Shown: positions 1 through 64,000 of the stretch, piece by piece
Position numbering within the stretch: the first letter of the stretch is position 1
Layout: each line of letters begins with the position of its first letter
Assembly: GCF_964213995.1 (NCBI RefSeq)
Contig: NC_135817.1
Location: 59,396,001 to 59,460,000, forward strand
Source of the DNA: Mustelus asterias
Lineage: Eukaryota
DNA length: 64,000 nucleotides
Reading direction: 5' to 3'
Translations under genes and position numbers: made by a program
Notes under the pieces: generated by a model
The model's input: the letters and a program-made list of their open reading frames with translations, nothing else
The model's database searches: none
What the model was told of the DNA's origin: nothing

Positions 1-249
1 GGTGATTAAAAACAGTGCATCAACAACAGCACGATCTTCAAGGAATTCCAGAATACCCCCGATGAGACTACAGTACAATAATTTCCTGAATATATAGCAA
101 TGGAAAACACTTTGCTTGTAGCTATGAGGAAGGCAGGTCATTAAAATGAAGTCAATTATTGAGAACAAAATGACATGTAGTAGAAAAGGGTATTTTTTTT
201 AATTGACTAGTTAAAACTAAACCACTTACCATGTTGCCTATTAAGAAGA

Positions 250-575
250 ACAAACTTACATTTATATATTGCTCCTTTCATGATCTTAGGACATCTAAAG
301 CCAATTAAGTACTTCTGAAGCAGCTAGTTTGGACCCTGCAAAGTCCCATAACCCAATAATGTGATTATGGCTAGATATTGTGTTTGAGTGATGTTAGTTG
401 GGGGATTGGCCAGGTCACCAGGAAGAAGCCCCATGCCCTTCTTCAAAATGGTGCTGTGAAATTTTTTACATGCGCAAGAAAGGGCAAGACGGGACTTGAC
501 TTAATGTTTCATCTGAAAGGCTGCTCCTCTAACAGTGCAGCATTCAGTAGCATTGTACTGAAGTACAGAAATTAG
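250..575 (-). mobile_element. Ancient Deu-domain SINE (SacSINE1/AmnSINE1-like)
   Basis: Reverse complement resembles the Deu core tgctgcactgt..gaggtgccgtctttcagatgagacgttaa. A second partial copy lies at ~49905-50035 (+). Confidence 0.6.
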
Positions 576-2349
576 GTTAATTATTTCTATATACGCATGC
601 TACTTAAAATTTCTTACAATCCATCATCCTATATATCCACTTGATGTTTAACAATCGTCATAATTTATTTAGTAATTATTATCTCTTGCATTCTTAAATA
701 ACAAATGTATCAACACCATTGTGACTTATTTTATTTTGAAACCTTATCCTTTCCAATTCCAAGTTTACAGTCGAATTTGTTTGCACAAGTTGAGGGCCAA
801 CTTTTGGTCCTATCAATTAAGCACTATTATCTTTAGAGAGATTTTTACCTTTTCCAAATTACATTGCAATTTACAATATACTTCACTTCTCCACAACCAC
901 TTGTACCACAAATTTAAACAAGTTATCAGCTGCACGTTATCACCAATGAGCACTGGATGTACCAGACATTTATCGCTATGGGCTTGCAAAGTGCAAAATA
1001 TTTTTTTGCGTCAGTTTTTCCTGAAATAAATTCCGTTTGATATTTTTCTCAATCTATCAATTCCACCTTGTTTTTCACACACACAGCTTGCATTCCTTCA
1101 TATTTCTGCATGTCTGCACCTTTAGAAGTCAGCGTGCATTGTTATGCAAGTGTTGGCATCAGTCATCCATAAAATTATTAGCAGTGATTATCATGCCGTT
1201 CCAATAAATAGTTTCCTGGGAAACTGCTGTTTCAATAAATAATTTCCTGGGAAATTGCTCAATCAGCAATATCAAGCAGTAAGTCACACTACTGCAAATT
1301 CAGCTCTTCAGAGAGAAAAAATGATACTCGCTGGAATACAGCCAGAAACAAACGAGCTGAACGTGTCCTCCAAATTGTGGGTTAACTGCTCAAACGTAAT
1401 CACATTGTAGCAAAAAATGACTCTGAAGTACAACTGTAATGGTGGACTCTCACCCATTCCATCATATTTTCTCTAAAAAATAACATTTGTAACATAATGA
1501 ATATCTAGAAAATTACAAATTTGCCCATACCATTTCTAGTGGTTCCAATAAGCAAATAGGAGATAGGAAGAGGAAGATTTGATGGCAGAATGAGTGATTA
1601 GGAAAAAATGCATGTGAACCATGTACAGAGACAGAAAAAATAATAATGAATGTGGATTAGCATAAAAAGAGAGATGAAGAACACCGGCAAGAAGGAGGCA
1701 TATGGAAAATAATTACAGGGAGAAAGAGAGAAGTTTTCTTTTTATCTGAGATCAACTAGTCTATTAACATTAGGCGTCTTTGATCTTGGTCATGTCGTAC
1801 CTATCAAAAGCATCATTTGAAAGTATGACCTCAGAGGCACCATATCTTAAGAGTGCCATACTGAAGGGCATCTTGTCTTTAAAGCAACATGCTTATGTAG
1901 AACAAGAATTCATTCTATAATGAACTAAGTACATAGTTGTTAAGTGTCTTGGGACATGTCACTATGTTAGAGGAGTGACATAAATACAAGTTTGAACATG
2001 AGAAATAAGAGCTGGAATTGCCCATACCAAAGGAAGGAAATACTTGCTCTTGAGGGGTTCACCTGGGATACTGGGTTGTACACTGAAGAGAGGTTGAATG
2101 AATGGGTTCATATTCTCTGGAATTTAAAAGAATGAAAGGTGATCTCATTGAAATATATATGATTCTGAGGGGGCTTGACATGGTAGATGCAGAGAAGCCT
2201 CTCAGTATCTTATGTTGTTTTTCTCTCTCTCTCTCCTCCCCTCAACCTGCTCTGCCATTTAATCAGATCATGACTGATCTTCAACCTCAACTTCACTTTG
2301 CACCCAATCCCCATACCACATGATTTCCTCAGAGTCCAAAGATTGTAGA

Positions 2350-2550
2350 CATGATGTGGAGATGCCAGCGTTGGACTGGGGTGGGCACAGTAAGAAATCT
2401 CACAACTCCAGGTTAAAGTCCAACAGGTTTATTTGGAATCATGAGCTTTCGGAGCGCTGCTCCTTCATCAGGCGAAGGAGCAGCGCTCCGAAAGCTCATG
2501 ATTCCAAGTAAACCTGTTGGACTTTAACCTGGTGTTGTGAGACTTCTTAC
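2350..2550. mobile_element. Palindromic Penelope-derived short element
   Basis: ~77-bp inverted arms (2390-2466 and 2474-2550); hammerhead core on the minus strand; flanked by caaagattgtaga / caaaggttgtaga (TSD-like). Further family copies at ~12591-12665, 27297-27463 and 31560-31652. Confidence 0.75.
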
Positions 2551-4702
2551 AAAGGTTGTAGAATCATAGAATGATTGCAGCACAGAAGGAGGGTATTTGG
2601 CCTATCGAACCTGTGGCCTTTCTCTGCAGAACCTGATCTTGAATATATCCAGTGGCTGAGCATCCACAGCCCTCTGGAGTAGAGAACGTCAAAGAATCAC
2701 AACCCTTTGAGTAAAGAAATTTCTCATCATCTCAGTTTCACTAAAGAAAAACAACTGAGGAAATTAATGAGTTCAAAAGTGGAAAAGTTCTCTGGATCTG
2801 ATTTCTACATTCTTACAATGAAAACAGAAATGTGGCAGCAGGGATGCATTGTTTGTGATCTTCCAAAATTTGCAAGCTTCTGTAATGGTCTTAGTGGATT
2901 GGAAGATAGCAAATGTAGCACTGCTAGGGAAAAAATGGTATGTTGGTCTTTGTTGCATAGAGCTTGCAGTACAAGAGAAGGGAAATCTTACCACAATCAT
3001 ACTGGTGAGATCACACCTGGAGCATTCTGTACAGTTTTGGTCTCTGTACAAAAGGAAGAAAATCATTGTTCTTGTGAGCTGCAACTGGGATGACTAAACT
3101 GTACATTGAATGAATGGGCATATATTCTCAGCAATTTAAAATAATGAAAGGTGGTCTCATTGAAACATATATGATTCTGAGGGGGCTTGACTTGATAGAT
3201 ACAGAGAAGCATCTCAGTATCTCATCTTGCTTCTCTCTTCTCCTCTCCTCCTGTCACCAATTAACCCTGCTTTGGATATATTGTTTTTCACTTTGATGTT
3301 ATTCTATCTCCACAATAACTTGGACTAGGCTTTTAGCATATAGATGCAAATTGTATTCTACTCTCTCCACTTTGAACTCATCTGTTCTACAGTTCTAGTG
3401 GCTATTTCTATACACCATTGTTCACTTAGGTGACTTAGGTAAGCACTAATGCTAAGCTAATTTGCATATCAAAACACTTTCAAACAGATGCACTCTTATC
3501 GGTTCCCCTTTTATCCAACTCTTTATTTTATTCCAGTTTTATTTTTAAACTTGATTTTACTCAATTCTTGATTTTTCCCTTTCTCTAATATCTTGTACAC
3601 CCCCCCCCCCCCCCCCCCGACCCTGGAAGTTCCCAAGTTTCCAGGTAAGGATTGCATGGCCAGGAAGTTCAAACTTCTGATGGGCAATTGCCCTGCACTG
3701 GGAACCATCCAATAATCACAAACCTCAAATGATTCCAATTGTGTTATGGTAATAGTTAATCAGAAAAAGTTAGAAGAATTATAACCACGGTTAGCTTCTG
3801 GATAACTATAACATTGACCCACCCCACCCTTATAAGAGCCCCTACCTCACACCCCCCGCCCCAAACACTAATTGGCCACAGGACTCCCCTCCGCTTCCCG
3901 ATCACTCTACAAGCCCCCACCCCAACCCTTGATTACCCCCTGACCTTAACCTGTCCAGGACTACCTGACTGCTCCATCGCCGAGCACACCCAGAACACCC
4001 ACAGGACCGCCTAACTGTACTCCATGCCCTAACCCTAACCCCCAGTCCTGACCCAATCCTGCTCACATTTTATAAACTTACCTTCTCTCTGGCATCTCAG
4101 TGGTTGAACCTATAAACTTACCTGCTTTATAGCAGCTAGTGCTGTAAAAAGGGGGTGTATCCTCCTTAATTCTGATGCTGCAGCCCTGGACAGAAGACCA
4201 TGGAAACCTACTGTTGCTACCCAAATTTCACCCCACCTGAATGAGAAAGTCAAGTGAAATAGGAGCAGCTGGATTTCCAGGTAAGGAACTGTGAGTGGAA
4301 TGTCAATCCAACTCAATTGCCACTCCAGCAGAAGTTATAGCCTCTCATTTCTAACCTCATCATCCAGTGTCATGTTCACCTGACATGTTTACATGGGATA
4401 TACTTAAGCAAAGTTATTATTTTAAATTTCTGCCGCTTCATTATTGTTACCTGTCCTGTCCATCATTAAGTGACCCTATTCCCACCACAACTTTCATTTT
4501 TTCTTTATGTGCCTGTAAAATATTTTTCTATTTTATGTTCCTTGATTTAATTTCATGGTTCCTCTTTTCCCTCTAATTGTTTTTTTACTTCTTTTCTAAT
4601 CTTTGCGTATTCTCCCATGCTCTACCCTGCTGTCCTTGTACTTAGCGCATATCTCTTTCTCTCCATTAACTCTTTCCTCACATCTTTTTTATCCTTTCAG
4701 CT

Positions 4703-5057
4703 GTCATGGGTGTAACTGGCAAGGCCAGCATTTATAGCCCATCCCTAATTGCTCTTCAACTGAATGGCAGGCTGAGTCATTTCAGAGGGCAGTTAAGAGT
4801 CAACCACATTTCTGTAGGTCTGGAGTCACATGTAGGTCAGACCAGGTAAGGATGGCAGATTTCCCACCCTAAATGACATTAGAGAACAACAATCGACGAA
4901 AGTTGCCACAATCACCATTACTGAGACTAGCTTTATATTTCAGAGTTATTAAATGAATTTGAATTTTACCAGCTGCCATTTTGGAATTTGAACCTGTGCA
5001 CCCAGGAAATTACCCTGGATTACTAATCCAGTGACATTAGCACTATGCCATCACCCA
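4703..5057 (-). mobile_element. tRNA-headed SINE of a second family
   Basis: Collinear with 11780-12112; its tail (cccatccctaattgc) is shared with the LINE 3' end at ~42440-42960. Confidence 0.7.
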
Positions 5058-5089
5058 TGTTGACTCATTACTGTATTAGCTGGTCGGTT

Positions 5090-8000
5090 TTTTTCAAACT
5101 TTATTTATTTGTTTTTACAAAAAGGTAAATCATAAAATACAGGCAGAGAAAAAGTTAGAAGAAAAGGGGGTGAAAAAAAGTAAAAAGAGAAGAGGGATAG
5201 ATAGAATTATTCAACTCATAAAAGAAAGGTTGTCAAAATAACAAATAAAAGGTTGCAAGACTGAATCAAATTTTTAATTGATTCAAGTAAGGTATATTTA
5301 TTCTTTACAAGTTTAAGAAATGTCATCATCTCTTTTACCCATTGTGAATGGGAGGGCGCAACAGCAAACCTCCAACTGAATAAAACAAGTCAACATGCAA
5401 GCAATGAAGGAAGGCCAAGGCATCTGACTGGTGATGATCTACAGCTATCTCATCAGGAATTACCTCAAAAATACCAATATTAGGGCAAATTTAAATAGAT
5501 TTGTGTGACGATACTGTGCCTTGAAGAAATGTATTTGAGTCATGTTTCTATGCAGTATGTTTTTTAAACAGTCTGTTCTAACACCAGTGCCACTTGGACT
5601 GTAACTGGTAGCCTCTGTTGTAACTGCAGCAGCATAATTGGTCCTAATTGCTAGAATGTTTGTTTTAATATGGACTAATGTTGTCCTGTTATTTTAGTGT
5701 TTTTCCACTGGGGTTTTTGCAGAGTAGGGCTTGATTAGGTTGATTGACAAGTAAGGTCAGGTGACTGGGTGGGACTAGGTTTACACAGACAAATGGAGTC
5801 AGTTGCTTTTTGAGAACTGTAGAAGAACAAATAGCTCTGAGTCTCTGAAGTCTGGGATCTTCCAGAAACTATTTATCTGAAGTTCTGCTGTCTGAGGATA
5901 TATCGTTCTCTGGGAGCTGCTGTATTGGAGGCAGATTTAACCTACAGGTGATTAATAAAAAAATGTAATCCACAAGATAAAAATTGGAAAAAAAACCAAA
6001 TTTTTCTAAAACTTTGAATAAATGGTCCCATCTACAATGTTGAATGTTTTTTCAGCATCTAAGGACATGATAACTTCTGGAAGAGGAGGAGGAGTCTCAG
6101 AATAAATAACATTAAATAGTCGCCTTAAATTAAAGAATGACTGTCAACACTTAATAAAGCTAAATTAATCAGGAAAGATAATAGCTGCCAAAACGTGCTC
6201 CCAAGGGAGGGCACAAGCGTTGGCTAGTGTCTTGTAATCTGTGTTTGGCCAAGATATAGGGCGATAGGAGCTTCACACTATTTGGTCCTTACCCTTTTTC
6301 ACTAATAGTGAGATGTTAGCCTGATTTAAAGTAAAAGGAAGATTATTGTGAGAAAGCCATTCTGAGAAGACTAAGCTAAGCAGGGGCGATAAATGGGAAG
6401 AGAATTTTAAATAAAAATCAACAGAAAAACCACCAAGTCCTGAAGCCTTATGACTTCCTCACGCCGTGATGGATTGATCTATTCCTTGAGTTGAAAGGAG
6501 ATTATCTAATGTGGACCTTTAGCAGGGCCCGTGATTTTCTCCTTCCCCCATCAGCAACGTACCACGTTTCGTGACACTCAAAGTCAGGAACATCATTTGA
6601 ATACATTATCAACTCATTATCAGGCCTCTATGTCTGAATCACTTCCATTCTCCACCACCACCCTGGTAAGAAAGTCCATTCACGTTGGTGTGAAGGCAGA
6701 ACATATGAAATCTGACTGTTCTCCCAAGCCGTACACCTGGTGAGCAGATCCCCCAGAGGAGCTCAGGTTACTGCATCATTCAGGGGTGAGAGGGTCATGT
6801 CTGGGTATGGCCCCTGGCCACAGCCTCTGGTGGTGCCCTGGCACTGAGAGGGGACAGTGCCGGGGCAGTGCCAAGGAAATGCTAGAGAAGTGCCTGGGCA
6901 GTGTTGTGTGGGGGTGAGAGCATGGTGGGGGGTGGAGGGAGGGGGGAATTCTGGACCATATACTGAAGAAAGCCACTGATGCTGTTAGCTGCTTCAGTGC
7001 CTCTTTTTCTGCCCAGTATTGGCCTTTCTTGATATCGGGAAAATTTTGCCCTTATAATGCTCAGTGTTTGGATTGCCAGTTAACTTGGAGCATAAATTCA
7101 ACTAATCCAGAGAGGCAATTTGAGTGCTGTTCACAGTGTAAGAAATAATTTGACCACGGATATAAACCTTAAATGCTTCTCAAATAGTGGGTACAGTAAG
7201 ATCAGAGGTTCTATTGAAGTCTAAGTACAAATCAATCTGGGGGGAAATAGAGTTAATAAATTCTTCATCAGGATCAAAAGGCAAGTACGTTGAGAGGGCA
7301 CAGTTTCAGATAATAATGGGACATGGTCAGATATAACAATTTTATGATATTCACTGGAGTCTACAAGTGAAATAAGTTGTGTCCAAAAGAAAAAAATCTA
7401 TTCTTGAATAATAATAATGAACTGGAGAGAAAAAAGAAAAATCGCTTGCAGTAGCAAAAGAAAATGCCAGGGATCTGTAATCTCGTAAAGTTGTAGAAAG
7501 GTGTTAATAACAGAAGCTGATCTAGCAACAGAGCATGAACCAGTTTTGAGAGCATTCAAGAGAAGGATTTAACCGTAATTGAAGTCCCCACCCAGAGACA
7601 GATGATGATTGTGCAAGTTAGGCAAAGAGGTGAAAAAATTGGTTAAAAAAAACTGAGCATTATTTCATATAGGTTGTCCAGAATTACTTGTTTATAACCA
7701 GATACAATCACATAGTGGCCATGAGGATCTGCTATGATATGTGAGGAAACAAGTGGGATATTTTTATGAATCGAAATTGCAGCAACCCGTGATTTAGAGG
7801 AAAGTTTGGAGTGGAAAACCTGTCCCACCAACCCCTTCCTGAGTCTAAAATTATCTGTTTTGTATTTTACATGGTTTTTTTTATTCGGAAAGACATAACA
7901 GAACATTGTTGCATAGTTTTGCCCTGTAAAACTTTGGGGGCATCTGTTAGTTTGACATAAAAGCACCTCACTGGCGTAATAGGCCATGTCATGCTTAAAA
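5090..8000 (-). mobile_element. Fragmented L1/Tx1-like LINE ORF2 with later insertions
   Basis: Endonuclease-like GQVFHSKLSSKSRVAAISIHKNIP..IIADPHGHYVIVSG (7643-7987) and an L1-type C-terminus plus A-rich tail near 5090-5400. Interrupted by LTR-like (~5515-5950) and GC-rich (~6760-7050) pieces. Confidence 0.7.
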
Positions 8001-9012
8001 GGGTTTACTTTAGGTAATTTTCTTGTGCAGACTGAAGTGAAAATTCGCTTTTATATCGGGACGGAAAAGAGGCGGTTATTTTGCATATTTCACTTTTAAA
8101 GGGGAATGTCACTCTCAAAAGGGAAAAAGGGAGGCAACTTCAATATAGATTATTCTTCACAATAAACTTGGTAAAAAGAATGTTTACCGAACTGCCTTTC
8201 AAAATGAGATATTTACAATTCTCCAATGACAAAAGACAGCTCAGTTCTGACAATTCCAGACATGGTTAGTCAAGTGGTATATCAGATGCGTTAATCTCTG
8301 AAGTTTTACGTAAAGTCTTAAATGAGTTTCTTGAAGGAGAACAGAAAGTGCGAGGCAGTAAAAAGACCAAAATTGGAGCAATGCAGAGTACTCAGTGGGC
8401 TGAGGTGATCGCAGAGATAGGGATGATGAGAATTTAAAATTGGATGTACTGGGGGATTGGGAGCCAGTGTAGGTCAGTGAGCACAGTGATGATAGGTGAG
8501 CATTTTACCATGGTCTTTGAGGGAGCCCAACATTAGAGCCCAAAGGATGCCCTGAGCCCATACTTGCTGACAGTGGATCAGTCTTGCCTGTAGTTGACAG
8601 GAGGATGGATGAAAATTTTGGCAGCCAGTGGGTTGAGGCAGGGGAGCTGGTGGGGCAATGTTATAGGAATCAAAGTCAGAGCTTATGTGATGGAAAGGAT
8701 ATTGCGTTGGAATCTCAGTTAGTTGTCAGATAGGATGGAGGTTTTAAACAGTCAGTTTCAACCTGAGACAGTGGCTGTGCAAGATGACAGAATTGGTGGC
8801 AAGGGTACAGAATTTGAGGAGGAGCCTTTGACCTTTCCAATATTTAAATAGAAATAGATGGTTGGCAGGCTAAATGTGTTTGGTTACAATTATGCTTTTC
8901 ATATAACTCTCATTATTCTCTTCAGATTTAGCAAGTCAAAAATAAATACATTTAATGTTGCTATATGCCTATGAAACTTGATCCTTTTAAACCATCTCTC
9001 ATTTGCTTATAT

Positions 9013-9224
9013 AAAAGCAAAATCTGCAGATGCTCGAATCTGAAATGAAAACAGAAAATGCTGGAAAATCTCAGCAGGCCTGACAGCATTTGTAGGGACA
9101 GCATAGAGCCAACGTTTCAAGTCTAGATGACCCTTCAAAGGGTCATCTAGACTCAAAACATTGGCTCTATTCTCTCTCCACAGATGCTGTCAGACCTGAG
9201 ATTTTCCAGCATTTTCTGTTTTTG
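9013..9224. mobile_element. Second palindromic Penelope-derived family
   Basis: Inverted arms centred near 9136 (gtctagatgaccctt-caa-agggtcatctagac). Related pieces at ~32210-32760, 55943-56040 and 57553-57675 carry CTGACGAAGGGTCATCCAGACTCGAAAC-like cores. Confidence 0.7.
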
Positions 9225-11079
9225 TCTCATTTGCTTATGTTCCAGACAGGAGAGAGGGGCAGAACTGAATTCCTTTATTCTCTTGCCATCTGTCTGTAAG
9301 CAAAGATGTCTTTGCTTTGAAAATAGGCTGTGGTGCTTATTCCAAAAATCCTTTGTTGGTGTCATTTTTTTATATGTAACTCACTGCAAACTCTCTGAAG
9401 TTTAGTTTATTTATACATTCAAATCTAGGGAGTGATTGCAACTTCAAACGCACACATAAGTATACTCGAAAGGGGAAGGGGGTTGAAAAGAAGGGTGGTT
9501 ACAACTATAAATAATTAAATAATAGTAAAATGGACCACAGAAATAGATATCCATTCACGGTGATTTCCAGGGTCCAGAAGGGGCTCCTCCAAGGAGACGT
9601 TCCATTCCAGCGGATTCCTGGCTGAAGACAGCAGCACAGAATTTCTTTCAAATGGACAGAAATACAGTGAAATGCAATTGCTGTACATAAAATTGGTTGC
9701 CTGGCAAGCAATGACCAGATGAACAGACTGCGAGATGCTGAGAGTTGTCACAGGCGGCTTTGTTAACCCACAGTCCTGTTGTTTTTTTTTCTTGCAGGTT
9801 GGAGTTAAATCAACAGACTGGCCTGCTTCTGAGTTCTGAAACTTATAAGGGGATTTCAAACTGAGGTCACATGTGTCACATGACCCCTCTTCCTCCACAA
9901 TGATTTCACTAAGAGATGGATATCTGGTGTCTGAATCAGGCTTTTGTTTTATGGCTCATAACATCCCAGTCATTAGCTCCTGAGCCATTATCCATATTAG
10001 TGAAGCTGTTCCAGGTAACTACGACTTGGTTGACCCTTGCACTCCACTAGAGAGGTAAGCTTATAAAGATGCGAATGACATCCATTTCCTTTCAGTAGTT
10101 CCTTTTCAAAATGGCAGTCCAAGGCGTGAGATTCCATGAGCAACATGTCAAGGAATGTTTCCAGTGCAATCCATATAATGCTCTAGTGGTCACCTTATAA
10201 TTTCTGACATCAGGTGACTTGTGGTGACCATCTTTTTGTTCAGCAAAATTTATTTTAAGGTAAACAAAAATAATAAAATTTGATTTAATAGTTTATGATT
10301 TTTCCTCACATCTTATTGACATGTCAATTATGTATAAGGCATTGTAAATATAACTATTGGATTTTTATAGTAAGTTCAAAAGAACTTTTATATACAAGGA
10401 TATGAATAGATTTTAAATAGACAACTGCACGTTCTTAAAAATACCAGTTTATTTAATGCTTGTATTCTGAACTGCTGTGAGAACAAGCCAACAGAAAGAA
10501 AAGTTCAACTCAACCTTGAGAACAGAAGAGCTTGAATCCTCATGAGATAGTGTTACTTTTTTTTCATGACAAAGTAACTATGTGTCAGATATTTTCCTTC
10601 TATAATTTGTAACATTGAAAACTTTCACTTGTGTAAAAAGCAACAAAATTCATTAAATGCTTCAGATTTGAGTTGAGTAAAAAATATCAGTCTTATAATT
10701 GCTTAGAAATGTTATGAGTAAACTAAAAGCATACAAGTCTAGCCAGTCAGAGTGGAATATTGTGACATAGTTAAAGAGATACCACACCTTACCTTGTACT
10801 TTAAAATGGTCACAATGAAGACTATTATTGGTCTGGATTTTGTGGTCAAGGTGAGGCAGTAATGCTTACCCGTCTTCAAAAAAACCTGCCCAGAAAGATC
10901 ACTGTGGTGTGGATTTCCCTTTTCAAATGTGAGTTTGAACCTGTCACAAGTCAAGGGGACCTCCTGGTGTCCACCAACAAGCAGGGTAAATAGACAATCA
11001 CCTGGAAGTGTATTCAGAGTGCAAACCAGGAAGTAAAATGCTTTAAATATTTCACTTTTAATTAAGATTTGAGAGACCA

Positions 11080-11700
11080 AAATGGATAATTGGCAGGTAC
11101 ACATGGAATAAGTTGAAATATATTATTAGCTGAGACATTGAATTTAAGAACAGGGAAGTTATGATGGAGCTGTATAAAATGCTTGTTAGCCCACAGCTGA
11201 GCAGTCCTGGTCACCGTGCTATAGAATGGATGCGATTGTACTATAAAGGGTGCAGAGGGGATTCACCAGGATGTTACATGGGCTGGAGCATTTCAGCTAG
11301 GAAGAAATGCTGGTCAGGGTGGGGCTGTTCTCCTTAGAGCAGAGAAGGTTGAGGTGTGCAAAATTATTAGGCTATAGATAAGGTAGATAGGAAGAAACTA
11401 TCCCCCGCCCTTAGCAAAGGGCTCAATAACCAGGGGCATAGATTTAAAGGGATAGGAGATTTAGAGGGGATTTGAGGAAAAACTTTTTCACCCAGAAGGT
11501 GGTGGGAATCTGGAATTCACTGCCTGAAAGAATGGTGGAGGCAGGAACCCTCACAACATTTAAGCTGTATTTAGATGAGCACTTGAAACGCCATCGCATA
11601 CAAGGCTACAGACCAAGTTCTGGAAATGGGAATAGAATAGATGCTTGGTAGCTGGCACAGACATGATGGACCGAAGGGCCTTTTTGTGCTGTGAAATTCT
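11080..11700 (+). mobile_element. Decayed CR1 3' fragment
   Basis: Collinear with the CR1 3' ends elsewhere in the window. Similar old fragments at ~22060-22415(-), 29830-31450(-), 33930-35260(-), 46230-48700(-), 55490-56350(+) and 59800-60600(-). Confidence 0.7.
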
Positions 11701-11779
11701 AAGACTGTAAACAAACTTTAAAAATTCATTTTTTAATATTTCAAAAGTTACATCAAAAGGCAGCTTCTTAGCTTTTTTA

Positions 11780-12112
11780 CATTCATGGGACATGGACGTC
11801 GCTGGCTGGCCAGCATTTATTACCCATCCCTATTGCCCGAGAGAGTCAACCACATTGCTGTGGTGCTGGAGTCGCATGTAGGCCAGACCAGGTAAGGACA
11901 GCAGATTTCCTTCCCTAAGGGACAGTAGTGAACCAGATGGGTTGTTCCGACAATTGACAATGGTTTCATGGTCATCAGTAGATTCTTCATTCCAGATATA
12001 TTTTATTGAATTCAAATTCCACCATCTGCCATGGCGGGATTCAAACCCGGGTCCCCAGAACATTAGCTGAGTTTCTGGATTAATAGTCTAGCGATAATAC
12101 CACTAGGCCCTC
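11780..12112 (-). mobile_element. tRNA-headed SINE of the second family
   Basis: Collinear with 4703-5057. Confidence 0.7.
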
Positions 12113-12931
12113 GTCTTCCCAGCCGTGAATATATGAAACTATTAATTAGTACTTTCAAATTTAATTGCAGAGGTAAAAGCTCTTTATGAAGAATACATTT
12201 TCTTCTACCATCAATGCTGTCAAAAGATAAGCACCTGACCTTCATATACTTTGCAACAAATGTAAATGAGAATTCATGGAAGGAAAGGTTAGCACTCCAA
12301 GTAGCTAAAACACTATTAAAAATCAGAGCTTCCAAGTTAGTACATCATTTATTGAGCCTTGAATAAAAATGCCAATGGTAACTCATGAAAATGCTGAAAT
12401 TACTGGGAGTATTACATTCATAAAATGTAGGCCAACATGTTTAGCCCAATAATACCAGGAATACAACCTCCTACTCAGTTAACAAGATCTCGGTGTGGCT
12501 ATTGTTTAGGTATTTATAAAATGAATGAACTGCAATAATTCATTTAATTGCAAATATTCCATGGGACTTTTAACAGTATATTTTTATTTATGATGTGGAG
12601 ATGCCAGCGTTGACTGGGGTAGGCAGAGTAAGAAGTCTCACAACACCAGGTTAACGTCCAACTCATTTTTATTTAGTGGGTGTATGGCCAGTTGCTGTTT
12701 TGGATCCTGTATCGACTGACTATGGCAAATTAGTAAATGTAGCAAATCAGGATGAGATCTATCATAATTTTCAGCAGCTCTAATGTTCATTGTTTTCACT
12801 GTTACGAGTGAAGACTCATCTGCACTAACTATAATTTTGACTGATAGAGCTAGATTATCTGTCAAGTAAGGTGCCTAAATGATTACAAAAAATATTGCTC
12901 TCCATCCCAGTAATTTTAGCTGTACTTAATC

Positions 12932-13057
12932 GGTGGAATTTTACCAGCACGTCCGCCCAAGGTTCATACGATCCCGCCCGAGACCAACGGGGAGTACTGT
13001 TCTCCTAGCCTCGCCCACCCCTGGAATCTGAGTGGGCGTGCTGGTAAAATTCCGGCC
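12932..13057. mobile_element. Short GC-rich MITE-like element with terminal inverted repeats
   Basis: GGAATTTTACCAGCACG ... CGTGCTGGTAAAATTCC, a 17-bp perfect inverted repeat. Confidence 0.7.
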
Positions 13058-14211
13058 GATGTATCTGCCTTGATTTTTTTGGTATCTTTCTCAGGATCAT
13101 ATCTTTCTCACGAGTTAAAGTTGGTCTTTGTTAGCTATTTCTGTAGGCTACAAAGAATATATATATATATATATATTATACACATCCCAGTCTTGTGTTC
13201 TGTGGTCATTAATGTGAATGATGCCTCTCATGTGCAGAGCCATTCGGGTCATTTTATCCAGCATGTTCCTGATAGCTGTTGAACAAGTATAAATTTCCTG
13301 CACAAGTTTCTTGGGGAGAAATCACTCAATTATAAGCTTTTTAAATAATGTGTTTAGCAGATGTAATTTTATGGGCAAACACAACATTGAATAGAGTAAG
13401 TGTCTGATCTGCTATCTGTAATTATGAAACATATCTTTTAAAAAAACTTTGTTCCAGGAAATCTTCAGAACTAATTGGAGTACAGTTTGATTCTATTGCG
13501 AGTCAGTGCAACATCATCAATTTGCAGCTATTCATACAACTTACAGTAGGGTTCAACTATGTCAATTGCAATGACTATGTTTCCAGAGCCAATTTTATGT
13601 TGAGGAGATTGTACAGAAGTTGTTGGACATGCCAAATATCAGTTTACAACAAAAATGTATTAATTGCAGAGCACAACGAACATGATTTGCTTATATTACT
13701 GGTCAGATACTTAGCAAAATGGCTAGCATGCTACACATATGGAGAGCCCTTGCTGCAACAGATCATGATCATGTGAAACAAATTCCTGTTATACTTTAAT
13801 GAACATTAGACTGAAAAGGCAATTGCTAATTTTCAACTTGAACTGTTAACTTCAGTTTCTTCAAATAGGAGGCAGGCAGTGTGCAACACAGATATTCTGC
13901 AATAATTGTTTTTTGTTTACTGATTTCCTCTCCTCATTTGATTCATACTGAAGTTTGGTTCTGGAATTGCTGGCAGTCTTCTCATACTTTACCCTAGTTA
14001 TCATTCTGCATGTGTCCTTGACAGTGAAGGAGAAAAGACAGTGGAAGACATTACAGCCGGGTGTATTGCTGCCCTCAAGTGTCCACTCGTGAGTATGTTC
14101 CAACAGGGCAATGACTCTGGTTGATTACCATCCTCCTTTTCTCTGATGCAGAGGCCAATGCCTCCCAATTCTGTCTAGGCTTATTTAAATTAACTTAGTA
14201 CTATCATATTC

Positions 14212-14968
14212 ATTTGATTTGATTTATTATTGTCACATGTATTAGTATATTGTGAAAAGTATTGTTTCTTGCGCGCTATACAGAGCATACCGTTCATAGA
14301 GAAGGAAACAAGAGAGTGCAGAATATAGTGTTACAGTCATAACTAGGGTGTAGAAAAAAAATCAACTTTATGCAAAGTAGGTCCATTCAAAATGGCAGCA
14401 GGGAAGAAGCTGTTCTTGAGTCGGTTGGTACATGACCTCAGACTTTTGTATCTTTTTCCCAATGGAAGAAGGTGGAAGAGAGAGTCTGGGGTGCATGGGG
14501 TCCTTAATTATGCTGGCTGCTTTGCCTAGGCAGCGGGAAGTGTAGTCAAAGTCAATGGATGGGAGGCTGGTTTGCGTAATGGATTGGGCTACATTCACGA
14601 CCTTTTATAGTTTCTTGTGGTCTTCGGCAGAGCAGAAGCCATATCAAACTGTGATACAACCAGAAAGGATGCTTTCTATGGTGCATCTGTAAAGGTTGGT
14701 GAGAATCATAGCTGATATGCCAAATTTCCTTAGTCCTCTGAAAAAGTAGAGGCATTGGTGGGCTTTCTTGACTATTGTGTCAGCATGGAAGGACCAGGAC
14801 AGATTGTTGATGATCTGGGCACCTAAAAACTTGAAGCTCTCGACCCTTTCTACTTTGTCCACGTTGATGTAGACAGGGGCATGTTCTCCTTTATGCTTCC
14901 TGAAGTCAATGACAATCTCCTTCGTTTTGTTGACATTGAGGGAGAGATTATTGTCGCCATACCAGTTC
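14212..14968 (-). mobile_element. Rex1/Babar-like LINE 3' fragment
   Basis: VERVESFKFLG...KKAHQCLYF..LRKFG...YRCTIESILSGCITV peptide; (atcaa)n-type tail. Confidence 0.8.
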
Positions 14969-16047
14969 AGTGGCTCTAATCATGCAATTTCAAAATGTGT
15001 GCGCTCTGTTAAATGGCCCAAATATTGCCGGACAAATAATACCAAATTCAGGGTGTCCATCATTATTAATGCATAAAAGTCCAGCAAATTGTGGGGAGAA
15101 ATGTGTTGATAGGTGCAAATCACATGTTGCTGTACAATTCACAATGGTGTTACTGCCTCACAAGAAACAGAACTGTCAACCTTCTCTGAGCTTCAGGAAA
15201 TTGCTGGCTTTGCACCATTAATTTAAATTAAGCTCAGAACAGATATTAGAGCTGATACTTCCAAGTCACAAGGGCCCCGTAATGACATGATTTATGGTCT
15301 AGACTGAAAAATAACCTTGGAGATCCAGAAAGGGATCAACTTAAACCTTGGGAGTCTCAATTCTACGGACTGTAAACTGTTTCTGGAGGATTTTTACTTT
15401 TTTTTTTCTCTCACTCCAATCTTTTCCCCTTAATTCACCCCATCTCCTTCTGTCATTTGCAGATTCTTTCTCCATTCATACATATAATTGTTTTCCGACC
15501 TGATCATTTCACCTGATGTTCCTGAGGTCAATGCCCAAAATGACATAGCTGCATCATTTCCAATTTGATTTCTAGTTCTTTATGATAAATATGATCTGAA
15601 GGTCAAGGTGAAAAAAGTCCAATCTAAGGTACTTGCTGTGAAATGCGTCGTGCTAGCAATTTCTGTCCCATTATGTTCAGATCATGAATGTCATTCTCTC
15701 TCTCTCTTCAGATACCATGCCCTAAGAGGGCATTGGCGACCATGGACTTCCATGTGTTGGTCCATGATTATTCTTGATAAAGTACTGCAGGGGCTTGCAG
15801 TTGCCTTTTACATGTTGTAGCCCACCAGTGCACTCTCCCAATTTTACTACATCATAGGCATAGGATTTGCAGGTTGATACTCAATCTGGTTGACCACATT
15901 ATGAACAAGTCATCAAGTCCTGGAGTGGAATTCAAACCTGGAGTTTCTAGCAGGATGCTACTACTGTTCTAAACATCATGACATGCTGCAAAATAAAGTT
16001 CTCTATTATGTGTATTAACGGAGGTGGCAAACAGTTTCAAAGGTACT

Positions 16048-16053
16048 TTTATT
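16048..16053 (-). terminator. ATP5PO polyadenylation signal (AATAAA)
   Basis: tttatt on the plus strand, ~113 nt past the stop codon. Confidence 0.65.
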
Positions 16054-16165
16054 AAATCTTTAACACACTAATGAAAGTCAATCACACAGACGGTGATCAC
16101 TGTACACAGTGCAGCTGATTTACAATAACATCCAACAGAAAATTCCTCAGATTTAGGCGATGCAG

Positions 16166-16279
16166 TTATACAGCTTCATTTATTAGTTTGCTGAGTTTTT
16201 GAATCTTGGTTTTCGTGGACATATCAGCGTACTTATCACCAACACTGACAATCATTCCACCCAGGATTGACGGATCAGT
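16166..16279 (-). CDS. ATP5PO: ATP5PO exon 7, last coding exon ([37 protein letters not shown])
   Basis: [10 protein letters not shown] motif; tgtag| acceptor; TAA stop. The seven exons sum to 636 nt, i.e. 211 aa plus stop. Confidence 0.97.
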
Positions 16280-17570
16280 CTACAATTTAAAAAAAAGTTT
16301 GTTACTTTCTTATGATGTGCTTTCAAAGTTAGTGCTTGATGATAAATCATATGAAACGTGAGAAGTATTCATCTGGTTCTCTTGATAACTCGCTGATTTT
16401 AAGCAACAAATACTTGAAGCAGACAAACAAGAAAGATAATTTCCAATCTATGTCAAGTTAGTTGATCTCACCTGGACAAGTGGCAGGAATTATATAACTA
16501 GCTACACTAGCACTTGATTTGTTTAATGTGGAGGTACGAAGGGCAGGGTGGTGGGGGTACAGTCGGAAAACCAACAGAGTGCTTTCTAGTAACTTCTACT
16601 GGAAGTGCATCTGTGTGAACAGCAGCTGAGCAGCAGGGGCATAATTTGTGGTTCACGTGGTAATATAAACAGAATCACAAATAATCCAGGTAAAGTCGAT
16701 TTTGATTTATTCAGCCACCAAATTTTGAGTCAGGCTAGCACATGTAGACATGTACTGTAGCAAGAAGTAAACTTCTCAGGAAGGGCAAGATAAAAATGAG
16801 CTGAAAAAGGTACAAATGTTGCTTGAACGTTTACTGTTTTGGGGATTTTCTCCCTTTTGTTTTCTGTAATTCGTCACTTTTTTTTGACTTGCTCACTATT
16901 TCTTCTGGGAAGAGAAGATGATAAAAATTAAAATTGGAATTTAGGAAAAGACAGAAAAATTGAAAACAAAAATTTTAGAAATTGAATATCTGCATGAATA
17001 ATATGGCGGTGGGAGCTTGAGTGTAAACTAGTCAGTAGATGCTAGGATCCAATCACAATTTGCTTTACCACCCTCAAAATGAAATAAATTGTGTCCATGT
17101 ATTGTTATTTTATTATAAAAAACTTTAAAGTTTTTCTGTTCATGTCCGCTCTTGTTCACCAAACTGAGTTTTAAATATTCCCATTAAAATGTGTCCACAT
17201 TTCTAATGAAACTGACTTAAGAAAACTTGTCGTGCTGTAATTACACCTTCCCTCAACAGTAGCAACTTGACGTTGAGGTTTTACATCTCCCTGTACCACA
17301 AGAAGACTTCTATGCTCCAATAAACTTCTTTATTTTGGTTTTTAAGTTGCCTGTCTTGGCTAAACATGAAGATAAATATATAAGCATGACAGGAAAGTAG
17401 TTAGTGTTATAGCAGAAAGTGGTCCCCACTTAAGTGGAAATGTTTCCTCTGCATCTTCAATATCAAACGCTTTCATAATCTTGAAGTCCTCTTATAGGTC
17501 ACCCTTCAGCTTTCTGCTTTTTAGCAAAAAGAGCCACAGCCAATTCTGGCCAATTGTTTATGCTTCTTAC

Positions 17571-17657
17571 CTTGGTCTCCAGTTTCAGGGTTTCATTTTT
17601 CTTCAGAAAACCATTAAGAGCAGATTTTAGCTCTGAAAGATTTACTTCATCCAGGGG
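17571..17657 (-). CDS. ATP5PO: ATP5PO exon 6 (PLDEVNLSELKSALNGFLKKNETLKLETK)
   Basis: ggcag| and |gtaag boundaries; 87 nt; resembles mammalian PLEEATLSELKTVLKSFL. Confidence 0.96.
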
Positions 17658-18725
17658 CTGCCAAACGAAGAAAGAAAATGTGCAATTTAGATTATCAAGC
17701 AGCCTTTGTTCAACTTGCAGTTCCTTACATGGTTTAGTTATCTATGTAACTAACTAACTTCACAATCAGGCTCAATAATTACTCTGGTATCCATACAACA
17801 AACAGTTGTGGCAGTCCATGGCGCCCAACAGCTGATTTCATTTCCTGCAATGTTCCTTTGCTTGTACAGGTCAGTGACTGCTTCTTCCGTCAATTAATTC
17901 TCACTGTGCTCAGAGAAGAAATAGCTTTAAAGCTGACACTCTAAATCTTGCTGACCCATATAGATTCCCAGCAAATTAATGTTCTGTTTTTCGCTCAAAT
18001 GGCTCCACTTGTCTTCAAACTCAGCCCTTTCCTGCTAAATCTCAAGTTTCCCTAGGCCTTCACATCAATTACCTCTTCTGCTCAATTCTCTCTTGGTAAC
18101 TGGCCCATTTTATCTTTGTTAATTTCCTTTGGCTCAAGTACTCCTAGTACAAACAATTTGGCTGGATCATTACATTTTGTTTTTTACACCTTTCAAATAT
18201 TAGCCAGCAGTGCTTAGCTTTCATCCTCAATTCTCCTTAACCCCATCAGGATTTTTGGCCTCACTTTCGCTTATCTCAAATTTTCTGTTACTAATGTCAT
18301 CTCCAAGTGCTCAGTTTTTACTTCTTCAAGCCAAATACTGTTTTCCCCTTCGATAACTATTAAATCTGTACAAGAGCACAAATTGATCTGAGACTATTAT
18401 ATTTTTCCCATAAGTGGGAATTTTTTTCAGCCCTAGATATGTACAGGAAAAAGCTTCACCATCAACTCTCTCTTCCCATTGTAATATTCTGCATCTTTCA
18501 TTATTTTGTCCTTTCTCTTCATTTCTCTAATATTCTTGAGGCTTAGAAGTCTAAACTTTGTGTTACCTCATCCTCTCTTTTCAATGTGGTTGGAGAATCC
18601 CCTGCGAGGGGATTTTCACAGTAACTTCATTGCAGTGTGAATATAAGCCTACTTGTGACTAATAAATAAACTTTAACTTTAATCCTTGGTGCTTTACCTC
18701 ACTTTTTCAATAAAAACAATAAAAA

Positions 18726-19050
18726 GGGCAGCACGGCGGTACAGTGGATAGCATTGCTGCCTCACAGTGCCAGGGACCCAGGTTCAATTCTGGCCTCGGG
18801 TGATTGTCTTTGTGGAGTTGCATATGCTCCCTGTTTCTGCATGGGTTTTCTCCGGGTGCTCTGGTTTAATTCCAAACTCCAAAGATATGCAGGTTAGGTT
18901 GATTGGTCATGCTGAATTGCCCCTCAGTGTCGGGGAGATTAGCAGGGTAAATACATGGGGATATGGTGTTAGGGCCTGGGTGGGTTTGTTGTCGGTGTAG
19001 TTTCGATGGGCCAAATGGCTTCCTTCTGCACTGTAGAGATTCTATGATTC
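18726..19050 (+). mobile_element. tRNA-derived HE1/V-SINE-like element
   Basis: gggcagcacgg..agtggatagc..gcctcacagtgccagggacccaggttcaattc head with A/B boxes, conserved central domain and gattctat tail. Confidence 0.85.
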
Positions 19051-19296
19051 TCTTCCCTAGTGACCAATATAAGTGAGAAAAACTGCTCGAAGTCTTTTTT
19101 AAAATTCCTTCATGGGAATATAAACATTATTGGCAAAACCAGTATCCGCTGCTCATTGCAAATTGCCCTGGAAATGGTGATGGTGAGAGGCCTTCTTGAA
19201 ACATGCAGACCATCTGGTGTAAATACACCGACAGTGCAGATCTTAACATTTAACACACTTTACCAATACAACTTTACACTAAAGAAATCATTTTAC

Positions 19297-19409
19297 CTGA
19301 GCAGTAGTGACTGAGCAGAGAACTTCCCCACGATGCGCACTCATGATCTTACCAAAAGCAGAAGCAACATCAGAGGTCTGGCGCAACCGGCCATTCTCAG
19401 CTAGCAAAT
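19297..19409 (-). CDS. ATP5PO: ATP5PO exon 5 ([38 protein letters not shown])
   Basis: LLAENGRL and HRGEV OSCP motifs; tttcag| and |gtaaaa boundaries; 113 nt. Confidence 0.97.
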
Positions 19410-20967
19410 CTGAAAAAATAAATAAGATCTCTACATAACCACCACTTAACACTTAATCTTGAAGGCCAGTTATCAGCACTTTTCAACTGTAATGAAGAGT
19501 TAACAGAAAGGTTAAAATGCTTTGGTCTGGAGGTAGAAACTCATACTGGGATTTGGTTCCAAATATGTCTTCAGCTCTGCAATTGAAGAGGGATTTCAAT
19601 TTCACCTGAAATGACAATTATATGCTTTTTGCAATACTTACATGTAAAATAATTTAAAATTTAACCTCTCCAGTCCTGAAATCTATTGTTTGGAAATACC
19701 ATTTGTCCAGAAATCTTTTGAGCAAACCCAAGCAACTTGTGACATCATTTCAGTATTGTACTTTGGGAGTGGAAACATGGAAGATACAGTATTTGGATAA
19801 ATAAAATAATTTTTATGCCCAAAATGTTTTATCGCTTCAGGTAAATATTTATAGCTTTGGTACTTTTCTGTTTACGCAATTGTGGTTATGCATAGAAAAT
19901 TCAGAAATCCAAAAATTACTTGGCCCCAAGCATTCTGGACTGGAGGGTTTACAGTGTATTGAGATCTTCCACAGGAATGTTGCATTATGAATTGAGACAA
20001 ATATATTATATATTTTTGCGCTTGGAAGATGTGTTTTAATTTTTTTAGTTCTTACGGTGTCACTGGAAAGGCCAGCATGTGTTGCCATCCCTAATTGCCC
20101 TTGAGAAAGTGGTGATGGGCCATCTCCTTGAATGGCTGCTGTCCATCTGCCTGTGTACAGTGCACTGAACTTTGGACAAATACACAATCTTAAGCTGCAA
20201 GAACCAAGTGGAGTGCAAAAGTAGGAGAATTTAGTCACAGAGAGGTTGGGATATCATTCATGAAATCTTTTTGATCTATTTTGTATTTAATCAACCAATT
20301 TTACCAGTTCAATATTAGGAGCTATTTGAAATGGTTTTTGCGTTGTTTGAAATTTCAAAAGGTGGCAAATGATAAAATTAAGGTTAATAAATCATGAAGG
20401 AAATCGTGAGGAATATTGTAACTTCTGAAGTAAAACTGGATAAACATTTGAAGTGGAGGAAGATGATGTATTATAGGAAGGTGCAATTAATTTCAGAGTG
20501 CTCTACAGCCAGCAGAAATTTAAAGAGCCAAACAGCCTCCTTCCAGTCTGCAAAGTTATGTTCCTCTATTTATCTATCAGATAACTGGAAGATAACCCTG
20601 CTTTTTGCATCAATTTTCATACTACTTAAAAGCTATGTTTATAGACTAATGCAGGGCAACAATTAAGACATCAGGGCTTCCTTTTCTGATTATTTCTTCA
20701 AGAATGCATCCATTTTAACACAATGACCAGAAAATTATGGCTGATGTACTTAGTTAATACTGTTTTGAGATTGTTCCTTTATTACCAGCTGATTCATCGT
20801 TCAGGTAGGATTAGGTAAACATGTTCAGTTCGCACATAATCAGACAACAATTGTGTCCCCTTTATGGCCAATCAATAAAAATATTTTCTCACTATAGCGG
20901 AAATACAGTTTTCTAACTGACACTATTGTGTTTATAAAGTAGCTACTCAATTTAAGTTAGTTTTAAG

Positions 20968-21275
20968 TTTAAGTTTATTTATTAACGTCACAAGTAGGCT
21001 CACATTAACATTGCAATGAAGTTACTGTGAAAATCCCCGAGTCGCCACACTCCGGTGCCTGTTTGGGTACAGTGAGGGAGAATATAGCAAGGCCGATGCA
21101 CCTAACCAGCACATCTTTCCGATTGTGGAAGGAAACCAGAGCACCCGGAGGAAACCCACGCAGACACGGGGAGAACGTGCAGACTCCGCACAGACAGTGA
21201 CCCAAGCCGGTAATTGAACCCGGGTCCCTGATGCTGTGAAGCAGCAATACTAACCACTGTGCCACCATGCTACCC
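20968..21275 (-). mobile_element. HE1/V-SINE-like element
   Basis: Reverse complement of the same tRNA head and core; aataaataaact tail variant. Confidence 0.85.
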
Positions 21276-21372
21276 ATCTATATTGAGATGCTGTTATCAA
21301 TGATTTGACATTAAAATTATCGAAATATTGACTAGCTACAGTTGTATTATGACTTCTTATTCAAACATTCTA

Positions 21373-21498
21373 GCCGGAATTTTACTGGCACGCCTGTCCC
21401 GATTCCTGAGGCGGGCGAGGCTCGGAGAGTGGCATTCTTTGCTGGCCTTGGGCGGGATTGTACAAAATTCGGGCGGGCATGCCGGTAAAATTTCACCC
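21373..21498. mobile_element. Second copy of the same MITE-like family, opposite orientation
   Basis: GCCGGAATTTTACTGGCACG ... CATGCCGGTAAAATTTCACCC; internal sequence is reverse-similar to 12932-13057. Confidence 0.7.
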
Positions 21499-21567
21499 TC
21501 TGTTTTTGCAATGTTGTACGGATTACTGAAAATATTGTCAAATGCAAAAGTACTGACAATCACTTAC

Positions 21568-21697
21568 TGACAAAGTTGAGCATCATTGGGGAAATTTTCT
21601 GCTTCGACAAGACGTCACTCACAGTTTTTTGCTTGATATTGCGCTTAATGTGGGGATTGTTGACCACTCCAAAGAACTTGGGATCTTTCATCAGCAA
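21568..21697 (-). CDS. ATP5PO: ATP5PO exon 4 (LLMKDPKFFGVVNNPHIKRNIKQKTVSDVLSKQKISPMMLNFV)
   Basis: gcag| and |gtaagt boundaries; 130 nt, ends in phase 1, matching exon 5. Confidence 0.95.
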
Positions 21698-21791
21698 CTG
21701 CAACATAAACAAGGAGATGAAACTGTTAACAAGTCAAATCATAGCAAATAAGAGTGTTTTTTTAAAGACGATATCCAGAATGATGGAAATA

Positions 21792-22058
21792 TGGGTGGCG
21801 CAGTGATTAGCGCTGCTGCCTCACAGCACCAGGGACCTGGGTTCGATTTCTGGTTTGGGTCACAGTCTGTCTGGAGTCTGCACATTCTCCCCGTGTCTGC
21901 GTGGGGTTCCTCTGGGTCCTCCGGCTTCCTCCCAGTCCAAAAGACGTGCTGGTTAGGTGCATTGTCATGCTAAATTCTCCCTCAGTGTACCGGAGTGTGG
22001 CGACTAGGGGATTTTCACAATCACTTCATTGCAATGTTAATGTAAGCCTACTTGGGAC
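21792..22058 (+). mobile_element. HE1/V-SINE-like element
   Basis: Same family, inverted relative to 20968-21275; the pair flanks ATP5PO exon 4. Confidence 0.85.
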
Positions 22059-22614
22059 ACTTATAAATAATTTTAAACTCACCAATGCCCTATACAATTG
22101 CAGTAAAAAATCCTTATTTCTATACTCAAATCCTCTCGCTATGAAGGTCATTGGCCTTCTTTACTGCTTCGTGTACCTGTGTGCTTACTTTCAGCGACTG
22201 ATGCACAAGGACACCAGGGTCTCGCTGAATATCCACCTCTTCAAATAATAATCGGCCTTCCTATTTTTGCTATCAAAGTGGATAACCTCACATTTATCCA
22301 CATTATACTGCAACTGCCATGCATATGCCCACCACTCAACCTGTCCAAATCATGCTGAAGCATCTTTGCATCATCCTTACAGTTCACCCTCCACATAACT
22401 TGGTATCATCTGCATCAAGGGGAAAGATGCTGCTTCTTCTCATTGATGTTGCCTCTCTGAGCAGCATCAGAAATTAGGAATCTTTACCACTCCATGACAA
22501 TGTTTTTCATTTTGACCCCAATTTTACAGTTACCTTTAAAACGCCAAGGTTCTACAACTTTAAATTAATCTCTCTTTCATTCAATATAAAGGCTGGAAAG
22601 AATATCCAACTTAC

Positions 22615-22725
22615 AACTATCTTGTGTAGTTCCTGTTCCACTTGGTCTAGTTTCTTCTGCTTGCTAGCAGCAGAGTATAAAGCTGTGGCATATCTACCTT
22701 CAACTCCATAGACTTGAATAGGTGG
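22615..22725 (-). CDS. ATP5PO: ATP5PO exon 3 ([37 protein letters not shown])
   Basis: OSCP signature [16 protein letters not shown]; ctag| and |gtaagt boundaries; 111 nt. Confidence 0.97.
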
Positions 22726-23899
22726 CTAGGGGTAAAAAGATCCACTATTAAATACATGGCAAATTTCAGTACAGCAAATAATAAATGAAAAGTAATAGTT
22801 CTCTAAATTTCACAATTAAATACGTACCAATGATACACAGTGAAGTGATTTATTATAGCATCTATTTTGCTGCAGCAAAATTGATTCAAGCTAATGAACT
22901 TATTGTGATGCATGCTGCCTTGTGTGATAAGCCATAATTTATTACCTCACATTGTCATTTGTAATCACCATCATCTTAATATCATACATCCCAAAATGCT
23001 GCCCAGTTAACAGTCCAGGCTTGTAGAAGGAGCGGGAAAGGCAATAATCTATAATTATAGTGCTCAATGTTTTTCACACAGATAAAGTGAACATTGTAAG
23101 AACATTTCAAGCGCTCAACAATATGCTTTACTGACAATTTGGGATTTGACTTCACCGCAATATGTTGGGGTGGCAGGAGAGGACGAGAACAATTTGGTTG
23201 CCAATTAATTTAAATAACATTCACATATTTTAAAGCTGTTTCTTGTTGAAAATCATTTTCCACCATCACCCCCCAGCTCCAAACAGTAATGTTAATTTCC
23301 AATTCTTCCCGTCATCTTGGAGACACTGGACCCTGCACAGAAAACCAACCCTAATACTCCATCAACGAGATTGCAAGTAATGGATGGAGTCTATTCACCC
23401 TTAATCCCTTCCATTCTTAATGCACATCTTGTTTGAGGTAGTCAGGGAGGGAAGGGGGAACAAGGGCATCTCCACCACCAGTACAAGTGCATTGATGGAT
23501 CAAAACATTGAATCAATGCTGCAACAGTAACTTTAATAATCTTTAAAAAAATGTTTCTCACGCTATATTACTATGGGAATGAGTCATATAGGTAGACTAG
23601 AACAGAATTTTATTGCCATCTCCTCCAAAAGGGTATATGAGTGGGAATAAATTAGAAAGTAATTTGTAGTAGAATGTCATCTAGGTGAGGGAATCAAGCT
23701 TGGATATAGGTCGCACATCAAGGGGTAGAGTCAAGGCAGGTGGACAAAATAGTAATATGGGACATAAGGATTGGAGAATGGTAAGAAGGGACAATGAGGA
23801 AAAAAAACCCCTAAGAATATACCAAGACTCAAGACTAGATTTTACATTGATAACAAAAAGACAAACTACAGGTTCTGTATCTGATTGTGTGCAGCATTT

Positions 23900-26800
23900 G
23901 TCACAAAGTAAATTAGTTAATAGCACACATTGAAGACAATAAATTTGATCTGATAGCCATTACGGAGGTGGTGTCTGCAGGATGACAAGAGTGGGTCCTG
24001 AACATTGAGGGGCATACGACATTCAAAAGAACAGGAAACTAGGTAAAGATGGGGGTTAGCACTGTTAATCAAGGATGGTATTGGTGCAGTAGTTAGAGAT
24101 GACCTTGGTTCAGGAGATGAGATGTAGAGTTGGCTTGGGTGGAAATGCAGGAGAAAGAAGTCACCAGTGGGAGTGGTCTACAGGTCCCATTACAGTAACC
24201 ACAAGACAGAACAAAGCACACAAGAAGAAATATTGGTTGCTTGCGATAAAGAGACGGTAATAATCATGGAGGATTTTGATCTACACATCAAAAATCAGAT
24301 TGACAGTAGTAGCCTGGATGAGGAGTTCATAGAATGATTTTGAGATAGTTTCTTAGAAGAGCATGTTTTAGAAACAACCACTGAGCAGGTTATATTAGAT
24401 TTCGTATTATGTAACATGACAGGATTAATTAATGTCCTCAGAGTAGAGGCACCCCTAGTTAGCAGTGACCAGAATATGATTAAATTTTACATTGAGTTTG
24501 AAAGGGAGAAGAGTGGGTCTAAGCAGGTATTTTGAATTTAAATAAGGGCAACTATGTGGACATGGCAGTTGAGTTAGCTGAAGTGAACTGGGATACGAGC
24601 CTAGAGGTTAGATCAAAAGAGACGCAGTGGCAGACAAATAAAGCGGATGTTCCAGAATAAGCATATTCCAATTCTAAGGGGAGGACCCACCATCTATGGT
24701 TAATTAAATAAATTAAGGGAAGGACAGAAGCCAGGTGGTTGCAGAGAATTGACAGACGCCAGAGGGTGGTTGCAGAGAATTGTTTTTTTAAATTGGAGGC
24801 CTGTGACCAGCGGTGTGCCTCAGGGATCAGTGCTGGGTCCACTTTTATTTGTCATTTATATTAATGATTTGGATGAGAATTTAGGAGGCATGGTTAGTAA
24901 GTTTGCAGATGACACTAAGATTGGTGGCATAGTGGACAGTAAAGAAAGTTATCTCCGATTGCAGCGGGATCTTGATCAATTGGGCCAGTGGGCTGACGAA
25001 TAGCAGATGGAGTTTAATTTAGACAAATGCGAGGTGATGCATTTTGGTAGATTGAACTGACTTACTCAGTTAATGGTAGGGCGTTGGGGAGAGTTACAGA
25101 ACAAAGAGATCTAGGGGTACAAGTTCATAGCTCCTTGGAAATGGAGTCACAGGTGGACAGAGTGGTGAAGAAGGCATTCAGCATGCTTGGTTTCATCGGT
25201 CAGAACATTGAATACAGGAGTTGGAATGTCTTGTTGAAGTTGTAAAAGACATTGGTAAGGCCACACTTGGAATACTGTGTGCAATTCTGGTCACACTATT
25301 ATAGAAAGGATATTATTAAACTAGAAAAAGAGTGCAGAAAAGATTTACTAGGATGCTACTGGGACTTGATGGATTGAGTTATAAGGAGAGGCTGGATAGA
25401 CTGGGACTTTTTTCTCTGGAGTGTAGGAGGCTGAGGGGTGATCTTATAGAGGTCTATAATACTGTGTGCAATTCTGGTCACACTATTATAGAAAGGATAT
25501 TATTAAACTAGAAAAAAAGTGCAGAAAAGATTTACTAGGATGCTACTGGGACTTGATGGATTGAGTTATAAGGAGAGGCTGGATAGACTGGGACTTTTTT
25601 CTCTGGAGCATAGGAGGCTGAGGGGTGATCTTATAGAGGTCTATAAAATAATGAGGGGCACAGATCAGCTAGATAGTCAATATCTTTTCCCAAAGGTAGG
25701 GGAGTCTAAAACTAGAGGGCATAGGTTTAAGGTGAGAGGGGAGAGATACAAAAGTGTCCAGAGGGGCAATTTTTTCACAGAGGGTGGGGAGTGTCTGGAA
25801 CAAGCTGCCAGAGGTAGTAATAGAGACGGGTACGATTTTGTCTTTTAAAAAGCATTTAGGTAGTTACATGGGTACGATGGGTATAGAGGGATATGGGCCA
25901 AATGCAGGCAATTGAGATTAGCTTATGGGTTTTTAAAAAAAAAAGGGCGGCATGGACAAGTTAGGCCGAAGGGCCTGTTTCCATGCTGTAAACCTCCATG
26001 ACTCTATGATCAAACTCGAGGAAACAGCATATAACTGTGGAAAGATGGGTGGCAAATCAGATGATTGGTCAGAGTATAAACAACATCAGAGCATGACTAA
26101 AAAATTAATTAGGAGAAAGAATTAGAGTATGGGAGAAGCCAGCTAGAAATGTAAAACAGGTAGCAAGAGTTTCGACAGGTACTTATAAAGGAAATGTCTA
26201 AGTGAAGTGAGTGTTTAGTCCTCTAGAGTGACAATGGGGAGTTAACAGTATATAATAAGGAAATGGCAGATGAAATGAACAAATGTTTTGCTTCTGTCTT
26301 CAGTGTAAAAGATATCACTAGGGTAGCGGTACTGAGTAAACTGATGAAACTGTGGGCAAACAAGTCTCCGGGTCCTGATGGTCTTCACCATAAGGTCTTA
26401 AAAGAGGTGGCAAATGAGATGCGTTGATGTTAATTTTCCAAATTTTGCCATACTAGAAAGGTTCCATCAGATTGGAAAGTGACAAATATAATCCTTCTAT
26501 ACAAGAAGGGAGGGAGGCAGAAAACAGAAAATTATAGGCCTATTGGTCTAATGTCTGTCATGGGAAAGGTGTTAGAATCTATCATTAAAGAGATTATAGC
26601 TGAAATTTAGAAAAAATGAAGGTAATCAAGAAGAGTCAGCATGGTTTTGTGAAAGGGAAATTATGTTTAACCAGCTTATCAGAGGGCTTGGAAGGAGTAA
26701 CATGCACTGTGGTCAAAGGTGAGCCTGTGGATGTACTGGACTTGGATTCCCAGAAGGCATTTGATAAGGTGCCACGTCAAAGGTTATTGTAGAAAATAAA

Positions 26801-29380
26801 AAGCTCACGGTGTAGGTGGTAACATATTAGCATGGATAAAAGATTGTTTGACTCCAGACAACAAATATGCATAAATTGGTCTTTTTCTGATTGTCAGGAT
26901 GTGACAGGTGGAGTCACGCGGCAGTCTGTGATAATGCTTCAACTTTTTACAATTTATATCAATCACTTAGATAAGGAGAGTGAAGGCATGATAGCTAACT
27001 ATGCAGATGACACAAATATAGGTAGAAAAACATGCTGTGAAAAGGACATAAGGAGGTCGCAGATGAGATAGATAGGTTGAATGAAAGAGCAAAAATCTGT
27101 CAGATGGAGTAATAATGTGGGAAAATGTGAAGTTGTTCACTTTAGCAGGAAAAATAAAAAAGCAGAATGTTACTTCAATGGAGAATTCTGAGATGCAGAA
27201 AATCTAGGTATTATGCGTGAGCCACAAGAAGTTGGTATGCAGGTAAAGCAAGTAACTAAGACTGATCTTTCATGAATCACTGGAGGCAGGGAGGGTGATG
27301 TGGAGATGCCGGCGTTGGACTGGGGTAAACACAGTAAGAAGTTTAACAACACCAGGTTAAAGTCCAACAGGTTTATTTGGTAGCAAAAGCCACACAAGCT
27401 TTCGAAGCTCTAAGCCCCTTCTTCAGGTGAGTGACTCACCTGAAGAAGGGGCTTAGAGCTTCGGGCAGGGAGGGTCCCAGAGGACTGGAAAATAGCTAAT
27501 GTAACACTGTTGTTTAAGAAGGGAGGGAGGCAGCAGATGGGAAATTATAGGCCGGTTAGCCTGACTTCGGTCATTGGCAAGATTTTAGAATCCATTATTA
27601 AAGATGAGATCGCGGAGTACTTGGAAGTGCATGATAAAGTAGGACTGAGTCAGCACGGCTTCGTGAAGGGGAGGTCATGTCTGACAAATCTGTTAGAGTT
27701 CTTTGAGGAGGTAACAAGGAAGTTGAAGGAGAACCAGTGGACGTGATTTATTCAGATTTCCAAAGGTGCCACATAGGAGATTGTTAAATAAGTTAAGAGC
27801 CCATGGTGTTGATAAGATCCTGGCATGGATAGAGGATTGGCTGACTGGCAGAAAGCAGAGTGGGGATAAAGGGGTCTTTTTCAGCATGGCAGTCGGTGAC
27901 TCGTGGTCTGCCTCAGGGATCGGTGCTGGGACCACGACTTTTCACAATATACATTAACGATTTGAAAGAAGGAACTGAAGGCACTGTTGCTAAGTTTGCA
28001 GCTGATACAAAGATATGTAGAGGGATAAGTAGTATTGAGGAAGCAGGGGGACTGCAGAAGGACTTGGACAGGTTTGGAGATTGGGCAAAGAAGTGACAGA
28101 TGGAATACAATGCAAGGTTATGCACTTTGGAAGGAGGAATGGAGGCATAGATTATTTTCTAAATGGGGAAATGCTTAGGAAATCAGAAACACAAAGGTAC
28201 TTGGAAGTCATTGTTCAAGATTCTCTTAAGGTTAACATGTAAGTTCAGTCAGCAGTTAGGAAGGCAAATGCAATGTTAGCATTCATGTCGAGAGGGCTAG
28301 AGTACAAGAGCAGGAATGTACTTCTGAGGCCATATAAGGCACTGGTCAGACCCTGTTTGGAGTATTGTGAGCAGTTTTGGGCCCCATATCTAAGGAAGGA
28401 TGTGCTGGCCTTGGAAAGGGTCCAGAGGAGGTTCACAAGAATGATCCCTGGAATGAAGAGCTTGTCGTATGAGGAATGGTTGAGGATCCTAGGTCTGTAC
28501 TTGTTGGAGTTTAGAAGGATGAGGGAGGATCTTATTGAAACTTACAGGATACTGCAAGGCCTGGATAGAGAGGATGTTTCCACTAGTAGGAAAAACTGGA
28601 AGAAGAGGGCACAACCTCAGGCTAAAGGGACGATCCTTTAAAACAGAGATGAGGAGGAATTTCTTCAGCCAGAGAGTGGTGAATCTGTGGAACTCTTTGC
28701 TGCAGAAAGCTGTGGAGGCCAGGTCATTGAGTGTCTTTAAGACAGAGATAGATAGGTTCTCGATTAATAAGGGGGTCAGGGGTAATAGGGAAAAGGCAGG
28801 AGAATGGGGATGAGAAAAAGATCAGCCATGATTGAATAGCAGAGCAGACTCGATGGGCTGAATGGCCTAATTCTGCTCCTATATCTTATGGCTAATGGAT
28901 ACTGTTCTTTATTTTTATGAGAGGAATTAAATATAAAAGTAAAGGATATCGTTCTTCAGTTAGATAGGGGATTAGTGAGACCACATCTTGAAAACAGTGT
29001 GCAGTTTTGGTCTCCTTATTTAAGGAAAGATGTAAATGCATTGGAGGCGGTTCAGATGAGGTTTACTAGATTTATTCCTGGAATGAGTGAGTGTCTTATG
29101 TGTTAAGGATGGACAGAGTGGGCCTGTTTCCAGAAGAGTGAGGGGTGCCTTGGTTCAAGTAAATAAGATCCTGAAGGTCTCCACAATGTGGATGTGAAAA
29201 GAACTTTTCCTCTTGTGGCATAGTCCCAAACTAGGGGACACTGTTTTAAAATTAGGGATCACCCTTTTAGGAAAGAGATGAGGAAAAATTCTCTCTGAGG
29301 GTTGTGTGACTTTGGAACTCGCTGCCTCAGAAGATGGTGGAGATAGGGTCATTGAATATCTTTAAGGAGATGTAATAGAT
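23900..29380 (+). mobile_element. Nested CR1 cluster in ATP5PO intron 2
   Basis: An old CR1 ORF2 (endonuclease to RT; ~23900-24720, 26009-27270, 28895-29380) is interrupted by two younger CR1 3' fragments (~24730-26008 and ~27270-28890). The second of these contains a Penelope-derived insert. Confidence 0.85.
27297..27463. mobile_element. Penelope-derived short element with 30-bp perfect palindrome
   Basis: 12-bp TSD GGCAGGGAGGGT (27285-27296 and 27464-27475); arms 27403-27432 and 27434-27463. Confidence 0.8.
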
Positions 29381-29693
29381 TTTAAGTGTGGGTGAGAAAG
29401 GGGTGTGAATGGGCAAAAAAAAAACAAGAGGCAAGGCCTGTGTGATAGGGTGGAAAACAGGAGCGATTAAATAATAAAAGGGTTCATGATGCAATCTGAA
29501 ACATTAAGTTTCCCACTCCAGAGCTGCTGCCAGACCAGCCCAGTATTTCCAGCTTTTATTGCTGTATTATGAGAAACAGTTTTGTAGGCAGCCAGTAAAA
29601 GTATTGATCTCTCCTGCGAAACTACTTCCGCAACTGGATTTTATCAAAACTAAAAGATAAATTAAAAGCTTTAAAATGCAGCCAATCACTTAC

Positions 29694-29744
29694 TGTCACC
29701 AGTTTGCTCACTGGTTTGACCACCGTGGTGCTGAAGTAACGAAC
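29694..29744 (-). CDS. ATP5PO: ATP5PO exon 2 (VRYFSTTVVKPVSKLVT)
   Basis: ttttag| ... |gtaagt boundaries, 51 nt; resembles mammalian VRCFSTSVVRPFAKLVR. Confidence 0.93.
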
Positions 29745-31564
29745 CTAAAATTGTCAAGGAAAATGTGTTAGCTTTAATTCACATTTAGAGTCACATTCTG
29801 TAGACATGGATCAAGCACATAGTTTAGCGTACAATGTAAGCTATTGAGGCACATAAAAGATTAGGATACGTAACCTGGGTACATAACTGCTTGTGCTTGT
29901 GTGTGGATTTAGTTCTCGGGAATAAGCTCCAGATTTCTACCATCTTGTGCATGAAAAATTGCTTCCTGATTTCAGTCCTCTTTGACCAGACACTAATTTT
30001 AAGATTATGTCCTCTTCTGATTGCCAAAGCAAATAGTTTTCTGCATCTGCCCGATCAAATCCATTTGTAATTTTACATACACTGATTAAATCACCCCTCA
30101 AAAATGCCTTAATTCAAGGTAATGCAAGTTAATTCTATGAAACCTTTCCTTAATATTAAATATTTCAGACCCAATGTCATTCTGTGAATCTACACTGTTG
30201 CCCATCCAACATCCAAGCTGAATGTGATGCACCAGATTCATATCACCAAAGTTCTATACACTTACATTTTGAACACACTTGAGATGAAGAACGTTTTGAT
30301 TGTGTTTTGTGCCTGTTCACTATATTTTATATTAGATTTGTCCAATTTATCAGATCCAAAGTGAATGACCACACATTTCTCCAGATTGAATGACTTCTAC
30401 AATAACTTCTGGGTTCAACATTGATTCAACAATTTCAAAGAACAACAACTGCTCTTTGCTTTTTCAGATTGCTGATGTTGGTAATGATTCTGTTTTTGCC
30501 ATTTACAGCATCTCTTGACCCATCTATCGTCCCATTATCCATCCTTTTTCCTTGCACCATCATCCCATGATATTTAAATCATTCTGCCTTTCAACCTATC
30601 GAAGTTTAACTTCTTTTGTTCTTTCCTCCTCTCCCCCGACACATTCCTGTCTCTGTACCTGCTTAAAATCCATTGCCTCTGGAAATTTTTTCAGTTCTAA
30701 TGGAAGGTTACCAAATTGAAACATTAACTGTTTCTTTCCCCACAGATGCCATCTGATTTGCTGAGTATTTGCAACATTTTGTTTGCATCTGCAATACCTA
30801 TACCCACTCATTTAATCTGTTCATGTTTCTTTGTAATTTCTTGCTCCTGTCCTCACAACTTAAAGCATCCCTCCTAACTTAATGTTGCCTGCACGTTCAA
30901 ACTTTTTCATTTACCATTTTTCAGTCAAGTTATCAACAGTCTATAGCCTTATATGCTATGGCGTTTCAAGTGCTCATCTAAATGCTTCTTAAATGTTGCG
31001 AGGCATAAGGTTATCCACAATTCTGTATGCTCCCATATTTGCTAATATTCTCTTGGGCAAAGCCTTATCAAATGCCTTCTGGAAGTCCAAAATAAACAAC
31101 AGGTATAGACATTCCATGACACACCACACGCATAACCTCAAATAATTCAGTTAGACTACAGGCATGATTACACAATTTCTCTGATTGGTTGATGACTAAA
31201 GTGCTCATCATTGTCTCTGACAATAGATTCAGTAACTTGCCCACAATTGATGTTGAACTGTAGGTTTTCCCTCCTTAGATCATGGTATAACATTTACAAT
31301 TTTTCAATCCAAAAGGCACAATTCCTCAATCGGTCAGGCAGAGACCTAAATTTGGAGACTCTACATTTACGGGCAACTTTCAGACCATCCTTTGTACACT
31401 TCATGCAGTACTGCTTCCGAGCCAGAAGTGGACTTTGTTTGTCAGGAGAATATGCAGTCCAGTTGATATCAACACAGTTGATATCAAAGAATCCCTATGG
31501 TGCAGAAGACACCATTCGGCCCATTGAGTCTGCATTGACACTCTGTCAAGAGCATCTTTTCACT

Positions 31565-31601
31565 CCATCTGACGAAGGAGTAGCGCTCCGAAAGCTAATG
31601 G
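31565..31601 (+). ncRNA. Minimal type I hammerhead ribozyme motif
   Basis: CCAU-CUGACGA-A-GGAG(UAGCG)CUCC-GAAA-GC-UA/AUGG: stem I CCAU/AUGG, stem II GGAG/CUCC, palindromic AGCU stem III. Confidence 0.7.
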
Positions 31602-31654
31602 CATTTGCTACCAAATAAACCTGTTGGACTTTAACCTGGTGTTGTTAAAACTCA

Positions 31655-31945
31655 AAGAGCATCTTACCCAGGCCCTCCCCCCCGCACCCTATCTCACATA
31701 ACCCCAAAAGTTTCCCATGGCTAATCCATCTAATCCATTTTGGGACACTAAGCAGCAAATTAACATGGTTCCTAATTCACCTAACCTGCACATCTTTGGG
31801 CTATGGAAGAAAACCGGTGCACCCGAAGGAAATCCATGCAGATACAGGGAGAATGTGCAAACTCCACACGGTCACTCAAGGCCAGAATTAAACCCACGTC
31901 CCTGGAGCTGTGAGGTAGCAGTGCTAACCACTGTGCCACCATGCC
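31655..31945 (-). mobile_element. HE1/V-SINE-like element
   Basis: Reverse-complemented head gtgctaaccactgtgccacc and core. Confidence 0.75.
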
Positions 31946-32859
31946 ATAATTTCTGCTGTATTAAAATAGATACTGTAGTTACACAATAAATAACAAGTGA
32001 ATTAGAGTGGGTCACTTTGAAGAGCCATGTGTAGGTTTGAAAACCATGTCACAAACCTGCTGTACTTAAAACATGGCTGCAAATTATTAAATGTTATAAA
32101 AATCAAAACCATAAATGGCCATGATATATTTGCAACATTTCAATTTGACACAAGCAGACAGCAATGGTGTTACAAGTAAATTCACTAAATTAAACCTTAT
32201 TTTAATACAAAAGCATGCACTGCAGATATTGGAATCTGAAACAAAAACAGAAAAGGCTGGAAAATCTCAGCAGGTTTGACAGGGGATTTTCACAGTAACT
32301 TCACTGCAGTGTTAATGTAAGCCTAATTGTGACACTAATAAATGAACTAAAAGCATCTGTGGAGCGAGAGAACAGTGCCAATATTTCAAGTCAGGGTGAC
32401 TCTATGTTTCCCTCCTCTCCCTCAGTATAAATCTTATCCGATATTCCTCGTCTTCAGCTCTGACAAAGGGTCATCCAGACTCGATACATTGGCGTGGGTT
32501 TCCTCCAGGTGCTCCGGTTTCCTCCGGTCCCAACCAGAGCCCAAGGGTGTGTAGGTTAGGTTGACTGGCCATGGAAAATTGGCCCTTAGTGTCAGGGGGA
32601 TTAGCAGGGCTACAGGGATAGGGCCTGGGTGGGCTTGTCGCCAGTGCAGACTGGATGGACCGAATGGCCTCTTTCCGCACTGTAGGGATTCTATGATTTA
32701 TTCTCTCTCCACAGATGCTGTCAGACCTGCTGAGACTTTCCAGAATTTTCCGTTTTCTTAAATACACGCGGATTTATTGCAAACATTAGAAACTATAGAA
32801 AACTTAACAACACAGATTTCACCCGCGACATGACTTGAATTAAGGCATCTCTCCATCAC

Positions 32860-32889
32860 CTTCAAACCCAGCCGAGCCGTGGTCGCCAT
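32860..32889 (-). CDS. ATP5PO: ATP synthase peripheral stalk subunit OSCP, exon 1 (MATTARLGLK)
   Basis: Minus strand reads aagATGGCGACCACGGCTCGGCTGGGTTTGAAG|gtgatg inside a CpG island. Phase 0 join to exon 2; presequence-like, Arg/Lys-containing N-terminus. The donor is weak. Confidence 0.85.
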
Positions 32890-32935
32890 CTTCTTTGCCC
32901 CTGATGTAGGTCAACCCAAGGCCTTGCTGCCACAA

Positions 32936-33104
32936 GAGGAAGGCTTTCCACGCAGGCGCGGCTGGGACGGGAGGAAGGCTTTCCACGCAGGCGCGGCTGG
33001 GACGGGAGGAAGGCTTTCCACGCAGGCGCGGCTGGGACGGGAGGAAGGCTTTCCACGCAGGCGCGGCTGGGACCGGAGGAAGGCTTTCTACGCAGGCGCG
33101 GCTG
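32936..33104. repeat. 35-bp GC-rich minisatellite, ~4.8 copies
   Basis: Unit GAGGAAGGCTTTCCACGCAGGCGCGGCTGGGACGG starts at 32936, 32971, 33006, 33041 and 33076; copies are nearly identical. Confidence 0.97.
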
Positions 33105-35707
33105 CGCCCAATGCATCCTGGGACCTGTTGGCTGGAAGAATAAAACCTTTGGTAGTACCGACTACAGCTCCCGGCGGCCTCTGCGGCACCAGGCGGCCCA
33201 CGGGATCGGTGGACAACTCTCGCGCGAGAGGCAGCTGACTGTCCCTCTCCCCTCACCCACAGGGTTGAGGCCACCGACTGAATGCTGCAAACAGACGGCA
33301 GTGTTAGGGAAACAGAGTTAGCCTTTGCAGTCCGTATGATTCGTGTTCATCGTCTGATGGTTGTCTTGTATCCCTGCAGTGGAATTTATTTGACGAATTA
33401 GGCCAAATTGACAGATTAGAGACAGAATATTCCGACTGTGGGAGGAAACCCACGCAGATATGGGGAGAACGTGCAAACAGTGATCTAAGGCAGGAATCGA
33501 ACCCGGGTCCCTGGTGCTTTCAGGCAGCAATGCTAACCACTGTGATAGGGATGATAAATTAGAGATTAGGACCGTTTTCCTTGAAGAGAAGGCCAAGAAG
33601 AGATTTGCTAGAGGTGTTCAAAATCATGAGAGACTAGACAGGGTAGATAGGGAGAAACTGTTCCCACTCGTAAAAAGACTGAGAGCGAGAGTGTGCACAT
33701 TTTAAAGCGATTTGCAAAAGAAGCAAAAAGGTTAAGCGCATTGGACATGCTAAATGGCCCCTTTGTATCCAAAGCTGCCTTAGTTAAGTGGATTAGCCAA
33801 GTAATGCATGGGGTTGCAGGGATAGGGTGGGCGGAAAGGCTTGGGTGGGATGCTCTTTCGGAAATTTGGTGCAGACTTGATGGGCTGAATGACCTCCTTC
33901 TGCACTGCAGGGATTCTATGGTTATTACAGACTTGTTTGGCCCATCATGTCTGCACTGGGTCTCCAATGAGCATTATGACTTTGTGCCATTCTACTGTCT
34001 TTTCCCCATACCCCTGCATATTGTTTCTATTCAGATAATCATCTAAAACCTTCTTGAAAACCTCAACTGAAGTTGCCTCCATCACACTTCTGGGCAGTGC
34101 ATTTCAGGCTTGAATCACTTGCTGTGTGTGAAAAAGTTTTTTTCTCACATCACGTTTGCTTCTTTTGCAAATCGCTTTAAATGTGCACACACTCGCTCTC
34201 AGTCTTTTTACGAGTGGGAACAGTTTCTCCCTACCTACCCTCTCTCTCATGATTTTGAACACCTCTAGCAAATCTCCTCTTGGCTTTCTCTTCAAGGAAA
34301 ACTGTCCTAATCTCTAATTTATCTTCATAACTGAAGTTTCTCATCCCTCAAACCATTCTTGTAAACCTCTTCTGCACTCGCTCCAATGTTCTCACATCCT
34401 TCTTGTAGTGTGGTACTCAGAACTGTATGCAATTCTCCCGCTAAGGTCTAACAAGTGTTTTGCATAAGTTCAGTGTAACTTCCATGGTCTTTTATTCTAT
34501 GCCCTTATTACAGTCCAGGAAAATGCATGCTTTATTAACTGCTATCTCCACCCGTCCTGCTATCTCCAATGATCTATGCACATAAACATCCAGGTCGCTC
34601 TGCTCCTGCACTCCCTTAAGAATTGTACCCCTTATTTTATATTGTCTCTCATGTTCTTCCCACCAAAATGCATCACCTCACACTTTTCCGCATTGAACTT
34701 AATCTGTCACTTATCTGCCTGCTTCCCCCAATTTATCTATGTCCTTTTGAAGTTCTACTCTGTCCTCACAATTTACAATGCTTTCAAGCTCCATGCAATC
34801 TGCAAACATTGTAATCTGTCCTCTGTACAACAAGATCTAGATCATAAAACTATATCAATAAAGTAAAAGCAAGTGTCTCAGTACTGACTTCTGAGGACCT
34901 CCACTAAAAACCTTCCCCCAGCTGAAAAATATCTATCGACTATTACTTTCTGCTTCCTATTACTCAGCCAATTTTGTATCCATGTTGCTACTGTCCTTTT
35001 TATTCCATGAGCTACAACTTTTCTCACAAGTTAGTTTTGTGGAACTGTATTGAATGCGTTTTGAAAGTCCATATATACCACATCAACAGCGTTCACCCTT
35101 TCTGTTACCTCTTCAAAAAACTCAAGCAAGTTAGTTAAATGTGATTTTCCCCTTTAGAAATCCATACTGGCTTTTCCTAATCAACCCACTTTTTTTTCCA
35201 TGCGACTACTAATTCTATCCTGAATAATTGTTTCTAGAATCTTCCCCACTACTGAAGTTAAGGTTATTGTGATGTATTTATTTGGTGGCTTGCTGTAGTC
35301 AGATGACCTCTGCCATGAGACACTGATTGGAAACAGCCATGTTACCTAAAGCCTTGAAGGCATGCTTTGAATTAGTAGTGAAAGTAACTTATGAACATCA
35401 TGTGTTTAACTTTAGGCCTCAAGGGGAAGAAGAGTTTATTGATTATTATGTGACTACAGTAGCATGGCTTGCAGATTCTGTTGAATTTAGACAACTTAAA
35501 GATGATCTAATTTAAGCTAGGCTTGTCTTGGGCAAGAGATCCTTCATTGAGAGTATATCTACTGACAGAGGAGAAACTAATTATCAAGAAAATGATTGAC
35601 GTGCAGAAGTGCTGAGGTTGTAAATCATCAGACATATCCATGGCAGAACAGACCAGGCCTTGTCTTAAGCTAATCAATATTCCAGGCCTTAACAGCAGAA
35701 AGATCAC

Positions 35708-36846
35708 AAAGGTCCCTCATGGTAGGCTGGTGCAAAAGGTTGGATCTCATGGGATAAAGGGGGAGGTGGCTAGATGGGTGGAGAACTGGCTTGGTCACAG
35801 AAGACAGAGGGTGGTAGTGGAAGGGTCTTTTTCCGGCTGGAGGCCTGTGACTAGTGGTGTTCCGCAGGGCTCTGTATTGGAACCTCTGCTGTTTGTGATT
35901 TATATAAATGATCTGGAAGGTGTAACTGGGGTGATCAGTAAGTTTGTGGACGACACAAAATTGGCAGCACTTGCAGATAGTGAGGAAAATTGTCAGAAGC
36001 TACAAAAGGATATAAACAGGCTGGAAATTTGGGCAAAGAAATGGCAGATGGAGTTCAATCCTGATAAATGCGAAGTGATGCATTTTGGTAGAAATAATGT
36101 AGGGAGGAGCTATACGATAAATGGCAGAACCATAAAGGGTGTAGATACGCAGAGGGACCTGGGTGTGCAAGTCCACAGATCCTTGAAGGTGACGTCACAG
36201 GTGGAGAAGGTGGTGAAGAAGGCATATGGCATGCTTGCCTTTATAGGATGGGGCATAGAGTATAAAAGTTGGGGTCTGATGTTGCAGATGTATAGAACGT
36301 TGGTTTGGCCACATTTGGAATACTGCGTCCAGTTCTGGTCGCCACACTACCAGAAGGACGTGGAGGCTTTGGAGAGAGTACAGAGGAGGTTTACCAGGAT
36401 GTTGCCTGGTATGGAGGGGCTTAGTTATGAGGAGAGATTGGGTAAACTGGGGTTGTTCTCCCTGGAAAGACGGAGGATGAGGGGAGACTTAATAGAGGTG
36501 TATAAAATTATGAAAGGCATAGATAGGGTGAACGGTGGGAAGCTTTTCCCCAGGTCGGTGGTGACGTTCACGAGGGGTCATAGGTTCAAGGTGAAGGGGG
36601 GGAGGTTTAACACAGATATCAGAAGGACATATTTTACACAGAGGGTGGTGGGGGCCTGGAATACGCTGCCAGGCAAGGTGGTGGAGGCGGACACACTGGG
36701 AACGTTTAAGACTTATCTAGATAGCCATATGAACGGAGTGGGAATGGAGGGATACAAAAGAATGGTCTAGTTTGGACCAGGGAGCGGCACGGGCATGGAG
36801 GGCCGAAGGGCCTGTTCCTGCGCTGTTTTGTTCTTTGTTCTTTGTT
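35708..36846 (+). mobile_element. Young 5'-truncated CR1-clade LINE (RT C-terminal part, open frame)
   Basis: ORF 35640-36770 with [14 protein letters not shown] and HLEYCVQFWSP motifs; 3' tail of tttgttc repeats. Confidence 0.93.
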
Positions 36847-38229
36847 GATTGAAATACTGAGGAGGAAATTGGACTCCCAGTTGAGATGGGAAAGAAAATA
36901 TAAACACATATCTATATCAGCTGGGTGACTCTAAAATTATTATTTTTATTACCATGACTAGCTATGACTCATACTAGAGAAATTTCTAACCTTCAGACAA
37001 ACCAGCAGTCTTATTTTTTTTAAAAGGCATTAATGCCCCTCCTGGAGTTGCACAAAGCTTCTTTGCATTTTAAATAAGAATTTTGGCCACCAGAGATGTG
37101 TCTACAAGGACACAAGTAGCTGTCTGTGACTCCTAATATCCAATGTTATGTTAATGGCCTGCCTGTTACCTACTCCCAAACACAATGGGTTTGAATCAGG
37201 GACCTCATTAGTCAACCTGAAACTACACTGTAACACGACCGAGATTGAGCTGTCTGAATTCCTTTAATGAATAAGCTGTTGGATCTTGTCTTCAGTCATT
37301 GTCTGACCTCCAAAGAGCACAGGACTCAAGGTAGCAGCCTGTGTCTGTCTACCATCTTACCATCGACCAGGTAGTAGCAGAAGGAACTCATCTACACTGA
37401 ATTACTGGAACATTGGATCTGGTGCATTGAAGACTAATTTAGCTCTACGTGCCATCTCTCTTTGTGGAAGTCTCACATCTGGAGTGACTGATCACCCTGT
37501 GACAGTCAACCAAACAACCCTCTGAAGAAACGCTCCATTAGACTTTTGATTCTGGATTCAGGTAAAACCATAACTTGTATTTTTCTTGTGGTCTGGCCCT
37601 GTACCTCTTTCCCTTATCTCTCCTTTATTGCATGAGTGCAAAAGGGGTAGATATTGTGAAACTGCTTCCCCGCGTTGAGTGCGTGTGTGAAATACACAAA
37701 CTTATGTTATCCTATCTCGAGTTTGTTGTGCGAATTATTCATAGAAGATTGGAATACTCTATATTAAAAATAAAAGTAATATTCTCGTACTCCATATTTA
37801 AGGGCTGGGAAAAATATGCCAGGTACCTGTGTCTTAAAATAATTTTAATGTAACTGCAATTTATATTCTTAAAAACAAAGGTGTTTGTATTGAGTTCATC
37901 TAATAAATATATTTGGCGCAAGGTGCAATTCAAGAATCCAATCTTTTGTTTTGCAGTATGCTTATTTTTATTGAAACAATGACATATGAATTGCATTGCT
38001 ACAGTTCATGCTTGGGTCGCACTGCTACGGTTGATGCAGTTTAAACAGCATGCACAGCACATTCTGGGTAAGCATGTGCAGGAAGACTGCTGTGTGTTCA
38101 TGACACCAGATGGAGGAGGTTGCACTTTTTGATATTACATTTTGGCAGCTGTTTACCTTGCCCCGCCCAATGGATCACTTTGCGTTGAAGTGGTATGGTG
38201 AAGCAGAAGAATCAAATGCAAAACTAAAA

Positions 38230-40470
38230 TTCCAGAGGAAGAAGTAGCCAAAAAGAGAAGTCGGTAATGAGGGCAGAATGGTAAAAGAGAGTTGGAAACT
38301 GGATTATTTTGTTTCTAAACAGAAAGGGAGACCAATTTGCAATGAGGTGATAGCAGTTCCAAAAAAATACAATGTTAACAGACCTTATGAAATACGCCAT
38401 TTCTCTCGCATGGCAAACTTTCCAGTGGGTTCTGCCCAATGTACTTGGGCAAACATTGAATGATGCAGTGACTTTGGCTAACTTTTGTTATGCTTGGTTA
38501 CTTGCAAAAAAAATGGAAAGGTATTCTTGGAAGGCGAATTAGTGAAAGATTGCATCATCAAATCCTCAGATGTTTTATTTCTTGGGTTTAAAAACCAAGA
38601 GGAAATTGTTATAATTCAGGTCAGGAACTCCAAAGTGTTTTATGAAGTCCGCCTGGATCATAAGCTTTGCGATTTGAATTTGGCTGGGGTAAGCATGAGA
38701 TGTTTCACTTCAGGTACGATTCAACTGACCCACTAGGGAGCTTTTACCAAACAAAGTTTATTTAGGAATACGGTTGGAAAGAAAATTAGCAATAACATTT
38801 ACCAATTACAAACAAGAAAAAAAACCAACCATGATATTGTATAAACCTTAACATCTAAATACTGTTCTAACCAAACAAGTCCCATAAACAAAACCTTTGC
38901 CACAGGTTTAACACAGAAAATACAAATGCTCACATGATGCTGGAACTTAGTCCTTTGGTTGGGTGCTGCAGTTCTCTTGATGCACACACAGACAAGCTTG
39001 GAGTCAGAACAGCTTCCCAAAACACCAGGGAGAGAGAGAGACTCTAGGTACTAGCTAGCAAACCGCCAACAGCAGAATTGTCACTCCAGGAAGGCAAGAA
39101 TACCTGTTTCCAGCTAGCCAGCAGAATTTACAAGACCGAAGAGCGAGAGAGAAAAAAACCTGCCTGCCGCTTAACAACCAGGAGAGCTTCTGACTCAAAA
39201 TCAAAACTGAAAGTGAATCCTTGCATTCTTCTGGGGCGGAACCACCTTACTTTGACTTGTCAATTGATCTTCCCTCCCATAATGCAGGGTCATAAAAAAA
39301 TCCCAGAAAGTACCTGAGGCCCAGAGTAAAAGTAAACAAAACCCCATTTAAACCATTGAAGCAGCAATAAAAGGACTTCTGGCAGACAGCCCGGCAACAA
39401 TAAAAAAAAATAAAGCTGCTTAACTGCAGAGAACATGATTTCAGGAAACAAATATTTAAAGGTACACTCGCGTCACAAAATTATCAAACGTGTTAAATAT
39501 CTGTAACTTAGCAGGCATTCTGTGAGTGGCAGAGGGCAAGAAGTCACTGCCGATCGGGCAGAGCAGCTTTTCAGATCTGTACACTCAGGTGAGGCTTTAA
39601 GTGTAACACTGGATGAATGCAAAGATCTTAATGACATTTCTCAGCTCTGCAAATGGTTTTGTTGTGTTTACAGTGATCTGAACGTGACAGAAGAATTTTT
39701 AGATCTCTTGGGAATACACGAGTGAGCACAGGACTCAGTATTTTGTTTGAGGCATTTACTAATTTTTTTATTTTTAGAAAAAATTGTATCAGTTACAACA
39801 GGTGGGTGCCCCTCCATGACAGGAATACACCATGGATTTGTAGTTTTGCTGACTGTTTGACCTATTTAATGTGCATTGAATAATACACCAAGAGGATTTC
39901 TGCGCTAAACTTGAAAAGACAGACTGAAAGCTGTAATGGGCAAAGTGGTAGAGATTCCCAACATCATATGCTTTCACTTTCTGCATCACTATCGGTTTGT
40001 GGAACTTGTGCACCAATTGAAGCAGAATTTGGAGACCTTGTTGTGTATACTGAAGTGCACTGCGCTTGCTAATCCATGGTAAAGTACTGAACTGCTTCTT
40101 GGCACTTGAATCCAGCAGTTTCTTGCACAGAAATCTCAAATATACCGAGGGTCAGAAGATGAAAGCTGGGTTTTGGATGTGGCTTTTCTGGCCGGCATCA
40201 GCGGACACCTGAACTTGTTGAATGAGTAATGGCGGGCGGGGGGGGGGAGGGGGCGGAAATCACCTCTTGTCCACACTGGTTGCTAGTGTAAGACAATCCA
40301 TGCTGCACCTGCAGTTAATGTCCAATCAATTACCTTCATGTGACTATGATCATTTCTCAAATTTGTAAAAAAATGCTGGAAAAACACTCTGATCAAGGAA
40401 GTTAATTTGATCCATCAGTACGCATAGAAGTGCTGGATACACTGGCAGAGCGTTTTGAGAATTGCTTTTC
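38230..40470 (+). mobile_element. Decayed hAT (Buster/SPIN/GTF2IRD2-like) transposase
   Basis: Fragments WKLDYFV..KGRPIC..VPKKYNVNR, KVFLEGELVKDCI, LDECKDLNDISQL..VTEEFLDL and a decayed HCIIHQE; many stops and frameshifts. Confidence 0.8.
38607..39477 (-). mobile_element. Solo LTR inserted in the hAT transposase
   Basis: TG...CA ends with 4-bp TSD AAAT (38603-38606 and 39478-39481). Removing it restores the transposase reading FKNQEEI-IKRVK. Confidence 0.8.
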
Positions 40471-40744
40471 TTCTCCGAGTGATTTGAAGCCTGTCATTGA
40501 TCTGCCCAGCAATAGATAAGACCCTGCCTTGCAACAGCAGTAAGCCAGCATTCAAAGGGGAAGATGAAGTGAGAGTAATTTGAGTTAACCCCATTACAAT
40601 AACTGTTCTCATGCATTACCAACTTGTTTCCGATTCTAGTCAGTCTCTGCACATGCACTACATACACCAGTGATGGACAACCTAGGCTAGTGAGTGGGCC
40701 ACATCAGTTGCCCTCCTTCAACTTAGTGGGCTGCAAAATTGTTT

Positions 40745-41170
40745 TTTATTTGATTTGTTATTGTCACATGTATTAATATACAGTGAAAAGTATTGTTTCT
40801 TGCGTGCTATACAGACAAAACATACCGTACATAGGGAAGGAAAGGAGAGAGTGCAGAATGTAGTGCTACAGTCATAGCTAGGGTGTAGAGAAAGATCAAC
40901 TTAATGCAAGGTAGGTCCATTCAAATGTCTGGTGGCAGCAGGGAAGAAGCTATTTTTGAGTCAGTTAGTATGTGTCCTCAGACTTTTGAGGTTTTTTTCC
41001 GATGGAAAAAGGCGGAAGGGAGTATGTGAGGGGTCCTTAATTATGCTGGCTGCTTTTCCAGGATGTGTAGTGTTATGGTGGTTATGGAAGTATGGACCAT
41101 GTCAATTGATGGGAGGCTGGTTTGAGTGATGGACTGGGCTTTGTTCATGATCCTTTGTAGTTTCTTGTGA
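40745..41170 (-). mobile_element. Rex1/Babar-like LINE 3' fragment
   Basis: Same 3' end as 14212-14610. Confidence 0.75.
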
Positions 41171-42099
41171 GTGAAGCTAACCCTGACCTCATGAATAAAA
41201 CTAAATACCACTTAATACAGGCCAAATATTTCATAACCAGTTACGGAACATGCTTAAGTAATAAACTTCAAATGGCAAAAACAAATGTGGTATTTACACT
41301 TACCTGCATTAATACGACTTCTGGTTGGATCTGTCCTTCACAACCTTTCTTAGATTAGGACTCTGGGATGTGCAGATGGTTCACAATTCAGCACTGAGGT
41401 TCCCATTCATTAGTCGGTTGCGTTTCTTACATTTGATGTGTCCCATGGCAGAAAAATGTCTGTTCACACGTGTATGTTGATCCAAGTATTGACATCATCT
41501 TTGCAGTGCAATGCTGGAGAACTGGACAGGGGCTGTTCGATCAAAATTTGTGTATAACTTTCCTCTTTTTAGCTGGTTAATTTTGTCTTTGTCCTTGGCA
41601 TGAATGAGTAATTCCTCCTCGAACTTCCATTTATCAACCCCAGGTCCATGCTATGCTCAGATCAAATTCAAACATTTGAGAGGAAGGGCTTGTCACAAAC
41701 CACATAGATGTTATATTTGAGGGCACCTCAACTTGAAACAGGTGGTTTGTGGTGGTGTATGGTTTTGTTTTGGAATGGCATGAAACCCCCAGTGAGAATA
41801 ACCAGCTCAGTCACCGTGCAATAATTGCTAAAGACTATTTATTAAACTGAAGAAACGACAAATACAGACAACTAGGACTATAACACTGTAATACAATTAA
41901 ATACACAGATTACTAAACAGACACACTGTTTGTACAGAAATTACCCCTTGTTCTAAAATACTGCAAACCCTGAACTTCTTAAGCCTCTCCTGTCCGCAGA
42001 CACCATCCAAATTAAGTATTTATAAGTCAAATCCGGCTTATAGTTACCACACAATACAAGGCAGATGGTCAGGTCTGGGAAATGTCTTTTAAAATTAAA

Positions 42100-42390
42100 A
42101 AATTTATTAGTGTCACAAGTAGGCTTACATTAATGCTGCAATTAGGTTACTGTGAAAATCCCCTACTCGCCACACTCCAGTGCCTGTTCTGGGTACACTG
42201 AGGGAGAATTTAGTATGGCCAATGCATCTAATCAGCACGTCTTTGGACTGTGGGAGGAAACCAGAACACCCGGAGAATACACACGCAGACATGGGGAGAA
42301 CATGCAGACTCCACACAGACAGTGACCCAAGCCAGGAATCGAACCTGGGTCCCTGGCGCTGTGAGGCAGCAGTGCTAACCACTGTGCCAC
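42100..42390 (-). mobile_element. HE1/V-SINE-like element
   Basis: Same family as 20968-21275. Confidence 0.85.
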
Positions 42391-43957
42391 TGCTCAGAGT
42401 CCTGGAAAATATCAAGGCTTGGGCTGACAAGTGTTAAGTAACATTCACACCACACGGGCACCAAGCAGTGACCATCTGCAACCAGAACGAATCTCACCCC
42501 ATGACATTCAATGGCATTGCCATAGCTGAACCCCTCCCACCCCTTCAACATTCTGAGAGTTACCACTGACCAGAAACTAAATTGGACTAGTCATATAAAC
42601 AATGTGGTTACAAGGGCAGGTCCGAGGATAGGAGTCTTGCAATGAATAACTCATCTCCTTAAAGGTTCCTTAAACAGCACCTTCCAAACCCATGGCCATT
42701 AACATCTAGAAAGAAAATGGCAGCAGCTGCACAGGAATACCATCACCTGAAATTTCCCCTAAATCCACATACCATCCTGACTTGGAAATATGTCGCATCG
42801 TTGCTGGGTCAAATTTCCAGAACCCCCCTTCCTAACAGTGCTGTGTATATGCCTACACCACATGGACTTCAGCAGTTCAAGAAGGCAGCTCACCACCAGC
42901 TTTTCGAGGGCAATTAGGGATGGGCAGTAAAACCTGATCTAGCCAGCGATGCCCACACATGGATAAATAAACAATCTTGCATACAGGTATACTAGCCACC
43001 AGGGGGAAACATCAGTCTGTATAATTTGTATTGTATTGTTTATCTTTCAATACAAACTGCCAAGTTCAAAAGAATACACATTCAGGTCATTAAAAGATTT
43101 GTGAAAATTATGCTTAAAGTTATTTCATAAGTAAGATTACAAAAAAAACTAACATACTTTTAGTTTGTCTTTTAATGAATCAGCCTGATAATGTTAAAAT
43201 AGTTAGCCATGTTTACATGTTCCTCCATTGCTTCACCCCTCCTCATCTCAGTAACTTTCTACCACCCTTCAGGATCTCTGGGCATCTCCAATTTTGACCT
43301 CTTGTGCATATCTGATTTTCCTCGCTCCACCATTGGTGGCTATGCCTTTATTTGCCAAGACCCTAAACTCTGGAATTCCTTCCTCAACCCTTTCCACCAC
43401 TCCACCACCCTTTCCTCCATTAAGATGCTCCTTAAAATCTACCTCTTTGACCAAGATTTTCAGAACATCACTTAATGTCCCCTTATGGGGCTTGGTGTTA
43501 AATTTTGTTTGAAGCATCTTGAGACATTTTGCTATGCTAAGGGCACCAACTAAATGCAAGTTGTTGCTGCTGTTGTTGACTGATTAGACCTATTTTCCTT
43601 CCATCAATCTACTAGATACTGTCTGAATATCTGTGTAGCTTGGTAGCTGTGAAATTTTACACCATAAGCCATCAAGTAGTTACATCTTCATTTAATTAGA
43701 ATTTTTTTTCTGTATCTTATGAGATTGTCCTTGGGCTTTTATTGGACTGGAGATAGTTGGAATAAGAAAGAGAAGATAAGAATTCAATTGGAACTGCGAC
43801 AGAAAGATATACCTTGCAAGTGCAGCTTCTGGTAAGTTATCTTGTTTTGATTGTACTCCTAGTTTACTATAGGCTATGTCATGCATAGTGAAATTAAGGG
43901 CCAGAAATAATTGAAACTGAATTGTTGTCATCTTGTTTAAAGGTTGAAAAAATACAT

Positions 43958-44835
43958 TTTGTCAAAGCTTTTCATCTTCCAGTCATCAGGACAATCAAAA
44001 GAATACCAATGTCAGGGAAAACAGCAACGTTATACTGTATGAGAAGAGGGTGGCAAGTAGACTCTGGTTGTTGCTATAGAGAATGCACCAATTGATGGTG
44101 ACTGACAGTTAACTGCCAAGCATTTTTGAGATTTAAACCAGGCAGATTGAGTCTGGTCAAGGCATTGTCCTGTGGAATGAACCATGAATGGCTATCACTT
44201 GTTTTGTTTCACTGAAACAGGAGTAAGGTGGTATATGAATTTCAGCGCCAGTGTACTGCTAGGTATGATAGGCCATACGTCCCAAAGACTGGCAGATTGT
44301 ATCAAACAACATGCCCCTTCTTCTGTTTACAACAGCTGAGTATTGACCAGACCCATCCAGCCCTTACTTACAAAACACAATGTCCACCATTAGATGTGAT
44401 TCTGCTATTGGACAACATTTGCAAATAATCCTCAGTGTGTTAAAAATTACGCTGACAAACAATTTCAGATTGTTAGTCTGGTTCACAGTGTGGCACATTT
44501 GTGTGTACTGAAAGCTACATACACGGGACCCTGTTCTTTGCAGATAGAAAGAACACGCACACATATTGCGCCTGTTTCAGCTAGACAAAATAAATGATAG
44601 CCATTCGCAGGTTCATTGACCATTCGGAGTCAAGCTGCCTAGTTTGAATTTCAAACAGTGCTTGGCCATTCACCATTAACTGGTGCATTCTCCATTGCAA
44701 TGTCTCTACCAATCAGAGTTGACTTGCCAACCAATCAGCATCCTCTTCTCAAATTGTATGAAGTTGTTGTTTTCCCTGACATTGGTATTCTTGCAATTGT
44801 CCTGATGAGCGCAAGACAAAAAGCTTTGACAAATA
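43958..44835 (+). mobile_element. Penelope-like element remnant: GIY-YIG endonuclease fragment between inverted pseudo-LTRs
   Basis: 44228-44575 encodes a decayed VVYEFQRQCTARY...IKQH...DSAIGQHL...PVLCR. Segment 43958-44222 is an inverted copy of ~44575-44835, and each end has a CTGATGA hammerhead-like core. Confidence 0.8.
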
Positions 44836-45022
44836 TTTCAGGTGGTTCGAATTTTAACTTACTGGTTTCGAAGAAATACATGCAATAAGTATACACCAAA
44901 GTAGTGATCAGTGTCACTTTAAAGTCAGTTAGAAACCTATCAGTTTTCAGCTTATCTTCACACTTCCACTGTTTCTCCCTGGAGAAACATAACGTCCACC
45001 ACCAATGTCCCTGGAGAAACAG

Positions 45023-45352
45023 AGCGCCTTTTGGCTAAGATCAAGTGTATGGTCGGCACCCCATTGTCGGCCGCACTTGGTCGAGGTCATTGGGTTACGC
45101 TGAGGCTTCATATGTTCCATATGAAGCAATTTTTAAAAGCGGCATCTCGGCCTTTTGGCTAAGATGCAAATGAGCTCAAGTCTTGGAGGAGGATCCTCCC
45201 CCTTCTCCAATCAGCTTGACTCATGTAGATCAGGCCCAGGACAGGGTGGTTTTGGTCTCCCGTCCTGTCTTGTCAGCCTGGATCTGAAATGTCTCAACTT
45301 GTTGAGACTCTGAATTGGATTTGATTTGATTGAATTGGAAAAGTATAAAAAA
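45023..45352 (+). mobile_element. U2 snRNA-headed, A-tailed SINE-like or retrocopy insertion
   Basis: Two exact U2 5' matches (45026-45049 and 45145-45165), multiple hairpins, A-tail, and candidate TSD AAACAG (45017-45022 and 45353-45358). Confidence 0.7.
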
Positions 45353-47659
45353 AAACAGTGGGAGAAGTGATGGAAGAATTCCCAAGTTAATTGTCAGCCT
45401 GTTGAACCAGGTTATAAAGCTTTTTCCATGGTCAATAAGTCCTGCTGTTGACTTGGTCCCGGAGCTTCTGGTCTAGAGTCAGGGACACTACCACCGTGCC
45501 ACAAAACCTTTTTTCTAACGGCAATAGAAACATTAGATGACATATCTGATTGCTTATTTCAGTGTTTGTAGAAATTGTTCTTTGCTGGATCCTGTCCAGT
45601 GGTCTGCTCATTGTTGAAGTATAGTGCCTGTCCACTGACGATATTGAGCCTGTGACAAGCTGGGCTCACTCTTAAGAATTAACCGTATTACAGGAGAGGA
45701 TAGAAAGGAGATTTGTGAGGATGTTGCCAGGATTGTCCAAGATTTACATTCCCTGCACAACAAGAGCATAAATCTGTGAGGAACTGGTCTTCGTAAGTTG
45801 TTTTTTTTCAGCTGATAGCTTCCCAGGTACTGGTGCACACAAGACATTTGAAACAGGAAAATTTCCTTCAAAAAGGTTGTTAACTGCCCAGAATCACAAG
45901 AATGTTTCGGTAATGAAATATTCCCAGAAGCTAAACGAAACATTAACTGAGATCCATTATCTCTTTCTCACACTTGCATAGCCAAGCCTATATTACTTCA
46001 GTGCAAAAGTTCTTTGTAGTAAGATTCCAAACAATTTTAATAAATGTTTCCACAACCAGCACAAGGGTTGCATTCAAGAATTATTCTTGTTCATTCAGCT
46101 GAAGCTCAGGTGGTGTCATTCTTACAACAAATCGGAATAGAACTTTAAAAAGAATAACGATACAAATCGACAATGCATCACATGAGAGACACTGTCACAG
46201 AAATCTCTGTTCATAAGCAACTTAAGAACATGAGTAGGAGGGTAGACCATGCAGCACCTTGAACCTGTTCTGTAATTCAGGTGGAAGGATTCCCATGGTC
46301 ATGGCTAATCTTCAACCTTAATTCCACTTTCCTGCCCGATTCCCATCTCCCTTGATTCCCTCAGTGTTCAAAATTTAATCAATTTCAGCCAAAAACATAT
46401 TTAATGATTTGAGCATCAACAAACCCGTGTCCACCCTGGGTAATGAGGAAAGATTTACGCTCTGACTAAAGAAATTTATTTTCATCTTAGTCCTAAATGG
46501 CCAACCCTTTATCCTGACACTGGCCCATCTTAATAGACTCTTCAGCCGGGGAAACAGTCTCCCAGCTTCTCGCCGAGTGAGTCCCATCATAATTCTATCT
46601 TTTCCAATAGTATCGCCTCTTTTTTTTCTCCTCATCTCCAGAGAGTATTGGTTCATTCTACTCAACCTTGTCCCCTTGGACAGCCTCTCATCCCAGAAAT
46701 CAGTCTGGCCAACTTTGCCGCCCCGTCTCTGAGGCAAGTTTACCCTTCTTTAGATATGGAGACCAAAACTATACACCGTTGTCCAGATGGAGTATCACCA
46801 AAGCCCTGAACATTTGCAGCAATACCTACTTGCTTCAATTCTTTGCAATAGAGGTCAACATATAATTTACTTTCCTTATAGTTGCTGTGCCTATATGTTA
46901 ACGTTCTGTGATTCATGCGCAATGATGCCCAAATGCCTTTAAACACCGACATTTAATAATTTTTAGGTTTTATTTGGTTTGCTATTCTTCCTACCATGCC
47001 TCTTCACATTGTACTTCAGCAGCCACCCTCTTGTCTGCTCACTTAACCTATCTATGTCCCTTGGCAAATTTTGTGTTCTCCTCGCATCTTGTTTTCCCGC
47101 CTAGTTATCTATCATCAGAAAACTTAGATATATTACACTAAATCAATTAATTTAAGTCATTATAGATAAAATATTGTAAGTGTCTGAGGCTCCAGCACTG
47201 ATTCTTGCAATAGCCCACTAGCAACAGCCAGCCAATTTGAAAATGATTCATCTATTTCTACTGCATTTTCTGTCATCTAACCAATCCTTCCCATCCTAAT
47301 ATATTGCCCCAAACCCATGAGCCCATATGTAGTAGACTTACTTTTTGTGTCTCACCTTATTGAATGACTTTTGGAAATTCAAATATGTTAGTCATTGGCT
47401 CTCTACTTGCTAATTATATTCTCAAAGATTGTCAAATATAATTTCCCTTTCATAGTGATATATTACTCTCATTTAATTTTCTCATCATTAATCTTAGGTC
47501 ACCCTTTGTTGGTGTCCAAAATGCTTCAAATCCTCTTGCTCACCACTTTTTGTGATAATGCAAAATTCTATTGTGATCACTCTGTCCCAGCGAATTCCTT
47601 ACTATGGGTTCAAGAAGTCAACTCACCACCACATTCTCAAGGGGAATTAGTTTTATCTA

Positions 47660-47950
47660 CTTGTTTCACAAGTAAGCTTACATTAACATTGCAATGAAGT
47701 TACTATGAAAATCCCGTAGTCGCCACACTCCGGCGCCTGTTGGGGTACACTTCGGGAGAATTTAGCATGGCCAATGCACCTAACCAGCGCGTCTTTCCAA
47801 CTGTGGGAGGAAATCGGAGCACCCGGAGGAAACTCACACAGACACCGGGAGAATGTGCAACTCCGCACAGACAGCGACCCAAGTCAGGAATTGAACCCAG
47901 GTCCCTGGCGTTGTGAGGCAGCAGTGCTAACCACGGTGCCACCGTGCCAT
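47660..47950 (-). mobile_element. HE1/V-SINE-like element
   Basis: Same family as 20968-21275. Confidence 0.85.
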
Positions 47951-48945
47951 CCTTAGGGATAGAAAGTGGATGCTGGCCTAGATAGCGAAACCCACTTCCC
48001 TTGTATGAATAAAAATAAGATTCCTAATTAAACCAGTCTCTCTTACAGAAGACAAGATTTAAAATAACTTGTTCCCTAGTTGGTTTCTCGACATATAGTT
48101 TGAGAAAACCACCTCAAAAGCATTCCATGAACTCCTCCTCCAAGGTAACTTCTGCCAATTTGATTTGTTCAGTCTATATGAAATCTCCCATGATTGTTAC
48201 AGTGCCTTTGCACAAGCGATGGGTAAGATGGATATAGAGGGATATGGGCCAAATGTGGGCAATTGGGATTAGCTTAGGTGTTTTAAAAAAAAAAAGGGCG
48301 GCATGGACAAGTTGGGCCGAAGGGCCTGTTTCCATGCTGTAAATCTCTAACACTCTTCCCAATGTACAGCTACTGTTAGGCACCTATAAATTATTCTCAA
48401 TAGGTTTTCTAACCCTCGATGTTCCGAAAGTCCACCGATACTAATTCTACTTTCTGGTCTTTCTAACCAAGAATCCTTCCTTCCTACTGACCTTATGCCA
48501 TTCTTTATTATCAGGACTAACCTCCTTGTTTACCATTTTATCAGTCAATTTGAAACGTCAAATACCCTGGAATGTTTATTTGCCAATCTTGGTCACCGTA
48601 CAACCCCTTCTCCATGATGGCTATTAGATCAAACAGTAATTTTTATCTGCATTATTAATTTATCTCTTATAATGAATACTTGGGGCAGTCAGATAAAATG
48701 CCTTTAGTTTCCAAAGTTTACCCCTTTTCCCTGAATGAACCTTACTCACTAATGCATTATTACCATTAAATTATTTGTCCCTTCCTATTATGCTCTTATT
48801 TTTGCCCACATCATTTCACTGCTCTATGGCCATGAATTTCCTCCTTTGATTTATAAAATTTCCTCTCATCCGAATCCTCCCCCTTCATCCCACAACCCTT
48901 CTTATGAGAAGGTAGAGATTCTGATTGACCAATATACAGGGAATA

Positions 48946-49253
48946 TCATAGAATAGAATCCCTACAGTGCAGAAGGAGGCCATTCAGCCCATCAATTCTG
49001 CACTGACTACAATCCCACACAGGCCCCACTTCCGTAACCCCACATATCCTCACTGCTAATCCCCCTGACACTAGGGTCAATTCAGCATGGCCAATCAACC
49101 TAACTCGCACATCTTTGGACTGTGGGAGGAAACCCACACAGACATGGGGAGAACGTACAAACTCCACACAGACAGTGACCCAAGGCTGGAATTGAACCTG
49201 GGTCTCTGGCGCTCTGAGGCAGCAGTGTTAATCACTGTACCACCATGCTGCCC
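48946..49253 (-). mobile_element. HE1/V-SINE-like element
   Basis: Same subfamily as 18726-19050 (atagaatc tail). Confidence 0.85.
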
Positions 49254-50592
49254 CAACCTTTTGCTTTTGGACACATCCCATTTACCTAAGGCCAGAGAAT
49301 TTTGGCATAGGTTAGCAAAGTTAGCCCTTAATGTTTCCTTAGTGCCTGTGGATATACTGCTGCATTTTTACTGATGCCCTTCCTAGTTAGATATCCTGGA
49401 CTGTTAAATTAATTGGCGCATTGACTTGGGGTTTATTGGAGCTAAGTGGGTGGACTCCCACTCTAAAATTACAGGCTTCTCTTCCATTAGTGAGCCAATG
49501 TAATTGCAGAATTGTCAACAGTTACCTGGAGCACTGTCAGATTTTATAGATATTGGTTTCAAAGATACTTGAAAGGCCTTAACTTTGATTGTGATTCATC
49601 ATTTTGGAGTAGTATCAATCCCCAAAACGACATGCTCACCCCATGACAATTGATGTGTTCTTCAACACTGACCTTTTACTTTGAGATCTTTCTTTTATAA
49701 GTCATAAGATGTGAAAAGTACACTCCTTCTGACCTTGACCTATTCGCCCTTCTGCCATTTTGTTGCACAGTATAAGTTCATCTTTTGTGGTTATCAATAA
49801 TGAGAGGTGAATTTTGTCACAAAACACTGATAAACTTAACAATGTCCCTTTTAAATAGCTAGAATAGCCTTTAGTGTGATGTTCGTTGTAGGAAAAATGC
49901 ATCATTGAAGGTGCGGTCTTTCAAATGAGATATTAAACCAAGGCCCCTTCTGCGCTCTCAGAAAATCCCATGGCACTATTTCAAAGAAGAACCGGGGAGT
50001 TACCTCAGTGTCTTTGCCAATATGTATTTCTCACATGTAAGAGGTGCACACTCCCATTTACCCTTACTATTAGTACTTGACTTTAGGATTTTATAAAGGA
50101 TAAACTTACACAGACACAGGGTCATAGGCTCAACCACAAACTTGTTTAATAACAAAAAACATTCCTAATGCCCTATTACAAGAGCTCAAAACTATTGTGA
50201 TGCTGCCACATAACACTCGAAACCATGACTTATTAATAAAAACCTCTCTAAAAAACCACAGCAAAGCCCCACATTTCTGCCCAAAACCTTACTCAGTCCA
50301 ACTCAAAACCCCTCCGGATTTAGCTGCAAGACTTAAATGATCCTGAAACCTCAGCCCTCGGATCTGGCTGAAACTTTCAACTCCTCACCAGCGAGAGCTG
50401 CAGGCCCATGACTCGGGTTGGCCATTCCTAATTCTCTGTGGTAACTGCAGTCCCAAAGCTTCAGGTCAATATCACCATGATATGGCTGAAAACACACACA
50501 ATTCCCAACATGGCTCGTCTTGTCCAGTGTTGGAAGTAGGCCTGAGTCAAGGTGACCAGCCCTGACCCTCCTAACTGCAGTGGCAGACCCTT

Positions 50593-50814
50593 TGTGGTGA
50601 ACCACTGTAATACTGTCTGTATATGGGATATGCCTGGGCACGCCCCTGCTGCCTCAATCTGGGGCTCCGCCCTCCTCGGGGTATAAAGGTGGCTGCTCTC
50701 CGCCCCTTTTGCCTCAGTTCGGGTTAGCCATCGGTTTGGGAGTGCTTCTGTTCTTGTTAATAAAAGCCTGTTGTTTCGCAACATCTAGTCTTTGCGTGAA
50801 TCAATGGTGCATCA
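50593..50814 (+). repeat. 5' LTR (222 bp)
   Basis: TGTGGTG...GCATCA with TATAAA and AATAAA; about 6 substitutions and 1 indel relative to the 3' LTR, counted by eye. Confidence 0.95.
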
Positions 50815-50837
50815 ATTTTATTAACAAAATTTTTGAA

Positions 50838-53800
50838 ATGGAGCAACTCCTGAAACCTGACAAATTGGATTTGGATCCGCAGGCAGTTGGCGCCTCTGAC
50901 TCTTTTGATCACTGGCTGCGCTGTTTTGAGACCCTCCTCCTCCATCGTCGTAACAGACATCGACAAACTACATGTGCTCCACGTCCGCGTCAGCGCTCAC
51001 GTCTTCGCGCTGATCCGAGACGCAGAGACTTACCAGGAGGAAATCGATCTCCTCAAGAGCCAGTACAACCGGCAGCCGAACAAGATCTACTCCAGTCACC
51101 TATTGGCCACTCGCAGACAGCAGCCCGGGGAATCGACTGAGCAATTCCTGCGTGCACTCGGCAGAGCCTGCAACTGCAAGGCCATTTCAGCCACCCAGAA
51201 CGCCGACGACCTGATCAGAGATGCCTTTGTCGCGGGCATCAGGTCGACCTATATCTGGCAGCGTCTACTGGAACAAGGTGGGCTGGACCTGAAGAAAACT
51301 GTGGAACTTGCCGGCTCACTGGAGGTAGCATTCCGGAACCTCGAGGCCTACAGCCCCGACCACGAGGGCGCACCGTGGACACCGCGACCGCAGCCATCGC
51401 TGTACCCGGGAGGGCCGCAAACCTACGCCACGCCCCGTCCCGAAGCCGAACTGACCACTGCGGCAATCCCTGGAGGCCCCAGGTGCTACTTCTGCGGCCT
51501 GGAGAAGCACCCACGACGACACTGCCCGGCGAAAGATGCGATCTGCTCTGGCTGCGGTAAGAAGGGTCATTACCTGAATGTTTGCAGGACAAAATCGGCT
51601 CCCAGGCCCAGCAGCACCGCATGCGATCCGCAGGAGGGACTGCCTTCGACGCCATCGACCGGGTGCGATCCGCGGGTGCTGCCATCTTGGACACCATCAG
51701 CCACGTGTGACCCACGGGAGCCGCCATCTTGGGTGACGCCAGCCGAGTCATGGGGGCAGCCATTTTGGGAACCGTCCACCGCATCGCCTAATCCGACAGT
51801 GGCCTCGGTTGCGTTGGACCAGTCCAGGCCTTACCAGCTCGCCTGGTTGATGATGGACATCAAGGTAAACGGCCACACTACTAACTACTTATTTGACAGT
51901 GGGAGTACGGTGAGTTTCATCCACCCTAACACGGTGAGGCGCTTAGCACTGCCAATGCAGCAATTAATCTCTATGGCTTCGACGTCCCAGTCAGTGAATG
52001 TCCTCTGACTGTACAGGGCACGGTGTACGACAAGTGCAAGCTCCTCGTGCTGCCACAGCTCTGTGCTGCCGTACTACTGGGGCTAGATTTCATGTGCCAC
52101 CTTGGGAGCGTCACTATGGTGTATAATGGGCCTTTCCCCCCAATCTCCGTCCAAATTCCACAGCTAACAGACCAGCCACCATGCACCACCTGTGGTCTCT
52201 CGACCCTCAAAGTCGCCCCTCCCTCGCTCTTTGAACACCTCACCCCCAACTGCAAGCCCATTGTCATGAAAAGCAGACGGTACAGCGCTGGAGATAGAGC
52301 ATTCATCAAGTCCGAGGTGCGACGCCTCCTGGGGGAGGGGATCATTGAGGCCAGTACCAGTCCCTGGAGAGCCCAAGTGGTGGTTGTCAAAACTGGGGAG
52401 AAACTTCGCATGGTCATTGACTACAGTCAGACCATCAACCGATACATGCAGCTGGATGCGTATCCCCTTCTCCGCGTATCTGACATGGTCAATCAGATTG
52501 CACAATATCGGGTGTTCTCCACCATTGATTTGAAGTCTGCATACCACCAGCTCCCTATCCGCCCGGAAGACCGCCAATACACTGCCTTCGAGGCGGATGG
52601 CCGTCTCTACCACTTCCTTCGGCGTCACCAATGGGGTCTCGGTTTTCCAGCGTGAGATGGACCGAATGGTGGACCAGAACGGGTTGCGGGCCACTTTCCC
52701 GTACCTGGATAACGTCACCATCTGCGGCCACGATCAGCAGGACCACGACGCCAACCTCCAAAAATTCCTCCACACTGCGGCACTCCTCAACCTGACCTAC
52801 AATAAGGAGAAGTGTGTATTCCGCACGTGCCGCCTCGCCATTCTTGGTTGTGTTGTGGAGAACGGGGTCATCGGCCCCGACCCCGACCGCATGCATCCCC
52901 TCCTGGAACTTCCCCTCCCCACCACCCTCAAAGCGCTGAGGAGATGCCTAGGCTTCTTCTCATACTACGCCCAGTGGGTCCCCAATTATGCGGACAAAGC
53001 CTGTCCGCTCATCAAATCCACATCTTTTCCCCTAGCGGCGGAGGCCCGGCTGGCCTTTGACCGCATCAAAGTGGATATCGCGAAGGCCACGATGCACGCC
53101 GTGGACGAATCCACCCCATTCCAGGTGGAGAGCGATGCGTCTGATTTTGCCCTAGCCGCCACTCTTAACCAGGCGGGCAGACCCGTGGCCGCCTTCTCGC
53201 TCACCCTCCAGGGCCCTGAAATTCGACACTCCTCTGTCGAAAAAGAGGCACAAGCCATTGTGGAGGCTGTGCGACACTGGCACCACTACTTAGCTGGCAA
53301 ATGGTTCACCCTGCTCACGGACCAACGGTCCGTTGCCTTTATGTTCAGTAACGCACAGCGGGGCAAAATCAAGAACGATAAGATTTTGAGGTGGAGGATC
53401 GAGTTGCCACCTACAATTACGACATTTTAGACCGGCCTGGGAAGCTCAATGAGCCCCCAGACGCCCTGTCCCGGGGGACCTGTGCCAGCGTGAACCTAGA
53501 CTGGTTACAGACCCTCCACGATGACCTCTGCCACCCGGGGGTCACCAGGTTCTTCCATTTCATCAAGGCCCGGAACCTGCCCTATTCCATTGAGGAAGTC
53601 AGGTCTGTAACCAGGCACTGCCAAGTCTGTGCGGAGTGCAAGCCGCACTTCTACCGGCCGGGCAGAGCGCACCTCATCAAAGCCACCCGCCCTTTCGAAC
53701 GCCTGAGCGTTGACTTCAAAGGTCCCCTCCCCTCCTCTGACCGCAACGTATACTTCCTCAACATCGTTGATGAGTATTCGCGGTTCCCCTTTGCTATTCC

Positions 53801-54639
53801 CTGCCCGGATATGACCTCTGCCACGGTCGTCAGGGCCCTGCACAGCCTCTTCACCCTGTTTGGTTTCCCAGCTATATTCATAGCGACCGGGGTTCCTCTT
53901 TTATGAGTGACGAGCTGCGCCAGTACCTACTCTCCAAAGGCATAGCCTCGAGTAGGACCACCAGCTACAACCCCAGGGGGAACGGACAGGTGGAGAGGGA
54001 GAATGCGACAGTCTGGAAGGCCGTTTTATTAGCTCTCCGGTCTAAGGGTCTTCCAGTCTCCTGCTGGCAAGAGGTCCTCCCTGATGCGCTACACTCAATT
54101 AGGTCACTACTGTGCATGGCTGCCAACACCACCCCTCATGAACGAATGTTTGTTTTCCCCAGGAAGTCCTCCTCTGGGACCTCACTACCGTCGTGGCTGA
54201 CGTCCCCTGGTCCTGTCCTGTCCTGTCCTCCGGAAGTATGTGCGCACCCATAAGTCGGACCCCCCTGGTCGAAACGGTCTGGCTCCTCCATGCCAACCCC
54301 CAATACGCCTATGTGGCATATCACGACGGTCAGGAGGACACGGTCTCCATTCGCGATCTGGCCCCCGCAGGTACTACGTCCCATGGCCCCTCACCCCCAG
54401 CTCCCAACGTCGTCCATGATGCACCAGAGTCGCAGCACGCTCATTTAGCCCCCGTGTACGGCACGCCTGAGCCCCAGGAGCAGCCTCCACTCACCCGGCA
54501 GTCTGAAGGCGCTACGGACGGCTTCACCAGTTATGGACTGGCGTCTGACCCATCACCGCGGCCTCCTGAACCGGCACCACAGCTGACATTGCGGCAATCG
54601 CAGCGGCAGATCAAGCCCCCAGAGAGACTGAACTTGTAA
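50838..54639 (+). pseudogene. Gypsy gag-pol, broken into ~7 ORF pieces
   Basis: ATG of MEQLLKPDKLDLDP at 50838. Consecutive domain-bearing ORFs at 50887-52008, 52023-52655, 52597-53430, 53391-53906, 53903-54253 and 54193-54639 lie in shifting frames. Confidence 0.9.
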
Positions 54640-54713
54640 CTTGAATCAATAACCTGTGACTGTCGTTCCACCACCTCGCCCCCGCCGAACTCTTTTTTTA
54701 AACAGGGGGTGAA

Positions 54714-54934
54714 TGTGGTGAACCACGGTAATACTGTCTGTATATGGGATATGCCTGGGCACACCCCTGCTGCCTCAATCCGGGGTCCGTCCTCCTCGGG
54801 GTATAAAGGTGGCTGCTCTCCGCCCCTTTTCCCTCAGTTCGGGTTAGCCATCGGTTTGGGAGTGCTTCTGTTCTTGTTAATAAAAGCCTGTTGTTTCGCA
54901 ACATCTAGTCTTTGCATGAATCAATGGTGCATCA
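54714..54934 (+). repeat. 3' LTR (221 bp)
   Basis: Direct repeat of 50593-50814, preceded by the PPT and followed by the TSD. Confidence 0.95.
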
Positions 54935-56483
54935 CCCTTGGCCTTTTTAATTGCAAAGCTTTATTGAAAATACCAAAGCGTATTTCCTGAAGACATCCTG
55001 TTTGGATGGTTAGTGGTCATCACTTTTTAAATTTTTTTTATCCTAGTTCCTGCTTTGGTCCATACAAACCCATTTATTGCGATGTTGTTTCTATAATCGA
55101 AACAAGGGACTCCATTCAGGTGTGATGTCTCTGGCTCGCAAGTTGATATGTATGTGATAAAGTCCATTTCTTCTTAGCTGTTATCAATGTTTGTTTATAC
55201 AATGGTTGTTGTCTGGGTCCATCTGCTCTGATGGCCTGCCAGTTTCTTCAATTGGATTGCCTGATGGCCACTGTTTTGTGTCTTTAAGATGATAATATCC
55301 CAGTATCTTTACACAGTATCAACTTGGTATTGATATTGACATGCTCTGAAGGTGAACTCCTTCCTGCCTTTGTGGGTTGAGGTTTGGCCTGTTTTGTTTG
55401 CAGTATTTATATCCATTCAGCTTTGGGGTTTTATGTTTAATAAATGTCCAGTTGGAGGTGATTCCAATCATACACACCGGACATCTGATTCATTTTGGAA
55501 TGAAAAACACGGAGAAGCAATATAAAATAAAGGATACAATTGTAAAGGCGTTGCTGGAACAGATGAGGTATGTGTGAACAAGTCATTGAAGGTAGCAGGA
55601 CGGATTGAGAGTGTATTTAATAAAGTATATGGGATCCTGGGCTTTAGAAATAGGGGCATAGAATACAAAAAGTAAGGAAGTTATGATAAACCTGCATAAA
55701 GCACTGGTTCAGCCTCAACTGGACAATTGTGTCCTGTTCTGGGCACCACACTTTAGGAAGGATGTGAAGAAATGTGAAGGGGTGCAGAAAAGATGAGAAT
55801 TGTTCCAAGGCTGAGGAACTTCAGTTATGTGGATAAATTAGAGAAGTTGGGGCTGTTCTCCTTGGAGAAGAGAAAATTTGATAGGGGTGTTTAAAATCAT
55901 GAAGCATCTGGTCAGGATAGATAGTGAGAAACTGTTCCCATTCTGCTCTGACGAAGGGTCATCCAGACTTGAACCGTTAACTCTCTTCTCGCTCCACAGA
56001 TGTTGTCAGACCTGCTGAGTTTCTCCAGCATTTTCTATTACTGTTCCCATTAGTTGAAAGATCACGAACCAGAGGACATAGTTTAAGAGGGTTGATTGCA
56101 AAAGCAACAGAGACACAAGGAAATGTTATTTTCATGTAATGAGTGATTGGAATCTGGAAGGTACTGCTGCGTGCATGGTGGAGCCAGATTCAATCATGGC
56201 TTTCAAACATCTCCACATCATTTCAAACAAGAGTCAGAACATTATCTGAAGAGAAACTTACAGGGAAATGGGACCAGGTTGAGTAACTCTTGCAGACAGC
56301 AGATACAGACATGACCGAATAACCTCCTCCTTTGCTGTAACCATTCTATAATTCTATAACATACCAAAACCATTTATATGGTCATTTTGGTGTGCACAAA
56401 TTCCCACGCTACAAGGGTGACGATTTCAAAAATATGTGTTGGTTGTAAAACACTTTGAGAAGTCTGTTTGTGGAAGGCGCTAC

Positions 56484-56782
56484 AAGGATCCCACACGCCC
56501 TGGACATACTCTCTTCCACCACCTTCTGTTGGGAAGAAGATACAAAAGTTTGAGATCGCGTACCAACCCGCTCAAGAACAGCTTCTTCCCTGTTGTAATC
56601 AGACTTTTGAATGGACCTACCTTATATTAACTAGTTATGACTGTAACACCACATTCTGCACCCTCTTCTTTCCTTTCTCCCCCCCCCCCCCCAATGTACT
56701 CTATGAATGGTACTGCTTTGTATAGTGCGTGAAACAATATTTTTCACTGTGTACCACCAATACGTGACAATAAATCAAATTG
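56484..56782 (+). mobile_element. Rex1/Babar-like LINE 3' fragment next to the MRPS6 promoter
   Basis: KDPTRPGHTLF..GRRYKSL..LKNSFFP peptide; same family tail. Confidence 0.75.
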
Positions 56783-56859
56783 ATCTTTCTTTATCTTAGA
56801 AGAATTACCGTTTAGTTGGGATGCCGGTGTCTGCAGACGTATGCTTCGGCAAGAATCAA

Positions 56860-57200
56860 TTTTAGGAAAGTGGTGGTTGGGGGGGGGGGGGGAAGGAATA
56901 AAACTGAGGGAAGGTGCGTGCGCCTTTAAGAGGGAGCTGGGCGCCTGTCCCTTTAAGCTGTTGGGCCCGGTTGAGTGACAGTGAGTGGATGCGGCTGTTT
57001 CAGAGGCGGGGACAACAGGAGGCCGAATCTACTTATAAAAGAACACGCGGGAGAATCACCGCCGAGCGACTACCACACCATGCCCAGATATGAGCTAGCA
57101 TTGATCCTGAAGGCCATGCAGCGGGTGAGTGTTCACAAAACAAAAACCAAAAAGAGAGAAAGATCAAGCAGTCGCCATCTTCCCGCTTCGTGTTAACCCA
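56860..57200 (+). promoter_or_regulatory. CpG-rich promoter of MRPS6 (expected to be shared with SLC5A3)
   Basis: Local CpG/GC rise, two CCTTTAAG motifs, a GC box (GAGGCGGGG) and TATAAAA near 57034. Confidence 0.7.
57080..57124 (+). CDS. MRPS6: Mitochondrial ribosomal protein S6, first coding exon (MPRYELALILKAMQR)
   Basis: caccATGCCCAGATATGAG...CAGCGG|gtgagt. The peptide matches the vertebrate MRPS6 N-terminus, and ATP5PO synteny agrees. Later exons were not found in the window. Confidence 0.95.
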
Positions 57201-60200
57201 GTGAGCGGCTGGAAAGCCATGTCTTGTCAGCAGGGGAAACCACAGAACCAGCGATCTTCTCCTCTACCTTAACCTGACTTTATTTTTTTTAAGGGGGGGG
57301 GGCTGTTTTTTTCCCCCTTTTTTTGGTGTCAGGATAGTTGGTGCGCTTTGTTCCCCTTTTTGTTTTAACCGGTAAAGTCAGTTGGCCGCTGAGGCCCCAA
57401 GCCGACCTTGGTGCCACAGGGAGTGTGTGTGTGCGCCTCAGCTTAGCTGCTTTCTGGAGGATGGAGAGAGAGAGACAGAGAGTCACTGGGGGAGATTTTA
57501 GATGAAGAAACCGGGGGTGGGCTTCGGTTGGCTGGAGAATAGGGGCTAAGAAATCACAAGGGAAAAATGCTGGAAAATCTCAGCAGGTCTGGCAGCATCT
57601 GTGAGGAGGGAGAGAGAAAAGAGCTGACGTTTCGAATCCAGATGACCATTTTGTCAAAGCTGTTTGCCCTTGCTATTTGCTTTTACTCTATTTGAATAGA
57701 GGCTAAAACTAGCCGTCCAGTCGAGACTGCCCCCTTTTTATTTCCGATCACTGCCCCTGGACTGTGATGCCTCCGTTGTTAGGAAACTGGAGACGCTTGG
57801 ATGAAACAGCACCCCACACCAGAATAATCATCCTCTAATAAAATAAAAGTTTGGTACTGCTCAATACTTTTCTTTAGTTGGCTAAAATGAGACATGTATT
57901 AGTTTCTGCACCCCTGCATCGTATTCAAACGTGAAGCATTTTGTTTGGTTTTAAGCTGAACCAATTCATAGTTTTAATTTAGTTAAATTTTATAAGTTAA
58001 TATTTGTAACTTAAGATTTGCTGAAATAATTCATAGTTTTAATTATTGCCTTGAAATTTATGCTAGCAAGTTAATATTTTTATCTTGCAAACTTGGGATC
58101 TGATCAACTTAAAGGGGAAATCAGCAGGGTAATGGCACTTTTTTCATAGTCTTAACTAATGCAACTATATTATTGTTAGCCATGCAAGTATACAGAGCGT
58201 TAGAAATATTTAGTAATTAAATAAAGGTGTTTGCTGTTTAGAATAATGTGTTAGGTCAACTACATAATCTTGCCTCCACAGCTCGTAAAACTGCCTAAAA
58301 ATCATGCCCTACTCGAATTAAATATTTAATTTACAGTTATCCTATTACTGGGCAGAAGGTAAGTTATCTCGCGATTACCTATGGTAGAACCCAGTTTTAT
58401 GAAAACCTTTCCCATTGTGGCATGACCCAATTCATATGGATCTTGAACAATTGAATATCAATGGAATTTTTAAAAAAACACAAAGATCTTTCAAATTCAG
58501 TTGCAGCAAGAGTTTCAAAACCAACTAGCTGCATTGTAGACATTGATTTGAAGAATTTTAGTCTCTAAACCAAAGCATGTATTGCATGCAACAAATTATG
58601 TTTTGTAACCTGTGACTGAAGTTATTTAATTATTTGTAAAAGTAAAGTAGAACTGCAAAACAAACTTCTAACCTGCAGTGTATAGTAGTAACTAAAATGA
58701 ACTTTGTAATATGAATCGCTGACTTTGATTTTGGACAGTTTAAACAGTAAAAGTTGCATAGATTTGCCAACTTTGTTTCATTGCAATTGTCTTGCATTCA
58801 TTGCCCGGCATGTCAATTGAGCCAGGCATTTTTTTCACTACAAAACTGGGTTCCACTATGTTCACTCACATTTCTCCACCTTCCAAAAGACTTGTCTGGT
58901 TCTAACTTTTGATGAGTTTATGTGAGGTGATAATTTCAGAAAATGTGATGTTTTGACAGCGCTAGAATCAATAGGAATCTACTGTACTTTGCTTGCAATT
59001 TTGGGACAGGTAAGTGCTACATTGAATAGTTTGCAATTTTCGGGAGGGCAGCTCTGATCTTGGCTGTAAATTATTTTAGTTGAACTAAAATATGTCTGGA
59101 ATAGAAAGCGAGTTCATATAGTGTGAAGTTTTGTTTAGATATTTGAAAACTGAAACAATTCATTATCTCAAATTTCACTGTTTGAATTTTAATATACTGC
59201 AATCACTCCAGTCTGAAATTCTTGGGACCGTGTCATTTCTGGATTTCAGAAATTTCTGAATTATAGAACGTTGCTGAAAAGAGAGATTTGTTGCTGAAGC
59301 TGTTCATCTTGCACTCATCAGGGCAATCGAGGAAAAATGCCAAATTTCAAAAGACGATGACAATTTATACGACAGAAGAAAGCGTGCTGATTGGCTGGCA
59401 AGATTATAGCATGACCGAATGCTTGATTGAAAGTGTATGATCTAGAAAATACTCTAGAATTAACTATTTACCCGAAACATAAAGCAGTAATAAAACATTA
59501 TAAAGCAGTAGCAATTGTTTCATTTTGCCCAAAACTGTAACTTCCATGTTCTACTTCCAAAGCACGATACTAGAATTATGGCAGTGATATTGAGGGACTT
59601 TCTGGATAACTAGTATTTCTAGACTGGAGAGGTTGCAGTATATTTTCATAATATTAGTGAAAAAACAGTTTTTTGTGTATCATCAGTTTCCAACTTCTCC
59701 CTGTCTCCACCACAGTTAATATGTATTACCCACGGCCAAGAAATTGCATTTCAAAGACCTATTCCCAAGGCTGAACAAAAATGCTGCTCTTTAACAGAGG
59801 CTGATCTGCACTTCAATTCATTTACTCATCTTTGCACCGTAACCCAACTAAAAAATTGTCAATTCCAACATCCCAGCCTTTTGTGGAGAGCTCCAGATTT
59901 CCTCTACCCTTGTGAAAAAAGTTTTTTCGTGCTCCTGAAGGCCCATTTCTAATTTTAAGTTTGTATCCTTGTTTATGTTTCCTCCATATGCAAATCCTTT
60001 TTACATGTTATACAATATGTTGATTAGATCGTTTTTCAATCTTCAATATCCGGATGAATACGAGCCAAGTTTGGACAACCTGTTCTCATCCTTTATCTCT
60101 ACGCTCCAGTATTAGATGGGAGTCTGAGCAAAGCACTGTACAACTGAACCATAACTTCTCATTGTATTATAACCCTCCTTGGGATAAAGGCCAACATTCT

Positions 60201-60779
60201 GTTCGTCTTTTTGTTACTTTTTCTACCTGTCTACTAGGTTTTAATGGTTCATGGTACTTGGACCCCCAAATCTCTGATCCTCTTTAGTTTCTAGATTTTC
60301 ACCATTTTGTAAAATATTCTGGTTCATCCTCCTTGTGTCCAAAGCCAATGACTTCTCACTTTTTCACACATTGAAATCCATTTGGTATAGTTTAGACCGG
60401 TCACTTGAGATCTTTTGTAACTTGACACTCACATCTGTACTACTTGTTCTCCTGCCTAACAAGGCAAACCTGTAAACATGGATACGTAACTCTCTCCCTT
60501 CATCCACCTCATTAGTAATTTGGTGAAAAGTTGTGCCCAGAACATTTGCCTGGGGAACATCACATGTCATGACCTACTGGAGTTTGTCCCTGAATTCCCA
60601 CACTGTCCCCTCCTGAGTGAAATAAATTGGAGTTTATTTGAAATTAGAATTCGGGAGCAATAATGTCCAGTGCACAGTAACCCTGACAGCCAAGGTTGCA
60701 GTCAGGGTTAGAATTCTTGGAATGGGGTGCAGAGTGTGTATATGGATTTGTCTGGTGCCATAATGCATAAGAATCTGCT

Positions 60780-61032
60780 CAGTGCTTAGTGCTGCTGCCT
60801 CGCAGCTCCAGGGACCTGGGCTCGATTCCTAGCTTGGATCATTGTCTGTGTGGCATCTGCGTGTTCGCCCCGTTGTCTGTGTGGGTTTCCTCCCACAGTC
60901 CGAAAGACGTGCTGGTTAGGTGCATTGGCCATGCTAAATTCCCCCTCAGTGTACTCTAATAGGTGACAGTGTGGCGACTAGGGAATTTTTGCAATAACTT
61001 CAGTGAAGTGTTAATGTAAGCTGACTTGTGAC
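60780..61032 (+). mobile_element. HE1/V-SINE-like element
   Basis: Same family as 21792-22058. Confidence 0.8.
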
Positions 61033-64000
61033 GCTAAAATAAACTTTAAACTTAAGTCCCTGAAGTACCACGTCTCCACATGCGTGTGGTGACAACCTCC
61101 ACTTTCGCAATAGAATGTTGTAAATAATTCAGCAAGTTTAAGAATTTTAATTTCCTTTTCAAGGCTTAAAGAACTTTGAACAGTTGCCTTTGCCAAGCCC
61201 CAAATAAAGTAATGGTTTTAAGCATGTTGACATAATTGATAAGTTTCTGCTTTCACTGACTTCTCAATAAGAAACATAAACACATTTTGGATTGAATGGA
61301 ACAATAGTGCTATTTGTTTCTACATTAACCTGATGGAACAAAACTTGGGTGGAGTTTAAAAATAGAAAAGCATAGGGGATTGTCATTTAAATTGAACTTG
61401 TGTTCTCTTATGATTTTATTCCATTGGTGGTTTAACACTTGTAATAAAACTTGCAACTGAAAAGCATATCTGCAAATCCTTGGTAAGTAAATGTAAAAGG
61501 CCTCCAGGTTAGGCATATTTTACACCATATTTGCCTAAACAGTAAGGTAACTGAATGTTTATACTTGTGATTTGACTCGTTATCCAGCAGCTTTCCTTGT
61601 GGCTTTCTTTTATTATCTCTCTTCACTGACTTGAACATAATCTGTCCAGCACTGACCTAGGTCAATGGAACTAAATCAACTGAGACATTGTAAAACACCT
61701 GCTAGTTTAAAAGCATTTATTTTATTAAAGTATTAATGAATATTCCAGTGTATGCAAGGTTAGATTTTTATTTTCATTTAAGATATTGAACTGAGATTCA
61801 TTTTTGGTTGTTTTTTAATTGTGTCTAATATGCAGTGTTTTCTGACTGCCACATAGTAGTGTTGGGTCTTGTAAATATAAAAATGGTAGATTTGCCACGG
61901 ATCTGTTGGCATAGTTTGAAATTAACAATAAATACTTATCAATGTTAATTTACAGGAAAACCTAGCAAGAAATTTTGAGGGTGAAATGTTAATGGAAAAG
62001 TTGGGCATTGTTTACTGTGTAATTGGTCATAAATATATGTACTTGTTGGTAATGAAAGTAGGTAAGATTGGCACACTGCAACTGTGTGCAGCTTGAACCC
62101 TAGGTGTGATAAAATGATAGGATTGATACCATGCATGACATTTCTGAGCAGAATTAATGGGACTATCAAGATGAGAAATTTGATTCCCAAATTATTTGTG
62201 GAATATTTAATTTTCTTTGTAAGTTTTAACATTTTTTGAGAAGTCAAGGTTTGGAACAAGGCTTGTACTGCAGGACACTATCAAAGTAGAAGAGAAGACT
62301 AGGTAAATTTAAATGGGTACTTAATTGCAACTCAGGTTTTTGAAAGACATGATTGTGAAAGGAAGGATTTGGGTGGAAGCAGTAAGGAGTTTCTTAGCTT
62401 GGGAGCTGGTAAAGAATAGAATCTGTAGAATGGATCTTGGTTTCAATGTAGGGAGGAAATAGAATGTAAAAGATTGTTTATTCGGAACTTTGAAATGAGG
62501 AAGGTACGAAGCATTGTATTGATATTCTTAAGATCGGGCTGTCCTGGGATGTGAGAATTTCCTTTTCTAACATTAAGGAGTCTTGCAGCAAACTTGATTT
62601 ATGGAGGTCTTTGGGGATGTTTGACACAGACCATACTTATTACTTTAATAATGTTTTAACATCTTCATTATTAGAAAAGAAGGTGAAGCAAAATAATGGA
62701 GTATGGGTAACAATTGTTTGCAAAATATTTAAAGGTCAGTGCTTTTGATGGTTTGGAAGAAACCCCATTCCATTGTCTCATTAAAGAAGCTAGAAAAGGT
62801 TGTTATATAATTCAACAATGTCAGTGTGTTCTGGTTGGAATCATACTGCGGGGGCCATTCAGTTTCATGTGGCTGTTCTTTGAACAAATTATTCAGTTCC
62901 ACTTCCTTGCTGCTTCAGTTTCCTTTTGGAATTTACTATTGAATTTGCTTCCACCATTCTTTCGATCAGTGTGATTTAGGTTGTGACTTTCTGCGTCTAG
63001 AAACTTTCCTCATCAACCTTCTGATTCTTTTGCAAATTATATTAAATGTGCCCCCTGGTTACTGGCCCTGCTAGTAGTGGAAACGTTTACTCCCAAAACT
63101 TACTGCCTCTACATGAAGGAGAGTAACCCCAGTTTCTCTGGCGTTTCTACATAACTGAAGTTCCTCATGTCTGGCACAATTCAAAAGGGTCTTTGTACAC
63201 TCTCCAAAGTTATTATGCTCTTCCTAAAGTGATTTGAATATGCCAGCAAACTTAAAAGGGCAAGGAAAAATAGGATGAGGTAAAGGGACAGAACAAAAAA
63301 GTGAAAAGTTTTTCAAAAATTCCAAGTATAATTAAAATCTCAAGGTGTGCAACTTCACACTTAAAACAATTAATGAACCTAACTATTTCTGGAATGTTTA
63401 GTGGGGTAAGTGCTACAGCTTCACTCGCTCCCTTCAGATATTTCAATGCTGGATCTCTTGGTGAGGTATCATTGTGGCACAGCTTTTGGAAGAGCAGGGA
63501 AAACAGACAGCAACTTATTAAACTGCGTATGTGTGGACAATGGAAGTGGTTATCCACTTCCCTAAAACCGTTGAGCACTAAGCCTCATTGCTATTCTTGC
63601 ATCAAAATGTGGGCAACTATTTAGAAGCGCATATTTTTGAGGGTGGTGGATAAACCCTATAAAATTTTAATGGAATACTGAATGGAGGATGAAATAAATT
63701 ACCCAGCACCAAACGTTGCTATTTTAAAATCTTGCTTACTATGTTGTGCAGGACGTACTATTGGAACCTCAGGATGTACTATTGGAACCTCATGAAAATT
63801 TGTTTATGCATGTCTTTTGTGCAAGAATTAGTAATTTAAGTAGTTGGATAAATGCGCAGTAAAATACATTGTGCATTAACAGAGTAGCTTGGAATTTGTG
63901 ACCACTTAAGACTAGCTTGGAATTTGTGAACACTCAGGCGATCTCTTTCTCAATCTTGCAAAACACCCTCATCATGAACTGGAGACATTACCTCCAACCA

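Follow-up and report, generated by a model that had tools for sequence, protein, structure and literature searches.

Short retroposons headed by a spliceosomal snRNA have been described as SINEU-1, -2 and -3; the available text of their report records none outside crocodilians and names Mariner-N4_AMi as the preferred target (Kojima 2015, PMC4494074). The same text gives no data on where their transcription starts, and transcription without an internal promoter is left open there. Keno and Utopia are LINEs that target U2 genes, with a 3′ flank beginning at U2 nt 39 (available text of PMC4640811). Dependence on an RNA gene is also described for the R2 and R2/R1 SIDEs of Drosophila, which, in the available text of PMC3414825, are non-autonomous, are placed by a site-specific LINE in a multicopy RNA gene and rely on its transcription. 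In the open literature searched, which included the available text of PMC5753468, PMC5786205 and PMC5381603, neither a U2-headed shark family nor source copies embedded in U2 genes were found described; Repbase, Dfam and subscription papers lie outside this scope.

We analyzed a stretch of 64,000 nucleotides of Mustelus asterias (contig NC_135817.1, positions 59,396,001 to 59,460,000; hereafter the window), in which a first-pass annotation had pointed to a structured, A-tailed element with two U2 heads. The element is a young 5′-truncated copy of a dispersed U2-headed SINE-like retroposon, not a variant snRNA. It occupies about 330 bp in the 45023-45352 region, on the forward strand like all parts given below, and sequence inspection found every feature described by the annotation in its place: the hairpins with the 10-bp stem, the nested stems and the stem at 45291-45308, the tail and the 6-bp duplication. 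The first U2 head (45026-45049) is identical to nt 12-35 of the genome's own U2 gene at 24 of 24 positions and is truncated at its 5′ end, the starts in the family lying at U2 nt 1-12. The second U2 piece, annotated as 45145-45165 and U2 nt ~7-27, runs in fact from 45142 to 45165 and matches U2 nt 4-27 at 23 of 24 positions. The candidate target-site duplication (left copy 45017-45022, right copy 45353-45358) is short and hence weak evidence taken alone; three bases at 45023-45025 match neither the duplication nor U2 and were likely added at the junction.

The element is predicted to fold into a row of hairpins with a free energy of −143.6 kcal/mol (z −8.85), and 0 of 100 shuffled sequences were equally stable. 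Hairpin 1 (45026-45095) is a long predicted stem between the first U2 head and an antisense-like sequence downstream of it, with an apex that varies by subfamily; in the predicted fold it would mask those U2 bases which are engaged by U6 and by the branch point. Hairpin 2 (45105-45127) consists of 10 bp between 45105-45114 and 45118-45127, and is longer in younger subfamilies. A T/A linker (45128-45138), free of a canonical Sm site, joins the two halves. The right half opens with the second U2 head, predicted to form an extended stem-loop I (45142-45167), and continues with hairpin 4 (45170-45224), hairpin 5 (45226-45286), which is an old duplicate of hairpin 4, and hairpin 6 (45291-45308; a predicted 7-bp stem closed by a 4-nt loop). 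The short-repeat tail (45309-45346) ends in a 7-base motif common to the 3′ end of the Keno-type LINE described below, and the last three As of the A-tail (45347-45355) are common to the right duplication. The first-pass annotation had let the U2 match cover stem-loop I; this holds for the second head, which alone forms that structure in the fold, but not for the first, which pairs downstream. Ten bases inside hairpin 5 (45271-45280) recur some 60 bases upstream of genes of the major U2 type; this identity is absent from the oldest copies and is possibly due to chance.

Other traces of mobile DNA were observed in the window. A weak tRNA-like match (18 bits) lies on the reverse strand at 45454-45508, 100 bp downstream of the element, and is probably the head of a tRNA-SINE. 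A LINE-type RT fragment occupies 35616-36767 (forward strand), and a broken LTR-retroelement pol, with protease, RT, RNase H and integrase in several frames, lies at 50854-54250 (forward strand).

The element belongs to a large family. In the 3.68 Gb of genome searched, an internal 20-mer made of second-head and element-specific bases had at least 5,423 exact matches (control, 0), so the element is no single copy, and the best 40 of 2,618 candidate places were 97-100% identical over about 330 bp. A 26-mer specific for the subfamily of the window copy, the youngest, gave 106 matches. We aligned 72 distinct near-full-length copies, 73-100% identical to the window copy, and they form a ladder of successive subfamilies. 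Their 5′ ends fall at U2 nt 1-12, the match reaching nt 1 in 10 of the 72, and target-site duplications of at least 10 bp flank 34 of the 72, against 25 of 596 controls with mismatched flanks. The reading of the element as a dimeric, U2-headed mobile RNA, an snRNA-derived SINE, is thus borne out by thousands of copies with shared ends, duplications and subfamilies. The window copy does show the annotated break in its branch-point recognition sequence, but this break is not general: it is a subfamily trait found in 12 of the 72 copies, whereas the U2 match extends to nt 37 in 51 of them and the whole branch-point motif is kept in 27. Related sequence occurs in other organisms: of four sequencing runs guessed to be RNA, three yielded contigs that cover parts of the element, which points to relatives in three further organisms and is no proof of transcription.

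Some individual loci deserve mention. At C192, 41-147 kb (L014-L020), one family copy has been amplified seven times within a tandem unit of 15.7-18.5 kb. This array was considered as a source locus and rejected: Rfam detected no RNA gene over 20 kb, and the copy is not preceded by upstream DNA of U2; we read it as an amplified insertion. Two further copies (L027, L075) are inserted in reverse in older copies, within the 3′ arm of their hairpin 1; on its reverse strand, this arm looks like the U2 target site.

The conservation of the hairpins was evaluated on 50 of the 72 copies. Across 72 stem pairs, 98.5% of the cells are paired and both sides have changed in a single pair; RNAalifold likewise found one two-sided change among 68 pairs. 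Classical covariation is therefore thin. A comparison within the family says more: changes shared by at least three copies keep pairing in 27 of 47 cases as compared with 32 of 104 private changes (p 0.002), with the reservation that a shared change does not count as several independent events. Folding of ten representative copies gave z values of −3.0 to −9.6, and the duplicate relation of hairpins 4 and 5 was recovered in three of three old copies (p 0.002 each, against 500 shuffles). Selection probably acts on the hairpins at the level of the RNA.

A strong and maintained structure would also fit an element retrocopied from a functional small RNA of the host, such as the variant spliceosomal RNA proposed in the first-pass annotation. 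The left half of the oldest copies bears in addition a weak likeness to U4 nt 9-74 (p 0.015-0.03), seen in four of eight copies, which are the four oldest and related to one another; in the window copy the likeness has a p of 0.15, and sense U1 modules were found in 0 of 8 copies. The element was scored with the canonical consensus motifs of the Sm site, the A box and the B box. The tract that had been annotated as Sm-site-like is not followed by G in any of the 72 copies, A standing there in 70, so that a canonical Sm site occurs in 0 of 72. An Rfam search of 43000-47500 at E values up to 10 returned within the element a 20-nt U2 piece alone, and thus no full-length Rfam match; the scan of the whole window at gathering thresholds gave 0 matches. 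Many subfamilies have turned over rapidly, and no conserved single gene was found. These data make a functional host RNA extremely improbable as the origin of the element.

A perfect octamer, which we take to be an snRNA enhancer motif, lies at 45164-45171, some 190 bases short of the 3′ end, and is present in 68 of the 72 copies. Family copies are also clustered: 9 of the 99 gaps between listed copies are shorter than 500 bp, with 0.08 expected. The family might accordingly carry a promoter of its own, the octamer with downstream sequence driving the next tandem copy, or else a Pol III promoter. The octamer, however, overlaps the second-head stem, and this stem could by itself account for its conservation; tandem family pairs often have one common duplication, so that re-use of a nick site accounts for them. 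No B box was found in the element, which has one A-box-like match and four runs of at least four T, and this argues against Pol III. We consider an own promoter very unlikely.

The U2 genes of this genome are arranged in arrays on C24. A LINE with two ORFs is inserted into U2 in one array unit; the flank on its 3′ side is at nt 38, and the duplication is 20 bp long. Its own head corresponds to U2 nt 5-35, and its 3′ end has 7-12 bases in common with the end of the family. The Pfam domains comprise ZCCHC3-like, zinc-knuckle (ORF1), APE endonuclease, RT and zf-RVT, and the closest solved structure is that of L1 ORF2. An intact ORF2 of 1,135 amino acids is present, and all 150 copies scored, from 5,565 candidates, are 94-100% identical in protein. 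The LINE is young, and it is assigned to the Keno type by its insertion site and its ORF and domain make-up rather than by RT phylogeny. It does not behave as strictly U2-specific, since most of the scored copies are dispersed outside U2 genes. Among 32 LINE 3′ ends outside the C24 array, six adjoin or lie in a family copy and one lies in U2.

The U2 loci hold further LINE-related arrangements. At C24, 44.81-44.94 Mb (L078), 15 tandem units of 8,035 bp each contain an intact U2 gene and a LINE-interrupted U2; the LINE there is broken by a 351-bp insertion and by frameshifts, and is still amplified with the array. At C24, 43.02-43.056 Mb (L080, L162, L164, L166, L167), U2-head repeats stand in place of the LINE target (about U2 nt 38-47) in several of the 1,833-bp units that make up the major U2 array; candidate readings are target-destroyed variants or scars of failed insertions. 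At C1418, 78.7-87.5 kb (L123, L309-L312), a full-length LINE copy lies between U4 genes, in the spacer.

Family copies also occur within U2 genes. Where the major array ends, a copy that has an internal deletion and no second head is joined to the U2 upstream region at +1, and a second copy lies between a LINE end and U2 nt 38-191. An A-run joined to U2 from nt 38 onward occurs at 25 genome sites. Ten of these lie outside the 8,035-bp array and are preceded by the family in three cases, by LINE ends in six and by other sequence in one. Family copies with U2 nt 38 as their 3′ flank occur twice where the major array ends, once in a cluster of a second U2 type, U2B, and four times in displaced U2B units. 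With fewer than 100 U2 targets, at least 5,423 insertions and 7.4 billion strand positions, about 0.0001 such cases are expected by chance, against the three in place and the four displaced. The promoter of the major U2 genes has 60 exact sites, and among those read one leads into the family, in an internally deleted copy.

U2B is a second full-length U2 type (175.5 bits) arranged in 448-bp units at C21, 28.05-28.08 Mb (L203-L214). Its 3′ half and its upstream region differ from those of the major U2, and four intact genes were found, amid many LINE insertions. The C21 cluster is of small size, part of it is inverted and one end is truncated, so that it may itself be displaced; the true U2B array may be incompletely assembled. 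With one mismatch allowed, no octamer was found upstream of either U2 type, and we infer the promoter elements of U2B from their position.

The U2B upstream region could be traced to dispersed family copies. Two patterns taken from it matched 25 sites: four intact U2B genes, five LINE copies, 15 family copies and one repeated U2 5′ piece. Eleven of the 15 family sites carry 12-262 nt of U2B upstream DNA; the other four have merely 7-8 matching bases and, being selected by the pattern, carry little weight. Several of these copies are bounded by target-site duplications: a copy on C6 has 93 nt of upstream DNA and a 16-bp duplication, one on C7 has 36 nt and 13 bp, that on C118/C158 (one event) 13 nt and 18 bp, and that on C14 8 nt and 12 bp, while on C2 a copy with 153 nt belongs to a run of tandem copies surrounded by a 10-bp duplication. 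C14 also contains a 1,660-bp retrocopy made of U2B parts, spacers and three family copies, which ends in the A-tail of the family and has an 18-bp duplication, and a U2B unit on C1 terminates with the tail of a LINE and has a duplication of 10 bp. No clear duplication was seen at two dispersed copies (C23, C75) or at the C8 unit. The U2B-carrying copies belong to different subfamilies, and the U2B flank is present in only about a dozen of the at least 5,423 copies. Duplication-bounded copies with U2B upstream DNA indicate that source RNAs came from U2 loci. They show that RNAs from family copies in U2B loci were retrotransposed across several subfamilies, some of them after reading through several units. 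The 5′ ends piled at nt 1-12, together with the rarity of upstream extensions, suggest that transcription would initiate at U2 +1.

The model argued for the crocodilian elements in the available text of PMC4494074 would place the sources anywhere in the genome: copies would be read through from unrelated flanking promoters, their U2 heads would arise by template switching onto U2 snRNA, and the copies in U2 genes would be a side branch. Several U2B-carrying copies indeed have an extra U2 5′ piece in front, and in some copies the head has been swapped at the second U2 piece (L300, L248/L249). The latter two, at C1, 112.24 Mb, are chimeras in which an old left half of the family passes, at the second head, into about 95 nt of U2B, followed by unrelated sequence. 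Moreover, the youngest subfamily had no U2-embedded source among the sites read, a copy of the window subfamily standing at a U2 start in 0 of the 25 U2B-upstream sites and in none of the major-array promoter sites read. The head-body junction speaks against template switching, since it is fixed within each subfamily and is one and the same in the 106 youngest copies; the head was thus in the template. Unrelated flanking promoters agree poorly with U2B DNA being the only recurrent 5′ extension seen, and with the lack of any unique 5′ flank common to copies among the 72. On balance this model is unlikely for the shark family, and U2 loci are preferred as the origin of its RNAs.

The relation of the family to the Keno-type LINE was then considered. 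The first-pass annotation had suggested a non-autonomous derivative of a U2-targeting LINE; the data support a helper relationship but not descent. Six family copies compared with two LINE sequences matched them at the U2 head alone, and a body devoid of LINE homology means that the family is not a deletion derivative (SIDE type) of this LINE; the tail comparison yields the few common 3′-terminal bases and no homology in the body. Both use the same U2 site. Their duplications overlap in length (8-20 bp for the family, 7-21 bp for the LINE), and LINE-family tandem pairs with one common duplication occur. The nick sites differ: G-pyrimidine precedes the nick-side A at 19 of 28 family sites (background 14%), as it does at the U2 site, and at 2 of 18 LINE sites, and a second sample, of the youngest family copies, gave 3 of 11. 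This difference in consensus, stricter in the family than in the dispersed LINE copies, is a point against the LINE as a simple helper. It would fit transcription from U2 loci with a different LINE, another Tx1 or an L1 lineage, as the main mobiliser; the genome contains at least one other U2-inserting LINE 3′ end, and the scored sample comprised 150 of the 5,565 LINE candidates. Besides the common site, duplication lengths and tandem pairs, such a mobiliser has to be reconciled with the fact that the same U2B units were transduced both with LINE ends and with family ends, and we judge it to be decidedly unlikely. The Keno-type LINE remains the preferred helper.

By its features, the family falls within the SINEU class, a likeness that is set apart from the body sequence of the crocodilian elements: it is a short non-coding, A-tailed retroposon with an snRNA head, duplications and a shared structure; it has internal T-runs and no internal Pol III promoter, as judged with consensus motifs; and it has targets in common with a Tx1-type LINE, placed otherwise than by phylogeny. 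As with SINEU and Tx1-Mar in the available text of PMC4494074, the head is U2-derived, U2 pieces are repeated, the length is below 500 bp, A-tails and duplications are present, tandem insertions have a common duplication, T-runs are internal and the helper LINE is itself snRNA-headed. Unlike SINEU as described in that text, the shark family enters U2 genes at the Keno site, has daughters that carry U2-locus DNA, was recently active and is strongly structured. With Keno and Utopia it has in common the insertion site (nt 38/39 here), and the LINE has a Keno-like APE endonuclease and a 20-bp duplication like that of reptile Utopia (available text of PMC4640811 and PMC4494074); in contrast to them, the element is non-coding, has the head and few tail bases in common with the LINE, and the LINE here lies mostly outside U2 genes. 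The R2 SIDEs are a mechanistic analogue in their placement and their dependence on an RNA gene, but the available text of PMC3414825 describes them as LINE deletion products with a 5′ ribozyme, in rDNA. The shark element takes its head from the host RNA itself, has no LINE-derived body or known ribozyme, and is found genome-wide.

Relatives embedded in U2 genes at nt 38/39 are, as we read these comparisons, quite likely the source of the family, probably by way of the U2 promoter, with the Keno-type LINE probably supplying the enzymes for cutting and copying. The LINE endonuclease would nick loosely at many genomic sites and precisely at nt 38/39 of the U2 gene. A copy landing in a U2 gene would have its head replace, or follow, the first 39 bases of the gene, and would thereby come to stand behind the U2 promoter. 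RNA would then arise from this promoter, or by read-through from the U2 gene one unit upstream. Reverse transcription would be primed at an internal A-run, and the daughters would be scattered, mostly promoterless and dead, the window copy included. Each new landing in a U2 gene could found the next subfamily. With less assurance, we lean towards a fuller reading, a promoter-capture SINE. Its head would be the first 39 bases of U2; the few copies returned by the LINE and fused to a U2 promoter would be the only sources; the succession of subfamilies would record invasions of U2 genes; read-through RNAs would export whole U2B units with their promoter DNA to new chromosomes; and the self-pairing stem would hide the spliceosomal head.

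In the available text of PMC4494074, snRNA-headed SINEs are reported only from crocodilians; the shark family is recent, abundant and outside that group. Its displaced copies name source loci, which makes the question of transcription testable with defined primers. Through this family, a site-specific LINE and a dispersed SINE are connected with the turnover of arrays of spliceosomal U2 genes.

What the first reader, a model, noticed from the sequence alone, without database searches (positions are those of the whole stretch)
50754..50827. Gypsy element lacks a tRNA PBS; a 12-nt self-complementary site sits there instead
Seen: after the 5' LTR end (50814) there is no TGG-starting tRNA PBS. Instead TTTTATTAACAA (50816-50827) is the perfect reverse complement of TTGTTAATAAAA (50754-50765) in the LTR, which contains the AATAAA signal. 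The 3' end of the LTR strand pairs 1 nt from the LTR boundary, the geometry a minus-strand primer needs. Known: Tf1-type elements self-prime through pairing of their own transcript with the PBS, and retroviral 5' LTRs can occlude AATAAA in a hairpin. Inference: tRNA-independent self-priming, and/or a switch that hides the poly(A) signal only in the 5' LTR, since the 3' LTR lacks the downstream partner. If transcription starts ~30 nt after the TATA (50682), the primer segment would be internal, unlike Tf1.
Basis: partly seen in the sequence, partly recalled or inferred. Interest (0 to 1): 0.7.

Follow-up and report, generated by a model that had tools for sequence, protein, structure and literature searches.

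The report
Self-priming Gypsy retrotransposon, internal RNA primer
This jumping gene and dozens of related families have no docking site for a host tRNA and carry instead 11-19 bases that pair perfectly with their own end repeat, so they likely start copying themselves with a piece cut from their own RNA, a trick so far shown mainly in a fission-yeast element.

Summary
Confirmed. The site lies in a decayed 4.3-kb Gypsy element (222-bp LTRs, CCCTT target duplication) of a large family. The 12-mer starts 1 nt after the LTR and is the exact complement of the LTR's AATAAA segment. It is not a deletion scar: 0 of 151 copies from this genome start with TGG. Both arms change together across sister subfamilies (93% paired against 61% when permuted). 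Of 44 metagenome relatives, 35 show an 11-19-bp duplex at this site, each with its own sequence. The fixed position, strict Watson-Crick pairing and a conserved AAA|RCC end fit a primer better than a plain hairpin. Hiding the poly(A) signal cannot be the general function: 10 of 23 families lack AATAAA/ATTAAA in the paired arm. A conserved TATA plus initiator predicts a start about 50 nt upstream of the primer's 3' end, so the primer is internal, unlike Tf1. No chromodomain, so not Tf1/sushi by architecture. No RNA evidence was obtained; cut, start site and priming are inferred. The scan noted this clade earlier in other genomes. New variant of a known mechanism; interest 0.55.

The parts
50588..50592 (+). 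5' target-site duplication CCCTT
50593..50814 (+). 5' LTR, 222 bp, TG...CA
50682..50687 (+). TATA box (predicted)
   Evidence: T[AT]TAAA at this place in 135 of 151 copies
50714..50719 (+). Initiator-like TCAGTT; predicted start near 50716
   Evidence: such a motif 31-34 nt after the TATA in 132 of 135 copies; Inr consensus quoted in PMC3601003
50754..50765 (+). LTR arm, the candidate self-primer 3' end; contains AATAAA (50759-50764); predicted cut after 50765
50766..50810 (+). Predicted second helix (50766-50773 with 50802-50810) stacked on the primer duplex; predicted poly(A) site near 50780-50783
   Evidence: absent from the RNAalifold consensus; poly(A) site inferred from spacing only
50815..50815 (+). 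One-base spacer between LTR end and primer-binding site
   Evidence: A in 150 of 151 copies
50816..50827 (+). Primer-binding site, complementary to the LTR arm and not to a tRNA 3' end
50838..54639 (+). gag-PR-RT-RNaseH-IN reading frame, broken here by 6 frame changes; two CCHC knuckles, RT motif YLDN, no chromodomain, no env
   Evidence: single ORF in relatives
54700..54713 (+). Polypurine tract
54714..54934 (+). 3' LTR; carries the same arm at 54874-54885 with no downstream partner
54935..54939 (+). 3' target-site duplication CCCTT

Best explanation
The 12 bases after the LTR pair with the element's own LTR segment, which likely serves as the primer for minus-strand DNA synthesis in place of a tRNA. 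Shown: the pairing, its fixed start one base after the LTR's CA, its co-variation, and the conserved AAA|RCC end of the arm. Inferred: transcription starts near 50716, the ~50-nt leader folds back so that its last 12 nt pair with the site, and a cut after 50765 (probably by the element's RNase H, by analogy with Tf1) frees the 3'-OH. RT would then copy 50815 back to 50766. With a poly(A) site 15-19 nt past AATAAA, about 15-18 nt of R remain for the first strand jump. Copying of the attached primer during plus-strand synthesis would re-write the site from the LTR, which would explain the strict complementarity. In this family the same duplex may also hide AATAAA in the 5' LTR.
For: Position: the duplex starts exactly at LTR+2 in this genome (spacer one base in 151 of 151 anchored copies) and in 23 of 23 family representatives, with loop lengths of 24-87 nt. 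Co-variation: positions 8-12 are 93% Watson-Crick against 61% (max 65%) when sites are permuted among 151 copies; slid registers give 29-45%. 11 of 14 arm/site combinations seen in two or more insertions are perfect, and they include transversions that CpG decay cannot make. 8 of 14 consensus pairs change on both sides. Breadth: 35 of 44 metagenome loci have an 11-19-bp duplex at the site. Own matches are 11-19 nt; 502 of 506 cross-family matches are under 11 nt; there are 21 distinct 11-mers in 23 families. Strictness: 0 G-U in 322 cells at positions 1-14, against 14 of 99 in the next helix. Control: 11 copies of other Gypsy elements in this genome with a resolved junction have a TGG site and only 5-7 nt of self-match. 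Precedent: in Tf1, RNase H cuts after base 11 (PMC7175516) and the PBS is copied into the cDNA 3' end (PMC11042837).
Against: No RNA data: start, cut, poly(A) site and priming are all untested. The second helix is not in the RNAalifold consensus of 29 copies and changes partner between families. The G-U comparison is biased, since the representatives were picked as long Watson-Crick runs; the G-U-tolerant search found one family with a G-U (L099/100/108). Three repeated combinations carry one mismatch. No TATA at this spacing was seen in most metagenome relatives, so the internal position is supported only for this genome's subfamilies. Nothing here tells the 5' copy of the arm from the 3' copy as primer.
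Confidence: 0.72

Rival explanations
1. Self-priming, but by the 3' copy of the arm: the R region at the transcript's 3' end pairs with the site (end to end, or between two packaged RNAs) and is cut at the same joint.
For: The arm is in R by the predicted start and poly(A) site, so it is present at both ends of the RNA. All co-variation results fit equally. In many relatives the second helix is a short local hairpin that could also form in the 3' copy.
Against: In this genome's subfamilies the stacked helix uses the U5 end, which only the 5' end of the RNA has (25 of 28 single folds stack a helix on the duplex). The local 5' fold is intramolecular with a 50-nt loop.
Confidence: 0.15
2. The duplex is only a switch that hides the poly(A) signal in the 5' LTR; priming uses something else.
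For: 13 of 23 families have AATAAA or ATTAAA in the arm; the 3' LTR has no partner; one subfamily changed AATAAA to ATTAAA with the partner changed too.
Against: 10 of 23 families lack the hexamer in the arm, and 3 of these have it unpaired in the loop. Occlusion does not need a fixed end at LTR+2 or avoidance of G-U. No other primer site was seen.
Confidence: 0.06
3. A tRNA half or another host small RNA primes, and the LTR match is secondary.
For: Half-tRNA primers are known in copia lineages (PMC6317226). The tRNA test here was very incomplete (27 distinct genes, few isotypes).
Against: At least 11 repeated, perfectly paired arm/site variants in one genome and 21 different 11-mers across families each track their own LTR. 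The best tRNA match was 5 nt.
Confidence: 0.04
4. Chance A/T-rich inverted repeat, or DNA-level homogenisation without function.
For: The window's arm is 11 of 12 A/T. One copy (L205) has a compensated change in the 5' LTR and site but not in the 3' LTR.
Against: Conserved in position across families whose RT-RNaseH is 47-61% identical to the window's (L072 gave only a 41-aa stretch). Controls are negative.
Confidence: 0.02

Closest known systems
Tf1/Tf2 (S. pombe), Tj1, Tosmo1-3, Tcry1 and the Tf1/sushi group of chromoviruses
   Same: Gypsy element, no tRNA site, PBS complementary to the element's own 5' LTR over about 11 nt or more, with helices beside the duplex (passages of PMC10085805, PMC4600332, PMC7175516).
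   Different: No chromodomain. The arm is predicted to lie about 38 nt inside the transcript and not at its 5' end, it overlaps the poly(A) signal in 13 of 23 families, a helix starts directly 3' of the arm, and most members have YxDN in RT.
Plant Tcn1 (Gypsy) and TAR/Houba/Osr-1 (copia) lineages
   Same: Self-priming predicted from LTR-PBS complementarity (passages of PMC6317226).
   Different: Other lineages and hosts; TAR shows the mechanism already has more than one predicted origin.
Retroviral 5'-LTR poly(A) occlusion (recalled, no call)
   Same: [quoted passage not shown]
   Different: Here the partner is the primer-binding site itself, and many relatives pair without the hexamer.
Named animal Gypsy clades: Cigr-1, Tor2, Mag, CsRN1, MolGy, Saci2
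   Same: Non-chromovirus, compact, some with a single ORF. The LTR starts TGTGGTG like the CsRN1 motif TGTGGYG (PMC3601003).
   Different: Clade name unresolved: no reference sequences were available. Saci2 has 4-bp duplications and tRNA-assigned sites (PMC12471100); this element has 5-bp duplications.

Membership tests
Ty3/Gypsy LTR retrotransposon | LTRs TG...CA, target duplication, PPT, domain order PR-RT-RH-IN | tested here: met
   best solved-structure hit is Ty3 RT, E 1e-17
tRNA-primed Gypsy | PBS beginning TGG within a few bases of the LTR | tested here: not met
   0 of 151 copies; control elements do have it
Half-tRNA-primed elements | PBS complementary to an internal tRNA stretch | tested here: inconclusive
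   best match 5 nt, but only 27 distinct tRNA genes tested
Tf1/sushi group | PBS complementary to own 5' LTR | tested here: met
Tf1/sushi group | Chromodomain at the integrase C-terminus | tested here: not met
   no Chromo hit at E 0.05 in 10 homologous polyproteins or the window's C-terminal frame; no PF00385 in 120 precomputed lists
Tf1/sushi group | [quoted passage not shown] | tested here: inconclusive
   TATA plus initiator predict a start 45-55 nt (123 copies) or 74-75 nt (9 copies) upstream of the arm's 3' end; no start mapping possible
Tf1/sushi group | Three-duplex 'pretzel' structure | tested here: inconclusive
   a helix of 4 bp or more directly after the arm in 18 of 23 families (null mean 5.9, max 12 of 1000); the leader-side duplex was not tested
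Tf1/sushi group | RT phylogeny inside the chromovirus branch | not testable with these tools
   no named Tf1 or sushi RT could be obtained; the one chromodomain locus fetched gave no RT match
Tf1/sushi group | RNase H cleavage makes the primer | not testable with these tools
   needs biochemistry

The most novel reading that the evidence does not exclude
An animal-wide, non-chromovirus Gypsy clade evolved self-priming independently and primes from the poly(A)-signal segment at the 3' end of its own RNA, closing the transcript end to end, so that one 12-19-nt segment is at once terminator, primer and template for its own binding site.
Probability: 0.15. Interest if true: 0.8.

Novelty: new variant of a known kind. 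Interest (0 to 1): 0.55.

Why it matters
Self-priming is described for Tf1 and inferred for its chromovirus kin and one copia lineage. If this reading holds, a large animal Gypsy clade (about 14,000 candidate Gag matches in this genome) replicates without tRNA. It would use an internal primer tied to the poly(A) signal, and mostly a YxDN polymerase site. Such elements would be outside control by tRNA supply or tRNA fragments, and PBS-based annotation would miss or mislabel them. The clade also predicts an exact, testable RNA end (AAA|RCC).

Tried and rejected
RNA evidence: no RNA holder listed; two runs of contigs laid on the LTR gave no start or end information. Viral-contig scan: 0 of 5 pattern hits confirmed. 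Deleted canonical PBS: rejected. Retained PBS or primer copy after the 3' LTR: longest shared start 5 nt in 113 elements; PPT extension before the 5' LTR at most 2 nt in 63, so no such signature. Apparent recombinant L304 (site and loop of one subfamily, LTR arm of another): the loop marker is only in the 5' LTR, so it is later than the insertion and was rejected. CpG decay can mimic compensation at some positions; only transversions were counted as safe. Tree (quick search, SH-aLRT only): 27 self-complementary rows lie on one side of a 99% branch against only 6 outgroup rows of two kinds, and the ingroup was collected by similarity, so it does not place the clade. A chromovirus control was sought and not obtained. 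A genome-wide pattern count of paired variants could not be run; a sample of copies was used. Saci2 as clade name: not supported. Three primary Tf1 papers were not held. Supplements of PMC6238403 were listed but not read; they may bear on the clade name.

Full report
Observation. The finding lies at the 5' junction of a 4342-bp LTR element (50593-54934). The LTRs differ by 6 substitutions and 1 indel, CCCTT is duplicated at both ends, and a purine tract precedes the 3' LTR. 50816-50827 is the exact reverse complement of 50754-50765, one base after the LTR's CA, and extends in neither direction. The 12-mer occurs 3 times in the window against 0.04 expected. The junction folds with z = -4.0; the 3' LTR counterpart does not.

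The element. Pfam finds protease, RT, RNase H and integrase in Gypsy order. This copy is broken by 6 frame changes. 465 proteins match the RT-RNaseH piece at E 1e-30 or better; of the 120 listed, the named close ones are from sharks and rays (71-86%) and others from cnidarians, a nematode and metagenomes at about 57-63%. Many are single polyproteins of about 1200 aa with two CCHC knuckles, and 103 of 120 have YxDN in RT. No chromodomain was found in 11 of 11 sequences scanned.

Within the family. The LTR junction has 1895 candidate matches in the genome, 40 scored. All 30 loci fetched have the same site; 23 of 30 pair perfectly and 7 have one or two mismatches. Gag searches gave about 14,000 candidates and several sister subfamilies. 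I fetched 160 elements, 24 of them chosen because they looked variant; 151 could be anchored on the LTR end and on the AAAA|GCC joint without using the pairing (9 dropped). The spacer is A in 150 of 151. None starts with TGG; 86 pair perfectly over 12 nt and 140 over at least 11. At the variable positions 8-12, pairing is 93% against 61% in 1000 permutations (max 65%). Of 14 arm/site combinations seen in two or more insertions with identical arms in both LTRs, 11 are perfect and 3 have one mismatch. Some changes sit at CpG and could arise by decay on both arms, but G/T, A/T and G/C changes cannot, including AATAAA to ATTAAA mirrored in the site. RNAalifold on 29 copies, picked as well-paired representatives, gives 14 pairs, 8 with changes on both sides.

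Distant relatives. A metagenome scan gave 79 loci; 45 had a Gag start, of which 43 plus one placed by hand were analysed. In a search that allowed G-U, 31 of 44 gave 12 of 12 Watson-Crick pairs and 4 more gave 11 pairs from LTR+2 (three of them, one family, with one G-U). Three were partial, 5 had under 135 nt upstream of the Gag start, and 1 had no match. For 23 representatives (window plus 22), own matches are 11-19 nt, there are 21 distinct 11-mers, and only 4 of 506 cross matches reach 11 nt, from two pairs of families with similar sites. Six representatives form one close subclade, so these are not 23 independent events. In the control set, 11 of 20 loci of other Gypsy elements had a resolved junction; all 11 show a TGG site and 5-7 nt of self-match.

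Primer or poly(A) switch. Three facts favour a primer. The duplex stops at LTR+2 whatever the loop length (24-87 nt), which is where the right end of the cDNA must be set (established for LTR elements; inference here). It has no G-U in 322 cells, while the next helix has 14 in 99; this fits re-copying of the site from an attached primer, as reported for Tf1 cDNA ends (PMC11042837, passages), though the selection of representatives biases the count. And 10 of 23 arms lack AATAAA/ATTAAA. Occlusion may still act in the 13 that have it, including this family.

Where the primer lies. A TATA-like hexamer is present in 135 of 151 copies and an initiator-like motif 31-34 nt later in 132 of these. This predicts starts 45-55 nt (123 copies) or 74-75 nt (9 copies) upstream of the arm's 3' end; in the window, near 50716. 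The arm would then be internal and a cut at AAAA|GCC is needed. A helix starts right at that joint: 4 bp or more in 18 of 23 families (null mean 5.9) and in 25 of 28 single folds, but not in the alignment consensus. With CA dinucleotides 15-19 nt past AATAAA as likely poly(A) sites, 15-18 nt of R would remain for strand transfer. All of this is inferred. No RNA run could test it, and the data do not separate the 5' from the 3' copy of the arm as primer.

Comparison. It works like Tf1, where the first 11 bases pair with the PBS and RNase H cuts after base 11 (PMC7175516, passages). It fails the Tf1/sushi test on the chromodomain and probably on primer position (features from PMC10085805, passages); the RT placement could not be tested. 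Self-priming is also predicted for plant Tcn1 and TAR (PMC6317226, passages). I also read passages of PMC3601003, PMC4600332, PMC6238403, PMC2864245, PMC6934838, PMC5006619, PMC5443660 and PMC12471100 (plus its section 2.2). Ten library searches (listings only) showed no paper on self-priming in a non-chromovirus animal Gypsy clade, but the library lacks most subscription journals and Repbase Reports. I recall, without a call, Repbase notes on self-primed animal Gypsy families, so prior description is possible. This scan noted what appears to be the same clade in other genomes six times; those notes are not independent support.

Verdict. A real, conserved feature. Self-priming in some form about 0.87; the 5'-leader version 0.72. 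New variant of a known kind; interest 0.55.

Noticed in passing
window 52702-52713 and P0001-P0120: The RT active-site motif is YLDN, not YxDD. Of 120 homologs, 103 have YxDN, 15 YxDD and 2 gave no match. A motif search of the paper library listed no paper on this Gypsy clade (listing only).
   Followed up: partly
23 family representatives (window 50756): The tenth base from the arm's 3' end is G in 21 of 23 families and the arm ends in AAA in 21 of 23, followed mostly by RCC; possibly a protein-recognised end.
   Followed up: partly
L205 (same insertion as L019): A compensated change in the 5' LTR arm and the site, while the 3' LTR is unchanged. One case; chance is not excluded.
   Followed up: partly
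L409-L413, L417, L418, L423-L426: Another Gypsy group in this genome with long LTRs, a run of T and then a TGG site, and open frames up to about 2000 aa.
   Followed up: no
P0017, P0048: Polyproteins of this clade are filed under bacterial metagenome bins, probably host DNA in the bins.
   Followed up: no
L125 junction; L071 loop: L125 has an inverted LTR segment before the site; L071 has a second copy of its site inside the loop.
   Followed up: no
window 35640-36770; 42102-42390, 47655-47942, 49073-49243, 60777-61031: A separate RT-bearing ORF (PF00078) and a dispersed short repeat family; probably ordinary LINE and SINE copies.
   Followed up: no
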